Assembly: GCA_041483895.1 (NCBI GenBank)
Contig: JBGPGO010000006.1
Location: forward strand, 128,001 to 192,000
From: Fimbriimonadia bacterium
GTDB lineage: Bacteria; Armatimonadota; Fimbriimonadia; Fimbriimonadales; JABRVX01
DNA length: 64,000 bases
Direction: 5' to 3'
Below are positions 1 through 64,000 of this stretch, in pieces. Every line of letters begins with the position of its first letter. Positions within the stretch are counted from its first letter, which is position 1. Both the position numbers and the translations under genes were made by a program. The notes below the pieces were generated by a model. The model was not told the DNA's origin. It did not search any database and saw nothing but the letters and a program-made list of their open reading frames with translations.

Positions 1-375
1 GCGCTAACCCCCGAGATGCGGATGGAGGTGCGCGGCCGCGACCTGGTGGCCGGCCTGCCGAAAACCGTTGAGGTTTCCAGCGAAGAGATTCGCGACGCGA
101 TGGCCGAGGCGATCAACCAGATCGTGGAGAAAGTGTGCGGCGTGCTGGAAGAGACCCCGCCGGAACTGTCCTCGGATATTATCGAGCGGGGCGTCGTTCT
201 GACGGGTGGCGGGGCGCTGCTCCGCGGCTTCGATGAGCTGCTGCATGTGGCGACTGATATCCCGATCAAGGTGGCGGAAAACCCGTTGCAGTGCGTTGCC
301 ATCGGCACCGGGCGGGCGCTGGAAGAGATGAAGGCGATCCGCAACTCCGGCATAATTAATTCAAACGTTTGGTAG
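1..375 (+). CDS. mreB: Rod shape-determining protein MreB, 3' part (truncated by window start)
   Basis: VRGRDLVAGLP, ETPPELSSDI, VLTGGGALL and CVAIGTG motifs of the MreB C-terminus; frame open from base 1. Confidence 0.93.
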   Translation, partial: ALTPEMRMEVRGRDLVAGLPKTVEVSSEEIRDAMAEAINQIVEKVCGVLEETPPELSSDIIERGVVLTGGGALLRGFDELLHVATDIPIKVAENPLQCVAIGTGRALEEMKAIRNSGIINSNVW

Positions 376-384
376 GAGGCCGAT

Positions 385-828
385 ATGTGGGCCATTTTTG
401 TTTCCGTCGCGTTGTCCGTTCCGCAATTCCGAGACGTCCCTGCCGATCACTGGGCACGCGATTCCGTAAAGGCTGTCGCCGAGCTTGGCTTTATGAAGGG
501 CTACCCGGATGAGTTCCGGGGCGATAAGCCGGTTACGCGTTATGAGTTCGCGGTTGCATTGGATCGTTTTGTGACGACGGTGGAAAAGGGCTTGAAAGAG
601 GGCGCAAAGAATCCCGTCGCGAAGAAGACAAGCGTCGGAGCGCCGCCCACCCACTGGGCCTATCCCTCGCTGATCCATCTTCTGCAAGGCGGCTATCTGC
701 CCGAGGATTCGCCCATTTTTTCGAGCGGCATGGACAGTTTGAAGCCCGACGAGATTGGAAAAGCGTTCGGTCAGATCGCAGCCCGCATCACGGACCTTTT
801 CTCCGATCCCACGGAACCACACGACTAG
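385..828 (+). CDS. Secreted S-layer homology (SLH) domain protein
   Basis: FRDVPADHWA...GFMKGYPD-FRGDKPVTRYEFAV is an SLH signature; second SLH-like segment PPTHWAY; short N-terminal hydrophobic stretch; GGAGG RBS. Confidence 0.8.
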   Translation: MWAIFVSVALSVPQFRDVPADHWARDSVKAVAELGFMKGYPDEFRGDKPVTRYEFAVALDRFVTTVEKGLKEGAKNPVAKKTSVGAPPTHWAYPSLIHLLQGGYLPEDSPIFSSGMDSLKPDEIGKAFGQIAARITDLFSDPTEPHD

Positions 829-869
829 CCTCCCACAGGAATCCGTCCAAGCACGTCTAACAAGGTAGC

Positions 870-3800
870 ATGCTTGCCCATCTTCTTGCCTTCTTGCTCA
901 CCCAATCCGCCGCCCCCGCCTTCCTGCGCGAACCGGATATTCATGGCGACAAGGTTGTCTTCACGTGCGAGGGCGACCTATGGCTCGGCGACCTTACATC
1001 AGGCTCGGCGTCGCGGCTGACGCGAGACGAGGGGCGCGAAGCCGGCGCCAAGTTCTCCCAGGACGGCAAATGGATCGGATACCACGCCGAATATGGCGGA
1101 ATCCGGGAAGTCTTCGTTATCCCAACAGAAGGAGGCCAGCCGAGGCAGATCACTCACACGAACGAGCGAGCCGACATGATTGGCTGGACTCCCGATGGCA
1201 AATCGCTCATCTACGGCACGCGGGGATATCCCACCTTTTTTTGGCTGTTCACCATCCCGTTCGCGGGCGGCGCTCCGACCCGATTTCCATTGGAATATGG
1301 ACATGTCGTCTCGTTTGCGCCGGATGGAAATCGTTTTGTCTTCACGCGGGTGCCTCGGGCAGGCGCGCCTTGGTTTCGATATGAAGGGGGACGAAAGAAC
1401 GACATCTGGACCGGCGATTTGGCGGCGAAGAAATTCAAGAAGGTCTACGAAAGCAAATTCACGAACGAATATCCGATCTGGTCGGGAGAAAGAATCTGCT
1501 GGGTACATGATGAGGGCAACGGATTTAGCATCATGGCCATGACTGACGGCGGGACGGCAAAGCGCATTGCCGGTCCCTACGATGTAGAAGTTCGATACCT
1601 GCGCGGGGACGGAAAGCGCCTGATCTATGAAAAAGGTGTGGGATTGGAGATGCTGGATTTGGCATCCAACAAGACCCAGCCGGTCAACTTCCAACTCCTA
1701 TCAGACTTTTCTCATACCCTGCCCTATCTCTCCCCAGCAAACGGATTTTTGCAAGCCACAAATCTCGGCCAAACGGGAAAGAGAATTCTTGCCGAAAGCC
1801 GCGGCCAGATACTCTCCGTACCCTCGGAAAAGGGCGAGGTGCGCGTTGTCTTGGCAAAGAACGGCGTTCGGTATCGCTACGCCGTTTTCTCCCCGGACGC
1901 GAAGAAAATCGCGTATATATCGGACGAAACCCGGGAACAGCAGCTCTATGTTTCGGATGCCGATGGCGGAAATCCAAAACAGTTGACCAAAGACACAGGC
2001 CGCCAGCTTCTCGAAATCCAGTGGTCGCCAGACGGCAAATGGATCGGCCTGACGGATTCCAAGACATGGCTTCGGTTGATCAACACGGACACCGGCGACA
2101 TCTCTGAGATTGCCAAAGCAATCGGATGGAACGGACCGCACTACGACTTCTCTCCTGATTCCAAATGGATCGTATATGACGAGATCAATCGCTTTTTGGG
2201 CTATCACTCGATCATGCTTTACAACATCGCGACGAAAGAAAAGCACAATCTTAGCGACGGGATGACCGACGATTTCCAGGCGTCGTTCAGCCAGGACGGA
2301 AAGTACATCGCCTTCCTTTCTCAGCGCAGCTTTTCCCCGGTCCATGATGATGTGCTGCCGACCTTGGACCTCCGTAACGCAAACCGCGCCTATCTTCTCA
2401 CGCTGCGAAAGGACACGCCATCCCCGTTTTTGCCGGAAAACGACGAGGAGCCCGCCCCGGCAAAGAAGGAGGAGAAGGCGCCCGAGTTTCGCATCGATTT
2501 GGATGGTCTTGCCAGCCGAGTCATCGAGGTTCCCGCGCCGCCGAAGAACTACACGGTCTTGGCGATGGCAGGGGACCGTGTGCTGCTCCGCTCGCAAGAC
2601 CAAGACGGCCCGGCGCTCACCTATTATGATTTGAAGGCCAAGAAGGGCGGTAAGGTGGCCGCTCCGGCTGCCTTTTTCCAGGTGTCGGGCGATGGAAAGA
2701 AGCTACTGATTCGGAACGGCGCATCGCTGCAGGTGGTGGATGCGTCGGCCGCCGACGTTAAGGCGGACGACGGCAGAGTGAGCTTTGGCAATTTCCAATT
2801 GCGCATCAATCCTGTGGCGGAATGGGAAGAGATGTATTGGGACGCATGGCGGCTGATCCGCGACTATTTTTACGCCGAAAACATGCACGGCAACGACTGG
2901 CCGGCCATCGGACAGAAATATGCCGCGATGCTCCCCGGAGTCCGGTCCCGCGACGAGCTCAACGATCTGATCCGATTCCTCTTGGCGGAACTTAGCGTCT
3001 CCCATGCGGGGGTCGGCGGTGGCGATATTCGCGGTCTCAACGACCCAGAAACCAGCGGCTTTCTCGGCGTCGATCTGGAGCCGGATCCTTCGGGATTCTA
3101 TAAGATCGCGAAGATATTGACGGGTGATGGATTCAGCGGCAGCGGCCAGTCGCCCTTCGCGGAGCCGGGGCAGAACGTGAAGGCAGGCGATTATCTGTTG
3201 GAAGTCGCGGGGATACCGGCCAAGGTTGGCAGCGACTTCATGCAGGGCCTGGTCGGCCGCGCGGGCCAAGTGATCAGCGTCAAGGTCAACACAACGCCGT
3301 CGATGGATGGCGCCCGCACTCTGTTTATCAAACCTATCGCGAATGAGAATCAGTTGCGATACCAGGAGTGGGTCAAAGAGCGCCGGGACTATGTGAACCG
3401 AGCGACGAACGGGCGATTCGGATACCTCCACATTGCGAACATGGTGACAAGCGGATTTGCGGAATTCGCCGAACAATACTTCCCGCAGCGCAACAAGCAG
3501 GCGATGATCATCGACGTGCGATTTAACTCTGGCGGCAACGTCTCGACGCACATCATCAACATCTTGCAACAGCGCCTGGTCGCCTATTTTAACCAGCGAA
3601 ACAGCGATACTCCGTGGACGCGGCAGGGCGGCTTCTTCCCGGGTCCGATGGTCTGCCTGATCAACGAGTTCAGCGCCTCCAATGGCGAGGAGTTCCCGCA
3701 TCATTTCCGCGCGCTGAAACTCGGTCCGTTGGTGGGTAGGCGGACGTGGGGCGGTGAGGTTGGGTCCGATCCGGGCTGGCCGCTGGCAGACGGCGGCACC

Positions 3801-4025
3801 ATCAACATTCCGAACTACGGTGCATGGACCCCCACCGAGGGCTGGGTGATCGAAGGCACCGGCATCGCCCCGGACTACGAGGTGGACAACGATCCCAATC
3901 TTTGGGTGCAGGGCAAAGATCCGCAGCTCGACAAGGCGATTGCGCTGATGGAAGAAGAGGTCAAGAAGCATCCGTGGAAGCAGCCGACGCATCCGGCGGA
4001 GCCGGTCAAGGTGCATCCGAAATAA
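870..4025 (+). CDS. Tricorn protease-like S41 family peptidase
   Basis: Signal peptide, beta-propeller repeats (FSPDGK-like), PDZ region, IIDVRFNSGG and catalytic-region SASNGE, GRRTWGG. Confidence 0.92.
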   Translation: MLAHLLAFLLTQSAAPAFLREPDIHGDKVVFTCEGDLWLGDLTSGSASRLTRDEGREAGAKFSQDGKWIGYHAEYGGIREVFVIPTEGGQPRQITHTNERADMIGWTPDGKSLIYGTRGYPTFFWLFTIPFAGGAPTRFPLEYGHVVSFAPDGNRFVFTRVPRAGAPWFRYEGGRKNDIWTGDLAAKKFKKVYESKFTNEYPIWSGERICWVHDEGNGFSIMAMTDGGTAKRIAGPYDVEVRYLRGDGKRLIYEKGVGLEMLDLASNKTQPVNFQLLSDFSHTLPYLSPANGFLQATNLGQTGKRILAESRGQILSVPSEKGEVRVVLAKNGVRYRYAVFSPDAKKIAYISDETREQQLYVSDADGGNPKQLTKDTGRQLLEIQWSPDGKWIGLTDSKTWLRLINTDTGDISEIAKAIGWNGPHYDFSPDSKWIVYDEINRFLGYHSIMLYNIATKEKHNLSDGMTDDFQASFSQDGKYIAFLSQRSFSPVHDDVLPTLDLRNANRAYLLTLRKDTPSPFLPENDEEPAPAKKEEKAPEFRIDLDGLASRVIEVPAPPKNYTVLAMAGDRVLLRSQDQDGPALTYYDLKAKKGGKVAAPAAFFQVSGDGKKLLIRNGASLQVVDASAADVKADDGRVSFGNFQLRINPVAEWEEMYWDAWRLIRDYFYAENMHGNDWPAIGQKYAAMLPGVRSRDELNDLIRFLLAELSVSHAGVGGGDIRGLNDPETSGFLGVDLEPDPSGFYKIAKILTGDGFSGSGQSPFAEPGQNVKAGDYLLEVAGIPAKVGSDFMQGLVGRAGQVISVKVNTTPSMDGARTLFIKPIANENQLRYQEWVKERRDYVNRATNGRFGYLHIANMVTSGFAEFAEQYFPQRNKQAMIIDVRFNSGGNVSTHIINILQQRLVAYFNQRNSDTPWTRQGGFFPGPMVCLINEFSASNGEEFPHHFRALKLGPLVGRRTWGGEVGSDPGWPLADGGTINIPNYGAWTPTEGWVIEGTGIAPDYEVDNDPNLWVQGKDPQLDKAIALMEEEVKKHPWKQPTHPAEPVKVHPK

Positions 4026-4801
4026 TGGACCTCGGTTTGGCGGGCAAGAGGGCGCTTGTCTGCGCGTCCAGCAAGGGGCTCGGGTTCGCGTCGGCGAAGG
4101 CGCTGCATGCGGAAGGACCGACCATCTGTCTCAACGGGCGCGATCCAGATTCTCTGGCCGCGGCGGCATCGGGGCTGTCGGGCGCGCATATCGTGGTCGC
4201 GGATATCGGTTCGACCGAGAGCTGTGAGCGGCTGATCGGCGAGGCGGTCGAGAAAATGGGCGGGATCGATATTTTGGTCATCAACTCCGGCGGGCCCCCA
4301 GCGGGAACATTTTTTGATCTGGGCGAAGATGCCTGGACGGAGGGGATCGCGGTAACGCTGATGAATTTTGTGCGATGCGTCCGACTCGCCGCGCCGGGAA
4401 TGAAGGAGCGCGGGTGGGGCCGGATCGTCACCATCACCTCCACCTCCGTGCGCGAACCGATTGTCGGTCTTACTCTCTCCAACACTCTCCGTCCGGCCGT
4501 CACCGGCCTCTCCGCCGACCTGTCGCGCGAACTGGCCCCGCACGGCATCACAGTCAACTGCGTCGCGCCGGGCCGGTACGAAACGGACCGCTTGTCGCAT
4601 CTGTTCGAAAAGCAGTCGCAGATCCGGGGCGTTTCGGTGGAGCAGTTGGCGGATGAGTCCCGCGCCGCCGTCCCGATAGGGAGGCACGGCAGGCCGGAGG
4701 AGTTGGGGGCGGCGGTGGCGTTTTTGTGCTCGGAAACGGCGAGCTATATCACGGGAATCACGCTTTTTGTGGACGGCGGGTTGACAAAGGCTCGAATGTA
4801 G
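4025..4801 (+). CDS. SDR family oxidoreductase (3-oxoacyl-ACP reductase-like)
   Basis: MDLGLAGKRALVCASSKGLG, NSGGP, NCVAPG, VDGG; ATG overlaps the upstream TAA (TAATG). The ORF track start at 3824 is an overextension. Confidence 0.9.
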   Translation: MDLGLAGKRALVCASSKGLGFASAKALHAEGPTICLNGRDPDSLAAAASGLSGAHIVVADIGSTESCERLIGEAVEKMGGIDILVINSGGPPAGTFFDLGEDAWTEGIAVTLMNFVRCVRLAAPGMKERGWGRIVTITSTSVREPIVGLTLSNTLRPAVTGLSADLSRELAPHGITVNCVAPGRYETDRLSHLFEKQSQIRGVSVEQLADESRAAVPIGRHGRPEELGAAVAFLCSETASYITGITLFVDGGLTKARM

Positions 4802-4828
4802 CCGCGGCTGGGCCAGAATCGGAATCGG

Positions 4829-5458
4829 ATGAATGCGCCCCGCCATGAGTTGGTCCGAGCTCTGATCGCTGTCGCCGTGATGGTGGCGGTGGTCTATTTG
4901 CTCGCGCTCAAGGCGGACTGGGATGAGCGGCGGGAGAAGGCCAAGAAGGAGCCGCTGATCCAGGGCATTCTCATCCACCATTCCGCCTCGCCTCCAACGA
5001 TTGAGGGCAAGCGGGTGGACGCGGCGATGATCGATGGTTGGCACAAGAAGCGCGGGTTTACCTCCACCGTCGCCGGCGAGGATTATCACATCGGCTACAA
5101 CTTTGTGATCCTGCCGGATGGGACGATTGAGAAGGGCCGCCCGGTCGGTTCCTATGGCGCGCATGCGGGATCGATTTTCTACAACCAACATTTCATCGGT
5201 GTCTGCCTCATCGGGGATTTCGACGATTTTGACAATCCGAACGGCAAGAACGGCCCGAAGGACCCCTCCCCTCGCCAGCTCACTTCACTCCGCCTCCTCT
5301 GCGACTCTCTTGCCCGCGAATTCAACTTTTCCGCAGACGCGATTCTGCCCCACCGCGCCGTCCGCGACACCGCCTGCCCAGGGAGCCGCTTCCCACTCTC
5401 TTGGCTTCGCACTGCCGTCGACAACGACCTACATCCCATCCGCACCGCCCGAAGGTAG
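4829..5458 (+). CDS. Membrane-anchored N-acetylmuramoyl-L-alanine amidase (Amidase_2/PGRP type)
   Basis: ILIHHSA, IGYNFVI..DG.IEKGRP, GAHA, IGVCLIGDF, H..V..TACPG zinc-amidase motifs; N-terminal TM helix. Confidence 0.88.
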   Translation: MNAPRHELVRALIAVAVMVAVVYLLALKADWDERREKAKKEPLIQGILIHHSASPPTIEGKRVDAAMIDGWHKKRGFTSTVAGEDYHIGYNFVILPDGTIEKGRPVGSYGAHAGSIFYNQHFIGVCLIGDFDDFDNPNGKNGPKDPSPRQLTSLRLLCDSLAREFNFSADAILPHRAVRDTACPGSRFPLSWLRTAVDNDLHPIRTARR

Positions 5459-5478
5459 CCGCAAGCTTTAGCTTGCGG
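5455..5478 (+). repeat. REP-like palindrome, family A (GTAG-CCGCAAGCT-TT-AGCTTGCGG)
   Basis: GTAG followed by a perfect 9-bp stem; near-identical copies at 24911, 60381, 60421, 60449(-), 61970(-). Confidence 0.85.
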
Positions 5479-5495
5479 CGCATCGTCAAGCTCCG

Positions 5496-5662
5496 GTAGA
5501 CGCGGGTTGTCTTTCCGATACGTTTCGAATCGCCGACCCCAAAACCCGCGTGGGAGGTGTGTCAGTGGCGATATCCAATCGCGATGCAACGTCCACCGTG
5601 GTCCAACGCGGGCACTCGGGATTGGCAAATGGGACGGTATCGGCTTGCCGGCCCGCGACTAC
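5496..5662. repeat. 167-bp REP-doublet (REPIN/MITE-like) element, family H, copy 1
   Basis: Starts GTAG, ends CTAC; two inverted ~55-bp arms (GTAG-WCGCGGG-N8-CCGATAC...CCCGCG); colinear homolog of the same length at 61771-61937. Confidence 0.8.
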
Positions 5663-5746
5663 AGTGCCTCAACAGGTCCTGTCACTGGACAGAGGATCTG
5701 CTTAGGGATAGAAGTCATGTCCGCCATGGGCACGACTCTATCTGCA

Positions 5747-7171
5747 TCAGTGTCCGATATATATCCTGAGATATGTACTCCCCGAACCTGGACTTGAGCT
5801 GGTCCGGTGGACGAACACATCAGTTGCGGCGTTCGTGTCCCCGACGACCAGATTGTTCGCGTAGCTTTCAAAGGCGACATAGCGCCCGTCCGCGCTGATG
5901 AAAGTGCGGTCGCTGGCTGAGTTTCCTTGGACTCCGGAGGACGATACGGAGACCCGTTGCGTGGTTCTCGTCTCCCGATCGCGAACGAACACGTCGAGAT
6001 TGTTGTTCGTGTCTGGCTCGGATACCAGGTTGGTCGAGTAGCTTGTAAAGGCGACATTGTGCCCGTCCGCGCTGATGGAAGGTTCGGAGCTCGACCAATT
6101 TCCTTGCACCCCGGCGGAGGAGACGGAGACCAACTCCGTGGTTCCGGCCAGCCGGTCTCGTACGAACACGTCTCCCGAGCCGTTCCAATCCCCTGCTACC
6201 AGGTTGCTGGCGGCGCTCTGGAAGGCGACAAAGCGGCCGTCCGCACTGATGGATACACCGGATCCATTACTGCTGCTGTCCCCATTTCCCTGCACACCTG
6301 CGGTGGAGACCGAGACCCGCTCCGGGGTCCCCTCCAACCTATCCCGAACGAATACGTCCCAAGAAGCATTCGTGTCTCCGGATACCAGGTTGTTCGCTAG
6401 GCTGCTAAACGCGACATAGCGACCGTCCGCACTGATGGACACGTTCATGTAGTAGCCGCTGTATCCGTTTCCTTGCACCCCGGCGGAGGAGACGGAGACC
6501 AACTCCGTGGTTCCGGCCAGCCGATCCCGAACAAACACTTGGGCGCTTGCGGGGTTCGTGTAATCGGCGACCAGGTTGGTCGCATAGCTCCAAAAGGCGA
6601 CATAGCGCCCGTCCGCGCTGACGGAAGGATAGTAACTGCCATAATTTCCTGGTGTCCCAGACGAGGAAACAGAGATACGCTCCGTGGTCCCAAGCAGCCT
6701 GTCCCGAAGGATCACGTCATCGCTGCCATCGTGGCTCCCGGCTACAAGGTTGGTCGCGGCGCTCTCGAAGGCGACATAGCGCCCGTCGGCGCTGATGGAG
6801 ACGCCCCTTAAACCACTGTCTAAATTCCCTTGCTTCCCCGATGAGGACATGGAAACCCGCTCCGTTGTACCGGCCAGCCGGTCCCGAACAAATACGTCCT
6901 GTCGGCCGTTCGAGTCCCCAGGTACCAGATTGGTCGCTATGCTAGAAAAGGCGACATAGCGCCCATCCGCGCTCATGGATTTCACGCTGTAGTCCGAGCC
7001 GCTGTCCGAATTTCCTTGCGCCCCGGAGGAGGAGACGGATACGCGCACCGTCGTGCCTTGCTGCGCCATGCCGAAACTGATCAGGAACATGCCACCGACA
7101 ACCGTCCCGATCATCCGCGCGCAAAACGCTCCTAGCCAACATCGACCTCGCAAGCGCTTACACAAATTCAC
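5747..7171 (-). CDS. Secreted TolB-like/PD40 7-blade beta-propeller protein (paralog 2, lacks C-terminal module)
   Basis: Seven SADGRYVAFxS..NLV.GD.N...DVFVRDR repeats; GTG at 7171 with GGAGG RBS; signal peptide ending MAQQ. Confidence 0.85.
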   Translation of the reverse strand: MNLCKRLRGRCWLGAFCARMIGTVVGGMFLISFGMAQQGTTVRVSVSSSGAQGNSDSGSDYSVKSMSADGRYVAFSSIATNLVPGDSNGRQDVFVRDRLAGTTERVSMSSSGKQGNLDSGLRGVSISADGRYVAFESAATNLVAGSHDGSDDVILRDRLLGTTERISVSSSGTPGNYGSYYPSVSADGRYVAFWSYATNLVADYTNPASAQVFVRDRLAGTTELVSVSSAGVQGNGYSGYYMNVSISADGRYVAFSSLANNLVSGDTNASWDVFVRDRLEGTPERVSVSTAGVQGNGDSSSNGSGVSISADGRFVAFQSAASNLVAGDWNGSGDVFVRDRLAGTTELVSVSSAGVQGNWSSSEPSISADGHNVAFTSYSTNLVSEPDTNNNLDVFVRDRETRTTQRVSVSSSGVQGNSASDRTFISADGRYVAFESYANNLVVGDTNAATDVFVHRTSSSPGSGSTYLRIYIGH

Positions 7172-7338
7172 GTTTCGCCCTCCAAACCAACACTGAATCG
7201 AACGGAAATGACTGCAAATCATCTTACCACGGTCCCCGCTGAATCGCCGGTCCCGGTTTTCGGCGGCGAGGGACCGCTGCCGAAGAGGTTGGCATAATCC
7301 AAAACGCGGTCACTGGTTTCGGGCGTCGCTTCCTACAG

Positions 7339-9135
7339 TTAAGGATCGCCGACAAGGCCGAAGTTGATGAAGATGATGTTGAGATCCCGGAGGTCAACCA
7401 CTCCGTCGCCCTGCACATCAGCAATTCCGCCGGATTCGCCATACGCGACGAACACCGCATTTACATCGTACAGATCCACTGCGTTGTTGCCATTGGCGTC
7501 CCCGATTTCAAATGCCATGTCTACCCCACTGACCGGCCCGGAACCGGCGTCAACCGGAACTGTGCGCCGAAGCCATGACAGCGTCTCAACACTCATATCC
7601 ATCTGTCGCGCGTAGGCCGTCACGGTGTATGCGCCGTCCGGAGCAACGATGGCGGTCCGGACGTCGAAAGGTGTGGTCTCGCCTTGGTTTCGAAATTCGA
7701 ACGGCACGTCTTCCGGCATTGGTCCAACGTAGTCCGGCGGCTGCAGCCAGCCGGTAATATTAACCTCCGCATCCCCCCATCCCGGCCCCGAACCGATCTG
7801 ATTGACGAAAACGTCCGCATCGCGATTGGTATCGCCAGAGACTAAATTTGTTGCTTCGCTTTGAAAAGCGATAAACCGCCCGTCCGCGCTGATGGAACCT
7901 ATTGACTCTGTGTAGCTCTGCAAATCCCCCTGCTCCCCGGAAGAGGAGACCGATATCCGCTCTGTGGTTCCAAGCAGCCGATCCCGGACATACACATCCC
8001 AATCGCCATTGGTATCCCCGTCTATCAGGTTGGTCGCGTAGCTACAAAACTCAACAAACCGCCCATCCTCGCTGATAGATATGCCGTTGAAACCCATGCT
8101 AGCCTTGTTGCCTTTGATCCCAGACGATGCGATTGAAACACACTCCGTGCTTCCAAGCAGCCGATCCCGGACAAATACGTCCTCGGCACCCGTATCTCCG
8201 CTCACCAGATTGCTTGCGTCGCTCACAAAAGCTACATAGCGTCCGTCGCCGCTGATGGAAGGACTCTTGCTGACAGCATTTCCTTGCTCAGCTATTGAGG
8301 AGACGGAAACCCGCTCTGTCACACCGGCCACTCGATCCCGAACGAACACGTCTAGATAGCCATTGGTATCACTGGCAACCAGATTGTTTGCGGTGCTATA
8401 AAATGCCACATAACGCCCATCCGCGCTGATCGATGCAAAGCGGCTCCCTGAATTGCCCTGAGCTCCAGAAGAATTGACGGAAACAAGTTCCGTGGTACCA
8501 GTCAGTCGATACCTCACAAACACATCGGCGACGTTATTCTTGTCCCCAACAACCAGGTTGCTGGCGTCACTCTCAAATGCGATATAGCGGCCATCCGGGC
8601 TCATAGCAGGATAGAAGCTCTCCCGATTCCCATGGTCCCCTGATGAAGAGACGGATATCAGTTCCGTAATTCCAGTAAGACGATCCCGGAGGAATATGTC
8701 AGCTTCTCCATTCGTGTCTTCGGGTACCAGGTTGGTCGCATAGCTCTCGAAGGCGACGTAGCGGCCGTCAGCACTGATGGAAGGAGCAAGGCTCTCGTTG
8801 TTACTTTCCCCGCCGGCCGACGAAACAGAGACTCGCTCTGTTGTCCCGAGCAGCCTGTCCCGAACGAACACGTCGCCGGAACTGTTCGTATCTCCGGACA
8901 TAAGATTATTCGAGTGGCTGCAAAAGGCGACATAGCGCCCGTCCGCGCTGATCGCAGCCTGTAAGCTGACCGCATTTCCCTGCGCCCCTGAATTCGTGAC
9001 GGACACTCGAACCGTCGTCCCTTGTTGAGCCATGCTGAGCCTGGCTAGGAAAACACCAGCAATCATCACCCCGAAAATCCGCGCGCAAAACACCTCTCGC
9101 CAGCCTCGACCCCGCGAATGCACAGACCGGTTCAT
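7339..9135 (-). CDS. Secreted TolB-like/PD40 7-blade beta-propeller protein with C-terminal dockerin/EF-hand-like module (paralog 1)
   Basis: Seven propeller repeats; C-terminal GDANGNNAVDLYD...ADVQGDGVVDLRD; ATG at 9135 with GGAGG RBS. The ORF track extension to 9504 runs through repeats. Confidence 0.87.
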   Translation of the reverse strand: MNRSVHSRGRGWREVFCARIFGVMIAGVFLARLSMAQQGTTVRVSVTNSGAQGNAVSLQAAISADGRYVAFCSHSNNLMSGDTNSSGDVFVRDRLLGTTERVSVSSAGGESNNESLAPSISADGRYVAFESYATNLVPEDTNGEADIFLRDRLTGITELISVSSSGDHGNRESFYPAMSPDGRYIAFESDASNLVVGDKNNVADVFVRYRLTGTTELVSVNSSGAQGNSGSRFASISADGRYVAFYSTANNLVASDTNGYLDVFVRDRVAGVTERVSVSSIAEQGNAVSKSPSISGDGRYVAFVSDASNLVSGDTGAEDVFVRDRLLGSTECVSIASSGIKGNKASMGFNGISISEDGRFVEFCSYATNLIDGDTNGDWDVYVRDRLLGTTERISVSSSGEQGDLQSYTESIGSISADGRFIAFQSEATNLVSGDTNRDADVFVNQIGSGPGWGDAEVNITGWLQPPDYVGPMPEDVPFEFRNQGETTPFDVRTAIVAPDGAYTVTAYARQMDMSVETLSWLRRTVPVDAGSGPVSGVDMAFEIGDANGNNAVDLYDVNAVFVAYGESGGIADVQGDGVVDLRDLNIIFINFGLVGDP

Positions 9136-9313
9136 AGTTCGACCTCCTACCCTTCTCTGATTCGCACGCAATAAACTGAAATCCATCTTACCACGCACCT
9201 GGCCAATTCGCCAGACTCTGGATGTGTTGGGGTCCACTGCCATCGATTGCCCCCAACTTCCGCCAAGGTAGACCTCAACACGAGCGGCTTCGAGTGTCGG
9301 GGTCTTGGGTATT

Positions 9314-9409
9314 GGCGCGCGATGGGTGGTCGGAAACAGTGAACCCCGACACATCTCGTTGAAACCCGGCGCTCGATGAGTGGTCGGAAACAGTGAACCC
9401 CGACACATC
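9314..9409. repeat. Two 42-bp direct repeats (family D, core TGGTCGGAAACAGTGAACCCCGACACATC)
   Basis: 9314-9355 and 9368-9409 differ at 2 positions; degenerate inverted copies near 9221 and 9292. Confidence 0.85.
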
Positions 9410-9410
9410 G

Positions 9411-9471
9411 CATAGGACATATAGGTCGTCTGGGTCCCATACGACCTATACGACCTATACGACCTATACGA
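9411..9471. repeat. 9-bp tandem repeat (CCTATACGA)n, family C
   Basis: Four units at 9436-9471 preceded by related CATAGGAC/ATAGGTC units. Confidence 0.85.
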
Positions 9472-9545
9472 CATCCGGGGCCGAGACCGGCAAGACCACC
9501 GCATGGCATCCCGGACCCGCCGACCGGGTACCCTTGTATCCCGCT

Positions 9546-10559
9546 ATGAACCTACTGTTCGGACAACCGCGCGTGGAACTGGTGCCATGGACGGAATGCA
9601 CCGTCGCCATCGGCCATTTCGACGGCGTGCATAAGGGCCACCAGGCGCTGATCGCGATGGCGGTGCAAGACGCGCGCGAACATGGCAGGCCGTGCGTCGT
9701 CGTCACGTTCGATCGCAACCCGCTGGAGGTCGTGGGGCGCGCAACGGACACCGCCAACCCCGTAGACGCGGGCCGGATAGCCGATACCCAGCCAACCACT
9801 GCCCACGAAGACCCGCGCCACTGCCCGCCCTATCTCTGCACCCTCGCGCAACGGCTGGAGCGGATTGCGCTTTCCGGCGCGGACCACACCCTCGTCTTGC
9901 CGTTCGATACGGCGCTGTCTCAAATCCACTGGATGGAATTTGCGAAGAGTCTGCTAAGAGATGGGCTGCACTGCCGGCACCTGGTCGCCGGGCACGACTT
10001 CCATTTCGGCCACGGTCGCGAGGGCAGCATCGCGCGCGTGCAGGAACATCGCGAGGAGCTGCAAATGGACGCCACCGCGATGGAGCCGGCGCTGGACAAT
10101 GGACACCGGGTCAGCAGCACGGATATCCGCGCGGCCCTTCTGGACGGAAAAGTGAGGCAAGCGGCGAGTTGGCTGGGCCGATACTACGAGCTGATCGGCG
10201 TGGTGATGCCGGGAGACGCCGTGGGCCGAACATTGGGTTACCCAACCGTCAACCTCTCCCTGCTCGCCCGGCTTGTGATTCCGGCGGACGGCGTGTACGC
10301 GGCATGGGCAAAGGTGGAAGCAACGCGATACGCCGCCGCGGTTTCTATTGGAAGCCGTCCCACGCTGGGAGATGGTCCCCGGTTGGTGGAGGCATTCTTG
10401 TTGGACTACGCGGGCGGCGATCTATATGGCAGAAACGTGACGCTGCAGTTCGTCGAGCGGATCCGAGAGCAAAGGCGGTACGAGACCCTGGAAGCGCTCA
10501 CCGGCCAGATCGAGCAGGATGTCCTCGACTGCGTGAAGGTTCTGGAAGCCAGCCCTTAG
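9546..10559 (+). CDS. ribF: Bifunctional riboflavin kinase/FAD synthetase with an in-frame ~24-aa insertion
   Basis: IGHFDGVHKGHQ, GHDFHFG, VSSTDIR, GRTLGYPTVN, GVYA, IGSRPT, VEAFLLD, IREQRRY motifs. Confidence 0.95.
   Translation: MNLLFGQPRVELVPWTECTVAIGHFDGVHKGHQALIAMAVQDAREHGRPCVVVTFDRNPLEVVGRATDTANPVDAGRIADTQPTTAHEDPRHCPPYLCTLAQRLERIALSGADHTLVLPFDTALSQIHWMEFAKSLLRDGLHCRHLVAGHDFHFGHGREGSIARVQEHREELQMDATAMEPALDNGHRVSSTDIRAALLDGKVRQAASWLGRYYELIGVVMPGDAVGRTLGYPTVNLSLLARLVIPADGVYAAWAKVEATRYAAAVSIGSRPTLGDGPRLVEAFLLDYAGGDLYGRNVTLQFVERIREQRRYETLEALTGQIEQDVLDCVKVLEASP
9762..9817 (+). repeat. Single arm of family H element inside the ribF coding sequence
   Basis: GTAGACGCGGGCCGGATAGCCGATACCC...ACCCGCG matches the arms at 5496, 5662(-), 61771 and 61937(-) in motif order and length. 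Confidence 0.8.
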
Positions 10560-11947
10560 AGCGTCGTCACCTTCAGAATCCATTTCGCGATCGTCTCCAA
10601 AGCCTGCGGCGCCATCGTCTCCTCAATCGTCGCGTACTCAGCGGGCGATCCGGTCTTCGCTGTTTGGAACAGATGATTCAGTTTGGGAAATTCCTTGATT
10701 GTGTAGTTGGTGTTTCCCCCGGACTTCAATGCCGTTTCGATGGCAGCCAAGTCCTCTTTGGGCGGGACCTGCAGGTCCAGTTCGCCGTTGATCGCCAGTA
10801 CCGGGCATTTCACTTTCTTCATGGTTGGAGCAGGATCATACGTCAAGAAATACCGGAACCAGGGCGAGCCTATGACGCGCGCCTGCGTTTCCACAGCGGT
10901 CTTCCGATCGGCGTCGCTCAGCGTTGGCGCTTGGAACTTTATGAGCGCTTCCAGTTTCTCACGGAGCGTCGCCTCATCCGCGCCCGCTTTCATGGCTTCG
11001 TACAAGGTGCTTGCGTTCTTTTCGTTCTCCTTGATTTTCTCTTCCGGCGCGCCGGCTGCCTTGGAAATAAGCGCGGTCTGCATCTTGAGAATCTGCTCGC
11101 CCGTAAGGCCGGTCCCGGCCATCAGAACGATGTAGGCAACATCCGCGGTTTTGACGGCCACCATGGGCGCGATCATGCCCCCCTCGCTGTGCCCGATCAG
11201 GCCGATTCGCTTTGGGTCGATATCTTTACGTGTCTTCAGGTATTCGACGCCCGCCAGCACATCAGTGGCAAAGTCGGCGGAAGTCGCCTTGTTGGGATCG
11301 CCCGTAGAACCGCCGACGCCGCGATCATCGACCCGAAGAACGGCGATGCCACGCCGCGTGAGATAGTCCGCGAGCACCAGGAACGGCTTGTGGCCCAGCA
11401 GCGATTCGTCGCGATCCTGCGCGCCCGAACCGGTTATCAGAAGCACGACGGGGAATTTGACATTGGTGTTGAGACGGGTGAATGTCCCCGCAATCTTGTT
11501 GCCCTGCGCCTTGTTCTCGTACGTCACATCTTCTTCGTGGTACGGGTATGGCTTTTTGGGCATCTGGGGACGCTTGAGTTCGGCGGGCTTATCCTTCTTA
11601 ACAATCGTGAGCGGCAGCGTCGTTCCCGCTTGCTTCCATTCGCCGACGATCTGCTTTTTGTCGTCGCTGATCTTGCCTTCGAATTTCGCCGACAGGGCTT
11701 TCATCTCGATAGTTACGGCGCCGTTCTCAATGGTGACGGAATCCGTCGGCAAACCCATCGCGCCCTGAGTGACGCTGTCCACCTTGCATGTGTACTTGCC
11801 ATCCTTTGAATCGATGTGGAATCCGAGCACCAACTTGGCGCCTCCAACATCGAGAGCACCTTCCCAGTATCCGGCAAGGTCGTCTGCCTTAGCCATCGGC
11901 TGGCATCCCAAACACAACGTCCCGATCAAGACCGCTATTCGCCACAT
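10556..11947 (-). CDS. Secreted alpha/beta-fold hydrolase (serine peptidase/esterase)
   Basis: Signal peptide; ITGSGAQDRDE, RVDDRGVGGS, GHSEGG nucleophile, DLQV, LNHLFQ. Confidence 0.9.
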   Translation of the reverse strand: MWRIAVLIGTLCLGCQPMAKADDLAGYWEGALDVGGAKLVLGFHIDSKDGKYTCKVDSVTQGAMGLPTDSVTIENGAVTIEMKALSAKFEGKISDDKKQIVGEWKQAGTTLPLTIVKKDKPAELKRPQMPKKPYPYHEEDVTYENKAQGNKIAGTFTRLNTNVKFPVVLLITGSGAQDRDESLLGHKPFLVLADYLTRRGIAVLRVDDRGVGGSTGDPNKATSADFATDVLAGVEYLKTRKDIDPKRIGLIGHSEGGMIAPMVAVKTADVAYIVLMAGTGLTGEQILKMQTALISKAAGAPEEKIKENEKNASTLYEAMKAGADEATLREKLEALIKFQAPTLSDADRKTAVETQARVIGSPWFRYFLTYDPAPTMKKVKCPVLAINGELDLQVPPKEDLAAIETALKSGGNTNYTIKEFPKLNHLFQTAKTGSPAEYATIEETMAPQALETIAKWILKVTTL

Positions 11948-12031
11948 TGCGCAACTCCTTCGTCATTGAATTCTAACGATAACTACTTGTGCCGACCACT
12001 GCCGCGTTGCAGAATAGGTCCCTGCACGAAC

Positions 12032-12376
12032 CTATCCCGGGGGCCAGTGCATCCGGCGCCCGCCCATCATATGCGCGTGCAGATGATCGACCGTCTGTCC
12101 CCCGTCTTCGTTTACATTGAACACGACCCGATACCCGTCCGCCGCGAACTCCTGCCTCCTCGCGACCTCGGCAACGGCAAGCATCATCTCCCCAATCAAC
12201 GATTGATCCTCCTCGGATGCCTTATCGAGGTTGATAATGTGCTTTCGCGGCACAACCAGGATATGATGCGGCGCCTTCGGATTGGTATCTTCAAATACCA
12301 TCGTGCCCTGGGTCTCATGAACGACCGTCGCCGGGATCTCCCCGTTGACAATTTTGCAGAATATGCAGTTGCTCAA
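12032..12376 (-). CDS. Histidine triad (HIT/HinT) nucleotide-binding protein
   Basis: CIFCKI, HILVVPRKH, GQTVDHLHAH..GG...WPPG. Confidence 0.93.
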   Translation of the reverse strand: MSNCIFCKIVNGEIPATVVHETQGTMVFEDTNPKAPHHILVVPRKHIINLDKASEEDQSLIGEMMLAVAEVARRQEFAADGYRVVFNVNEDGGQTVDHLHAHMMGGRRMHWPPG

Positions 12377-13698
12377 ACTCTCTCCTCCAATAGCGGCAGC
12401 CTCAGGGCCGTCTCAGAAACCACCTCACCGGCCACGCATGACATGTGCAGTTCATCCAGCCGGACCGTCACCAACTGGCCGCAGATGCTTTGGGGACCGG
12501 GGAACCGCACCTCGATGTAGTTGTCCGTAAAGCCACGCAACAGTCCGCCTCCGGGTACCGGCCCCTCCGCCAACACTCGCATTTCACGGCCCAAAAATTG
12601 GCGGCGGAATTCTGTGCCCGTTTCGGTCACCAATTCTGTGAGTCGCTTGCTGCGCTCGGCCTTGATATCCCCGTGCACCGGATCCCCCATTTTCTCCGCC
12701 GGGGTTCCGGGACGTGGGGAGTATCGGAACACATGGGCCGACAAATACCCGACCTGCCTCGCGACGTCTAACGTTTTTTCGAATCCTTCCTCATCTTCGG
12801 ATGGAAAACCGACCATGATGTCCGTCGTCAGCCCGACGCCGGGGATCATCGCTTTCGCGGCGAGACACAGATCGATGTAGTCTTGGCGCAGATACGGACG
12901 GTTCATGTCGCGCAGCACTCGGTCGTCGCCCGCCTGCAAGGGGATGTGCAGATGCGGACAGATTTTGCGCTCCCGACGCATGAGGTCCAACAGCTTCGGC
13001 GTCACCTGGGTCAGCTCGATGGAACTGATCCGGATGCGCTCCAATCCAATTGTGGCGGCCAGTTTTTCGATCAGGTCCGGCAGGTCCGGGCCACCGCTTC
13101 CATCGCGAGGACCGTAGTCGCCGATGAGAACGCCGGTCAAAACCACTTCCAGATATCCGCGATTGGCCAGCTTGCGCACTTCCTCCACAACCTCCTCCCA
13201 CGGGCGGCTGAACTGGTGGGGCCGCGTGTAGGGGATGGAGCAGTACGAACAGAAAATGTTGCATCCGTTCTGGAGCTTGACCGTCGCTCTGGTTCTGCCT
13301 GCGGGGCGCGCTTGATCGGCGGGCCTCGGTTCGCGCGCGGCGCGATCCCCGAATTCAGGAAATTCGGAGAACAGGTAGTCGAGGGTCAGCAGCTTATCTC
13401 TGTTGGGCACCACGAGGTCCGCAGCGGGAAAATCCTCTCCACGGCGCTTGGCCATTTCGCCCGCGCAGCCGGTTACGACCACTTTTGCGTCCGGGTTCTG
13501 CTTTGCGGCGCGGCGGGCGGTCTGGCGGGACTTGCTCTCCCCGGCCTGCGTCACGGAGCAGGTGTTGATGACGTACACATCCGCCCGATCGGTGAAGGGG
13601 ACGATTGCGAAACCGGCCTCCTCGAAGGATTCGAGAATCCGCTGGGTTTCGTACTGATTGACCTTGCAGCCGAGCGTTGTGAACGCCGCCGTAACCAT
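12373..13698 (-). CDS. mtaB: tRNA threonylcarbamoyladenosine methylthiotransferase (radical SAM)
   Basis: TLGCKVNQYET, INTCSVT, GCNIFCSYCSIP, RIRISSIE, YSPRPGT; C-terminal TRAM-like region. Confidence 0.9.
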   Translation of the reverse strand: MVTAAFTTLGCKVNQYETQRILESFEEAGFAIVPFTDRADVYVINTCSVTQAGESKSRQTARRAAKQNPDAKVVVTGCAGEMAKRRGEDFPAADLVVPNRDKLLTLDYLFSEFPEFGDRAAREPRPADQARPAGRTRATVKLQNGCNIFCSYCSIPYTRPHQFSRPWEEVVEEVRKLANRGYLEVVLTGVLIGDYGPRDGSGGPDLPDLIEKLAATIGLERIRISSIELTQVTPKLLDLMRRERKICPHLHIPLQAGDDRVLRDMNRPYLRQDYIDLCLAAKAMIPGVGLTTDIMVGFPSEDEEGFEKTLDVARQVGYLSAHVFRYSPRPGTPAEKMGDPVHGDIKAERSKRLTELVTETGTEFRRQFLGREMRVLAEGPVPGGGLLRGFTDNYIEVRFPGPQSICGQLVTVRLDELHMSCVAGEVVSETALRLPLLEERV

Positions 13699-13752
13699 AG
13701 CGCCGAATCTACCCCAAGCCCAATGAGCGACCATCGAGAGGTGTATTCCCGG

Positions 13753-13792
13753 CATAGGTCCTATATGTCCTATAGGTCTTATACGTCCTATG
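13753..13792. repeat. Degenerate 9-bp tandem repeat (CTATANGTC)n, family C
   Basis: CATAGGTC-CTATATGTC-CTATAGGTC-TTATACGTC-CTATG between divergent mtaB and lpxK. Confidence 0.75.
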
Positions 13793-13821
13793 ATTCCGCC
13801 ACGAGCAAGCCATAATGCGCT

Positions 13822-14862
13822 GTGGATTGGCCGGGGATATGGGACGGAAGGGGTGTGGGCGCGAGGGCGACAAGGGCGCTCCTCTGGCCGCTATCGCTGC
13901 TCTACGCACTGGGCTGGCGATGCTACGCCGGTTGGTACCGGCTCGGTTTCAAAAAGCGCCGGAAGCCGGACTTTCCGATCATCGGCATCGGCAGCCTGCT
14001 CGTCGGCGGCTCCGGCAAGACCCCCGCGACGATTGCGCTTGCAAAACTGCTTCTGTATGTTGGCTACCGTCCCGCGATCAGCTGCAGCGGGTATGGAGGC
14101 GACGGGCGGCTGCGTGTTTTGGAGCCAGGGGAGACCGCGCTGACGGAGCAGGTCGGTGACGAGGCCGTCGAAATCCGCGAGGCCTTGCCAACCGTTCCCA
14201 TCGTTGTCGGTCGTAATCGCCTTACCGCGGCGGAGCTGATCGCGGCAAGAGCGGATTGCCACGCGCTGATTTTGGATGACGGCTTTCAGCATCTTCCGTT
14301 GGCGCGCGACGTGGATTTCCTCGTAATGGACGCCGAGCGGCCATTCGGGAACGGGCTGTGCCTTCCGGCCGGGCCGCTTCGGGAGCCACGCTCCTTTTTC
14401 CGGCGGGCCCACGCCGTCTTGAGCGACCGGGACGTCGGCTTCCGCCTGACCTATCCCATGCAACGGCAGCCGGTCGAACTGCGCTCTTTGGCCGGTGAGC
14501 GGCAAGATCTGGAATGGCTCAAAGGTAAAAGCGTGACCGCCCTGAGCGCGCTCGGAAACCCCAGGCGATTTGAGGCCGCTCTGACCGAATTCGGAGCCAC
14601 GGTAACGCCTTGCAGATTTCCCGACCACCATCACTACCGCGCCGAAGACCTGCGGGGCCTGACCGAGCCGATTGTTACAACGGCGAAGGACGCCGTCAAA
14701 TTGCGGCCCCTGAAACCGGAAGCGGAGATTTGGGTGCTGATCGAAGAAGCCACGTTCCTCACTCCCGAGGAACTGATCGCCTTCCTTATCGATCGGACGC
14801 GAATGGACATGAGGATCGTTACTCCAGCCGAAAACACTCCCTCCCTGCCATTTAGGGGGTAG
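13822..14862 (+). CDS. lpxK: Tetraacyldisaccharide 4'-kinase
   Basis: IGSLLVGGSGKTP, GDEA, ILDDGFQH..LARDVD, LPAGPLRE, FPDHH.Y, TTAKDAVKL. Confidence 0.93.
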   Translation: MDWPGIWDGRGVGARATRALLWPLSLLYALGWRCYAGWYRLGFKKRRKPDFPIIGIGSLLVGGSGKTPATIALAKLLLYVGYRPAISCSGYGGDGRLRVLEPGETALTEQVGDEAVEIREALPTVPIVVGRNRLTAAELIAARADCHALILDDGFQHLPLARDVDFLVMDAERPFGNGLCLPAGPLREPRSFFRRAHAVLSDRDVGFRLTYPMQRQPVELRSLAGERQDLEWLKGKSVTALSALGNPRRFEAALTEFGATVTPCRFPDHHHYRAEDLRGLTEPIVTTAKDAVKLRPLKPEAEIWVLIEEATFLTPEELIAFLIDRTRMDMRIVTPAENTPSLPFRG

Positions 14863-14944
14863 AGGGAGGTTCGTGTCCGTTGACAATCATTGCTCAAATA
14901 TGCAAAGATTTAGGTTCAATTCCCCCTGCACGGAGAGATAGACA

Positions 14945-15742
14945 ATGCACTCTATGAAACTGCTCGTCGCCATAGTAACGGCGGCTGCGTTGGCGGGCGC
15001 CGGATCGCTCAACGCGTGTGAAAACTGTAAACTGAAGGCGAAAGGATTCTATTTTGGCGAGACCACGCTGCTCGGAAACGGCACGGTCTATTCCTGGGCG
15101 CGGATGGCCTCGAAGACGAAGCCAATCTCAGTGGGCGTTACCTTTACCGAAACCGCCCTCGAAGGTCTCCAAACCGAGCGGCCGCCAAACAACCCATTGA
15201 TGCCGGGATACGAACACCGTATGAACCTGCCGAAGGAGGCCGATGCCGTGGGCATCCAGGGCATCGCGGTGGATTGGAATCCAAAGGGCCACATCCCGCC
15301 CGGCGTGTATGATGTGCCTCATTTCGACTTCCACTTCTACACTGTGCCGACCGCACAGCGAGACAAGATCACTGCGGTCGGAACAGACAAGAAGAAATGT
15401 TTCAAGCCGATCGCCAAAGCGTATCAACCTGACCATTACATGCTGGCTCCTCAGTCCGAGGTGCCAACGATGGGTGTCCACTGGGTTGACGTGACCGCGC
15501 CGGAATTCAACGGCAAACCATTCACGTCCACCTTCATTTACGGCTCGTATAACGGCAAATGGATATTTTTTGAGCCGATGGTGAACAAGAGCTTTTTGGA
15601 GACGAAGCCGAATGTAGTGCTCCCGATCGTGCCCCTGAAGAAGGTCCAAAAGCACGCTTGGTATCCGACGAAGTACGTGGTCCGCTACAACGAAGAACGG
15701 AAAGAATATACGGTCGCCCTGACGGGGTTCGTCTACCGGTAG
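14945..15742 (+). CDS. Secreted TTHB210-like/DUF5602 domain protein
   Basis: WNPKGH.PPGVYDVPHFDFHFY, VPTMGVHW, FIYGSYNGK.IFFEPM; signal peptide. Confidence 0.75.
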   Translation: MHSMKLLVAIVTAAALAGAGSLNACENCKLKAKGFYFGETTLLGNGTVYSWARMASKTKPISVGVTFTETALEGLQTERPPNNPLMPGYEHRMNLPKEADAVGIQGIAVDWNPKGHIPPGVYDVPHFDFHFYTVPTAQRDKITAVGTDKKKCFKPIAKAYQPDHYMLAPQSEVPTMGVHWVDVTAPEFNGKPFTSTFIYGSYNGKWIFFEPMVNKSFLETKPNVVLPIVPLKKVQKHAWYPTKYVVRYNEERKEYTVALTGFVYR

Positions 15743-15834
15743 CGCAAAGGTATACTCCCCGCGGAGCCCCCCAATGACAGACTTCTCCGCTTCACAACCT
15801 GTCCGGTTCGACCGATTCCTACCGAGAAAATGGT

Positions 15835-16689
15835 ATGGCTCGTAGCACCTTTGGCAAGATCGGGATCGTTGGGCTGGGCCTCATCGGGGCCAGTCTGGGC
15901 CTTGCGCTCCGTAAGCGGGAGGTCGGCGAGGAGATTTTCGGCTTCGACATCGACCCGGAGCGCAGACAGAACGCGGAAGAGATTGGGGCGGTCAATACGA
16001 CGTGGGAGACCCTCAATCACCTGGCTGCCGCCGATATACTCGTTCTGGCGGTTCCGCCACCCAGCATAATCCCCTGTCTTTTGGAAGCCGATGTTTTCTG
16101 CAAGGACGGCTGCATCGTCACCGACACGAGCAGCGTCAAGGGCAGCATTCTTCAATGGACCAAGAGCTACCCGCTCAAGTTCCGGCCCCGATTTGTCGGC
16201 GGCCACCCCATGGTCGGCAGGGCGACCTCCGGGCCGGAAGAGGCGGACGCCGACCTGTTCGACGGAGGCACCTGGGTGTTCACCCCAACGGGCGATACGG
16301 ACAAGAAGGCGCTCGGTACCATGGAAAAGTTGGTCAGAGCGGTCGGTGGGCACCCGATACAGTTGTCGCCGGAAGAGCACGATCGGCATGCGGCGGTGCT
16401 TTCCCACGTCCCCCACGCCATCGCATCGATCCTCATTCGCATGAGCGCCATGCTGACCCATCCGGAGATGGCCGGATCGAGCTGGCAGGACCTGACCCGC
16501 GTGGCATCCAGCTCGCCGGACCTATGGCAGAGCATCTTCGCGAACAATCGCGACCAGGTCGTGTCGGCGTTGGAGGACCTTGAGTTTCACATTCACGAGA
16601 TGCGCGGGTTCCTGGAGCACAATGACGACCAGAAGATCCTGGAGCTGCTCAACGAATCGAAGCATCTGAAGGACGGGATCATCTCTTGA
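15835..16689 (+). CDS. tyrA: Prephenate/arogenate dehydrogenase
   Basis: GLGLIGAS, DTSSVK, GGHPMVG, HD...A.LSHVPH, DLTRVASS. Confidence 0.92.
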   Translation: MARSTFGKIGIVGLGLIGASLGLALRKREVGEEIFGFDIDPERRQNAEEIGAVNTTWETLNHLAAADILVLAVPPPSIIPCLLEADVFCKDGCIVTDTSSVKGSILQWTKSYPLKFRPRFVGGHPMVGRATSGPEEADADLFDGGTWVFTPTGDTDKKALGTMEKLVRAVGGHPIQLSPEEHDRHAAVLSHVPHAIASILIRMSAMLTHPEMAGSSWQDLTRVASSSPDLWQSIFANNRDQVVSALEDLEFHIHEMRGFLEHNDDQKILELLNESKHLKDGIIS

Positions 16690-17984
16690 CCAAAGCCTGG
16701 CGAGTGCGGCGCGGCGGGCCGCTTTCGGGCCGGGCCATTGTGCCGCCGGACAAGAGCATCTCCCACCGAGCGCTGATGCTCGGCGGGCTGGCGTCCGGCT
16801 CCACAGTGATTGAAAACCTCCTCGAAGGCGCTGACTGCCTGGCTACCGCGGCGATTCTTCGCCAGCTGGGAGTGACGGTCGAGCGAGCGGCGGAGGGACG
16901 CTGGCGAGTGGACGGCGGCGCCCTGCGGGAACCGACAACGATCCTCGATTGTGGCAATTCGGGAACCACGATGCGATTGATGGCCGGTATCTTGGCCGGC
17001 CAGCCGTTCCATTCCGTGCTCTCCGGTGATGAGTCATTGAATAGCCGTCCGATGCCGCGTGTGGGAAATCCGCTGCGGCAGATGGGCGCAACAATAGACG
17101 GCCGGGAAGACGGCAAGTTCGCGCCGCTGAGCATCCGAGGCGGCCGGCTGCATGGGATCGATACCAAGACGCCTGTCGCGAGCGCGCAGATCAAGTCCAG
17201 CATCCTGCTTGCCGGGCTTTTTGCCGACGGGGAAACGACGGTCACGGAACCCAGCCTCAGCCGGGATCACACGGAGCGGATGCTTCCGGCGTTCGGCGTC
17301 ACACTGGAACAAAAGGGCCTTTCGGCGACAGTCCAGGGCGGTGCAAAGCTGCAGGCCGGCTTCATTCAGATACCGGCGGACTTTTCTTCTGCCGCGTTCC
17401 CGCTTGTGGCGGCGCTGGTGATCCCGGATTCTCGGCTAGAATTGGTGGATGTGGGAACGAACTGGACGCGAGTCGGTTTCTTGGACTTGCTGCAATCTTC
17501 CGGCGCGAATATTCAGCGAGAAAAGGAGCGGGAACGGGCCGGGGAACCCGCGGCGGACTTGACCGCTCAAACGTCGAGCTTGACCGCCATGACCGCCGGC
17601 GGCGACCTGATACCGCGCATGATTGACGAGGTGCCGCTGTTCGCCGTTGCTGCAACTCAGTCGCACGGGGAAACCAGGCTTTCCGAAGCCGGCGAGCTGC
17701 GACTGAAGGAAAGCGACCGGCTGGAGACGATTCGAATGGAGCTGGGCCGGATGGGAGCCGCCATCGAGACCACGGAGGACGGCCTGATTATTCAGGGACC
17801 CACGTTCCTGACCGGAGCCATCGTCCACAGCCACGGCGACCACCGGATCGCCATGAGTCTGGCCATCGCGGGAATGATCGCCGACGGCGAAACGCTCGTC
17901 ACGGACGTTGAATGCGTTGATACCAGCTTCCCTGGGTTTGTGCAGCTGATGCGCGCCCTTGGGGCGGATATCGAGGAGGTCTGA
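16686..17984 (+). CDS. aroA: 3-phosphoshikimate 1-carboxyvinyltransferase (EPSP synthase)
   Basis: DKSISHR, DCGNSGTTMR, SAQIKS, RDHTERML, KESDR, GDHRIAM. Confidence 0.97.
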   Translation: MTKAWRVRRGGPLSGRAIVPPDKSISHRALMLGGLASGSTVIENLLEGADCLATAAILRQLGVTVERAAEGRWRVDGGALREPTTILDCGNSGTTMRLMAGILAGQPFHSVLSGDESLNSRPMPRVGNPLRQMGATIDGREDGKFAPLSIRGGRLHGIDTKTPVASAQIKSSILLAGLFADGETTVTEPSLSRDHTERMLPAFGVTLEQKGLSATVQGGAKLQAGFIQIPADFSSAAFPLVAALVIPDSRLELVDVGTNWTRVGFLDLLQSSGANIQREKERERAGEPAADLTAQTSSLTAMTAGGDLIPRMIDEVPLFAVAATQSHGETRLSEAGELRLKESDRLETIRMELGRMGAAIETTEDGLIIQGPTFLTGAIVHSHGDHRIAMSLAIAGMIADGETLVTDVECVDTSFPGFVQLMRALGADIEEV

Positions 17985-18628
17985 TGGTTATCGCCATCGA
18001 CGGACCGGCGGGCGCCGGCAAGAGCACCATCGCCAAGCTGATCGCCAAGCGATTCGGCCTGCAATATCTGGACACTGGGGCGATGTACCGCGCGTTCGCG
18101 GTGAAGGCCATGCGTCTGGATATGATCCATGCTTCGCCTGAGGAGTTGGGACTGCTGGCGGAGAAGCTGGACCTGCGATTCGATGGAGACCGGCTCTTCA
18201 TGGACGGCGAGGACGTTTCCGAAGCCATCCGCCAGCCGGTCATCAGCGAACTATCTTCCGCCCTGTCAGTCCACCCTCCCGTACGGCGGGCACTGGTCGC
18301 GCTGCAGCAAACGATGATTGCGTCGGGCGGCTGGACGCTCGAAGGTCGGGATACGACAACGGTGGTTGCCCCCGACGCCGACATAAAGCTGTATCTGGAC
18401 GCCTCCCCAAAAGTGCGGGCTTCCCGCCGGACGAAGGAGCTGCGGGAACGCGGGATTTCCGCGGATACCACCGAGGTGCTCTCTCACATGATGTCCAGGG
18501 ATGCCCGGGATAAAAGCCGCGCCGATTCTCCCCTGACCATCGCTCCGGATGCGGACCTTGTGATCACGGATGATTTGACGATTGAAGAGGTGTTTCAACG
18601 GGTGGATGCGCTGGTGAAGCGGCGGTGA
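17984..18628 (+). CDS. cmk: Cytidylate kinase
   Basis: IAIDGPAGAGKST, LDTGAMYR, EGRD, RD.RD. Confidence 0.96.
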   Translation: MVIAIDGPAGAGKSTIAKLIAKRFGLQYLDTGAMYRAFAVKAMRLDMIHASPEELGLLAEKLDLRFDGDRLFMDGEDVSEAIRQPVISELSSALSVHPPVRRALVALQQTMIASGGWTLEGRDTTTVVAPDADIKLYLDASPKVRASRRTKELRERGISADTTEVLSHMMSRDARDKSRADSPLTIAPDADLVITDDLTIEEVFQRVDALVKRR

Positions 18629-19314
18629 ATCTGGCCGCCTACAAGTTCGGGCGCTCGACCTTTCGCGGCATTTGCGCTCTCTACGGCGGCTTGGAATGGG
18701 TTCATGAAGAGCGGGTGCCGAAGACGGGGCCGCTCATCGTCGCTCCCAACCACGTCAGCTTCGCCGATCCACATGCGGTCGGTTCCGCCACCACGAGGGT
18801 CCTGCGCTTCATGGCGAAAAAGGAGCTGTTCGCGCCGGTGTTGCGAAATATCTTGCTGGCTTGGGGAGCGTTTCCAGTCGATCGCGGCGGCACGGACCTA
18901 TCCGCCATCCGATTGACGCTGGATCTGTTGGGGCAGGGAGAGGCAGTGCTGGTCTTCCCGGAGGGCACGCGGGGGGATGGGAAGACGCTCCAGATGCCGA
19001 ACCAAGGGGTCGCTATGCTGGCGAAACGTTCGGGCGCGCCGGTGATCCCGGTTGGCGTTGTTGGGACGGCCAAATTCCTGCCGCGTGGAGCGAAGATGCT
19101 CCATCGGTCGAAGATGTCCATTATCTGGGGCGAGCCGTTCACCTACGCCGAGGTAGCCGGCGGCCTTACGGATAAAGAGGCCCGCGACCGTTTTGCCTGC
19201 GAATTGATGACCCGGATTCGGGACTTGATTGGCGAGCGGGGACCGGCGCCTGCGATGCCCCGGGAATTTACGACGCCACGGGAACGTCCGACCGTTGCGC
19301 CGAATGGATGCTGA
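18625..19314 (+). CDS. plsC: 1-acyl-sn-glycerol-3-phosphate acyltransferase
   Basis: NHVSFAD, FMAKKELF, FPVDR, FPEGTR; follows cmk. Confidence 0.9.
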   Translation: MNLAAYKFGRSTFRGICALYGGLEWVHEERVPKTGPLIVAPNHVSFADPHAVGSATTRVLRFMAKKELFAPVLRNILLAWGAFPVDRGGTDLSAIRLTLDLLGQGEAVLVFPEGTRGDGKTLQMPNQGVAMLAKRSGAPVIPVGVVGTAKFLPRGAKMLHRSKMSIIWGEPFTYAEVAGGLTDKEARDRFACELMTRIRDLIGERGPAPAMPREFTTPRERPTVAPNGC

Positions 19315-20338
19315 TCTGGGCGGCCAACTTTCCGGCTAATGCGTGGAACGCCGCGGCTTGCGGTCGTTCCGGGTGGGCAATAACGCTCGGCGTACCCAAA
19401 TCGCTGGATTCCCCGATGATGGGATCGAGCGGGATGCTCCCCAGGAACGGAACATCGAACATCTCCGCCAGCTCTTGTCCGCCCGGGCCTGGGAATACTT
19501 CCGACTCCTTGCCGCAGTGGGGACAGATGAACCCCTTCATGTTCTCGATCACGCCAATCACTGGCGAATCCAGCTTCCGGAACATGACAATGGATTTGGC
19601 CGCGATTCTTGCGGCCACCTCTTGCGGAGTCAGTACGATCACGACACCGGAAAGGGGCACCAGTTGGGCGGTGGACATGGGCGCATCCCCCGTTCCAGGC
19701 GGCAGGTCGGCGATCAGATAGTCCAGCTCACCCCACTCCACGTCTCCAAGCAGCTGTTTGACCGTTCCGGCGATAATCGGTCCCCGCCACATGGCCGCCT
19801 GGTCGTCGGCGAGCAGGAATCCGAGCGACATGATCTTGATGCCGTACTTTTCGACAGGAATCAGTTTTTGGTTCGTGACAGCCGGCTTTGCGCCATGCAC
19901 ACCCATCATGCGGGGGATGCTGGGGCCGTACACATCCATATCCACAATACCGACCTTCGCCCCAGTTGCCGCCAGAGCGATGGCCAGGTTGCAGCTCACC
20001 GTGCTTTTCCCCACGCCGCCCTTGCCGCTCGCGACGGCGATCACATGCTTGACGGATGGCAGCAGGTCCCCGACATCCTCCCGCCCCTTCGTTACCTGGG
20101 CGGTCATTGTAACGTTGACTTCATCTACTTCTGGAAGGGCGAGCACAGTCTGGCGACATTCATCCTCCAGCAACTCCTTGACGGGGCATGCGGGCGTGGT
20201 CAATTGGACTGTAAAGGCGACGTTGCCGCCGCAGATCTTCACGTCCTTGACAAACCCCAGGTCAACGATGCTCCGTCCAAGGTCCGGGTCTTGGACGGTC
20301 TGGAGGGCGCTCAAAATCATTTCTTCAGTTACGGGCAT
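19268..20338 (-). CDS. mrp: Mrp/ApbC/NBP35 Fe-S cluster carrier ATPase
   Basis: N-terminal DUF59 (DPDLG..IVDLG, LTTPACP), SGKGGVGKST, DLPPGTGD, ENM..FICPHC. Confidence 0.93.
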   Translation of the reverse strand: MPVTEEMILSALQTVQDPDLGRSIVDLGFVKDVKICGGNVAFTVQLTTPACPVKELLEDECRQTVLALPEVDEVNVTMTAQVTKGREDVGDLLPSVKHVIAVASGKGGVGKSTVSCNLAIALAATGAKVGIVDMDVYGPSIPRMMGVHGAKPAVTNQKLIPVEKYGIKIMSLGFLLADDQAAMWRGPIIAGTVKQLLGDVEWGELDYLIADLPPGTGDAPMSTAQLVPLSGVVIVLTPQEVAARIAAKSIVMFRKLDSPVIGVIENMKGFICPHCGKESEVFPGPGGQELAEMFDVPFLGSIPLDPIIGESSDLGTPSVIAHPERPQAAAFHALAGKLAAQISIHSAQRSDVPVAS

Positions 20339-20354
20339 ATCGTCGGAGTCTACC

Positions 20355-20384
20355 TTGACTTGACCCTAGCGGCTGCGTTATACT
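20355..20384 (+). promoter_or_regulatory. Sigma70-type promoter of the infC operon
   Basis: TTGACT-18 bp-TATACT. Confidence 0.7.
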
Positions 20385-20428
20385 GCCTAGGCATTTTGAA
20401 GGAGGCGAATCAGCCTAGGTGAGTAAAA

Positions 20429-21049
20429 ATAAGGCCGAGTAATAGGCGCGACCAGCGACCCCCTGAGCGCACCATGATGAACGAGCGGATATTCCGCCTG
20501 GGTGAGCTCGTAGTGATCAACTCCCGCGGCGAAAATCTCGGCACAATGGACGCGCGTGCCGCATACGATCTTGCCCGAAAGGAAGATTTGGACATCGTCG
20601 TGGTAAATTTGACAGCCCGTCCGCCTGTGGCTCGTATTCTGGATTACGGAAAGTATCAGTACGAGCAAGAGAAGCGGGAAAAAGAATCGTCCAAGAAGTC
20701 GACGAAAAGCGAGCTCAAGGGCATTCGGCTTCGGCCAGGCACGGATGAGCACGATGTCAACACGAAGCTGAAGAACGCCATTCGGTTCTTGCAGGAAGGC
20801 GACAAGGTGAAGGTGACGGTCACTTTCCGCAGCAGGGAGATCACGAGGCCGGAGATGGGCCGCAGGGTTCTGCAACAGTTCGTTGATGGCGCGGTTGACG
20901 TGGCGATTGTGGAAAAAGACCCTAAAATGGAAGGCAGAATGATGTCGCTGATTTTGAGCCCGAAGCCGGGCGCCGCGAGAGCCAGAGCACATCAGGACGC
21001 GCCGCCGGCAGAAGAGACGACATCGGAGGAGAAAAGTGCCGAAGTTTAA
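20429..21049 (+). CDS. infC: Translation initiation factor IF-3 (probable ATA start at 20429; first ATG at 20474)
   Basis: NERI, PPVARILDYGKYQYE, LRPGTDEHD, GDKVKV..FRSRE; SD AGGTGA 6 nt before the in-frame ATA. Confidence 0.95.
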   Translation: MRPSNRRDQRPPERTMMNERIFRLGELVVINSRGENLGTMDARAAYDLARKEDLDIVVVNLTARPPVARILDYGKYQYEQEKREKESSKKSTKSELKGIRLRPGTDEHDVNTKLKNAIRFLQEGDKVKVTVTFRSREITRPEMGRRVLQQFVDGAVDVAIVEKDPKMEGRMMSLILSPKPGAARARAHQDAPPAEETTSEEKSAEV

Positions 21050-21233
21050 GACGCGAAAAACCGCCCTGAAGCGGTTCAAAATAAGCGGAACCGGGAAGCT
21101 CATCCGCCGGAAGGCGTATGACAACCATATGTTCTTACACAAAGGCAGCTCACAGAAGCGGCGTCTTGGGCAGGACGCGACTCTCACTCCGGCATTTGAA
21201 AAGCGCATGAAGCGGCTGATAGGATTGAAATAG
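21036..21233 (+). CDS. rpmI: 50S ribosomal protein L35
   Basis: MPKFKTRKTALKRFKISGTGK; synteny. Confidence 0.96.
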   Translation: MPKFKTRKTALKRFKISGTGKLIRRKAYDNHMFLHKGSSQKRRLGQDATLTPAFEKRMKRLIGLK

Positions 21234-21581
21234 ATGGCACGAGTAAAACGCGGCGTAACCAGCCATAAGCGGCATAAGAAGATTCTCGAGAGGGCAGAGG
21301 GCTATTGGGGTCAGAAGTCCGGCGTAGTCAACAGGGCCCAAGAGCAGTTGATGAAGTCCGGGATGTACGCCTACCGCGACCGCCGGAATCGGAAACGGCA
21401 GTTCCGCCAGCTATGGATCGTCCGTCTGACGGCGGCCTGCCATGCCCACGATATGAAGTACAGCGAGCTGATTCACAAGCTCGCGGTGAAGGGTGTGGCG
21501 TTGGACCGGAAGGTTTTGTCCGATATGGCCATCCACGACGCGGATGCGTTTACCGCGGTGGTCGGCTTCGTCCGGGCGTAG
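21234..21581 (+). CDS. rplT: 50S ribosomal protein L20
   Basis: MARVKRGV, YAYRDRRNRKRQFRQLWIVR, LDRKVLSDMA. Confidence 0.97.
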   Translation: MARVKRGVTSHKRHKKILERAEGYWGQKSGVVNRAQEQLMKSGMYAYRDRRNRKRQFRQLWIVRLTAACHAHDMKYSELIHKLAVKGVALDRKVLSDMAIHDADAFTAVVGFVRA

Positions 21582-21599
21582 CGCCACGATCGGAATTTC

Positions 21600-21628
21600 A
21601 GCGCCCGCCGACGAAGTCGGCGGGCGCT
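21600..21628 (+). terminator. Strong hairpin after rplT (terminator-like, no clear U-tract)
   Basis: AGCGCCCGCCGAC-GAA-GTCGGCGGGCGCT, perfect 13-bp stem. Confidence 0.5.
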
Positions 21629-21650
21629 TCCAATTATTAGGGTTAGAGAA

Positions 21651-22670
21651 ATGGCAAAGATAGACGAAATTGCGGCTTCGGCCAAGCAGCGGATATCGGC
21701 GGCCGGCTCCACGGCGGAGCTGGACGCGCTGGAGACCGAGTACCTGGGCCGGAAGGGCGCCCTCAGCGAGTTCCTGAAAGGCATCGGCCGGCTTGCCCCT
21801 GAGGAGCGCAAGGACGCCGGGCAGCGGACGAATCAGGTGAAGGGCGAGTTGGAGGCGCTGGTCGCGGTAAAACGGGCCGGGCTGTCTTCGGGCGATCGGG
21901 CGGCCCAGTTGGAGCGGGAGAAGGTCGATATCACGCTTCCCGCCATCCGGCCGCAACATGGCCTGCAGCATGTGCTGACCAACACCGCCGACCAGATTGC
22001 CGCGGCGCTGATCGGGCTGGGGTTCGAGCGGTGGGAAGGGCCGGAGCTGGAGCATTACAAATACAATTTCGGCGCGCTCAACTATCCCGATGAACATCCG
22101 GCGATGGACGACCAGGATACGTTTTGGGTGGATGACGAGCACGTGCTGCGAACCCAGACCACGGCCTTCCAAGGGCATATCTTCGAGACGCGCAAGCCGC
22201 CATTTCGGATTTTCACGATCGGCCGGTGCTTCCGGCATGAGGCGGTGGACCGGACCCATTCGCACACGTTCCACCAGGTGGACGCCTTCATGGTGGACGA
22301 GGGCGTGAGCATGGCGCATCTGAAAGGGACGCTGGGCCAGTTCGCGCGGCTCATGTTCGGGGATGCGGTGCAGGTGCGGTTTCGGCCCGACTTTTTCCCG
22401 TTCGTGGAACCGGGCGTGGACTATGCGATTACCTGCATTTTTTGCGGCGGTTCGGGCTGCCCGGTGTGCAAGAAATCCGGCTGGATCGAGCTGGGCGGGG
22501 CGGGGCTGGTACATCCGAACATCTTGGAGAGCTATGGGATCGACGCGAAACGGTATTCGGGGTTTGCGTTCGGGCTGGGGGTGGAGCGGATTCCGATGCT
22601 GCAATACCGCGTGGACGATTTGCGGCATTTCACGGAGAACGATTTGCGGTTCCTGAAACAGTTCACGTAA
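21651..22670 (+). CDS. pheS: Phenylalanine-tRNA ligase alpha subunit
   Basis: HPAMDDQDTF, LRTQTT, FHQVD, RFRPDFFPFVEP, GFAFGLGVER. Confidence 0.98.
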   Translation: MAKIDEIAASAKQRISAAGSTAELDALETEYLGRKGALSEFLKGIGRLAPEERKDAGQRTNQVKGELEALVAVKRAGLSSGDRAAQLEREKVDITLPAIRPQHGLQHVLTNTADQIAAALIGLGFERWEGPELEHYKYNFGALNYPDEHPAMDDQDTFWVDDEHVLRTQTTAFQGHIFETRKPPFRIFTIGRCFRHEAVDRTHSHTFHQVDAFMVDEGVSMAHLKGTLGQFARLMFGDAVQVRFRPDFFPFVEPGVDYAITCIFCGGSGCPVCKKSGWIELGGAGLVHPNILESYGIDAKRYSGFAFGLGVERIPMLQYRVDDLRHFTENDLRFLKQFT

Positions 22671-22690
22671 CGCTGGCTTCCAGCCGGCAT
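22667..22690 (+). repeat. GTAA-REP-like palindrome (GTAACGCTGGCTTCCAGCCGGCAT), family E1
   Basis: Homologs at 32092 and 32160; supplies the pheS TAA stop. Confidence 0.75.
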
Positions 22691-22725
22691 CGGGAGGTTC
22701 CCGGCGTGCGAGGGGAACGGAAGAA

Positions 22726-22778
22726 CCCCCACCCAACCCTCCCCCTTTTCCAGGCTGACGCCTGAAAAAAGGGGAGGG
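22726..22778. repeat. CCCCCACCCAACCCTCCCC...GGGGAGGG hairpin repeat, family B
   Basis: 53 bp with 2 differences from 39905-39957; shorter variant at 24866-24901. Confidence 0.85.
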
Positions 22779-22800
22779 GGAAGAAAAGCAAGGACAGTTT

Positions 22801-24849
22801 ATGCAAGTAACGCTTGAATGGCTGAAAGAATATATCGAGTTCGACCTTGATGCGGAGAAGACCGCGCATCTGCTGACGATGGCGGGGCTGGAGGTCGAGG
22901 CGATCAAGGATTCGGAATTGGGGCCGGTCCTTGATGTCAAGGTCACGCCGAATCGTGGCGACTGCCTTAGCATCGTCGGGCTGGCGTGGGAGATCATGGC
23001 CAAGCTGGGCGATCAATGCACGCCGACCGAGCTGTGGGCGGAGTTCCGATCCGGTTGGAGCCTGGGCGATAAGAGAGGCGAGAACGAGGCGGCAAAGTTG
23101 GCTTCCGTGACGATTGAGGACGAAAATTTGTGCCCGCGATATGCCGCCCGGCTGGTACGTGGGTTCAGCATCGGCGCGTCAAGCGAACGGCTGCAAAAAC
23201 GGCTGATCGCATGCGGCATGCGGCCGATTTCCAACATCGTTGATGTCACCAACTATGTGATGATTGAGACCGGCCAACCGCTTCATGCGTTCGATCATGA
23301 CAAATTGGCGGAGGGCCGCATCGTCGTTCGACAGGCTAGTCCCGGCGAGAAGATTACCGTTATCGATGGGACGGAGTGTGAGGTCCTGCCTCCGATGTTG
23401 ATGATTTGCGATGCCAAGCGCCCTATTGCAATCGCCGGCGTGATGGGCGGCGCCGACAGCGAGGTAAGCGGAAAAACCACCAACATGCTCCTCGAGTCCG
23501 CCCATTTCTCGCCGACCGGCGTGCGAAAGACCTCCAAAGCGCTTGGCATTCGGACGGAGGCGAGCTATCGGTTTGAGCGGTCCGTGGATCGGGATGTCGT
23601 AATGACCGCTTTGAACCGGGCCGGGATGCTTATTGAGCGCGAAACAGGAGTAGCGCCGGTGCGCGGGTTCATCGATTGCTGGGCGGGAGATGATCTGCCG
23701 TCTGGCGGAGCGCAGTTTGAGGTTTCGGTTAAGCGGGCGTCGGCGTTGCTGGGCATGGAAGTTGATATTGAGACCTGCATCGATTATCTCAGCCGACTCG
23801 GCCTGAGCCTTCGCCCCATAAATGACGATCGAATCGTTGTGGGCGTCCCCGTGCGCCGACCCGATCTCGTCCGCGAAGAGGACATTATCGAGGAGATCGG
23901 GCGAATTCATGGATACGAGCACATTCCCGATGAGCTGCCGATGGGGCGGACGCTGCTCGGCAAGGAGACCCCGACGACCGCGTTTGAGACGGCGGTTCGG
24001 CGGGAGCTGATCGGGATGGGGCTAACGGAAGTTGTGAACCACTCGCTGCGCGCGCCGTCGTCGCTTGACCCGGCGGGGGAGACCATCGGGCCGCGCAACC
24101 CGATGAGCCCGGAGCTGAGCATCTTGCGGCCGTCGCTGCTTCTCGGGCTTGCGGCATCGCTCTTGCACAACGCGCGCCGTGGGAATCCGGACCTAGCGTT
24201 GTTCGAGATCGGACGAGTGTTCGAAGGCATGAAAGAGGTCAAGCACCTGGGAATCATGCTGTGTGGCCGCCGGGTTAGCCCGAATTGGCAGGCCGGTGAA
24301 AAGACCCCGCCGCACGATTTCTTCACGCTCAAGGGATTCCTAGAGACGCTCCTCGATCGAATTGGAGTGACGACGGAGATGGGTCCGGTTGAGAGCCCGC
24401 GGTTTCATCCAGGGAGATCGGCATGCTTCGTCGATCTCGGCATTTTCGGGGCGCTCAGCCCGGATGCCACAAATGCACAGGATTTGCCTGCGGGGACGTT
24501 GGCCGCCGAGCTATCTATGGACGCTTTGTTCGAACGGGCGAAGAGGGAGTACAGCTATACGCCGCCGCCGCGATTTCCGGCGGTGCGGCGGGATTTGGCA
24601 TTCGAAATCGCCAAATCGGTGGTGTATGCGACAATCGAGAAGGCCGTGCGATCCTCCGCCGGTGAGGCGTTGGAGGATGTGCGGCTGTTCGACGTATATG
24701 AGGGCAAAGGGATAGGTGAAGGCAACCACAGCCTGGCCATCGCACTGACCCTGCGGAAGCCGGACGGGACGATGACGGATGAAGAGGCAAACGCGATTCG
24801 AGAACAGGTTTTTGGGACGGTGGAGGGCCTGGGGGCGAGGCGAAGGTAG
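22801..24849 (+). CDS. pheT: Phenylalanine-tRNA ligase beta subunit (compact form)
   Basis: TPNRGDCLS, NIVDVTNYVM.E.GQPLHAFD, RRPDL.REEDIIEEIGR.HGY, FPAVRRDLA, FDVYEG. Confidence 0.97.
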   Translation: MQVTLEWLKEYIEFDLDAEKTAHLLTMAGLEVEAIKDSELGPVLDVKVTPNRGDCLSIVGLAWEIMAKLGDQCTPTELWAEFRSGWSLGDKRGENEAAKLASVTIEDENLCPRYAARLVRGFSIGASSERLQKRLIACGMRPISNIVDVTNYVMIETGQPLHAFDHDKLAEGRIVVRQASPGEKITVIDGTECEVLPPMLMICDAKRPIAIAGVMGGADSEVSGKTTNMLLESAHFSPTGVRKTSKALGIRTEASYRFERSVDRDVVMTALNRAGMLIERETGVAPVRGFIDCWAGDDLPSGGAQFEVSVKRASALLGMEVDIETCIDYLSRLGLSLRPINDDRIVVGVPVRRPDLVREEDIIEEIGRIHGYEHIPDELPMGRTLLGKETPTTAFETAVRRELIGMGLTEVVNHSLRAPSSLDPAGETIGPRNPMSPELSILRPSLLLGLAASLLHNARRGNPDLALFEIGRVFEGMKEVKHLGIMLCGRRVSPNWQAGEKTPPHDFFTLKGFLETLLDRIGVTTEMGPVESPRFHPGRSACFVDLGIFGALSPDATNAQDLPAGTLAAELSMDALFERAKREYSYTPPPRFPAVRRDLAFEIAKSVVYATIEKAVRSSAGEALEDVRLFDVYEGKGIGEGNHSLAIALTLRKPDGTMTDEEANAIREQVFGTVEGLGARRR

Positions 24850-24865
24850 ACTGAACGAAATTGAA

Positions 24866-24936
24866 CCCCCACCCTAACCCTCCCCCGCAAGCGGGAGAGG
24901 GAATCTCGAAGATAGCCGCACGCTTTCGCTTGCGGA
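24866..24936. repeat. Family B hairpin (24866-24901) plus family A REP (24911-24936)
   Basis: CCCCCACCCTAACCCTCCCCCGCAAGCGGGAGAGGG followed by GATAGCCGCACGCTTTCGCTTGCGG. Confidence 0.8.
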
Positions 24937-24943
24937 CAGGAGA

Positions 24944-25267
24944 ATGAAAATGAGAACTTGGATACTAAGTTTGGCTGTGGCGGCAGTGATGGTCGCCGGA
25001 TGCGGCGGATCGAAGGATTCAGGCGGCGGAACCACGGAACCTGAGAGGACCAGTCAGACTTCCGGAGGCGGAGTGAAAGATGTGAGCAACGCGACCCTCG
25101 TCTGCGCTGTGTTGAAGGACAAGATTCCGGACAAATCCAAGGCGCTGCATTCCGATTACAACGGTAAGCGCTACTACTTCTGCTGCCCGATGTGCAAGCC
25201 GAAGTTTGATAAGGACCCGGCGAAGTATTCCAAGGATGCGCCTGTCGGTTCCTACGAGTCACTCTAG
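24944..25267 (+). CDS. YHS-domain lipoprotein (putative metal-binding)
   Basis: Lipobox VAGC; YNGKRYYFCCPMCKPKFDKDPAKY. Confidence 0.82.
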   Translation: MKMRTWILSLAVAAVMVAGCGGSKDSGGGTTEPERTSQTSGGGVKDVSNATLVCAVLKDKIPDKSKALHSDYNGKRYYFCCPMCKPKFDKDPAKYSKDAPVGSYESL

Positions 25268-25333
25268 CAGCGGGTATCCTTTCGTCGGCGGGCAATGACG
25301 CCCGCGAAATCGTCTCAACGAGAGAGCACCCAA

Positions 25334-26452
25334 ATGATTCTTCAGCTAACTGAGCGAGAGAAGCAGTTTCTCGCCACCGTCCGGGAGTTCGTCCGGACCG
25401 ACGTCCTGCCCTACCACCGCGAATGGGAAACCTCCATGTGGCCGGACTCGCTTTTCGACACGATGGCGCGCAACGGCATATTGCACATGGTTGTGCCACA
25501 GTCGCTTGGCGGGATCGGCGTGAGCTGCCAGACCTACGCGGAAGCAGTGCGGGAGATCGCGCGGGGAGACGGCGCGCTCGCGATGAATGTTGCCGCTCTC
25601 AACGCGCTATGCGCGGCTCATTTCGTCGATTTTGTAACCCAAGAGCAGCGAGAAAAATATCTGCCAGGAATTCTGAATGGTTCGATCCGGATGGCGTGGG
25701 GGCTGACCGAGCCGACGGCGGGGAGCGATGCGCGCGGCGTCCAAACCTGGGCCAAGCCAGACCCGGAATTGGGGCCGGACAGATATCGCATGAACGGCCA
25801 GAAGATGTTCATCACCAACGCCGGCCGAGCGCAGCTCATCATCATCATCGCCCGCGTTTCGGATGACGCCTTGGCGCCGTTTCTGCTGGAGACCAGCGAT
25901 CCGGGCTACGAGTTTACGCGGCGTATTCCAACGCTTGGCGTCAAGGCCAGCTTTACCGCGGAATTCAATTTGAAAGACGCCTTAGGTTGGCGTACGCCAG
26001 GGACGTTCGAAGAGGTAACGGGGCTCTTGTATCGGGGCCGGATCGGGATTGCCGGCATGGCGTTGGGCTTGGCGGAGATGGCGTTTGAGTCGGCGGTGGA
26101 GTATTCCAAGCAGCGAGAACAGTTCGGCAAACCGATCTGCAAGAACCAGGCGATTCAATGGATGCTTGCTGATTCGCGGGTGGAGATCGAGGCGGCGCGG
26201 CTCCTGATCCACAAGGCCGCTCGGATGTTCGACGAGGGCCAGCGGGTAGTAGAAGAGGCATCGCATGCGAAGCTGTTCTCGTCGGAGACCGCTCGCAACG
26301 TGACCAACCGGGCGATACAGATATTTGGTGGCCGGGGTTATACTTTGGATTACGATGTGGAGAAGTATTGGCGCGATGCCAAGCTATGCGAGATTGGAGA
26401 AGGCTCTTCTGAAGTCCAGCGTCTTATTATTGCCAAACAGGTCCTGCGTTGA
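25334..26452 (+). CDS. Acyl-CoA dehydrogenase
   Basis: LTEPTAGSDA, NGQKMFITNA, REQFGKPI..NQAIQ, QIFGGRGY, EIGEGSSEVQR; alternative start at 25295. Confidence 0.93.
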   Translation: MILQLTEREKQFLATVREFVRTDVLPYHREWETSMWPDSLFDTMARNGILHMVVPQSLGGIGVSCQTYAEAVREIARGDGALAMNVAALNALCAAHFVDFVTQEQREKYLPGILNGSIRMAWGLTEPTAGSDARGVQTWAKPDPELGPDRYRMNGQKMFITNAGRAQLIIIIARVSDDALAPFLLETSDPGYEFTRRIPTLGVKASFTAEFNLKDALGWRTPGTFEEVTGLLYRGRIGIAGMALGLAEMAFESAVEYSKQREQFGKPICKNQAIQWMLADSRVEIEAARLLIHKAARMFDEGQRVVEEASHAKLFSSETARNVTNRAIQIFGGRGYTLDYDVEKYWRDAKLCEIGEGSSEVQRLIIAKQVLR

Positions 26453-27465
26453 GCTATAGCCCTCCGCCCTCCCAACGGCGGGAGCGGAAGAGGCAGTTCC
26501 GTTTGCGGCCGCTCAATCTTGGGGAGATGTTGGACGAGGGGCTGGCGCTGTACCGGGCGAACGCGAAGCTGTTCCTGTCCGTCGTACTCGTTCCCGCGAT
26601 CTTGACCGGCATCATTTGGTCGATCTGCAATTTGGCATTCATCAACTCTATCGCAGCCTTCGGAACCGGATCGAAAGGCCCTACGGAGCAGCAGATGTTC
26701 CAATTCTTTGGGACGTTTGTTGTCGTTACGTTTGTTGCCGCGCCGATCATATTTCTCTTATGGGCCTATCAGCAGACGGGGCTGACGGTCGCGGTTGCCG
26801 ACCGGTATCTGAATAATCCGGCAACCGGGGCGAGCGTGCGCAAGCGGCTGCATGCGGTCTTTGGCAGAGTGATTGGCGCATATCTTTTGCTCGGCCTTAT
26901 CTTCGGGGCGTTGGTTGCTGGCATCAGCTTCACCGCGACGTTGGCCGCCGCCGGAGTGGCGGCTGCCAATCCGGCGCTTTCGGTCATTCCCGCCCTTCTG
27001 GGATGCTGCTTTATCGTTCCATGCGTCATGATTTTGCTTGTTTTCAGCTCGTTTCTCGGTCCTGCGATAGTGGTGGAGGACCTCGGGGTGAGCGCTGCGC
27101 TTGCCCGATGCTGGAAGCTGACGATGTCGGATTTTTGGCGGGCGCTTGGAATCGTCTTTGTCGTTTCAATCGTCTCGGGGATTCTGTCCATGATCGTTCA
27201 GGCGGCGATTCAGCTGCCGTTTTCGCTGTTCGGCATGGCATCGTTCTTTAGCGACGCCCCGATCAAGACGGACGTGCTCAACACAGCGCTGCAGGGACTG
27301 ATGACGCTATTGCAATCGTCGGCTTCCGCGCTGATTTTGCCGTTTTCCGTCGGCGTCACGGCGCTGCTGTACTTCGATGTTCGAATTCGGAAAGAGGGTT
27401 TTGACATTGAAATGCTCGCAAAGGCGATGGCTCCTGGCGGCGACAATCCTGGCTTTATGCTCTAG
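26449..27465 (+). CDS. Integral membrane protein (GPDPase-membrane-domain-like)
   Basis: LRPLNLGEMLD N-terminus, several TM helices, LLYFDVRIRKEGFD C-terminal motif. Confidence 0.8.
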   Translation: MSYSPPPSQRRERKRQFRLRPLNLGEMLDEGLALYRANAKLFLSVVLVPAILTGIIWSICNLAFINSIAAFGTGSKGPTEQQMFQFFGTFVVVTFVAAPIIFLLWAYQQTGLTVAVADRYLNNPATGASVRKRLHAVFGRVIGAYLLLGLIFGALVAGISFTATLAAAGVAAANPALSVIPALLGCCFIVPCVMILLVFSSFLGPAIVVEDLGVSAALARCWKLTMSDFWRALGIVFVVSIVSGILSMIVQAAIQLPFSLFGMASFFSDAPIKTDVLNTALQGLMTLLQSSASALILPFSVGVTALLYFDVRIRKEGFDIEMLAKAMAPGGDNPGFML

Positions 27466-28336
27466 CGCGTTTTCTTCCGCAGAGGATGCATTGCGGGCGG
27501 CGCGCGATTATGCGTCGGGAAAAGGCGGTGGTTCGAGCGCCGCTGTCATTGAGAAACTGCATTCGGAAGGGATACGCGATCCGGAGCTGGAACGTTCGTT
27601 GCGCGGGAATCTCCAATCGAGGAAGAAGGCGATTGCCCGCATTTCGGAGCTGCGATCGGTATTGGAACTGCGCCATCCGGGATCGAAGATTGACGCGGAA
27701 AAGACTGCCCATGCGATCCTGAGCGATCCGATTTTCAAGAAGGCGAAGGCGGAGACAGGAGAGTCTGTTTTTGGCTCAATCGGCCGGTGGATTCGCGACC
27801 TGATCGAAAAGGTCGGCGCGTTCTTCCGCAGGCTGACGTCCGGGCTTTCCCCATCCGGCCCCGGGATTGCCAACTTCATATTTCTGATCATGATCTCCCT
27901 TGGGATCGCGGCCATCATCGTCGGCGCATACTTTGTCATCCGCAAATTCAACGTTCGGCTCGTCCGGCGGACGGGTTCCAAAGTTGTCGAGGCCGATGAA
28001 TATGTCTCCGCGAGCGTGAGCGACTGGCTTCGGCGCGCGGAACAGTACGCGGCGTCGGGGAATTGGCGATTGGCGGTCCGATGTCTGTACATGGCCACGC
28101 TCGCGCGGCTCGACGAGGCGGGGATGATCCGATACGAATCCGGCTTGACGAACTGGGAATATGTCCGAAGAACCCGGCGGTCGGGTGGGGAGCGCCTCCT
28201 GCCGATTTTGGAGCCAATGACGCTGGATTTCGACCAGTTTTGGTACGGCATGTTGGACCCCAACGATCGCGACTACGGACGGGCGCAAGCGGCATACACG
28301 GGAATTAGCGGCCTGATCGGGGAGCGTGCGGCGTGA
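27377..28336 (+). CDS. DUF4129 domain membrane protein (start uncertain, possibly TTG 27401 or 27407)
   Basis: A..G.WRLAVRCLYMA.L..L, TNWEY, FDQFWYG. Confidence 0.8.
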   Translation: MFEFGKRVLTLKCSQRRWLLAATILALCSSAFSSAEDALRAARDYASGKGGGSSAAVIEKLHSEGIRDPELERSLRGNLQSRKKAIARISELRSVLELRHPGSKIDAEKTAHAILSDPIFKKAKAETGESVFGSIGRWIRDLIEKVGAFFRRLTSGLSPSGPGIANFIFLIMISLGIAAIIVGAYFVIRKFNVRLVRRTGSKVVEADEYVSASVSDWLRRAEQYAASGNWRLAVRCLYMATLARLDEAGMIRYESGLTNWEYVRRTRRSGGERLLPILEPMTLDFDQFWYGMLDPNDRDYGRAQAAYTGISGLIGERAA

Positions 28337-29478
28337 AGATAGGCCGGTGGATGCTCGCCATCGCAGCCGTCTTGGCGGTGGGACTGTTTCTTGGGCTCTT
28401 TCAAGAGGGGATACGACCGGTGACAGACATGACATCCCACTCCACCTACTCCACCGATCCAGGCGGGACGGCCGCATTCTATCGATTGGTGGGAGAGGCG
28501 GGTCATGACGTAGAGCGCAATACGACACCGTTTGCCCAGTTGCAGCCGCGGCCAGGAGCGGTTGTCGTCCTTCTTCGGCAATTTCGGGGGATGGAAGGGG
28601 ACCTAACGCCCGAGATGAAGTCGTTGGTTGAACTCAGCAGGCGAGGCCAGAATGTCGTTTTGTTCGGCGTCGAGCATTTGAGCGCGCCGCAGGCATCGGT
28701 TTTCGGCCTTCGCGTGGTCCTCACGGAGGACCCCTCGCTCGATCCGGCGAATCCGTCGCTGCAACTCACGTCGTGGTTTTCGGAGCCGGGCGACGAGCGG
28801 ATCGTGGGAGAAGGTTGGATTCCGTTGCTTGGCGGGAAAGACGGTGCGTTCGCCTCCATTCGCCATTTCGATCAGGGTTGGATCGTCGCGTGCGTTTCGG
28901 CGGATGCCTTCATGAATCAGAATCTGGGTCAGAGCGGACATGCCGAATTGGGGCTGAAGGTCGTCGATTTGGCGGCTGCGGGCGGGAAGGCCGTTGCTTT
29001 CGACGAGACCCTCCACGGCTATTCGGAAGGGGATTCTCTTTGGACCCGCCTTGGGACAGCGGGGCGGGCGACGGTCTATCAGGCGCTGCTTGTATTCGCG
29101 GTTTTGGTGTTCAGCACGGGCAAAAGGTTTGGCTACCCCCTGCGGCGCCGTCCAAAGCAACCGCACACGGGTGAATATATCGAGGCCATCGCGCGGCTGT
29201 ATGAGCGGGCGAAGGCGCCGGGGTTGGCGTTGACCGCCATTCGCCGCGCAAGTATCCGCAAAATGGCCGCAATCGTACAATTGCCCGGAACAATTGAAGA
29301 GGAAAAGCTGCTTCAGCGCCTGCCGGTAGATTTACGGTCGGCGCTCCAGGAGTTCGACAATGTCGCCGGATCGGAACCAAACCAGGAGAGAGCAGTTCAG
29401 GCGACGGCGGCGCTAGACCGAGAAATTGAACGTTTTCGGTCGGACCGATCAACCAAAAGCCCGTTCAAAACATACTAA
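28333..29478 (+). CDS. DUF4350 domain protein
   Basis: STYSTDPGGTAAFY, F.NQNL, FDETLHG, KRFG.P, EYIEAIARLYERA. Confidence 0.8.
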   Translation: MKIGRWMLAIAAVLAVGLFLGLFQEGIRPVTDMTSHSTYSTDPGGTAAFYRLVGEAGHDVERNTTPFAQLQPRPGAVVVLLRQFRGMEGDLTPEMKSLVELSRRGQNVVLFGVEHLSAPQASVFGLRVVLTEDPSLDPANPSLQLTSWFSEPGDERIVGEGWIPLLGGKDGAFASIRHFDQGWIVACVSADAFMNQNLGQSGHAELGLKVVDLAAAGGKAVAFDETLHGYSEGDSLWTRLGTAGRATVYQALLVFAVLVFSTGKRFGYPLRRRPKQPHTGEYIEAIARLYERAKAPGLALTAIRRASIRKMAAIVQLPGTIEEEKLLQRLPVDLRSALQEFDNVAGSEPNQERAVQATAALDREIERFRSDRSTKSPFKTY

Positions 29479-29578
29479 TAGATCGTTTTGTGGGTAAAAT
29501 CGCCCAACCATAGGCAGGAAGTTCGGGGCCAATCCCTCGAGTCTGTGGTGAAGTATTGAACGGAGGAAATTAACCAAG

Positions 29579-29890
29579 ATGTTTAAGAAAATCATGTTGA
29601 TGCTCGTTGCGGGCGTGATCATGTCCTATGTCGTTGGCTGCAGCGGCAGCGGTGACACTGGCACCACCACCGAGAAGACGTCGACGACGACCGACACCGA
29701 TAAGAAGGCGGGCGGCGATTCAACGACGACCACCGATAAGACGACGACAACCACGACCGACAAAGGCACCATGGACACCGGGGCCCAGAAAAAGGATGAC
29801 GGAACAGTGGCGCCTGGTGGCGAGAAGAAGGAAGGCGACGGAGCCATGGCCCCGGGCGGCGACGCCACCAAGAAGGACGCGGGCAAGTAA
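29579..29890 (+). CDS. Small Thr/Asp/Lys-rich low-complexity lipoprotein
   Basis: Lipobox VVGC; GGAGG RBS. Confidence 0.75.
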   Translation: MFKKIMLMLVAGVIMSYVVGCSGSGDTGTTTEKTSTTTDTDKKAGGDSTTTTDKTTTTTTDKGTMDTGAQKKDDGTVAPGGEKKEGDGAMAPGGDATKKDAGK

Positions 29891-29965
29891 GCCTTTCGTC
29901 TCTTTATGTAAGTTGGAACTTGGCCGCACGGCGCTTCCGTCGTGCGGCTTCACTATGAGAGATCT

Positions 29966-30556
29966 ATGAACATTTGCAAATGGCTGTTGCTTGCCGGGTT
30001 GCTTTCGTTCTTGGGGTGCCGTGGCCCGGCGGGGACTACGGCGGACCACAAAACCCCTGCCGCGAGAAATCCAGACAAATTCCGATTCGCATTGGACATC
30101 GATCATCCGAAGGTCACTATCCATCTGACGGAGCCGAAATCCGCTATCGAAGGAGCGATCCCGAAACCGGCTTCGGCCACCGCGTTATTGTCGTCCAAGA
30201 TGCCGGATGGCTTCTCCTATTCGGGTTGGTCCGACAAACAGAATCAACAGACCGTCGTCAACTGGTTCCGAAACGGGGCGCTGATTCTCGCATCCTATTC
30301 GATCGCGGGCCTGGATCGGTCGGCAGTGAATGAGCGCGTCCAGTCTTACGTCGACAAGTATGGGAAACCGGCGGAGGAGCAGAGCGCCGGTCATATGATT
30401 CGGCAGTTCGGAACGAGCTCGGACGCGAGCACGTTGCGATTGGAAACGTTCCGGAACGGCGATAGGTATCGGTTTTCCGCCACGCTGGCGGATGAGGATG
30501 AGGTACATGCCATGAACGAAGCGCTGAAATCGATTCGGGTGGGGAAAAAACCATGA
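29966..30556 (+). CDS. Hypothetical lipoprotein
   Basis: MNICKWLLLAGLLSFLGC lipoprotein signal; ATGA overlap with the next gene. Confidence 0.72.
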   Translation: MNICKWLLLAGLLSFLGCRGPAGTTADHKTPAARNPDKFRFALDIDHPKVTIHLTEPKSAIEGAIPKPASATALLSSKMPDGFSYSGWSDKQNQQTVVNWFRNGALILASYSIAGLDRSAVNERVQSYVDKYGKPAEEQSAGHMIRQFGTSSDASTLRLETFRNGDRYRFSATLADEDEVHAMNEALKSIRVGKKP

Positions 30557-31086
30557 GAACTTTGATGATTGTGGCGTTCGCGGTCGCACTATGCGGCTGC
30601 GGCGGCAAGCAGAAAACCGCCGTTGCGCCGATCGCCAAGGAAGACGCAAAGCTCGTTCTTTTGGGTGTGGATCCCATGCCCCTTGGCGCCGATTCAAAGC
30701 AGGTGGAAGCCGCTTTTCCGCCGCCGGAAGACGCCAGCGCTCCTTCCGAGGATGATTTGAAGGTTCTGCCGGACCATCCATACTTTGCTTGGAAGGCGTC
30801 CAGTCAGGAGATCTTCGCCGCGGTGTTCGACAAGGATCATAAGTCCTTGCAGGAGGCGATCCATCGGATCCGGATTCAGGACACTAAGGAGGCGGAAGGG
30901 ATTTTCGCGGACTATGCAAAGCGGCTAGGGAAAGGGACGCGGCGCGAGGGCGACAATTGGATCGAGGTCAGCTATATCCGGGACGGGCAGAAGTTGGTTT
31001 TGTTCGCCAAGAAGGAGAACGACTTCTCGACGTTCAATTCGCACCTTTCGTATACTAGCAATACTGAGGAGGGTAAGAAATCATGA
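30553..31086 (+). CDS. Hypothetical lipoprotein
   Basis: MRTLMIVAFAVALCGC signal; ATGA overlaps on both sides. Confidence 0.75.
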   Translation: MRTLMIVAFAVALCGCGGKQKTAVAPIAKEDAKLVLLGVDPMPLGADSKQVEAAFPPPEDASAPSEDDLKVLPDHPYFAWKASSQEIFAAVFDKDHKSLQEAIHRIRIQDTKEAEGIFADYAKRLGKGTRREGDNWIEVSYIRDGQKLVLFAKKENDFSTFNSHLSYTSNTEEGKKS

Positions 31087-31553
31087 GAATGATTGTAGCG
31101 GTATTTGCGTTGACGGCGTTGATGATTGCTGGGTGCAACGGTCCACCACCCCCGTCGGACCAGGACAAGGCAGGGACTCCATCAAAGCCGATTGCCGAAC
31201 CGCCGCAGCCGAAGGCCGACTATGCCGCATTGCGGAAGGCGGTTGAAGATTCCTTGGCGGCCTATAAGAAGAATCCAAAGGATGCGGATGCAACTTTGGG
31301 ATACTCCAAGGCGCTGACCGACTATGGCAATGCGATTCAAATGGACCCGGCGTTTTCAAACAAGATCAAGTATCGCCAGGCCATCCAGTTCTTTCGGAAG
31401 GCGGTGAAGCTCGACCCGAAAAATGATGAAGCTCAGGCATATTTGAATCAGATCGTGGCCATCTACCATTCAATCCCCAAACCGGTCCCCGGCGAGGCCG
31501 AGCCGAACTTGGAACTCCCGAAAGCGGAGTCGGGCGGCTCTCCTCAGGGATAG
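31083..31553 (+). CDS. TPR-containing lipoprotein
   Basis: IAGC lipobox; YRQAIQFFRKAVKLDPKNDEA TPR motif. Confidence 0.8.
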   Translation: MRMIVAVFALTALMIAGCNGPPPPSDQDKAGTPSKPIAEPPQPKADYAALRKAVEDSLAAYKKNPKDADATLGYSKALTDYGNAIQMDPAFSNKIKYRQAIQFFRKAVKLDPKNDEAQAYLNQIVAIYHSIPKPVPGEAEPNLELPKAESGGSPQG

Positions 31554-31557
31554 TCCA

Positions 31558-32082
31558 ATGAAGAGCTTCGATGTCAAGCCGGTTTCTGGAATCGAGCCGG
31601 CGCTGGGGCTGCAGCTTGCCATGCTGGCGAACACCACCTGGGAGGCGCGGGACGATTTGGGGCGCGTGGGCGTCGAGGCTTTGCGCTGGCAGGCCTTTCC
31701 CGGCGGGCACAGCATCGGGGGTGTTCTCCTTCATGTGATCGATGTGGAGGCCTATTGGGTCGAGCGGGTGGGGGCGAAGAAGCGGCCCGATCCGGAGGAG
31801 TTGAAGCTGCTCATGGCCGATGAGATAGACCAGGGCCGCGAGAAGTGGCCGACGCCGCCGAAGAGGCCGCTTTCCTGGTACTACGAGTTGCAGGATCGGG
31901 TTCGGGAGCGGACGATCCGGACAGTGGGGGAGCTTGGCCGTTCGGATTTGGCGTCGGAGCGATCGTCCGGCGGGCACAAGATGCGGTTTACGTTGCGATG
32001 GATTTTGAGTCATGTGATTCAGCATGAGGCGTATCATTCCGGGCAGGCAGTGTTGTTGAAGATGTTGCATAAGCGGCGTTGA
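31558..32082 (+). CDS. DinB/YfiT family protein
   Basis: HSIGGVLLHV...E.YW and WILSHVIQHEAYHSGQ. Confidence 0.87.
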   Translation: MKSFDVKPVSGIEPALGLQLAMLANTTWEARDDLGRVGVEALRWQAFPGGHSIGGVLLHVIDVEAYWVERVGAKKRPDPEELKLLMADEIDQGREKWPTPPKRPLSWYYELQDRVRERTIRTVGELGRSDLASERSSGGHKMRFTLRWILSHVIQHEAYHSGQAVLLKMLHKRR

Positions 32083-32091
32083 CTTCGCTTC

Positions 32092-32337
32092 GTAACGCTG
32101 CCTTCCAGGCGGCATACTTTGCGACTCGGTCGGGAGACCGGTCGCATCGCCTCGGGGCGGTAACGCTGCCGTCCAGGCGGCATCTTCTTTGCGACTCGGT
32201 CAGGAGACCGGTCGCATCCGCAGAGAACCTTGCGACTCGGTCGGGAGACCGGTCGCATCGTCGCATCGTCGCATCGTCGCATCGTCAGGACACTTGCGAC
32301 TCGGTCTGGAGACCGGTCGCATCGAACCGGTCGCATC
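32092..32337. repeat. BIME-like mosaic repeat cluster (families E1 and E2 plus 8-bp tandem)
   Basis: 4x TGCGACTCGGTCNGGAGACCGGTCGCATC (32120, 32190, 32231, 32295), 2x GTAACGCTGCCNTCCAGGCGGCAT (32092, 32160), tandem GTCGCATC. Confidence 0.9.
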
Positions 32338-32338
32338 A

Positions 32339-33490
32339 TCAGTAAAGGAACATGGGCTTGTTGAGGACGTGGCGGACGACCGGCTTATACCGCTCGGCAT
32401 CGTAGAACTCCTCCACATCCACCTGCTTCCGGCATGTCCCCACGTCTTCTAACGGCGTCGTGCCGTAGTTGCCGGAATGGATGGCGATGAGCTTGCCCGT
32501 TTCGCCGCGCCCCAGCAGCTGCGCAGCAAGGTGCCCGAAACTTAATGCGACCATTCTGTCAAGCGAATCCGGCGTGCCCCCGCGCATCAGGTAGCCGAGG
32601 CTTTGCGATATCGTCTGCTCCCCAGAGATACGCTCGATCTGCTTCGCCACCATCTCTCCGATGCCGCCGAGCTTTTTGTGGCCATAGGCATCCGGTTCGC
32701 CCCCTTCAATGACCTGGCCATCGATCGTCCGCGCCCCTTCGGAGATGGTCATGACCGCATAGTCGCTCGGGCTCCCGGCTTTATCCGCCTTGAGGAAAAA
32801 GGCAAGCTTCTCGATATCGAACGGCACCTCGGAGATGACGGCGCGGTCGACGTTCGCCAGATAGGCGCTGATGAGAGATGTTTCGCCCGAATTACGGCCG
32901 AACAGCTCGATGACGGCGATGCGCTCGTGGGAGCCGGCCGGAGTTCTAAGGCTGGTGATGAAGTCCACGCTGCGGGTGATGGCGGTCGAAAATCCGATGC
33001 AGTAGTCGGTTCCATACACGTCGTTGTCCATGGTCTTCGGGACCGCAACGACTTGCACTCCCTCCTTATGCAGCCGGGTCGCATAGCTCAGGGTGTCGTC
33101 GCCGCCGATGACGACGAGGGCCTCGATATGGAGATGGTCGAGAACGCGCAAGACATGCTTTGTGTGATCGCGGCGCTCGTCCGGGTCTTCCCCGCCTTGG
33201 AGCAAGAAGGCCGGGGTGTGCCTGTTTCGCACGCTTTGGGGGTTGGTGCGGGAGGTGTGCAAAATGGTGCCGCCCGTGCGGTCTATGGTCCGGACCGAAA
33301 GACGGTTGAGCGGCCGGAGCCACTCTTCCTGGGCCTCATCGAGGTCCGGGTTGAAGTTGAGCAGTCCGGCCCATCCGCGCCGGATGCCGATTAGGTCGTG
33401 GCCGGCATCGATCAGGTCGTCCGCTGCGGCTTTGATACATGCATTGAGGCCGGGCACATCTCCCCCGCCCGTCAAAATCCCTACACGCAC
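32339..33490 (-). CDS. pfkA: 6-phosphofructokinase, PfkA family, probably PPi-dependent
   Basis: [49 protein letters not shown]. Confidence 0.92.
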
Positions 33491-33620
33491 TCTGTAATCC
33501 TCACGCTTAGAGTCTACCCAGTCAGCCGCGCTTGGGAAGGACCATCGGCGGGCTGAGTAGAAAGTTGAGGTGCAATAGTGCTATAAGCATTGCCAATGCC
33601 CATACGCGCGAGGTTTTGAA

Positions 33621-36284
33621 TTGAGATTGATTCAAGTTTTGCTCCTGACGGCCCTGTTCTGCCCGTCTCTTTCGATCGCGGACGACAAGCCGCCGCCCAC
33701 GACTCTTACTGCCAGTATCCTCAACAACTTTGAATGGAGAAACATCGGTCCATCCAGCATGGGAGGCCGCGTCTCCGACATCGCCGTGGACCCGCAGCAT
33801 CCGTACGTGATCTACGTCGGCCTGTCGACCGGCGGCGTGATCAAGTCCACGAATAATGGCACGAATTGGAGCCCGCTTTTCGATGATCAACCTGCGCTGT
33901 CGATCGGCGCGGTGGCGGTCGCCCCGTCCAACCCGGATATCGTCTGGGTCGGAACCGGGGAGCCGAACGGCCGGAACAGCTCCGGGTGGGGCGACGGGGT
34001 CTACAAGTCGACCGACGGGGGCAAGTCGTGGAACATGATGGGTCTGGCCGACGCCCGGCATTGCGCCCGCATCCTGATCGATCCGAAGAACCCCGACATC
34101 GTTTGGGTGGCGGCGGTCGGGCATTTGTGGGACACCAATGAGACCCGTGGCGTGTTCAAAACCGCAGACGGCGGCAAGACCTGGAAGCATGTTCTGAAGA
34201 TTGACGACAAGACCGGATGTATCGACCTGGCGATGGGAACGGATGGGATGATGTATGCGGCGATGTACCAGCGGCTTCGAACCCCTTGGAGCTTCTCCGG
34301 AACGGGGGACACCGCCGGGCTGTATCGGTCGAAGGATGCCGGCGAGACGTGGGAGAGGCTGAAGAAGGGGCTGCCGGAGCCGCCACTAGGCCGCATTGGC
34401 GTCAGCGTATCGCTCAGCAATCCCAAGGTCGTGATGGCGGTCATTGAATCCCAGCGTGGAGGCGGAGGGTCGATCAATACCGAACGGAGCAAAGAAGGCG
34501 GAATCTTTCGATCCGAAGACGGTGGCGATCACTGGGAGCGGATGAGTCAGAACGTGCCGCGCGGATTCTACTTCGGCCAACTGCGCGTCGATCCAAAGGA
34601 CGACAAGAAGGTGTATCTACTCGGCACCAACCTGACGATGTCCACCGATGCGGGAAAGACCTTTAAGGCCTTTGGGCGCGGTATTCACCCCGATTTCCAT
34701 GCGCTCTGGATCGATCCCGCCAACACGGACCGGGCAATCTGCGGCTGCGACGGTGGAATCTTCGCGACGTACGATGCCGGCAAGACCTGGGATGCGATCA
34801 GCAATTTCCCGATGTCGCAGTTCTATGAAATCGCCGCGGACAATCGCGATCCGTTCCACGTCTATGGCGGGCTGCAAGACAACGACTGTTGGGAGGCGCC
34901 CAGCGCCACGAAGACCTCTACGGGCGTCAGCAACGCCGATTGGATGGACCTTCAGGCCGGCGGGGACGGATTCTATGCCGCGCCGGATATTCGCAATCCC
35001 AACATCATCTATTTCGAATCGCAGGGCGGAAGCATTACTCGCATGGACCGCACCACGGGACGCCGCAAGGGAATTCGGCTGTTTGCCCCGGAGGGGAGCC
35101 AGTCCATCCGATTCAACTGGAATACGCCGTTCATGCTTTCCCGTCACAATCCGGACAACCTGCTGGTCGGCGGAAATAAGTTGTTCAAGGTTTGGCAGGA
35201 AGGGGACAGCTTCGAGCCGATCAGCCCGGACTTGACGAAGAACAACCCGGCCCGGATCAACACGGAAGGTTCCGGCGCGGAGACCTACGGCACGATTGTC
35301 ACCATCGATGAGTCGCCAATGAAAGAGGGCGTGATCTGGTGCGGCACGGACGATGGGAACGTACAGGTGACCCAAGATTACGGCAAGACCTGGGAGAATG
35401 TTGGCGTTCATCTTCCCAAAGAGATACAGGAGTTTTACGTGCAGCGGGTCGCGGCGTCGAAATATGATCTCGGCACCGCGTACCTTGCCGTCGGCGGCCA
35501 TCGCAACGGAGTCACCAAGCCGTTCCTATTCAAGACTACGGACTTTGGGAAGACCTGGAAGCCCATCATGGGGGATCTCCCCGATAATGGACCGATCCAG
35601 ACCGTGCGGGAAGGCTGTGTCGCGCCCGGCGTTCTGTTTGTGGGGACGACATTCGGATGCTTTGTTTCCAATAACGATGGCGGACATTGGGAGAAGCTGA
35701 TGAAGGGGCTGCCTACCGTCGAGGTGGATGACCTGTTCGTCCATCCCCGCGACCACGCGATTGCGGCCGCGACGCATGGACGAGGTGTGTACATTCTCGA
35801 CAACGTCTGCGCTTTGGAGGAGCTAACGCCGGAAGTGATGGCGAAGGATGTCCATCTGTGCGCCATTCCGGCCACCTCCGTCTATCCAATCATCCCCGGT
35901 CCCCAGCTTTCCAGCCGCGAATATGTCGCCCGAAATCCTTATCGGGGAGCGGTCATCTACTATTGGCTGAAGGCCACCACCAAAGAGACGCCGCGGATAT
36001 CGATCCAAGACAGCGGCGGCAAGGAAGTGTTCGGCGACAATGGGGAGAAGGAGGCCGGTTTGCAGCGGGTTCGCTGGGACCTGCGGAGGCCGGACGAATC
36101 CGGCACGGGCGGTGGCGGGCGGCGGTTCAATCCGGATTTCACACCCAGCGTTAGCGTGGACCCTGGTGTCTATACCGTGACCCTACGGATCGGCTCCCAA
36201 AGCTGGACGCAGGAGCTGACCGTGCGGGAACCCGTGGAAGATGCCAAGCCTGCCGAGAAGCCGAAAGAAGGCCCCGGCGGATAA
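33621..36284 (+). CDS. Secreted BNR/VPS10 (sortilin-like) repeat protein, putative glycosyl hydrolase
   Basis: WRNIGP..MGGRV, repeated S.DGG.TW Asp-boxes, GGLQDN, RFNWNTP, ATHGRG. Confidence 0.88.
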   Translation: MRLIQVLLLTALFCPSLSIADDKPPPTTLTASILNNFEWRNIGPSSMGGRVSDIAVDPQHPYVIYVGLSTGGVIKSTNNGTNWSPLFDDQPALSIGAVAVAPSNPDIVWVGTGEPNGRNSSGWGDGVYKSTDGGKSWNMMGLADARHCARILIDPKNPDIVWVAAVGHLWDTNETRGVFKTADGGKTWKHVLKIDDKTGCIDLAMGTDGMMYAAMYQRLRTPWSFSGTGDTAGLYRSKDAGETWERLKKGLPEPPLGRIGVSVSLSNPKVVMAVIESQRGGGGSINTERSKEGGIFRSEDGGDHWERMSQNVPRGFYFGQLRVDPKDDKKVYLLGTNLTMSTDAGKTFKAFGRGIHPDFHALWIDPANTDRAICGCDGGIFATYDAGKTWDAISNFPMSQFYEIAADNRDPFHVYGGLQDNDCWEAPSATKTSTGVSNADWMDLQAGGDGFYAAPDIRNPNIIYFESQGGSITRMDRTTGRRKGIRLFAPEGSQSIRFNWNTPFMLSRHNPDNLLVGGNKLFKVWQEGDSFEPISPDLTKNNPARINTEGSGAETYGTIVTIDESPMKEGVIWCGTDDGNVQVTQDYGKTWENVGVHLPKEIQEFYVQRVAASKYDLGTAYLAVGGHRNGVTKPFLFKTTDFGKTWKPIMGDLPDNGPIQTVREGCVAPGVLFVGTTFGCFVSNNDGGHWEKLMKGLPTVEVDDLFVHPRDHAIAAATHGRGVYILDNVCALEELTPEVMAKDVHLCAIPATSVYPIIPGPQLSSREYVARNPYRGAVIYYWLKATTKETPRISIQDSGGKEVFGDNGEKEAGLQRVRWDLRRPDESGTGGGGRRFNPDFTPSVSVDPGVYTVTLRIGSQSWTQELTVREPVEDAKPAEKPKEGPGG

Positions 36285-36399
36285 TAGGCCGGTAGGAGTA
36301 CGAGCGATGACCCGGAATCCCTGCGCCTCGGCGGGATTTTGGCAACAATTGGTTTAATTCGTCTGCATTCGCGCGGACGCACGTGTAAGGGAGCACACA

Positions 36400-36897
36400 A
36401 TGATTTCTAAGGTCGTTTCCGTTTCAATCGGCTTCGGGTTGGGGATGGCGAGCCTGATTGCCATGCCGACGTTTTCCCTGAAGCAGGATTTCGCCGCCAC
36501 AATCAAGCCGGATACTCTGAAGACTATGATCTCTGGGCTTGGGTACGAGATGAAGGATTTGACCACAGAGAAATGGGAGTTCACCGTAACAAAATCGAAC
36601 ACGGACATTCCTATCGCGGCGGAAATCAGCAAGAGCGGCGCGCGGATCTGGCTCACAGTGTTCTTGGGGACTATCAGTGCGAAGGACAAGGGCGATGCCG
36701 GCTACATGCTGGAGCTCTTGAAAAAGAACTCTGAAATCCAGCCTGTCCAGTTCTACTCCACTGAGAAAGATGAACTGATGATGGGGCTCCCCCTCGACAA
36801 TCGGGGAATGTCACCCGCAATCTTGCGCAAACAGATCGATTTCTTGACCGACCAGGTCGTCGCAACCGATAAGCTCTGGAACAATCGGGGCAAGTAG
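36400..36897 (+). CDS. Exported hypothetical protein, possibly type III chaperone-like (CesT/YbjN) fold
   Basis: N-terminal hydrophobic segment; LELLKKN..I.P..F and LDNRGMSPA.LR..ID...V..T..LW pattern. Confidence 0.6.
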   Translation: MISKVVSVSIGFGLGMASLIAMPTFSLKQDFAATIKPDTLKTMISGLGYEMKDLTTEKWEFTVTKSNTDIPIAAEISKSGARIWLTVFLGTISAKDKGDAGYMLELLKKNSEIQPVQFYSTEKDELMMGLPLDNRGMSPAILRKQIDFLTDQVVATDKLWNNRGK

Positions 36898-36899
36898 CG

Positions 36900-37709
36900 C
36901 TACGGCAGATTGAGCGGCAGGCCGGGGACGGACCTTTTCATGGCAATCACCCGGCCATGCTCCGCTTCCGTTACGTACAGAACCTGGTTTTCCGGCCCTC
37001 CGAAGCAGCAGTTGGTAGGATTGCTTCCGCCGGCATCCAGCTCCTCGACCACATTCCCATTGGGGTCGATTCGGGCGACGACACCTTTTCCGAAATGGGC
37101 GGCGTAGAGATAGCCTTCCTGATCGAACGCCATGCCATCCGGTCCCCGGTCGCCTTGCAACTGGGCGAAAAGCTGCGGCGGGCCGTCCGGCAGCTCGATG
37201 CGATAGAAGCTGCGGGTCCATGTGACGGCAAAGTAGATGAACTTCGCTTTCGCATCGATGGCGATGCCGTTGGGAAACGGGAAGCCGTCCGCGAGAACCG
37301 TGGCCTTGCCGACAGAGTCGCAGGCTATGACGCGGCCGATCGGGTCCTCGATCGACGATCCTTTGGGATCGGTGAAGTAGAGGACGCCGTTGGGGCCGAA
37401 GCAGAGGTCATTCGGGCCGTTGAGCGGCATGCCGTCCGCCTGATCGCAATAGTTGGAGACATGGCCGTGCTTGGAGATTTGCAGGATGCTGCGATGTTGG
37501 GAGTCCGGGACGAACATCTCGCCGAAGTTGTTGAAGGCGATGGAGACGGGGATGCCATGGGTGTCCGCGAACTCCTCAACGCTGCCGGTATCGCCCAGGC
37601 GGTGGATGAGGCCGGTATCGCAATCTACCCAATGGAGCCTTCCTTCGCTATCAATCGCAGGTCCTTCCGGAAACACCATTCCCTCAGCAATCACAACAAA
37701 ATTGGACAT
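36900..37709 (-). CDS. SMP-30/gluconolactonase/LRE family protein
   Basis: FPEGP, LNGPNDL, YFTDP, FPNGI, PDGMAFD, PTNCCFGG. Confidence 0.92.
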   Translation of the reverse strand: MSNFVVIAEGMVFPEGPAIDSEGRLHWVDCDTGLIHRLGDTGSVEEFADTHGIPVSIAFNNFGEMFVPDSQHRSILQISKHGHVSNYCDQADGMPLNGPNDLCFGPNGVLYFTDPKGSSIEDPIGRVIACDSVGKATVLADGFPFPNGIAIDAKAKFIYFAVTWTRSFYRIELPDGPPQLFAQLQGDRGPDGMAFDQEGYLYAAHFGKGVVARIDPNGNVVEELDAGGSNPTNCCFGGPENQVLYVTEAEHGRVIAMKRSVPGLPLNLP

Positions 37710-37787
37710 CGCTAACCCTCCCGCAACCCGTGGACGTATAATAGTTGTAGGCCAACGGGCCCTAAGTTACCAGGGGGAGCAAGTACT

Positions 37788-38495
37788 TTGTTTGCGTCAG
37801 CAGGATATTTTCCGGGGAGCGTGGCGGAAGCGCCGGCGGATGTACGGGCCGGTTTCCTCCGCAAAGTCTATGGCTATTTCTTTTTGACCGTGCTCACGTC
37901 TCTGGTCGCCGGTTTCGCGGTGGCGGGTTCTGATTCTCTAATGGTCGCCGCCCTGCATGCCCGGTTGTTCACATTCCTGCCGCTGCTGCTCATGGCACTT
38001 TACCTCCGCTTTGCGATTCGGCAGAACTCGGCGAATACTGTTGTGATGTTTCTTTTCGCCGCGATTATCGGCGCGACACTGGCTCCCTATGTCACTTTGC
38101 TCAATCGGCAGATTCCCGGCGTGGGTTTGCAGGCGGGGATACTGACCGCGAGCGTATTCGGCGGGCTGAGTTGGTACGCATGGTTTTCCAAGAAGGACTT
38201 TAGTTTTCTGGGCGGGTTCCTGTTTATGGGCCTCTTAGGGTTGGTGCTTGTGGGACTGCTCTCTATGTTCGGTAGCATTTTCCGCATCTTTCCTCCTTCG
38301 TTTGTCATCCTCGCCTATTGCTACGTCGGGGTTCTCGTCTTTAGCGGATATGTGCTATTCGACACGTCCCGGATATTATATCGCTATCCCCCGACGGCGG
38401 TTATTCCCGCAGTTTTGGCGCTCTATCTGGATATCGTCAATCTGTTCATATACATCCTTCAAATTCTAGCCATGAATCAGCGGCGCAGGGATTAG
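37788..38495 (+). CDS. Bax inhibitor-1/YccA family membrane protein
   Basis: RAGFLRKVY, KKDFSFLG.FL, YVLFDTS.I, LALYLDIVNLF. Confidence 0.9.
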   Translation: MFASAGYFPGSVAEAPADVRAGFLRKVYGYFFLTVLTSLVAGFAVAGSDSLMVAALHARLFTFLPLLLMALYLRFAIRQNSANTVVMFLFAAIIGATLAPYVTLLNRQIPGVGLQAGILTASVFGGLSWYAWFSKKDFSFLGGFLFMGLLGLVLVGLLSMFGSIFRIFPPSFVILAYCYVGVLVFSGYVLFDTSRILYRYPPTAVIPAVLALYLDIVNLFIYILQILAMNQRRRD

Positions 38496-38498
38496 CGG

Positions 38499-39485
38499 TT
38501 GCGCGGGGAATTTGACTGCGTGCTTCCCCGTGAAGAAGGCTATTACCTCGATAAGCTCCGCAAGCTGCATTTGGCGATTCGCTCTCACGTGTATGGCCAG
38601 ATGCGGGGGCAGGATCCGGCTCTGCTTCGGGAGGTTGCGCGGGAGGCAGCGGACGACACGATTTTCCGGCTCGATGAGGGCGTTGAGCGGATTGTCTTGG
38701 ACTATTGCGCGGATTGGGGCGCGGAATGTCCGTTTGTGCTGGTTGCCGAGGGGATTGAAGGAGGACGATTGGTGTTCCCTACCGGTCACTCGTCCGGCGA
38801 TGCGGAATTCGTTTTGATCATGGATCCTGTCGACGGGACGCGGCCGCTGATGTACGATAAGCGCTCCGGTTGGACGCTGTCCGCGGTCGCGGTCAATCAT
38901 GGAATCGAGACGACGAGCGATGACATCGTGTTGGCTGTGCAAACGGAACTGCCGACTTCGCGGCAATACATGGCGGTGCACCTTTGGGCGGTGCAGGGGC
39001 AAGGCTATTGGGCGGAAAACCACGACCTGATTGCCGGCAAGGTCGCGCCGATGCAGCTTCGGCCGAGCCAAGCCCGCACGATGGAAAACGGATTTGGCGG
39101 GTTTGTGAAGTTTTTTCCCGCCGGAAAGCTGGAGGCGGCGCAGTTGGAACAGGCGCTTTGGGACCGGTTGGGGTTGGGCTCCGCCGCGATTTTCGACGAC
39201 CAATATATCTCCACCGGCGGACAGCTCTACCAACTCATGGCGGGCCACGATCGGTTTGTGGCCGATATCCGGCCAGCGCTGCATGGTCCCGGCGTTTTCT
39301 GCTCTCATCCGTATGATATTTGCACGGCATTGATAGCGCAATCGGCAGGCGTGGTGCTGACGGATTTGAGCGGCGGTCCGCTGACGTTTCCGCTCGATAC
39401 ATCAACGAACGTGGGCTGGGTGGGCTATGCGAACGATGGATTGCGCGACCTGATCCAGAGGGAGCTGATGGAGGCGCTCGAGTAA
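38499..39485 (+). CDS. Inositol monophosphatase/FIG superfamily phosphatase
   Basis: LVAEG, IMDPVDGT, HPYDIC, AGVVLTD..G.PL. Confidence 0.8.
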   Translation: MRGEFDCVLPREEGYYLDKLRKLHLAIRSHVYGQMRGQDPALLREVAREAADDTIFRLDEGVERIVLDYCADWGAECPFVLVAEGIEGGRLVFPTGHSSGDAEFVLIMDPVDGTRPLMYDKRSGWTLSAVAVNHGIETTSDDIVLAVQTELPTSRQYMAVHLWAVQGQGYWAENHDLIAGKVAPMQLRPSQARTMENGFGGFVKFFPAGKLEAAQLEQALWDRLGLGSAAIFDDQYISTGGQLYQLMAGHDRFVADIRPALHGPGVFCSHPYDICTALIAQSAGVVLTDLSGGPLTFPLDTSTNVGWVGYANDGLRDLIQRELMEALE

Positions 39486-39895
39486 TGGCAACGCGAGAGC
39501 TGACAGTTAAGACGCAAGGCAATACCGACATTGTGGATATCACACCTCAATTATTGGAAGTGGTGCATCGGAGCGGCGTTGAAAGCGGCGTCGTTTGCCT
39601 GTTCGTCGTTGGGTCCACGGCCGGGATCACGACGATGGAATATGAACCAGGATTGATTGCAGATATGCGAAGGACATTCGAGCAGATTGCGCCGGAGAAT
39701 GCGGTGTACGCGCATGAGGAGCGATGGCATGACGACAATGGGCATTCGCATATCCGGGCATCATTGGTCGGACCATCGCTCTCGGTACCGATCACGCATG
39801 GAAAGCCGGACCTTGGCGAATGGCAGCAGGTGGTGGTGATCGACTTTGACACGCGGCCGCGCGACCGGACCATTATCGTTAAGATTGTTGGATGA
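39485..39895 (+). CDS. yjbQ: UPF0047/YjbQ family protein
   Basis: DIVDIT, GSTAGITTME.EPG, NGHSHIRASL.G, LGEWQ, DFD..PR.R; TAATG coupling. Confidence 0.88.
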   Translation: MATRELTVKTQGNTDIVDITPQLLEVVHRSGVESGVVCLFVVGSTAGITTMEYEPGLIADMRRTFEQIAPENAVYAHEERWHDDNGHSHIRASLVGPSLSVPITHGKPDLGEWQQVVVIDFDTRPRDRTIIVKIVG

Positions 39896-39904
39896 TTATT
39901 TGGA

Positions 39905-39957
39905 CCCCCACCCAACCCTCCCCCTTTTACAGGCTGCCGCCTGAAAAAAGGGGAGGG
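39905..39957. repeat. Family B hairpin between convergent yjbQ and pckA (possible bidirectional terminator)
   Basis: Near-identical to 22726-22778. Confidence 0.85.
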
Positions 39958-39969
39958 CTTTTAACATCT

Positions 39970-41508
39970 TTAGCCGGTCGGGGTCGGGACTTTTAGGGTT
40001 GCCGCACGCTGCTCAAACAACGCGGCTACTTTCGCCGCCTGCTGATCGTATGCGGCGGGATTGGACCACGCTACGCGAGGCATCAAGACCTTGGAAGGGA
40101 CGCCGGGACATTCCCTGGGAACCATGAGGCCGAACACCGGCTCTTGATGGAACGACACGTCACATAGCTGGTTGCTGATCGCGGCATCGACCATGGCGCG
40201 AGTGTATTTGATGTTCATGCGGCTGCCGACGCCGAACGGCCCGCCGGTCCAACCGGTATTAACGAGCCAGACCTGCGAGTCATGCTTCTTGATGCGTTCG
40301 CCAAGCATCGCGGCATAGGTGGTCGGCGTCAGCGGCAGAAACGGCGCGCCGAAGCAGGAGCTGAAGGTGGTCGTTGGTTCATTCACACCAGCCTCCGTAC
40401 CTGCGACCCTCGCCGTGTATCCCATCAGAAAATGATACATAGTCTGTTCGACAGAAAGCTTCGACATGGGCGGCAGAACGCCGAACGCGTCGCAGGTTAG
40501 AAACATGATATGATCCGGATGGCCGCCGAGACTCGGTATCACCGCTCCTTCGATGTAGTCGATGGGATACGCGGCGCGAGTGTTTTCCGTAATACTGTCA
40601 TTGTCATATTCCGGGATTCGCGTTAAGGGATCAATGACAACATTTTCCAACACGCTGCCATACCGGATCGCATGATAGATTTGTGGCTCGAACTCCTCCG
40701 ATAATCGTATACATTTCGCGTAGCAGCCGCCCTCGAAATTGAATATTCCGTCGTCAGCCCATCCGTGCTCATCATCGCCAATTAGTCGCCTTTTCGGATC
40801 GGCGGAAAGGGAGGTCTTGCCGGTGCCGGACAGGCCAAAAAACAGCGCTGTGTCTCCATCCGGACCTTCGTTTGCGGAGCAGTGCATGCTCAATACGCCC
40901 TTTTTTGGCAGAATGTAGTTCAACAGCGTGAAGACCGCTTTTTTCATCTCGCCGGCATATTGCGTTCCACCGATAAGTATAATTTTGCGCCCGAGATGGA
41001 TGAGGATGAACGCTTCCGAGCGAGTCCCGTCCACTTCCGGGACTGCCTGAAAGTTGCAGACGTCGATGATCGTAAAATCCGCCATATGAGATTGCAGCTC
41101 GTCCTCCGTCGGACGAATCAGAAGCTGCTTGACAAACATTGCATGCCATGCCTTTTCGGTGACAAATCGCACGGAGATACGGTGTGCGGGATGGGCGCCG
41201 CCATAGCAGTCCGTGACATACACATCTTTGTCTATTAGATATGCGCGGACCTTACCATAGAGCGCGTCGAAGGTGGCCTCTGGGATCGGCTGATTGACCT
41301 CGCCCCAGTCGATGCTTTCTTTCGACGTGGGTTCTTCTACGAAGAATTTGTCCTTTGGGGTGCGGCCCGTGTATTTGCCGGTCTCCGCGACGAGAGCCCC
41401 GTTGGAGGCAATCCTTGCCTCCCCCCTGCCAACTGCCTTTTCCATGAGTTCAGCTACGCTTAGGTTGTAGTGAACCCTACCATTTATTTGAATATCAAGT
41501 TTCTGCAT
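39970..41508 (-). CDS. pckA: Phosphoenolpyruvate carboxykinase (ATP)
   Basis: TGRTPKDK, YAGEMKK, MHCSAN, FFGLSGTGKT, IGDDEHGW, EGGCYAK, ENTRAAYP. Confidence 0.97.
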   Translation of the reverse strand: MQKLDIQINGRVHYNLSVAELMEKAVGRGEARIASNGALVAETGKYTGRTPKDKFFVEEPTSKESIDWGEVNQPIPEATFDALYGKVRAYLIDKDVYVTDCYGGAHPAHRISVRFVTEKAWHAMFVKQLLIRPTEDELQSHMADFTIIDVCNFQAVPEVDGTRSEAFILIHLGRKIILIGGTQYAGEMKKAVFTLLNYILPKKGVLSMHCSANEGPDGDTALFFGLSGTGKTSLSADPKRRLIGDDEHGWADDGIFNFEGGCYAKCIRLSEEFEPQIYHAIRYGSVLENVVIDPLTRIPEYDNDSITENTRAAYPIDYIEGAVIPSLGGHPDHIMFLTCDAFGVLPPMSKLSVEQTMYHFLMGYTARVAGTEAGVNEPTTTFSSCFGAPFLPLTPTTYAAMLGERIKKHDSQVWLVNTGWTGGPFGVGSRMNIKYTRAMVDAAISNQLCDVSFHQEPVFGLMVPRECPGVPSKVLMPRVAWSNPAAYDQQAAKVAALFEQRAATLKVPTPTG

Positions 41509-41585
41509 TCCTCACCTTTGAAGAACTGAAGTTGTGTAAGGATACCCGGTCGGGGTTCCCGGCGTAACGGTATAATCTGAGAGAC

Positions 41586-42470
41586 ATGGAACATCGGCTG
41601 CCCCCTTGGCTCAAGATTCGCCTTCCGCGACCGGAGACCATCCACGAAGTGGAGTCGATGATGCGGACGGCGAAGCTCCATACCGTCTGCGAAAGCGCGC
41701 GATGCCCAAACTTGCCCGAGTGCTGGGCCAAGAAGACGGCCACGTTCATGATCTTGGGCGACGTCTGCACACGGGCGTGCGGGTTTTGCGCGATCAAGGT
41801 CGGGCGCCCGCAACAGGTCGATGATGATGAACCGCGCCGCGTGGCAAATTTGGCGGCGGAGATGGGCCTGAAGCACATCGTCGTTACATCGGTCGCCCGC
41901 GATGACATGCCCGATGAGGGGGCCGGTCAATTTGCAGCCACCATCCGCGCGCTGCACGATCGAATTCCCGGCAGCATCGTCGAAGTGCTCACTCCGGATT
42001 TCAAAGCCAGCGAGTGGCGAATACGAGTTGTGACCGACGCGCGTCCTGAGATTTATAATCACAATGTGGAGACGGTTCCGCGCCTTCAATCGGTCGTGCG
42101 GCCGCAGGCCGGTTTTACGCGGAGCCTTGCAACGCTCGAAATGGCGAAGCGATTGGATTCGAATATCTATACCAAATCGGGAATCATGCTCGGCCTTGGG
42201 GAGACTCAGCCGGAGGTTGTGGAAACATTGCGTATTCTTCGCAATGTGGGAGTGGACGCTGTTACGATCGGCCAATATCTGCGGCCGACCATGAACCACC
42301 TGCCGGTGATCGAATATGTCACTCCGGAGGCATTCAAGGAGTATGAGCAGATCGGCGGGGACATGGGATTTTTGTTCGTCGCCTCGGGACCGTTCGTGCG
42401 CAGCTCTTACAATGCAATCGATTTTTCCAAGAAGCTGATGGCGGAGCGGCTTGCGCAGATAGGGGCTTAG
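41586..42470 (+). CDS. lipA: Lipoyl synthase
   Basis: CESARCPNLPEC, CTRACGFC, NHNVETV, GQYLRP, VRSSY. Confidence 0.97.
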   Translation: MEHRLPPWLKIRLPRPETIHEVESMMRTAKLHTVCESARCPNLPECWAKKTATFMILGDVCTRACGFCAIKVGRPQQVDDDEPRRVANLAAEMGLKHIVVTSVARDDMPDEGAGQFAATIRALHDRIPGSIVEVLTPDFKASEWRIRVVTDARPEIYNHNVETVPRLQSVVRPQAGFTRSLATLEMAKRLDSNIYTKSGIMLGLGETQPEVVETLRILRNVGVDAVTIGQYLRPTMNHLPVIEYVTPEAFKEYEQIGGDMGFLFVASGPFVRSSYNAIDFSKKLMAERLAQIGA

Positions 42471-42474
42471 GCCA

Positions 42475-45400
42475 ATGCGGCGGCTCACCTCCCTCTCCAC
42501 ACTTTTCTTCTGGCCCGTGCTGGTATGCATGATTTGGTTTACCGTCGTCATCGTCGGCCGCGTGGTCAAAGCGGCCAACGATCATTTTGTCGAGGCGGCG
42601 CTCAAGACTCTTCGAGATGAATATCATATCGTCGCGGAGGCCAAGCAGATTCGGGCCGACCTGATGACGGGTGACGTGACGGCGATAGCGCTCCGACTCA
42701 GTACGGAAAGCGGCAAGTCTCTTTTGACAGCGGCCCAGGCTCGCATCAGCTTTCCCAGTGTGAATGGAAACCACACAACGATCCGAATCGTGGCGAGCGA
42801 TGGCACGGCATGGATTCGGCGGGATGCGGACGGTCTGCTCGAGTTTCAAAAGCTGCTGCCAAAGCGTAAGAAAAAGGAGCCACTCGTCACGCCGGTCGAC
42901 GTTTCGCTGCAACGATTTGATTTGCACTACGATGACGCCACAGGGGAGCGTCCCAAATCGGCGCGCGTCTATCTGTCCAAGGCAAACGCGCAAGTGATCG
43001 GCTTTGAAGGCCGAGTTACCGTGAAGGGCACGGCCGATCATTTGGATCGGTTCTCGGCTTCCGCGCATTGGGCGGAAAAGACCGGGATGGCCGTGGTTGC
43101 GTCGTCGAATGCGGAGCTGGGCGCGCTGCTGCAAATCGCCCAGGCGAGATTCAAACTGGACGCTCTCAAATCCGCGCGGGCGGCCAAAGCATCGGGGCCG
43201 GTCTCATTCGCTCTGTCGTGGGGTGAGGGAAAGCCGGCTTGGATTGCGGATGGCAAGGTGGCAGCCGGAAGCGTTCAGTATGGTTCCTATGGCGTAACGA
43301 GCATTCAAGCGGACATCACGGTTTCGGAGCACATGGTTTCGTTTTCGGGCGATGGGGATTTTGAAGGCGCTCACATGAAATCTGATGGATTTGTAAAAGA
43401 TTTTGCCAACAAACCTATACTTTTCGCTAACGGTACGGGGTCTGGCAAGGCCGTCGAGAGGTTTTGGAAATATCTGCGCCAGAATAAGGAATCTCCGGTT
43501 GACGGAGTGTTTCGGGCCGGTTTTTGGATCGGCGGCCCGATCGATTCGCTGCAGGCGCAAGGAGACTTCGCGGTCGCAAACGCGCATTGGGAGGAATGGA
43601 AGGCAACCGCCGCCTCCGGTTTTGCGGCGTGGCAGGCAGGCCATACGTTGGATATCCGTGGCATTGAGGCAATGCTCCGCGGATCCGGTATCGAGGCCGA
43701 TGCAGCATACGATCTCAAGAATCGCACGATGCAGCTCGCCGCATCCACTCGCGCGTTTCCGCTCTCTACTATTAAAGGGGCCGCGGACGCCGGATTGAGC
43801 GGCACGGTAGCGGCCACCCTACTCTTTGACGCCCCGATCGACAAGCCCGAGGCATCGATCAACGTCTCTAGTCCGGCGATCTCGTTGACGCGTACGCTCG
43901 ATCCGGAACGGCCTGACTGGTCCGGCAATCTCGGTGCGGCAGCAGCGCGCGTCGTCTGGTCCGGCGACACATTGATATTTCCCGTATTGCGCGCTGAAGG
44001 TCCAAATGGCAGGCTCCAAGGCAGCGGCATTTACAACCTCGATAATAAATCGATGTCGTTTGCCGGGGACGCAAGCGGCGTGGAATTGGATGCGTTGCGC
44101 CCGACCTATGACGCGACCGGAACTGTATTTGCAAGTTTCAAAGTCTCCGGTACGACCGACAATCCATCGATCGACGGCCTGGCGGAGGTGTTCGCGCCGG
44201 CATACGATCAATACTCCGCCGCGCTGGCAAGCGCCAAGCTGTCTTACGCCGACCAGGTCTTGACGATCGAACGCGGTTCCCTGCGCAAGGGCGCCGCTCA
44301 AGCCGCCGTGAACGGAATGGTGGACTTCACCGGCGACGTTTCTGCTCGCGAGCTAAAGTTGGGGGTGCGAGATCTGGATCCTGCCCTTCTCCTGAAAGAC
44401 GAAAGCCCCGACTTTCTGCACGGTTTTTTGCATGGGGAAATGGTCCTCAATGGACCATTCAACGATCTCGCGGCCATCGGCAAGGCGCAGTGGGAGGACG
44501 GAACTATTGACAAGATTCCCGTCGATTCCGCTGCTGCCGATCTCGTCTACCGGGCGAGCATCCTTGAGCTTCAGAACGTTACAGCGAACATTGGGGGAGG
44601 GACGCTAACCGGCTCGGGCCATTTCGGCCGTGACAGCCAATCGGAGATGACGTTCCGCCTGGCCGATGCGGATCTCTCGACACTCAATGGATACATCGAT
44701 CCGTCTACGCCGATTTCCGGACTGTTCGCCGGTGGCGGAGAGCTACGTTCGGACGGCAAGACCTGGTCGGGAAGTTTTGACGGTTCTGTAACAAACAGCT
44801 CGGTCGGAAACCTTGAACTGGGCGGCGGGGAGCTCCACGCGCAGCTTGCCGACAATCGTTTGCGGGGGAGCTTAGCGCTGACCAACGGGCGGGAAACGGT
44901 CACAGTTGCGGCCGACAACGTGGATTTCGATAAACGCGAATTGACGATCCGAACGACCGCCGATTTGCATCTGGAAGACCTCCGTCTCACTACCCGCAGG
45001 CTGATTCCGGAAATGTCCGATGCTGCGTGGGTACTGATCCGAAAACCTTCCGGCGGCCTTCATGCCGAGGCTAGCGCGACCGGCAGTTTCGACGAACTGG
45101 AATTCCCGTTCCGACTGACGGTCCCGGACTTTGCGATCGACGATCACGCGGCCGGCCAGGTGAGCGTCAAAGGAACCGCGCTACGAGATTTGTATAAGTT
45201 TGACTACATAACTTGGACATATCAGGGCGGTCAGGTCTTGGCATCCGGTTCGGCCTCCCCGGATGGCGCGATCGTTGGCGGAGTGGAGATCGCCGGGCTT
45301 GATCTGTCTGTATTTCAGACGCTTCACGCAGAGCTGATCGGCTTGCGCGGAACGATCGACGCCACGGCCCAGGTGTCGGGCGCGACGAAGGCGCCGGATA

Positions 45401-46974
45401 TTGACATGACGCTCGATTTGACCGGCGTCGGCCGCGGGGGCCTTGATATAGATCGGGCCGACTTCGGTCTGATTACGGTTCGCGACGGCGAGATACGAAC
45501 GGACGCGGCGGTCATCCAGAAATTTGGGTATGTCGCGCGGCTGTCGGGCTCGGTGCCGTTCACCTACAAGCCGTTCGGCTTCCCCACCGATCTGCCGATC
45601 CACGGGGAGCTGGTTCTTCCCGAACAGGATCTGGCGGGCCTGCGGGTCTTTTGGCCGGAGATAGACGCGGAGCGCACCAATGGGCGTCTGTTCGGGGCGG
45701 ATACCGGCGGACGGGATCGGCCAATCAGAGTCGCCGTCGGCGGCACGCTGCATAATTTCGCACTCACCGGTGAACTGGATGTGTCGGGAACCAGCTTTGC
45801 GATCAAAGACGTGGGCGAGGGGCTCAAGGATATCAGCGGCGTCATCCGGCTGAATGGCGAAGCGATCACGTTGGAGAGCCTGTCGCTTTCCAGCGCGAGC
45901 GGAGGAAAGGCGGAGGCCAATGCCCGCATCAACGTCCAGGACGGACTGAACAGCCCCATTTCCGGGGATTTGAAGCTGACTTCCCTGACGCTCAAGAGCC
46001 ACGATCCCAACCCGCAAAAGTCCGGAACCGTCACGCTCAATGGCACGGTCAGCGCGCAAGGCACTTTGAAGGACCCGCTCTTTGTCGGTGTCTTGGGAGT
46101 CGCCAGCGGAACGATTCCCGTTCCCGAGAACTGGGAATCCAAAGCCGGTGGCGTGCTCCCGGCGATTGATCCCAGGCTCAATATTTCGGTCCAAATCGCT
46201 CCCGGAACCGAGATTCGGTCGCCCCGAATGGATGCCAAGATACGCGGGACGGCGAACGTGTCCAGAAGCGTCTACCATCCCAAGCTGACGGCGGAAATCC
46301 ACATCATGAGCGGTTCTATCCGCGTGCCAACGATGCGGCTCGCGCTTCAGCCGGGCAGCAGCCTGAACCTAGAATACGACGGCAGGCCGGGGCAGGAACC
46401 AATTGCGGCCATGCAGGTCAACCTTCGGGCGCGGACCAGCATCGTAACCGCCAACGCGATCGGCTCGCCGGTCACTTACCGCATTGATATGCAGATCACC
46501 GGCTCCCTGTTGGAAGAGGACGGTCTGCGGATTCATGCCAGCTCGTCCCCGCCCGACCTGCCGGAAGCGCAGATCATGGCGCTGCTGGGCCAGCAGGGGT
46601 TTTTGGAGTCGATCGGCCGGGAGAACGTCGGCAAGGCGTTCCAACAGGAGCTGAAAGACATTTTGGGCGCATCGGTTCTTCCGGCGTTATTCGAGGCGAT
46701 TGACCCGAATTTGGCTCAGAAGATCGGCCTGGAGGCCTTCGGCGTGACATACAATCGCTTCGAGCCGCTCACGCTCAATCTGACGAAGTCGCTGTTCGAT
46801 GGAGTCAACGTGAGCTACCGGCGCTCTCTGGAGGGTGTCGAGACCCTGTATCAGGTAAAGTTGTCCTGGCAGTTGCCCATTCGGCACCGGTTCCTCGGCA
46901 ACTTTAGTTTGGGATACGAATACGACCAGCAGAGACTGGGCCGCATCACGCTCGAATGGGGACGAAGATTCTAG
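42475..46974 (+). CDS. TamB/AsmA-like translocation and assembly module protein
   Basis: 1499 aa, N-terminal TM anchor, G-rich beta-taco repeats, DUF490-like C-terminus (SSSPPDLPEAQIMALL); lies upstream of bamA. Confidence 0.8.
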   Translation: MRRLTSLSTLFFWPVLVCMIWFTVVIVGRVVKAANDHFVEAALKTLRDEYHIVAEAKQIRADLMTGDVTAIALRLSTESGKSLLTAAQARISFPSVNGNHTTIRIVASDGTAWIRRDADGLLEFQKLLPKRKKKEPLVTPVDVSLQRFDLHYDDATGERPKSARVYLSKANAQVIGFEGRVTVKGTADHLDRFSASAHWAEKTGMAVVASSNAELGALLQIAQARFKLDALKSARAAKASGPVSFALSWGEGKPAWIADGKVAAGSVQYGSYGVTSIQADITVSEHMVSFSGDGDFEGAHMKSDGFVKDFANKPILFANGTGSGKAVERFWKYLRQNKESPVDGVFRAGFWIGGPIDSLQAQGDFAVANAHWEEWKATAASGFAAWQAGHTLDIRGIEAMLRGSGIEADAAYDLKNRTMQLAASTRAFPLSTIKGAADAGLSGTVAATLLFDAPIDKPEASINVSSPAISLTRTLDPERPDWSGNLGAAAARVVWSGDTLIFPVLRAEGPNGRLQGSGIYNLDNKSMSFAGDASGVELDALRPTYDATGTVFASFKVSGTTDNPSIDGLAEVFAPAYDQYSAALASAKLSYADQVLTIERGSLRKGAAQAAVNGMVDFTGDVSARELKLGVRDLDPALLLKDESPDFLHGFLHGEMVLNGPFNDLAAIGKAQWEDGTIDKIPVDSAAADLVYRASILELQNVTANIGGGTLTGSGHFGRDSQSEMTFRLADADLSTLNGYIDPSTPISGLFAGGGELRSDGKTWSGSFDGSVTNSSVGNLELGGGELHAQLADNRLRGSLALTNGRETVTVAADNVDFDKRELTIRTTADLHLEDLRLTTRRLIPEMSDAAWVLIRKPSGGLHAEASATGSFDELEFPFRLTVPDFAIDDHAAGQVSVKGTALRDLYKFDYITWTYQGGQVLASGSASPDGAIVGGVEIAGLDLSVFQTLHAELIGLRGTIDATAQVSGATKAPDIDMTLDLTGVGRGGLDIDRADFGLITVRDGEIRTDAAVIQKFGYVARLSGSVPFTYKPFGFPTDLPIHGELVLPEQDLAGLRVFWPEIDAERTNGRLFGADTGGRDRPIRVAVGGTLHNFALTGELDVSGTSFAIKDVGEGLKDISGVIRLNGEAITLESLSLSSASGGKAEANARINVQDGLNSPISGDLKLTSLTLKSHDPNPQKSGTVTLNGTVSAQGTLKDPLFVGVLGVASGTIPVPENWESKAGGVLPAIDPRLNISVQIAPGTEIRSPRMDAKIRGTANVSRSVYHPKLTAEIHIMSGSIRVPTMRLALQPGSSLNLEYDGRPGQEPIAAMQVNLRARTSIVTANAIGSPVTYRIDMQITGSLLEEDGLRIHASSSPPDLPEAQIMALLGQQGFLESIGRENVGKAFQQELKDILGASVLPALFEAIDPNLAQKIGLEAFGVTYNRFEPLTLNLTKSLFDGVNVSYRRSLEGVETLYQVKLSWQLPIRHRFLGNFSLGYEYDQQRLGRITLEWGRRF

Positions 46975-47061
46975 CGCCCGGCTGCGTATACGGACCCCGG
47001 CCGCCGTTGGGGGGCATTTCGGGGCCGGTGACGAGTGAATGGCGGCCGAGTCGGAATTTCC

Positions 47062-47090
47062 TGAAACAGTTAATCGTATGACCGGTCTAA
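47062..47090 (+). promoter_or_regulatory. Candidate ECF-sigma promoter
   Basis: TGAAAC-16 bp-GGTCTAA upstream of the ECF sigma gene. Confidence 0.6.
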
Positions 47091-47129
47091 GGCAACGTTG
47101 GTTCGACAACGGCTCGACACGGAGGTAGT

Positions 47130-47669
47130 TTGCCCGCTCATGATGCGGAGTTCGAGTCGCTCGTGGTCCTTTATGAGCAGCGCATATTCAATGTTGTGTA
47201 CCGAATGGTGGACGACTACGATGAGGCGGCGGACGTTACACAGGAAGTGTTTGTCCGTGCTTTTAGAGCGTACGAGAGGTTTCGCGGCGAATCGCAACCG
47301 TACACTTGGCTGTACAGGATTGCGGTCAATCTCGTGCGTGACCACGTGGCGAAGCGCAAGCGCCGATCGGCGTTGGAATTCTCCCTAGAATCCGGGCATT
47401 CGGAGGGTTCGAGGGAGCTTGACATCGCTGACGACACGTATATGCCGGAGAGGTTGCTGGTAAAACAGGAGTTGCGAGTGCAGTTGGAAGGCGCAATTCA
47501 GGCCCTTCCCGACGGCTACAGGGAATGCATCCTGCTTCGGGAATTCGAATCGATGTCGTATCAGGAGATCGCCGAGTCCATGGATATAACGGTGGAAGCC
47601 GTTCGGAGTCGGCTGGCGAGGGCCCGGGGAATGATCCGGCGGAGGCTGGGGCCTTACCTCGAGGCGTAA
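47130..47669 (+). CDS. ECF RNA polymerase sigma factor (RpoE/SigW-like)
   Basis: AADVTQEVFVRAF, F.GES...TWLYRIAVN, LP..YR...LLRE...MSYQEIAE...AVRSRLARAR; GGAGG before TTG. Confidence 0.93.
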   Translation: MPAHDAEFESLVVLYEQRIFNVVYRMVDDYDEAADVTQEVFVRAFRAYERFRGESQPYTWLYRIAVNLVRDHVAKRKRRSALEFSLESGHSEGSRELDIADDTYMPERLLVKQELRVQLEGAIQALPDGYRECILLREFESMSYQEIAESMDITVEAVRSRLARARGMIRRRLGPYLEA

Positions 47670-47692
47670 ATTATGGAAGAGAAGGGAACAAC

Positions 47693-49606
47693 ATGAGAAA
47701 GGCGCTTCTGGCAGCAGGTTTGGTAGTGCTTTGCCAAGGAATGGCATCGGCCTCGTTGAAACTTCCCCTAGACGATTTTGTCGGATATCCGCGTCCCGCG
47801 GACGTGGTCACCCCCTGGGAACCGCGGCAGGGGCTTGGATTGGTGACCGAAGTGTTGATCAACGGTCTCAACAGGATCCGGCCCGAGGCGGTCAAGGGCG
47901 TCATGAAGCTTAAACCCGGCGAGCCGTACTCGGACCTGCAGCTCAAGGCGGATCAGGAAGCCATCCAGGGCTTGGGCTTTTTCCAGAACGTTTTGCCCCA
48001 TGCGGAGCCGATGAACACGGGCGTCCGGGTGGTTGTCGATGTGGTGGAGCATCCGATCATCCAAAAGATTTCGTTTTCCGGCAGCGTCCTTATCGCCGAC
48101 GCGGATCTACGAAAGGTGATGACCCTTCAAGAGGGGCAGGTCTATAACAGCAATTCGCAGCGAGCGGACCTTGCCAACATCAAGAACCTGTACGATAAAA
48201 AGGGGTATCTCGCTCAGATCGATTCGGCTGCATTTGTTCCTGGGCAGCCGGGTGTGTTCGATATCAAAATCGCGGTTGTGAAGGTCGCGGATATCAAGAT
48301 GATCGCCCATCACACTGTCAACGGGATCCGATACTACGAAACGGAAGACGGCAAACCCGTCACAATGAGTACGAAGCAGTACGTGGTACGTCGGGAGCTA
48401 AAAACGAGGGTCGGGGAGTACTTCAATCTGGAAACTTGGCGGAGGGACCTGTTTCGAATTTGGAATCTCGGCTTTTTCGATAGCGTGCAAGGGATGGATC
48501 CCACGTCGCCGGACATCGATACCATCGGAGTTGGAATCGATCTAGAGGAGCGGCGGACCGGTCAGGTCAACGTCGGCGCGAGCTACGGAGAGGTGCAGGG
48601 AGTAACGGGCTTCATCAAGCTTGAGGAAGCAAATCTATTCGGTCGAGGCCAGGGTGTATCGATCACCGCGTCGCGAGGCAGCACCAACTCTGGCTTCAGC
48701 CTCGACCTCGGCTACTCCAATCCCTGGATCGACGGTCGCCACACCGGCCTGACAGTCAATCTATACGATAAACTGATCTACCGATTCAGTTCGTCCTTCT
48801 TTGGCGGCGTCGGCGGCGACAACAATACTGACACGCGATATAATGAGCGGAGGACGGGCGGGTCGCTCAGCCTCTCCCGTCCGCTCGGAGAATTCCTTAC
48901 GATCTTTTCGGGATTTCGGATTGAATCCATCCGTACGAACAATGTGGCTACCAAGGAAGGGGATCAGTTCATTCAGCAAGACGGCAGCGTTGCCGCCGTC
49001 AACGCCGGATTCACGAACAACACGCGCGACCTTGATATCGATCCCGCCTCCGGCCACTATTTCAAGACAAGTTTGGAAGCGGGCGTTTCCAATATCACGG
49101 AGGTCGGCGGCGTGTTTTCCGGACTGAACGATCTGCTTGGCCGGAATAATTTCATTAAGGGCGCCCTTGATATGCGGTACTACTACTCACCGCAGGGCAG
49201 GCGCCTGAAACCGGACGACCTGCGGCACGTGATCGCCACGCGCGTGTATGCCGGTACAATCACCGGTACCATCCCGTTCTTTGAGCAATACTTCGCGGGC
49301 GGCTCGGACAGCATCCGCGGCTACCCGGAGGATCGCTTCTGGGGCAAGAATGTGGTGTACGCGAATTTCGAATATCGGTTCCCGCTCCAGAAGGCGATGT
49401 CGCTTGTTGGCTTTTTTGATTATGGCGACGCCTGGGGTGGGTACGATACGGTTAACACGTTTATACAATCGAGCTCATTCCAAGGGGAATTCGGCTATGG
49501 AGTCGGAATTCATTTTCGGACGCCGCTAGGACCGATTCGGTTGGATCTGGCGTTTAACAAAGACGGACACAATCGAACCCACTTTATGATTGGCCATGCG
49601 TTCTAG
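47693..49606 (+). CDS. bamA: Omp85/BamA outer membrane protein assembly factor (3 POTRA domains)
   Basis: Signal peptide, three POTRA-like repeats, EANLFGRGQ, GGSDSIRGY, TPLGPIRLDLA, terminal Phe. Confidence 0.9.
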   Translation: MRKALLAAGLVVLCQGMASASLKLPLDDFVGYPRPADVVTPWEPRQGLGLVTEVLINGLNRIRPEAVKGVMKLKPGEPYSDLQLKADQEAIQGLGFFQNVLPHAEPMNTGVRVVVDVVEHPIIQKISFSGSVLIADADLRKVMTLQEGQVYNSNSQRADLANIKNLYDKKGYLAQIDSAAFVPGQPGVFDIKIAVVKVADIKMIAHHTVNGIRYYETEDGKPVTMSTKQYVVRRELKTRVGEYFNLETWRRDLFRIWNLGFFDSVQGMDPTSPDIDTIGVGIDLEERRTGQVNVGASYGEVQGVTGFIKLEEANLFGRGQGVSITASRGSTNSGFSLDLGYSNPWIDGRHTGLTVNLYDKLIYRFSSSFFGGVGGDNNTDTRYNERRTGGSLSLSRPLGEFLTIFSGFRIESIRTNNVATKEGDQFIQQDGSVAAVNAGFTNNTRDLDIDPASGHYFKTSLEAGVSNITEVGGVFSGLNDLLGRNNFIKGALDMRYYYSPQGRRLKPDDLRHVIATRVYAGTITGTIPFFEQYFAGGSDSIRGYPEDRFWGKNVVYANFEYRFPLQKAMSLVGFFDYGDAWGGYDTVNTFIQSSSFQGEFGYGVGIHFRTPLGPIRLDLAFNKDGHNRTHFMIGHAF

Positions 49607-49629
49607 GGCTGTATGAGGAGGAAGAATAG

Positions 49630-50262
49630 ATGAACGGTTTTTGGAAAGGTGTGCTAGCCGGCGCGGCTGCGGTCGTCGCAGTACTTACCGTGATGGCATT
49701 CGAACAGACCGCGCCAAAGGTCGGCAATGTCGATCTGGATCGTGTTGTTCGGGAAAGCAAAGTCGGTAAAGAGGCGGAGGGCAAGTTCAATACCGAGACG
49801 CGAGTCCGCAACGAGATTCTTCAGCACTTTGACTTGAATCGCTGCTACGACGAGCAGCAACAAAAAGAAGTGGCGGACCTGTGGCTCAAGACGAACCGCA
49901 CGCCGGACGAAGAAAAGCGGCTGGGTGTTCTCAAGGACACCGGGCTCAACATGCAAAAGGAGCTCTTGACGTACTCGCAAAAGACCACCCCCCTTACGCC
50001 GGAAGAAAAGACCCGATTTGAAGACTTGCAGCGCAGGGCCAGCATGATGAGCCAGGTGACGCTGCGGCGCATGCAGGCGGAATTTGAGGACAAGCTCAGC
50101 GAGATGCGCAAGGAGTCACTGACCGGCATCATCGCGAAAGTCAAAGTCGCGGTCCAAAAGATCGGCAAGGAGCAGGGATTTACCATGATTCTCGATTCGC
50201 AGTACGCTCCCTATACGATGGTGGACATCTCCGATCTCGTGCTGAAGGAGCTGGACAAATAG
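49630..50262 (+). CDS. skp: OmpH/Skp family chaperone
   Basis: KVGNVDLDRV, coiled coil, IGKEQGFTMILD, DISDLVLKEL; follows bamA. Confidence 0.85.
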   Translation: MNGFWKGVLAGAAAVVAVLTVMAFEQTAPKVGNVDLDRVVRESKVGKEAEGKFNTETRVRNEILQHFDLNRCYDEQQQKEVADLWLKTNRTPDEEKRLGVLKDTGLNMQKELLTYSQKTTPLTPEEKTRFEDLQRRASMMSQVTLRRMQAEFEDKLSEMRKESLTGIIAKVKVAVQKIGKEQGFTMILDSQYAPYTMVDISDLVLKELDK

Positions 50263-50324
50263 CTTGTCCGATTCGATTCTCCTTTCACGGATTCGGGGGC
50301 GTTGTCGCGCCCCCGATTGTTCTC

Positions 50325-51287
50325 TTGTGCCTGATTTGCGCGGGGTGTTCTCGGCCTTCTGTGCGAACCGTTTTTGTGGATTTTGACAAGGCGTGGGCGG
50401 CCAGAAGCCAAAAACCGGAGGAGTGGGCCGCCAAGCTAGACAATCGCCAAGTGGCCCCGGCAGTCCAGCCCGCGAAAAACCTGCGAACCGAAGTAAAGCT
50501 GGAGCCGATTTCCACTTCGGCAGGAATGACTGCCGCGCTAGAAGCCCGGAGGCAGCGAGCCCTTGCGACCACTCGCGACCTGCGACTCGCGATGGAGCAG
50601 GAACTCCGCAACAGCGCGACTCGGCACGCGGCCCGGGAGGCGGAACGCAAGAGGGCGGAACTAACGGAAAAGTCTGACATCGAGTCGCTGACAATCTTTG
50701 ATAAGCTCCGCGAAGAAATGACATCGGTGGCATATCGCTACGCCGACATCAAGGGGCCGCTCTTGCGCAGGAAGGTTGTGCTGACCGCGGATGGCGCTGG
50801 CGCGCCGCGACCGGCCTCTTTCGACAAGGAGTTGGCCGAGGTCCAGGGCGCGCTGGACAAGGCGGACGCGTCCCAGCGAGTAGAAGCGCAGGCGCTCCAG
50901 GCGAAGGCGGACAAAGAATCGAAGGGTCTGTACTCCAACATCGACACCTTGGTGGCCGAGCATGTCCAGCGCCTTTTGGCCGAGCGGCTCCAGTCAATCG
51001 AAGACAAGCTGTCCAAAGAGAACTTCGACCTCAATCTCATTTTGCCGGACAAGCCGCTGACGCCGGAGATATCGACGGGCGAAGAGTCGATCCATTTCCA
51101 TCCATTGAGCAAGGCGGAAACAGCCACGACAGGGACGGGCGCAAGACAGCAATGGGAGTCTATTGCGCGGGAATCTTTGCGGCGGGAGATCGAGCTTTGG
51201 GTGAAGGCGAAAGGATGGCGGCTGTCCTCCACGCGTGCGGGGGCGGCGGACGTCACCCAACAGTTTATCGAGGAAACCGCTCAGTGA
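50325..51287 (+). CDS. Coiled-coil putative lipoprotein, divergent Skp-like (true start probably further upstream)
   Basis: ICAGC, VFVDFDKAW, long coiled coil, AKGWRL...DVTQQFIEE; GTGA overlap with lpxD. Confidence 0.65.
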   Translation: MCLICAGCSRPSVRTVFVDFDKAWAARSQKPEEWAAKLDNRQVAPAVQPAKNLRTEVKLEPISTSAGMTAALEARRQRALATTRDLRLAMEQELRNSATRHAAREAERKRAELTEKSDIESLTIFDKLREEMTSVAYRYADIKGPLLRRKVVLTADGAGAPRPASFDKELAEVQGALDKADASQRVEAQALQAKADKESKGLYSNIDTLVAEHVQRLLAERLQSIEDKLSKENFDLNLILPDKPLTPEISTGEESIHFHPLSKAETATTGTGARQQWESIARESLRREIELWVKAKGWRLSSTRAGAADVTQQFIEETAQ

Positions 51288-52306
51288 TCACGCTCGCCGA
51301 GCTTGCGGAGCTTGTGGGCGGACGGGTTTTCGGTGACGGCGGCACGAACATCCGGACCATGAACACCCCCGATCGGGCGGTCGCCGGGGACCTGGTTTTC
51401 GCCACCGACGACAGGTGGCTGGCCGCGGCGGAAGCGTCGCAGGCCTCGGCGATTTTGACGAGCGTGGATGCGGGCGCGGGCAAGCCGAAGCTCGTTGTCG
51501 TAGATGTGCGGCAGGCGACTCAGCAGCTGCTCGGAGTATTTGCACGGACCTACCATCCGGAAATCGGCATTCATCCGCTCGCTTTCGTTTCGCCGACCGC
51601 TACCCTGGCATCCGATGTTGCCGTCGGTCCTTTCGCATGCATTCTCGACAGTGCTGTTCTCGGTTCCGGCGTCGTCGTCCATCCATTTGTCTATGTGGGC
51701 GACGGATGCACCATCGGGAATGACACCGTGCTGTTTCCCGGCGCGAAGCTGATGCCGCACAGCGTTGTCGGTAGCCGATGCAATCTGCACGCCGGCTGTG
51801 TCATCGGAGAAGCGGGTTTCGGATACGTGCCGGATGGCGGCCAACACCGGCGGATTCCGCAGATCGGCCACGTTGCGATCGGGGACGATGTGGATGTCGG
51901 CGCAAACACGACGATCGATCGTGCTATGGTCGGCGCCACCATTGTCGGAGACGGCACTAAAATCGATAATTTGGTGCAGATCGGTCACAACGTTCGCATC
52001 GGCAGCAACTGCATCATCGTTGCGCAGGTGGCCATCGGAGGCAGCGCGAAAATCGGCGACAACGTCGTTCTCGGTGGTCAGACCGGTGTCGCCGAGCATC
52101 TCGAGATTGCCGCGGGCGTCCGAACGGGTGGCGGAACCGGGGTGGCCCGATCCCTTCGGAATCCCGGCGACTATTGGGGGTTCCCCGCCCGACCGATGAA
52201 GGACACTTTGGCGGCGATGGCCGCGACGAATCGCGCCCCGAAAATGGCGCAAGAGGTGGCGGAGCTGCGACGCCGGTTGGAGGAGTTGGAGAAGCGACTT
52301 GGTTGA
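51284..52306 (+). CDS. lpxD: UDP-3-O-acyl-glucosamine N-acyltransferase
   Basis: TLAELAEL.GG, hexapeptide repeats, GFGY, IPQIG, TIDRA, TKIDNLVQIGHNV. Confidence 0.95.
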   Translation: MITLAELAELVGGRVFGDGGTNIRTMNTPDRAVAGDLVFATDDRWLAAAEASQASAILTSVDAGAGKPKLVVVDVRQATQQLLGVFARTYHPEIGIHPLAFVSPTATLASDVAVGPFACILDSAVLGSGVVVHPFVYVGDGCTIGNDTVLFPGAKLMPHSVVGSRCNLHAGCVIGEAGFGYVPDGGQHRRIPQIGHVAIGDDVDVGANTTIDRAMVGATIVGDGTKIDNLVQIGHNVRIGSNCIIVAQVAIGGSAKIGDNVVLGGQTGVAEHLEIAAGVRTGGGTGVARSLRNPGDYWGFPARPMKDTLAAMAATNRAPKMAQEVAELRRRLEELEKRLG

Positions 52307-53099
52307 GCGCAACACGGTTGGCGCCGAGCTGACCTGGAGCGGAGTCGGCGTCCACACCGGTCAACCCTGCTCCGTATGCGTCCGTCCTTGGCGGCAGGGT
52401 CTCGCTCTTCGCATCGGACCGGACAGAATTCCTATTACCCCCGAATTGGCCTGTGAAGACTTCCGATGTACGGGCCTGGAGGCCAATGGAGTGCGCATCA
52501 AAACCGTCGAGCATCTGCTGGCCGCGCTCAACGGGCTGGGGGTCACCGACGCGGAGATTGAGGTCGAGGGACCGGAGCTGCCGATCTTGGATGGCAGCGC
52601 CTACCCCTACGCCGAACAGATTTGGGATCGTGGGCTGGAGCCTCTTCCCTCCACCGACAGACCGCCGGCAGCTCCATTTTCGCTGATAAAGAGTGATTCG
52701 CGAATCAATGTGGCGGCAGGATTTGGATTCCTCTCCGTTTCTATCAACTTCGAGAATCCGGCGATCGGGGATCAGAACCTTATGCTGGAGCTTACTCCAG
52801 AGCGATTCATGAAGGAGATTGCGCCTGCGCGGACGTTTGGTTTCATGGAAGAGGCGGAGCGTCTGCGAGCCGCAGGGTTTGCCCAAGGAGCAACTTTGGA
52901 GAACACCGTGGTATTCTCCGTGGACGGTCCGATGGGAGTCCTTCGGTTCCCCGATGAGCCGGTCCGTCACAAGATGCTGGACCTCATCGGCGATCTTGTA
53001 CTTTCCGGACGAAGCATATACGAGTTGGACGTTGGGGCCGAGCGCCCCGGACATGCAATCAATACCGATGCCGCGCGGCGTCTTTTTATAGGAGGGTAG
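52299..53099 (+). CDS. lpxC: UDP-3-O-acyl-GlcNAc deacetylase
   Basis: GVGVHTG, TVEHLLAAL, PILDGSA, IAPARTFGF, RHKMLDLIGDL. Confidence 0.95.
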   Translation: MVERNTVGAELTWSGVGVHTGQPCSVCVRPWRQGLALRIGPDRIPITPELACEDFRCTGLEANGVRIKTVEHLLAALNGLGVTDAEIEVEGPELPILDGSAYPYAEQIWDRGLEPLPSTDRPPAAPFSLIKSDSRINVAAGFGFLSVSINFENPAIGDQNLMLELTPERFMKEIAPARTFGFMEEAERLRAAGFAQGATLENTVVFSVDGPMGVLRFPDEPVRHKMLDLIGDLVLSGRSIYELDVGAERPGHAINTDAARRLFIGG

Positions 53100-53102
53100 G
53101 GC

Positions 53103-53564
53103 TTGAAAACCGATTTCGCGATGGATGTGGAACAGCTCCAGCGCGTCCTTCCGCACCGCTACCCATTCTTGTTGGTGGATAGAGTCCTGGAGGTCGAGCC
53201 GGGGAAACGGGCGGTCGGCCTCAAGAATGTGACGATCAACGAGCAGTTCTTCAATGGGCACTTCCCCGGCCAACCGATTATGCCGGGCGTGTTGGTGTTG
53301 GAAGCGATGGCGCAAGCGGGGGCCGTCATCATGCTATCCCTGCCGGAGCAGAGCAGAAAGATAGCCTTGATCATTGGGTTTGAGAATGTTCGATTTCGCA
53401 AGCAGGTTATCCCTGGCGATACGCTGATCACAGAGGTGAACCTGCTTTGGTTCAAACGCAACATCGGCAAGATCTCCATGCAAGGACGCGTCAATGGCGA
53501 GATCGCCGCCGAGGGAGAGCTTTCCTTCGCACTCACCGAGCGCCGAAACGAGGACGGAATCTGA
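53103..53564 (+). CDS. fabZ: 3-hydroxyacyl-ACP dehydratase
   Basis: LPHRYPFLLVD, NE.FF.GHFP..PIMPGVL..EAMAQ. Confidence 0.97.
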   Translation: MKTDFAMDVEQLQRVLPHRYPFLLVDRVLEVEPGKRAVGLKNVTINEQFFNGHFPGQPIMPGVLVLEAMAQAGAVIMLSLPEQSRKIALIIGFENVRFRKQVIPGDTLITEVNLLWFKRNIGKISMQGRVNGEIAAEGELSFALTERRNEDGI

Positions 53565-54353
53565 TTGGCTGAAATCCATCCGACCGCCATCGTGGATTCA
53601 AAGGCCGATCTGGACGCTGATGTCCGGATCGGCCCGTTCTGCGTTGTCGAGGAGGATGTGGTGCTTGGGGCGGGCACGTCGCTTGGGCCCGGGGTGCATA
53701 TTTGCCGGTGGACTCGGTTGGGAAAGAACAACGTGGTTCATCAAGGTTCGATTCTCGGCGGGCCGCCGCAAGACAGAAAGTACAGCGGCGAGCGCAGCTT
53801 CTTGGAGATCGGGGACGACAACGTGTTCCGGGAGTTCGTTTCCCTGCACCGGGGCTCGGGCGAGGACACGAAGACCACAATCGGCGATGACAACTATCTG
53901 ATGGCCTATTGCCATGTTGGGCACAACTGCGCGATCGGCAACCAGGTGACGATGGCGAACGGGGTCGGTGTGTCTGGGCATGTTTCGATTGAGGACATGG
54001 CAAACATTGGCGGCCTTACCGGCATCCATCAATTCGTGCGCATCGGCAAGGTGACGATGATCGGGGGAATGTCTCGGATTGTTAAAGACGTTCCGCCGTT
54101 TATGCTGATGGAGGGGAATCCGGCGGAGGTAAGGGACATCAACGCCGTGGGCCTGCGGCGTATTGGGGTAACGAAGGAGGCCCGCATGGCGCTGCATAAG
54201 GCGTGCAAGCTGCTTTTTCGATCTTCCATGGGAATGACCCACGCGGTCCAGACGGTAAAGCGCGAGGTGCAGATGTGCGATGAGGTGGAGTATCTGCTGA
54301 AGTTCGTCGCGGGCACCTTGAAGGGTCGGTTCGGCCGCCAAGAACAGGCGTGA
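53565..54353 (+). CDS. lpxA: Acyl-ACP--UDP-GlcNAc O-acyltransferase
   Basis: IHPTAIV, PQDRKY, REFVSLHRG, MAYCHVGHNC, HQFVRIG, N.VGLRR. Confidence 0.96.
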   Translation: MAEIHPTAIVDSKADLDADVRIGPFCVVEEDVVLGAGTSLGPGVHICRWTRLGKNNVVHQGSILGGPPQDRKYSGERSFLEIGDDNVFREFVSLHRGSGEDTKTTIGDDNYLMAYCHVGHNCAIGNQVTMANGVGVSGHVSIEDMANIGGLTGIHQFVRIGKVTMIGGMSRIVKDVPPFMLMEGNPAEVRDINAVGLRRIGVTKEARMALHKACKLLFRSSMGMTHAVQTVKREVQMCDEVEYLLKFVAGTLKGRFGRQEQA

Positions 54354-55480
54354 ACCGGCCGCTGATCTGGATCTCCGCCGGCGAGGCGTCGGGGGATTTA
54401 GTGGGTTCTCTTTTGGTCCCCGAGCTGCGGAAGCTGCTTCCCTCATGCCGGATTGAGGCGGTTGGCGGCGCAAAATTGTACAGCGTTTGCGATGAAATGT
54501 TGGACATTTCTACCGATTGGGGAGCTATCGGCATTGCGCGATCTCTCCCCAAGGTTCCTCGCCTGTATTTCTCTTATGTCATGCTCAGGGATCGGGCCCG
54601 GCATACAAAACCGGACCTTGTCATTCCGATCGACTTCGGGGCATTCAACGTACCGCTTGCGCGACGGGTGCGGCGGATCGGGTCCAAAGTTCTGTACTAT
54701 ATGCCGCCGGGATCGTGGAGGAAAGACAAGCAGGGGTCGGACCTGCCTGCGGTTGCGGACCGGATAGCCACGCCATTTGCCTGGTCTGCCGACCTACTGA
54801 GCAAGATGGGCGCGAACGCCGCTTGGGTCGGCCATCCGCTCCTAGATTTGTTCAAAGGCGTGACGTTCGGTCCAAGAAATTCGGTTGTCGCCGTGCTGCC
54901 CGGGAGCCGCGATCATGAGGTGCGGTCGAATCTGCCGACGATCGCCAAGGCCTGCCGCTTGCTTCAATCCTCCACTGATGCCGTTCGGTTTACAATTTTG
55001 CGAAGCCCGACGGTAGACGAGGAGTCTCTCCGACGCGACTGGAGCCAATGCGCCAACATGCCGGCAGACATCGCGGACGGCCCCAATCCCGAAATCCTGG
55101 CAAGGGCCCGGGCGGCGATCATCTGCTCCGGCTCCGCCACACTGGAGGCTGCAATTGCCGGATGCCCGATGGTTGTCGTCTACAAAGGCGACTGGAACAT
55201 GCAGCTTGAGTATAAGATCAGACAGCCAAAGTTCGACTTTATCGCCTTACCCTCCATTTTGCTTGGCCGCCAGGTGTGCACCGAGCTGATCCAAGAAGCG
55301 GCCGCGCCGGAGCGCATCGCGCAAGAAGTGCTCGCCGTCTACCAAGACGGCGGCCCACGATACATCCAACGAAAGGACCTGGAGGCGGTGGTCGAGCAAC
55401 TCGGATCGCCGGGCGCATCGGAGCGGACGGCGCAATTGGCCCTGGAACTTTTGTCGGGTCGGCGGGCGGAAGGTTGCTAG
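54350..55480 (+). CDS. lpxB: Lipid-A-disaccharide synthase
   Basis: SAGEASGD, ID.GAFN, WVGHPL, LPGSR..EV, SGSATLE. Confidence 0.9.
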   Translation: MNRPLIWISAGEASGDLVGSLLVPELRKLLPSCRIEAVGGAKLYSVCDEMLDISTDWGAIGIARSLPKVPRLYFSYVMLRDRARHTKPDLVIPIDFGAFNVPLARRVRRIGSKVLYYMPPGSWRKDKQGSDLPAVADRIATPFAWSADLLSKMGANAAWVGHPLLDLFKGVTFGPRNSVVAVLPGSRDHEVRSNLPTIAKACRLLQSSTDAVRFTILRSPTVDEESLRRDWSQCANMPADIADGPNPEILARARAAIICSGSATLEAAIAGCPMVVVYKGDWNMQLEYKIRQPKFDFIALPSILLGRQVCTELIQEAAAPERIAQEVLAVYQDGGPRYIQRKDLEAVVEQLGSPGASERTAQLALELLSGRRAEGC

Positions 55481-55510
55481 TTCCCTGCCCTGTATGCTAC
55501 GGTGTAGTCC

Positions 55511-57253
55511 ATGCCAACGGTTGAACGCCGCGTTGTCAGGCTGGTAAAGGGGGAGTGGAAGGCCCTCACGATCGGCCTTTTGTGCACCGTTGGGGTTGCG
55601 GGCGTCGAATTCGCGATCGCCAAGCTGATCCAGTATTTCGTTGATTTGGCCACACACAAAGACCTAGCGGGGCTGGACCGATTGATGGCCGTGGTGTTCC
55701 TTGTGGCCGCATGCCGCTATTTCCTCACCAGCGGGCAGCTCTATTACATGGTTCTGGCCGGCCAGAACATGAGCCGAAAGCTCCGCCAACAGATATTCCG
55801 CCACATGCAGCATTTGCCGCTCTCGTTCTTCCAATCCAAGCAGTCCGGTGCGCTGCAGAGCACGATTACCATCGATGTTAACCTGGTTGAGAACAGCACA
55901 AAGCTGGCGCGCGACCTGATTAGCGAACCGGTCAAGGTGATCGGCGGCCTGATCTATATCTTCGTTCTCAACTGGCGCCTCGCATCGGTTGCGCTGCTCG
56001 CGATGCCGTTTATGCTGTACGTCATCATCCGGCGCGGGCGCAAGATTCGCAGGATTACACAGGATCTGCAGGACCGGTATGGCAGCTTCGTTTCCGTGTT
56101 GGAAGAGGCGCTGCGCGGCATACGGATCATCAAAGCGTTCGGCATGGAAAAGTATGAGATCGCCCGGTTTGAAGAGCAAAACAATGCCGCATTTCGAACC
56201 AGCATGCACGTGCAAAAGAAGATCGCGAGCATCAAGCCGCTGGTAGAACTGCTCGGGACGGTGGGAATTGCCGCGGTGTTGTGGATCGGCGGTCGCGATG
56301 TGGCTCGGGGAGCGATGAGCGGCGGCGAGCTGATGGGATTTCTGTATGTTGTGCATATGATGGTGACTGCGGCCAGCGGCGTGGGACAGATGAACGCAAC
56401 GCGGAGCCAGGTGCTGGCGGCGGCCGAACGGATCTATCGCGAAGTGCTCGATGTGGTGAGCGATTTGACGGACAAACCGGATGCCCCGCCGTTGCCGCCG
56501 CTCGTGGGCCACATCGAATTCCGGAACGTGACCTTCCGCTATCCCGACGGCACCGAGGCCCTCTCCGATGTGTCTTTTACCATCCAACCGGGCGAATCCA
56601 TTGCGGTAGTTGGGGAAAGCGGCGCGGGCAAGAGCACGATGGCGGACCTGCTGCTGCGATTCTATGACCCAATCGCCGGGCAAGTATTGATTGATGGATT
56701 TGATTTGCGCGATGTCACGCAGGGATCTATACGCAATCAGATCGGCGTAGTGCCGCAAACCACGCTTCTGTTCTCGGGCAGCATCCGCGAAAACATCCGA
56801 TACGGCAAGCCGGACGCGACGGAAGAGGAGATCGACGCCGCGGTTTCGGCGGCCCATCTCACACGATTCGTGGAGCGGCGCGAAGACGGGCTGGATTCGG
56901 CGCTCGGCGGCCGGGCCGATGGGCTTTCCGGCGGCGAAGGGCAACGAGTGGCCATCGCACGGGCGCTCATCCGCAAGCCAGCGATTCTTCTTTTGGATGA
57001 GGCGACTTCCGCGCTCGATTCGGTATCCGAACGGTCTGTGCAAGAGGCCGTGGAAGAGAATAAGAATCAGCGGACCGTTGTTCTCATCGCCCACCGGCTC
57101 AGCACGGCGGCGCGGGCGGATCGGGTCTTGGTGTTCCATCGCGGGCGGCTGGTGGAGCAGGGCACGCACACGGAGCTGCTTGCCTTGGACGGCGAATACA
57201 CCCGTCTCTACCGCGCCTATTCCCATGGCATTGTGGATATGGCGGTTTCCTAA
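55511..57253 (+). CDS. msbA: Lipid A export ABC transporter (MsbA-like)
   Basis: TMD plus NBD (GESGAGKST, LSGGEGQR, LLDEATSALD, IAHRLST); directly after lpxB. Confidence 0.8.
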   Translation: MPTVERRVVRLVKGEWKALTIGLLCTVGVAGVEFAIAKLIQYFVDLATHKDLAGLDRLMAVVFLVAACRYFLTSGQLYYMVLAGQNMSRKLRQQIFRHMQHLPLSFFQSKQSGALQSTITIDVNLVENSTKLARDLISEPVKVIGGLIYIFVLNWRLASVALLAMPFMLYVIIRRGRKIRRITQDLQDRYGSFVSVLEEALRGIRIIKAFGMEKYEIARFEEQNNAAFRTSMHVQKKIASIKPLVELLGTVGIAAVLWIGGRDVARGAMSGGELMGFLYVVHMMVTAASGVGQMNATRSQVLAAAERIYREVLDVVSDLTDKPDAPPLPPLVGHIEFRNVTFRYPDGTEALSDVSFTIQPGESIAVVGESGAGKSTMADLLLRFYDPIAGQVLIDGFDLRDVTQGSIRNQIGVVPQTTLLFSGSIRENIRYGKPDATEEEIDAAVSAAHLTRFVERREDGLDSALGGRADGLSGGEGQRVAIARALIRKPAILLLDEATSALDSVSERSVQEAVEENKNQRTVVLIAHRLSTAARADRVLVFHRGRLVEQGTHTELLALDGEYTRLYRAYSHGIVDMAVS

Positions 57254-57256
57254 AAG

Positions 57257-57425
57257 TGTCATTCCGCTTAATTTTGTCATTCCGAGCTTGTCGAGGAATC
57301 CCTTTCAGAACCTCTCGAATTTCACCAGCGTTGCTAGTCTCCAGGAAGTTCAGAAAGGGATTCCTCGACAAGCTCGGAATGACAGCAGAGCAAAAAGAGG
57401 GATTCCTCGACAAGCTCGGAATGAC
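57257..57425. repeat. Inverted-repeat element, family F (TGTCATTCCGAGCTTGTCGAGGAATCCC)
   Basis: Perfect 32-bp arms at 57275-57306 and 57353-57384, a third arm at 57399-57425, and a partial arm at 57257. Confidence 0.9.
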
Positions 57426-57443
57426 GACGCTTAGGACGGGGAA

Positions 57444-58196
57444 TTGCTAGTCGCAGAAGATTTAACATGTGGTTATGGCGCGCGGGCCGTGCTTTCCAAC
57501 GCGACGTTTTCCCTCCCCGGTGGCGAGCTGGTCGCGCTAGTGGGTCCGAACGGAATCGGCAAGTCAACGTTGCTCAAGACGCTGACAGGCTATCTATCGC
57601 CTTTGTCCGGCAACGTGACATTGGACGATGCCGATATCGCAAAAATGCCGCCGGGTGAGCGCGCCAAACGAATCGCGTACGTCCCACAATCCGAGCCGCC
57701 TGTCTTCGATTTTCTGGTGAAGGATGTGGTGGCGATGGGCCGCACGCCGCACGGTGACGAGGCCGCGTCGGGTGAGAAAATCGAAACGGCGATGGCGGCA
57801 ATGGAACTGTTGGATCTGCGCGACCGGCCCATCACGCAGATCAGCGGCGGGGAATTGCAGCGAACTTTGATCGCGCGCGCGCTGGTCCAGGAAACGCCTC
57901 ATCTGTTGCTAGACGAGCCGACCTCCCACCTCGATCTAGGGCACCAGGCATCGGTCATGTCTCGTCTGCGCGATCTCGTCGGCGCGGGGAAATCGGCGCT
58001 CTGCGTCACGCAGGATTTGAATTTGGCCGCGGAGTTCGCCGATCGGGTGATTTTTGTTTCGCGCGATGGATTCGCTGTCGGCTCGCCGTCGAAAATCCTG
58101 ACCGAAGATCGATTGCGTCATGAGTATGGGACCAGCGTTTCGGTCAGTCAATCTCTAACGGGACGGCCATCCGTGCGAGTTGAAAGGGACGCTTAG
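57444..58196 (+). CDS. ABC transporter ATP-binding protein (siderophore/cobalamin/heme type)
   Basis: GPNGIGKST, AYVPQ, MGRTPH, ISGGELQR, LLDEPTSHLD. Confidence 0.88.
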   Translation: MLVAEDLTCGYGARAVLSNATFSLPGGELVALVGPNGIGKSTLLKTLTGYLSPLSGNVTLDDADIAKMPPGERAKRIAYVPQSEPPVFDFLVKDVVAMGRTPHGDEAASGEKIETAMAAMELLDLRDRPITQISGGELQRTLIARALVQETPHLLLDEPTSHLDLGHQASVMSRLRDLVGAGKSALCVTQDLNLAAEFADRVIFVSRDGFAVGSPSKILTEDRLRHEYGTSVSVSQSLTGRPSVRVERDA

Positions 58197-59305
58197 ACAG
58201 GCACCGCCGAGTGACAGAACTCGACCACCCGCGACGCCGCGAAACGTACTTGTTCTTTCGATAACTGCGCATGGACCGGCAACGACAGCACCTCGCGCGA
58301 GGCCTGCTCCGCGACCGGGAAATCGCCCGGTTTGTGGCCCAGATCGGCGTACGCATCCTGCAGGTGCAAACACTCCGGATAGTAGATCCCGGAATCGATT
58401 TCGCGCTCCTTGAGGAATGTCTTCAGAGCATCGCGACGAGGGTGGCGAATCGTAAACTGGTGATAGGTGTGCACGTTGCCGGAAAGAGTCTTCGGCAGCA
58501 CAGTCTCCGTGCCGGCAAGCGCCTCACAATAGATCGAAGCGTTTTGCCGCCGCCGCTCATTCCATTCCTCCAGCTTGCGCAATTTCACTCGCAGAACCGC
58601 CGCCTGAATCTCATCCAACCGACTCGCGTATCCCACTTTTCGATACAGATAGTCGCCGGTGGGCATCCCGTGCATGCGAAGACTCAAGCAGTCCTGATAC
58701 AGCGACTCGTCATCCGTTAAAATCATGCCGCCATCGCCCAGTGCGCCGAGATTCTTGGTCGGGAAAAAACTCAGAATCGCCGCTTTGCCGAACTGCCCCG
58801 CGCATTTGCCGTTACGGGACGATCTTATTGATTGCGCGCCGTCTTCCACGATCGGGATGTCGCCCGCCGCCGCGCAAGCGGCTTCCATCTCGGCCAGTTG
58901 GCCAAACAGATGCACCGGCACGATTGCTTTCGTTTTCGGGGAAATCGCGGATTTCAATTGGCTCGAATCCATATTAAAGGTGTCCCGATCGATATCCACG
59001 AATACCGTCCGCGCTCCAAGCTGCTGCACGACTTCCACTGTCGCGACAAACGTGAACGGAACCGTAATCACTTCGGTCCCCGGTCCGACGCCGAGCGCTT
59101 CCAAGGCGATCTTCAGCGCGTCCGTCCCACTTGCCACACCGGCCGCAAATCGCACGCCGTTTTGCCGCGCCAATTCCTCTTCCAGCGCCTTTCCGTGCGG
59201 CCCCAGAATGTAGCGCCCGGAAGCGCCAACGTCCAGCAAAGCGGCGTCCAACTCATCCTTGATCTCCGCGTACTGTGCGGCCAAATCCGCAATCGGTACC
59301 CTCAT
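58193..59305 (-). CDS. DegT/DnrJ/EryC1/StrS family sugar aminotransferase
   Basis: SGTDAL, FTFVAT, PVHLFGQ, EDGAQ, SFFPTKNLGALGDGG, RLDEIQAA. Confidence 0.94.
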   Translation of the reverse strand: MRVPIADLAAQYAEIKDELDAALLDVGASGRYILGPHGKALEEELARQNGVRFAAGVASGTDALKIALEALGVGPGTEVITVPFTFVATVEVVQQLGARTVFVDIDRDTFNMDSSQLKSAISPKTKAIVPVHLFGQLAEMEAACAAAGDIPIVEDGAQSIRSSRNGKCAGQFGKAAILSFFPTKNLGALGDGGMILTDDESLYQDCLSLRMHGMPTGDYLYRKVGYASRLDEIQAAVLRVKLRKLEEWNERRRQNASIYCEALAGTETVLPKTLSGNVHTYHQFTIRHPRRDALKTFLKEREIDSGIYYPECLHLQDAYADLGHKPGDFPVAEQASREVLSLPVHAQLSKEQVRFAASRVVEFCHSAVPV

Positions 59306-60354
59306 CGTATTCCCTCCCCTAACAAGCTGTAATCCTTTACGATGCTGCCCGCCCCCAGAACCACGTTCACCAGATGGCAGTGCGCGCCGATGCGGCAATC
59401 GCGATCGATCAGGCACCCTTCCACGACGCAATCCGTTCCGACGTGAACGCCCGGCAGCAGGACGCTTGCTTTGACGCGCCCGGCGATAAAACAGTGTTCG
59501 CCGACCGCGCTATGATCTTGGACGGTCGCTCCCTCTTCTATGTGGCAGCCCGGCGCGATGACGCAGCCGTTGCGGGCCTCCCCCAAGGGCGGCACAGCGG
59601 TGTCCACTTCCCCGCTCAGGATCGCCCGGGTGGCGGAAAGAAGCTGCGCGGGCCGGCCCACATCCGTCCAATATCCGCCGGTGATGTAGCCGCGGACCAG
59701 CGCGCCGGAGGAGATCAGGCCGGGGAAAAACTCGCGCTCGATGTTGCATCGGCGGTGCGGGATGCGTTCCGCCACCTCGCCCTTGAAGACGTAGAAACCG
59801 GCGTTGATGTTGTCCGTCCCTTCCTGCTTTTCGCCCCGGTCGGCGGCTCTCTTTTGCTCCTGCGTCGGCTCTTGGAACGAGAGAACGTGCCGTTGGTCAT
59901 CGGTTGGCACGACGCCGTACGGATGCGGGCGATGGACGGTGTAGAGTGTCAGGGTGGCATCGGCGCCGGATTGCTCATGGTCCTCGATGATGGCGTGGAT
60001 GTCGAAATCGTGCAGGGTGTCGCCGTTGAACACCACGCAGTTCTTGGTGGACAGGCCTTCGATGGCGTTTCGCACCGCGCCGCCCGTGTCCATCGGCTCG
60101 TCCTCGACCTTATAGATCATGTGCACCCCAAACCGGGAGCCGTCGCCGAAATGAGCCTCGATCTGGTCGGCCATGTAGTTGGTGGCGAACACGATCTCTC
60201 GAATGCCCGCCGCCCGGAGCTGCCCGACCTGATATTCCAGAAATGCCCGGTTGCATAGCGGCATCAACGGCTTGGGTCGTGTGAGGGTCAGCGGCCGCAG
60301 CCGGGTGCCGAACCCTCCGGCGATGATCACTCCTCGATAGTCTTGGGCAGGCAT
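59302..60354 (-). CDS. Sugar-phosphate nucleotidyltransferase (mannose-1-phosphate guanylyltransferase-like)
   Basis: AGGFGTRLRPLT..RPKPL, EPMDTGGA, NGD, INAG.Y, W.DVG; C-terminal hexapeptide repeats. Confidence 0.9.
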   Translation of the reverse strand: MPAQDYRGVIIAGGFGTRLRPLTLTRPKPLMPLCNRAFLEYQVGQLRAAGIREIVFATNYMADQIEAHFGDGSRFGVHMIYKVEDEPMDTGGAVRNAIEGLSTKNCVVFNGDTLHDFDIHAIIEDHEQSGADATLTLYTVHRPHPYGVVPTDDQRHVLSFQEPTQEQKRAADRGEKQEGTDNINAGFYVFKGEVAERIPHRRCNIEREFFPGLISSGALVRGYITGGYWTDVGRPAQLLSATRAILSGEVDTAVPPLGEARNGCVIAPGCHIEEGATVQDHSAVGEHCFIAGRVKASVLLPGVHVGTDCVVEGCLIDRDCRIGAHCHLVNVVLGAGSIVKDYSLLGEGIR

Positions 60355-60380
60355 AGGGAATTGTAGCATGGGCAGCCCCG

Positions 60381-60472
60381 GTAGCCGCACGCTTTAGCTT
60401 GCGAAGAATTCGTCCGGTTCCCGCACGCTTTAGCTTGCGTTCCGATTGCGCAAGCTAAAGCGTGCGACTACC
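60381..60472. repeat. Cluster of three family A REPs (+,+,-)
   Basis: GTAGCCGCACGCTTTAGCTTGCG (60381), CCGCACGCTTTAGCTTGCG (60421), inverted copy at 60449-60472. Confidence 0.88.
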
Positions 60473-60494
60473 ATCTAACGAAATGGAAATGTAT

Positions 60495-61604
60495 CTAGTC
60501 GACCAGGATGTAACTTGTATTCTTGCTTCCACCGGAATTCCGTTTTAGGATGCCGCGATCGAGGAGGTCATTGATGTCCCGCTGCGCTGTCGCTGCGGAG
60601 CAATGGCCGATTCCGGCCCACTTTTTTGCGGTCAGATTTCCTTCAAAGCCTTCCAGATATCGGTTCAGAACTTTCTTTTGGCGCTCCGACAGCGGCTCGG
60701 CGGAGAATCGCTGCCAGAATTCCGCCTTCTTAACGACGGTTCCCATGATCTGCTCGGCCCCGTCGATCGCTCGTTCCAAACATCCGACGAACCAAAGCAG
60801 CCAGTCGGTAACGTCCAAATCTCCTTTTTGCGTGCTTTCCAGAACGTCGTAGTAGCGTTTTCGCTCCGCACGGATCTGATGCGACATGCTATAGAATCGT
60901 TGGCTGGAACCTTCGGAGCGAGCCAGCGCTTGATCCGCGATTGCGCGCGCGATGCGGCCATTCCCGTCGTCGAAGGGATGGATTGCCACGAACCACAAAT
61001 GCGCAAGTCCCGCGGTGACGACGCTCTTCTGATCCGATTCCTCGTTGAACCAATGGAGAAAGCGCTGCATTTCCGAGGTCAGCCTTGCTGCCGGCGGCGC
61101 CTCGAAATGCATCTTCTGCCGCCCAATCGGACCGGAGACCACCTGCATCGGGCCATGCGCATCATCGCGCCAAGCGCCTATCCTGATGCGGTGCATGCCG
61201 GAAAAACCTGTCGGAAACAGCGCCGCATGCCAGCCGAATAGTCGCTCGGCAGTCAACGGTTGACCATAGTTTTGGGTGGCGTCCAGCGTCATCTCCACCA
61301 CCCCCTCCGTACGCGCATCGGTCGGAATTTGAGCGACGCCGGGCATACCCAGACGGCGGGCGACGGAGGACCGCACGCTCGCTCGGTCCAGATGTTCTCC
61401 TTCGATCTCAGAGCTCTTGACTACATCTTCCGTCGTTGCTTCGAGCTGTGCTTCCTGGCGCAGATCGTAACCAAAGCGCTCCATTTTGCCAAGGAGAACG
61501 CCCTGCTTGTAGCGCTCCGCTTCGACCGCCGCCAAGAGGGCGCCGCTATTCCAGCGAAACTGTGGCCAGTCCGGTCGCTCCCAAATGTACGGTATTCTCC
61601 TCAT
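60495..61604 (-). CDS. Fic family protein (DUF4172-Fic-wHTH architecture)
   Basis: YIWERPDWPQFRW N-terminus, SSEIEGE, HPFDDGNGRIAR Fic motif, C-terminal S.ATAQRDI..L. Confidence 0.93.
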   Translation of the reverse strand: MRRIPYIWERPDWPQFRWNSGALLAAVEAERYKQGVLLGKMERFGYDLRQEAQLEATTEDVVKSSEIEGEHLDRASVRSSVARRLGMPGVAQIPTDARTEGVVEMTLDATQNYGQPLTAERLFGWHAALFPTGFSGMHRIRIGAWRDDAHGPMQVVSGPIGRQKMHFEAPPAARLTSEMQRFLHWFNEESDQKSVVTAGLAHLWFVAIHPFDDGNGRIARAIADQALARSEGSSQRFYSMSHQIRAERKRYYDVLESTQKGDLDVTDWLLWFVGCLERAIDGAEQIMGTVVKKAEFWQRFSAEPLSERQKKVLNRYLEGFEGNLTAKKWAGIGHCSAATAQRDINDLLDRGILKRNSGGSKNTSYILVD

Positions 61605-61621
61605 CTTTTGAGGAGAATACC
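61591..61621. promoter_or_regulatory. Perfect 13-bp inverted repeat over the Fic start codon (putative operator)
   Basis: GGTATTCTCCTCA-TCTTT-TGAGGAGAATACC. Confidence 0.6.
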
Positions 61622-61770
61622 CCACTATTCGCATCATTTGCCCGGCGCCTCGCCGCCAGAAAAGGTGGGTAATGCCCTCCTGACCAGACTATCGGTCCTG
61701 CCTCGACCGACTCGTTGCTCGGCAGCCACGATGCCTGCGGCGAGGACCTGCCGGAGAAGCAAGCATCCTT

Positions 61771-61937
61771 GTAGACGCGGGTCGGACTACCGATATCGTT
61801 TCGAAACGCCGAACCTAAGACCCGCGTGGGAGGTCCGGCATTGATGATTCGCACCGGTATTGCCTTTTCCACCGTGGTCAAACGCGGGCACTTGGGGTTG
61901 GCGGACAGCAGGGTATCGACATGCCGCCCCGCTCTAC
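61771..61937. repeat. 167-bp REP-doublet element, family H, copy 2
   Basis: Colinear with 5496-5662, same length, GTAG...CTAC ends. Confidence 0.8.
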
Positions 61938-61969
61938 GATTGCTGCCGCTCGGACCCGCGCGTTCAGGG

Positions 61970-61993
61970 CGCAAGCTGAAGCGTGCGGCTACC
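61970..61993 (-). repeat. Family A REP
   Basis: Reverse complement reads GGTAGCCGCACGCTTCAGCTTGCG. Confidence 0.85.
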
Positions 61994-62036
61994 GGAGTCC
62001 CCCGTTTCGTGAATTCACGATATAATAACAATCGAT

Positions 62037-64000
62037 ATGCTCAAACGGACTATCTTCCTGGCAACATGCGGGGCATTGGCCGCCTGTCTCATCCTCCCCC
62101 TTATGGCGGGGGATGCGCAGAAGATCAGCTTCCAGGAGCAGATTCTGCCGCTTATCAAAGGTCGGTGCCAATCGTGCCACAAAGGCGACGCCCCGCCGGC
62201 AGGGCTGAACCTCATGAGCGACACTGGCTGGAAAAAGGGCAGCGCCAACGGCAATGTCGTCAAAGCCGGGGACTCCAAGAATTCGGTGCTGGTCCACCGA
62301 ATCATGGGCCTGGACGGCAAGGCGCAGATGCCGATGAATTTCGCCCCGCTGCTGCCGGAAGAGATTCAGCGCATCAAAGACTGGATCGACCAAGGCGCGA
62401 CCTACGACGCTCCGCGCAAGCATTGGGCCTATGTTGTTCCCAAGCGACCCGCCCTCCCCTCCGTCAAGCTGAAGGGCTGGGCGCTGAACCCAATCGACAG
62501 TTTTGTGCTTGCCCGGATGGAGAAGGATGGCCTGAGACCATCGCCGGAGGCGAGCAAAGAGACCCTGATCCGCCGCGTTTCGCTGGACCTGATCGGCCTT
62601 CCGCCCACCATCGAAGAGATCACCGGCTTCGTCAACGACAAAAGCCCGAACGCGTACGAAAAGGTGGTCGACCGGCTGCTGGCCTCCCCCCACTACGGCG
62701 AGCGGCAGGCGCGGCCCTGGCTGGACCTATCGCGCTATGCAGACAGCAACGGGTACGAGAAGGACAACAATCGCGTCGCCTGGCCCTACCGAGACTGGCT
62801 AATCAATGCCTTCAACAAGAACCTGCCCTTCGACCAGTTCACCGTCCAGCAGCTTGCCGGCGACCTGCTGCCGCACCCGACCCTCGACCAACGGGTCGCG
62901 ACCGGGTTCCACCGCAACACGATGAAGAACGAAGAGGGCGGGGTGGACCAGGACGAGGCGTTCTATGAAGTGCTCAACGATCGCGTAGCCACCACCGCCA
63001 CCGTCTGGCTAGGGACGACGATGGGCTGCGCGAAGTGCCACAACCATAAGTATGACCCATTCACGCAGAAGGATTATTACAGGCTGTATGCGTTTTATTC
63101 CAACAGCAACGTGAAGGCGGAAGGGCCGGCTTCCATAGGGGAAGAGAAGTATTACGAGCCTTCGATTCCTGTGCCGACTCCGGAGGCTGCAGCCAAGCTC
63201 GCGACCCTACGTCAAGAGGTCGAGGCGCTGGGCAAACAGTTTGATGCGGCGAAGCCCGCTGCGGTGGCGATGCTGGCGGATTGGGAGAAGCTGGCGGGAA
63301 CGGAGTCGAATTGGCGGACCCTTTCGGCCTCGCAGGCAACCGCGGATAGTGGCGCATCGGTCGAAGCGCAGCCGGACAGTTCCTATCGTGTGACCGGCAA
63401 GAACCCGGAAAAAGACAGCTACACGGTCAACGCCACGATCCCAAGCGGCGGACTGGCGGGAATTCGATTGGAGGCGCTTTCTGATGGCGCGCTGCCCAAC
63501 GGCGGACCGGGCCGCGCGGACAACGGCAACTTCGTTCTGACCTATATTTCCGCGACGCTGGACGGCAAAGCGGTGCCGCTAATGCTCGCGTCGCAGGATC
63601 TGTTCCAAGACCAGTGGCCGGCAAGCGGCGCGCTAACGCAAGATATCAATTCCGGCTGGGCGATGCTGCCCGGTCTTGGCAAGAATCACCAGGCGGTATT
63701 CCAACCACTGCAGCCGATGCAGGGCTCGAAATTGTCCGTCCGATTGGAATTCCAGTCCATCTATCCCCGCCATACGATCGGGCATTTCCGGCTCTCCGTG
63801 ACGGAAGACGCGGACCCGGCGCTGCGCATGGTTCCGGAGCGGATCAAGACGCTGCTGAATAAGCAAAGGACGGAGAAAGAGTCTCAGGAACTTCAGGCCT
63901 ATTATCTCTCGGTGGCCCCGGCGCTTGTCGACCTGAACGCGAAGAAAATGGCGGCGCAAAAGCAGCTCGACGACCTGACGGCGCAGCAGCCGGTGGCGCT
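62037..64000 (+). CDS. PSD1/DUF1549 planctomycete cytochrome c domain protein, 5' part (runs off window; absent from ORF track)
   Basis: Manual translation: MLKRTIFLATCGALAACL..., CQSCH, WIDQGA, HWAY, NPIDSFV, LIRRVSLDLIGLPPT, RYADSNGYEKD, CAKCHNHKYDP. Confidence 0.9.
   Translation, partial: MLKRTIFLATCGALAACLILPLMAGDAQKISFQEQILPLIKGRCQSCHKGDAPPAGLNLMSDTGWKKGSANGNVVKAGDSKNSVLVHRIMGLDGKAQMPMNFAPLLPEEIQRIKDWIDQGATYDAPRKHWAYVVPKRPALPSVKLKGWALNPIDSFVLARMEKDGLRPSPEASKETLIRRVSLDLIGLPPTIEEITGFVNDKSPNAYEKVVDRLLASPHYGERQARPWLDLSRYADSNGYEKDNNRVAWPYRDWLINAFNKNLPFDQFTVQQLAGDLLPHPTLDQRVATGFHRNTMKNEEGGVDQDEAFYEVLNDRVATTATVWLGTTMGCAKCHNHKYDPFTQKDYYRLYAFYSNSNVKAEGPASIGEEKYYEPSIPVPTPEAAAKLATLRQEVEALGKQFDAAKPAAVAMLADWEKLAGTESNWRTLSASQATADSGASVEAQPDSSYRVTGKNPEKDSYTVNATIPSGGLAGIRLEALSDGALPNGGPGRADNGNFVLTYISATLDGKAVPLMLASQDLFQDQWPASGALTQDINSGWAMLPGLGKNHQAVFQPLQPMQGSKLSVRLEFQSIYPRHTIGHFRLSVTEDADPALRMVPERIKTLLNKQRTEKESQELQAYYLSVAPALVDLNAKKMAAQKQLDDLTAQQPVA

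What the first reader, a model, noticed from the sequence alone, without database searches (positions are those of the whole stretch)
9741..9817. A palindromic repeat arm inserted in frame inside the housekeeping gene ribF
Seen: between TFDRNPLEVVGR and PRHCPPYL, RibF has an extra ~24-aa stretch (ATDTANPVDAGRIADTQPTTAHED) where RibF proteins normally have a short loop. The DNA at 9762-9817 reads GTAG-ACGCGGG-CCGGATAG-CCGATAC...A-CCCGCG (56 bp). This has the same motif order and length as the four arms of the intergenic 167-bp elements; the 5662 minus arm reads GTAGTCGCGGGCCGGCAAGCCGATACC. The upstream CCGCCAACCCC also occurs inside the 61937 minus arm, suggesting a remnant of a second arm. Established: Rickettsia palindromic elements are the classic case of repeats adding peptide segments to conserved proteins, whereas GTAG-type REPs are typically extragenic. 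Inference: a REP-like family here is generating new protein sequence.
Basis: partly seen in the sequence, partly recalled or inferred. Interest (0 to 1): 0.85.

Follow-up and report, generated by a model that had tools for sequence, protein, structure and literature searches.

The report
Hairpin repeat translated inside RibF enzyme
A copy of a short hairpin DNA repeat that is scattered through this bacterium's genome sits in frame inside its only intact FAD-making gene and adds 25 amino acids, predicted to form a floppy loop beside the flavin pocket; it is real, but one more example of something described in other bacteria in 2013.

Summary
Confirmed. RibF (9546-10559) carries 25 extra residues where 144 of 144 homologs have a fixed 9-residue spacer. 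Bases 9762-9817 belong to a genome-wide family of long GTAG REPs (175 arms; 8-9 bp covarying stem, ~37-nt variable loop): 32.7 bits on a model built without them, 0 of 1000 shuffles reach it. The family is at background level in 40 relatives, and RAYT/TnpA-REP genes in this genome are flanked by arms of the same build. Contigs from two other runs bridge the insert unchanged. The model keeps the FAD-synthetase fold, with a low-confidence loop just after the helix lining the flavin pocket. The case is one of about 60 genes here with in-frame repeats of several families (9 of 9 checked against orthologs held). In-frame GTAG REPs in conserved genes are in print (Di Nocera 2013), and this scan already noted them in this genome and in ribF of five other genomes. 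One unreplicated contig from a relative has the same insertion site but a different REP loop, a lead for loop replacement in place. New member of a known kind.

The parts
9546..10559 (+). ribF, bifunctional riboflavin kinase/FAD synthetase (337 aa); the only intact copy in the genome
   Evidence: TIGR00083 220.9 bits over cut-off 184.35; Pfam FAD_syn and Flavokinase; an HMM over all six-frame ORFs finds only this gene and a short 5' fragment on C17
9735..9812 (+). Span holding the net 75-bp (25-codon) insert; its ends can be placed at 9735-9809 or 9738-9812, because the REP's last bases coincide with the host's conserved Pro codon
   Evidence: alignments with 24 orthologs and 144 homologs; codon reading
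9738..9761 (+). About 24 bp of extra sequence 5' of the REP, origin unknown (likely donor flank); not shown to be a second arm
   Evidence: absent from orthologs; no significant match to the loop profile or to another REP flank
9762..9817 (+). Long GTAG REP arm read in frame as VDAGRIADTQPTTAHEDPR; stem with two mismatches (outermost and seventh pair)
   Evidence: weak fold, z -0.9
9813..9815 (+). Pro90 codon: a Pro kept in 143 of 144 homologs, lying inside the REP's 3' stem arm
5496..5662 (.). Intergenic 167-bp dimer of two inverted arms of the same family (REPIN-like)
61771..61937 (.). Second intergenic 167-bp dimer; its right arm is degenerate

Best explanation
A member of this genome's long GTAG REP family sits in frame in ribF and adds 25 codons, likely placed there by the genome's own REP-associated tyrosine transposase (RAYT/TnpA-REP) and likely kept because it lengthens a surface loop that is predicted to be disordered while the enzyme core stays intact. 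Shown: family membership, the frame, absence from orthologs, presence in other runs, RAYT genes flanked by arms of the same build. Inferred: a single-strand cut and strand transfer brought the arm plus ~24 bp of flank; the 3' end joined where the host already read CCCGCG (the conserved Pro codon), or only such a join survived; selection removed most other coding hits (7 of 175 arms lie in ORFs, against 254 of 400 random spots). Not tested: translation, enzyme activity.
For: Insert of exactly 25 residues against 144 of 144 homologs and both same-family genomes. Profile score and controls. Family of 175 arms at E<0.01 in 146 clusters, 27 of them simple inverted dimers, with compensating stem changes, e.g. 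TA 76 / CG 35 and CG 105 / TA 19 of 129. Pattern: 93 matches in G000 against 2 in the control, 0-3 in each of 40 relatives. Two RAYT genes (NF047646, 88.3 and 79.7 bits, cut-off 80) are flanked on both sides by 56-57-nt GTAG arms of the same build; 8 RAYT-family matches in the genome. TnpA-REP cuts and joins single-stranded REP DNA in vitro (PMC8266576, passages). Contigs in runs X2 (9443-10144) and X4 (9726-9979) bridge the insert with no differences. AlphaFold2 model pLDDT 91.8 with only residues 68-88 under 50; Z 34, rmsd 2.2-2.4 A over 300-305 residues to C. ammoniagenes FADS. In run X19, 12 of 13 listed differences in a downstream ribF contig are at third codon positions.
Against: The arms beside the two RAYTs are a sister subfamily, not the ribF subfamily; no RAYT was found flanked by the ribF subfamily. 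No favoured dinucleotide next to the arms and no target duplication at the insert, so a transposase cut is not shown. The origin of the 24-bp flank was not found. Low pLDDT is expected for any insert without homologs, so it does not prove disorder. The site follows helix alpha2n of the flavin pocket (PMC6829536, PMC7279473, passages) and is length-invariant in 144 homologs, so neutrality is an assumption. The X19 third-position contig is not physically linked to the contig with the insert.
Confidence: 0.72

Rival explanations
1. The REP came in without the transposase, by recombination or template switching at a short shared word: the host's Pro-Arg codons already matched the REP's 3' stem arm.
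For: The REP's last bases are the near-invariant Pro codon (143 of 144); a homolog has Pro-Arg at the same place (P0003); the base after the arm is C, the host's, where 88 of 128 arms have T. In argG the 55-bp arm gives only +8 residues, so it seems to have replaced host codons.
Against: 25 of 128 arms also have C there. Selection for a Pro at this place would give the same picture after a transposase event. Six or seven shared bases are short for homologous recombination (own knowledge).
Confidence: 0.17
2. The insert has been kept because it does something: the loop alters flavin access or the head-to-tail assembly known for C. ammoniagenes FADS, or the RNA hairpin tunes ribF expression.
For: The site is right after alpha2n, in loop L4n, which in CaFADS borders the flavin cavity and covers the neighbour's kinase site (PMC6829536, PMC7279473). 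A contig from a relative keeps the insertion site and the upstream piece.
Against: The ribF arm folds weakly (z -0.9, against -3.4 for the intergenic 5496 arm) and has lost two stem pairs. The relative's loop differs at about half of 24 bases and one of the three listed changes in that contig alters a residue of the insert. About 60 unrelated genes carry similar inserts, which fits tolerance better than function.
Confidence: 0.08
3. Assembly artefact, or a ribF on its way to becoming a pseudogene.
For: Repeats break assemblies: run X3 has no contig over 9770-9821. NCBIfam PRK05627 models score under their cut-offs.
Against: Two other runs bridge the insert without a difference. The frame is open, all 20 invariant columns of the 145-row alignment are kept, and it is the only intact copy.
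Confidence: 0.03

Closest known systems
Intragenic GTAG REPs (Di Nocera, De Gregorio and Rocco 2013, PMC3733652; sections 5 and 15, passages, supplement 3 part 1 of 3 seen; Figure 1 not seen)
   Same: GTAG-tagged hairpin, singles and dimers, RAYT genes flanked by the repeats, a minority read in frame inside conserved genes (O. terrae list includes dnaE2, uvrA, ftsY, a PurL-type enzyme), adding up to 20-30 residues.
   Different: Much longer unit (53-58 nt; loop about 37 nt, against loops of 2-20 in their Table 1 and up to 27 bp in one family); loops only about 50% alike between copies; new phylum (Armatimonadota by P0005's label); ribF terms not found in the four supplementary files held as text.
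REPIN-RAYT / TnpA-REP systems (PMC8266576 and 10.1101/279083, passages seen)
   Same: HuH Y1 transposase gene (NF047646) flanked by GTAG hairpins; inverted dimers with a spacer elsewhere in the genome.
   Different: The longest REPs named in the passages read are 35-42 nt; subclass of these RAYTs not determined here; cleavage not tested.
Rickettsia palindromic elements, RPE (as summarised in PMC10969869, passages; original papers not read)
   Same: Palindromic repeat fused in frame into unrelated metabolic genes, apparently compatible with the fold.
   Different: RPEs are about 150 bp, encode a conserved peptide, and nearly half are in ORFs; here 56 bp, variable peptide, 7 of 175 arms in ORFs, GTAG tag and candidate transposases present, free-living host.

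Membership tests
GTAG-tagged REP | Unpaired GTAG at the foot of a palindrome | tested here: met
   9762-9765 then stem 9766-9774 / 9810-9818 with two mismatches
GTAG-tagged REP | Multicopy, mostly intergenic, singles and inverted dimers | tested here: met
   175 arms at E<0.01; 7 in ORFs; 27 '+-' dimers among 146 clusters
GTAG-tagged REP | Stem kept by compensating changes | tested here: met
   four stem positions alternate between GC and AT pairs across 129 arms
GTAG-tagged REP | Size 20-40 bp with loop of 2-20 nt | tested here: not met
   132 full arms are 53-58 nt; a long-loop variant
GTAG-tagged REP | Match to one of the published families GTAG-1 to GTAG-24 | not testable with these tools
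   the consensus sequences are in a figure that is not held
REPIN-RAYT (TnpA-REP) system | RAYT gene flanked by the cognate repeats | tested here: inconclusive
   met for the family as a whole, but the flanking arms are a sister subfamily of the ribF arm
REPIN-RAYT (TnpA-REP) system | Cleavage and strand transfer of single-stranded REP at a fixed dinucleotide | not testable with these tools
   bench test; no dominant flanking dinucleotide in 131 arms
Rickettsia palindromic element (RPE) | About 150-bp element encoding a conserved peptide, often in ORFs | tested here: not met
   56 bp, variable loop peptide, 4% in ORFs; works like an RPE but is not one
RibF bifunctional FAD synthetase | FMNAT plus kinase modules with conserved catalytic motifs and fold | tested here: met

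The most novel reading that the evidence does not exclude
The long loop of this REP is a replaceable cassette: after landing in ribF, its loop is overwritten by loops of other family members (gene conversion or RAYT strand transfer between the fixed stems), so an essential enzyme carries a fast-changing peptide window beside its flavin pocket. The basis is one contig (run X19, depth 5) that matches ribF at 171 of 177 bases through the REP's 5' stem and then continues with a different, consensus-like loop (about 12 of 24 bases alike, the level of two random family members).
Probability: 0.15. Interest if true: 0.6.

Novelty: new member of a known kind. Interest (0 to 1): 0.3.

Why it matters
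It is a clean, well-controlled case of selfish DNA being read as protein in an essential enzyme, at a site whose length is fixed in 144 homologs and next to the flavin pocket, so it is a natural test of how much such a site tolerates. The genome as a whole, with eight RAYT-family genes and about 60 repeat-decorated proteins, is a good system for asking whether REP inserts are neutral passengers or raw material. If loops are swapped in place it would add a mechanism of local protein diversification. As it stands it extends a phenomenon in print since 2000-2013 to another phylum and a longer repeat.

Tried and rejected
Second-arm remnant upstream of GTAG: first test had an anchoring error, redone, not significant. 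Source of the 24-bp flank: no match next to another arm. A second allele: none seen in runs X3, X16, X17, X18, so the X19 loop is unreplicated. No RNA holder listed. First structure job on a 2-row alignment failed (pLDDT 41) and was replaced. Rfam: one chance match only. A frame check used a wrong offset and was not used. My pattern for one repeat family (E) found 1 copy and so undercounts it; pattern B gives 31 hits on the reversed genome against 114 real, pattern K 3 against 52. Five of 29 ortholog loci were dropped by my motif filter; two of them were recovered. The cluster-member look-up for this protein could not be made, so its second cluster member was not seen. Literature searches: (Armatimonadota plus REP: 0 papers).

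Full report
Observation. The window is G000:C6:128001-192000. An ORF from ATG 9546 to the stop at 10559 is RibF (TIGR00083 over cut-off; Pfam FAD_syn and Flavokinase). Every search splits it at residues 63-90. Against 24 orthologs from the same order, including the two same-family genomes, it has a 25-residue insert (5 of 29 loci were dropped by my motif filter; one row, L030, is from the unpublished genome G036 and no claim depends on it). In a 145-row alignment (119 database proteins and 25 loci) the spacer between Pro59 and Pro94 is 9 residues in 144 of 144 homologs and 34 here. The closest labelled homolog is a Fimbriimonadia protein (P0005), which places the genome in Armatimonadota.

The repeat. 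A strict pattern gave 43 matches in the genome. A profile from 33 arms, ribF excluded, scores 9762-9817 at 32.5 bits, E 3.7e-7. Controls: the reversed genome peaks at 10.4 bits; 0 of 1000 shuffles and 0 of 1000 synonymous recodings reach the real score; with a broader model of 128 seeds 0 and 2 of 1000 do. The broad model finds 220 arms at E<1 (175 at E<0.01) in 146 clusters. The 132 full arms are 53-58 nt: GTAG, an 8-9 bp stem with compensating changes, and a loop of about 37 nt whose copies are only about 50% alike, none identical. The ribF arm has two broken stem pairs and folds no better than shuffles (z -0.9); its loop is an ordinary member (rank 40 of 131 in mean identity, with a one-base anchoring slip in 41 arms). 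A family pattern gives 93 matches in G000 against 2 for its control, and 0-3 in each of the 40 relatives searched: family and insert are both confined to this lineage among the genomes searched.

The upstream piece. About 24 extra bases precede GTAG. Partial-plus-full tandem arms do exist in the family, so a remnant is possible but not shown.

Mobiliser. The genome has 8 RAYT-family matches, 7 over the NF047646 cut-off. Two of them (C20:36303, C3:72185) are flanked on both sides by inverted arrays of 56-57-nt GTAG arms of the same build. These are a sister subfamily of the ribF arm. A third (C6:123200) is flanked by arms with another stem but a similar loop. TnpA-REP enzymes cut single-stranded REPs at a dinucleotide 5' or 3' of the hairpin and join them to other DNA (PMC8266576, passages). 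That they placed the ribF copy is inference. No target duplication is visible and no dinucleotide dominates beside the arms. The REP's 3' stem arm overlaps the codon of Pro90, kept in 143 of 144 homologs: either the join used a word shared with the host, or only a join that kept this Pro survived.

Is it real and working? Contigs of runs X2 (702 nt) and X4 (254 nt), listed under different studies from the possible source run but from the same kind of habitat, bridge the insert with no differences; X3 has a hole over the arm. It is the only intact ribF. The model from the deep alignment has pLDDT 91.8 with only residues 68-88 below 50 and matches C. ammoniagenes FADS at Z 34. The insert follows the helix at 59-63, the equivalent of alpha2n (residues 58-62), whose Phe62 lines the flavin cavity (PMC6829536 and PMC7279473, passages); the equivalent here is Val63, and 135 of 144 homologs have Leu or Val. 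Translation and activity are untested; no RNA run was listed.

A relative's allele. In run X19 one 201-nt contig (depth 5) matches 9599-9775 with 6 differences, through the upstream piece and the 5' stem, then continues for 24 bases unlike the window. By eye about 12 of the 24 agree with G000 and they resemble the family consensus. Unitig assembly would need about 30 shared bases to join two loci (own knowledge) and only 14 are family-shared, but a library chimera cannot be excluded, and four more runs showed no second allele. A second X19 contig (10245-10408) has 24 differences, 12 of the 13 listed at third codon positions, which fits purifying selection if it is the same organism.

Genome context. 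A census with 12 motif patterns plus the long-REP profile found 887 copies in 557 clusters; 69 clusters lie inside 63 ORFs with coding-like flanks (gene calls are my own; pattern B has 31 control hits, and some single short hits or N-terminal cases are probably false). Of 60 ORFs scanned, 51 match NCBIfam families, among them AlaS, CarB, PurA, PurL, MnmG, Ffh, Era, TrmD, HisF, AroE and QueG. All 9 that I compared with orthologs have extra residues at the repeat: Era, Ffh, TrmD, PurA, HisF, AlaS, ArgG, DnaE2 and a FlgA-like protein; TrmD of G005 and DnaE2 of G002 carry inserts of their own. The long GTAG family is strongly depleted in ORFs: 7 of 175 arms (ribF, argG, flgA-like, dnaE2 twice, a methylase twice), against 254 of 400 random 57-mers and 25-42% for families A, B and C. 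Five of the seven are read in the same frame as in ribF.

What is known. Di Nocera et al. 2013 (PMC3733652; passages, sections 5 and 15, supplement 3 part 1 of 3) list many in-frame GTAG REPs in conserved genes, most in O. terrae, and suggest they are neutral when in loops; ribF terms were not found in the four supplementary files held as text; their Figure 1 and two supplements were not seen. RPEs of Rickettsia are the longer classic case (PMC10969869, passages). A search for Armatimonadota with REP found no paper. Earlier notes of this scan already describe about 70 decorated genes and the long-loop family in this genome, and repeat inserts in ribF of five other genomes; they are unchecked AI notes, and my census and family analysis were done before I saw them.

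Verdict. It is a new member of a known kind, with a long-loop variant of the repeat. Interest 0.3. The open lead is loop replacement in place (probability 0.15).

Noticed in passing
G000 genome-wide: About 60 genes, many essential, carry in-frame copies of at least ten unrelated hairpin families, often stacked at one site; Era gains about 59 and Ffh 55 residues.
   Followed up: partly
L038 / G000:C8:64721-69253: DnaE2-type polymerase of about 1500 aa with several hundred residues of stacked repeats from five or more families, including two long GTAG arms in tandem.
   Followed up: partly
L039 / G000:C2:49884-49938: In argG a 55-bp arm adds only 8 residues against G001/G002, as if it replaced host codons with similar ones.
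   Followed up: partly
G000:C17:47487-47609 (-): A short frameshifted duplicate of the ribF 5' end; contigs like it occur in runs X2 and X4.
   Followed up: partly
window 9393-9545: The database protein P0001 starts at GTG 9393 and reads through two other repeat families upstream of ribF; homologs support ATG 9546, so this is likely an over-long gene call.
   Followed up: partly
L044 / G000:C6:123000-124110: A RAYT flanked by arms with a different stem and no GTAG but a loop like that of the long GTAG family; it was missed by the Pfam Y1_Tnp search and found by NF047646.
   Followed up: partly
L035:1150-1220: A tRNA-like sequence lies just upstream of the RAYT array at C20:36303 (seen; no tRNA scan run).
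   Followed up: no
L037:1111-2235: A protein joining a FlgG-like D1 domain to an FlgA chaperone domain, conserved in G001, G002 and G006.
   Followed up: partly
window 5747-7222 and 7339-9504: Two adjacent secreted-looking proteins with about 58-residue beta-propeller-like repeats, with paralogs on C2 and C9.
   Followed up: no
L130 (G005 trmD) and L055 (G002 dnaE2): Relatives carry their own G/C-rich hairpin peptides, in trmD at the same site as G000, which suggests recurrent use of tolerant loops.
   Followed up: no
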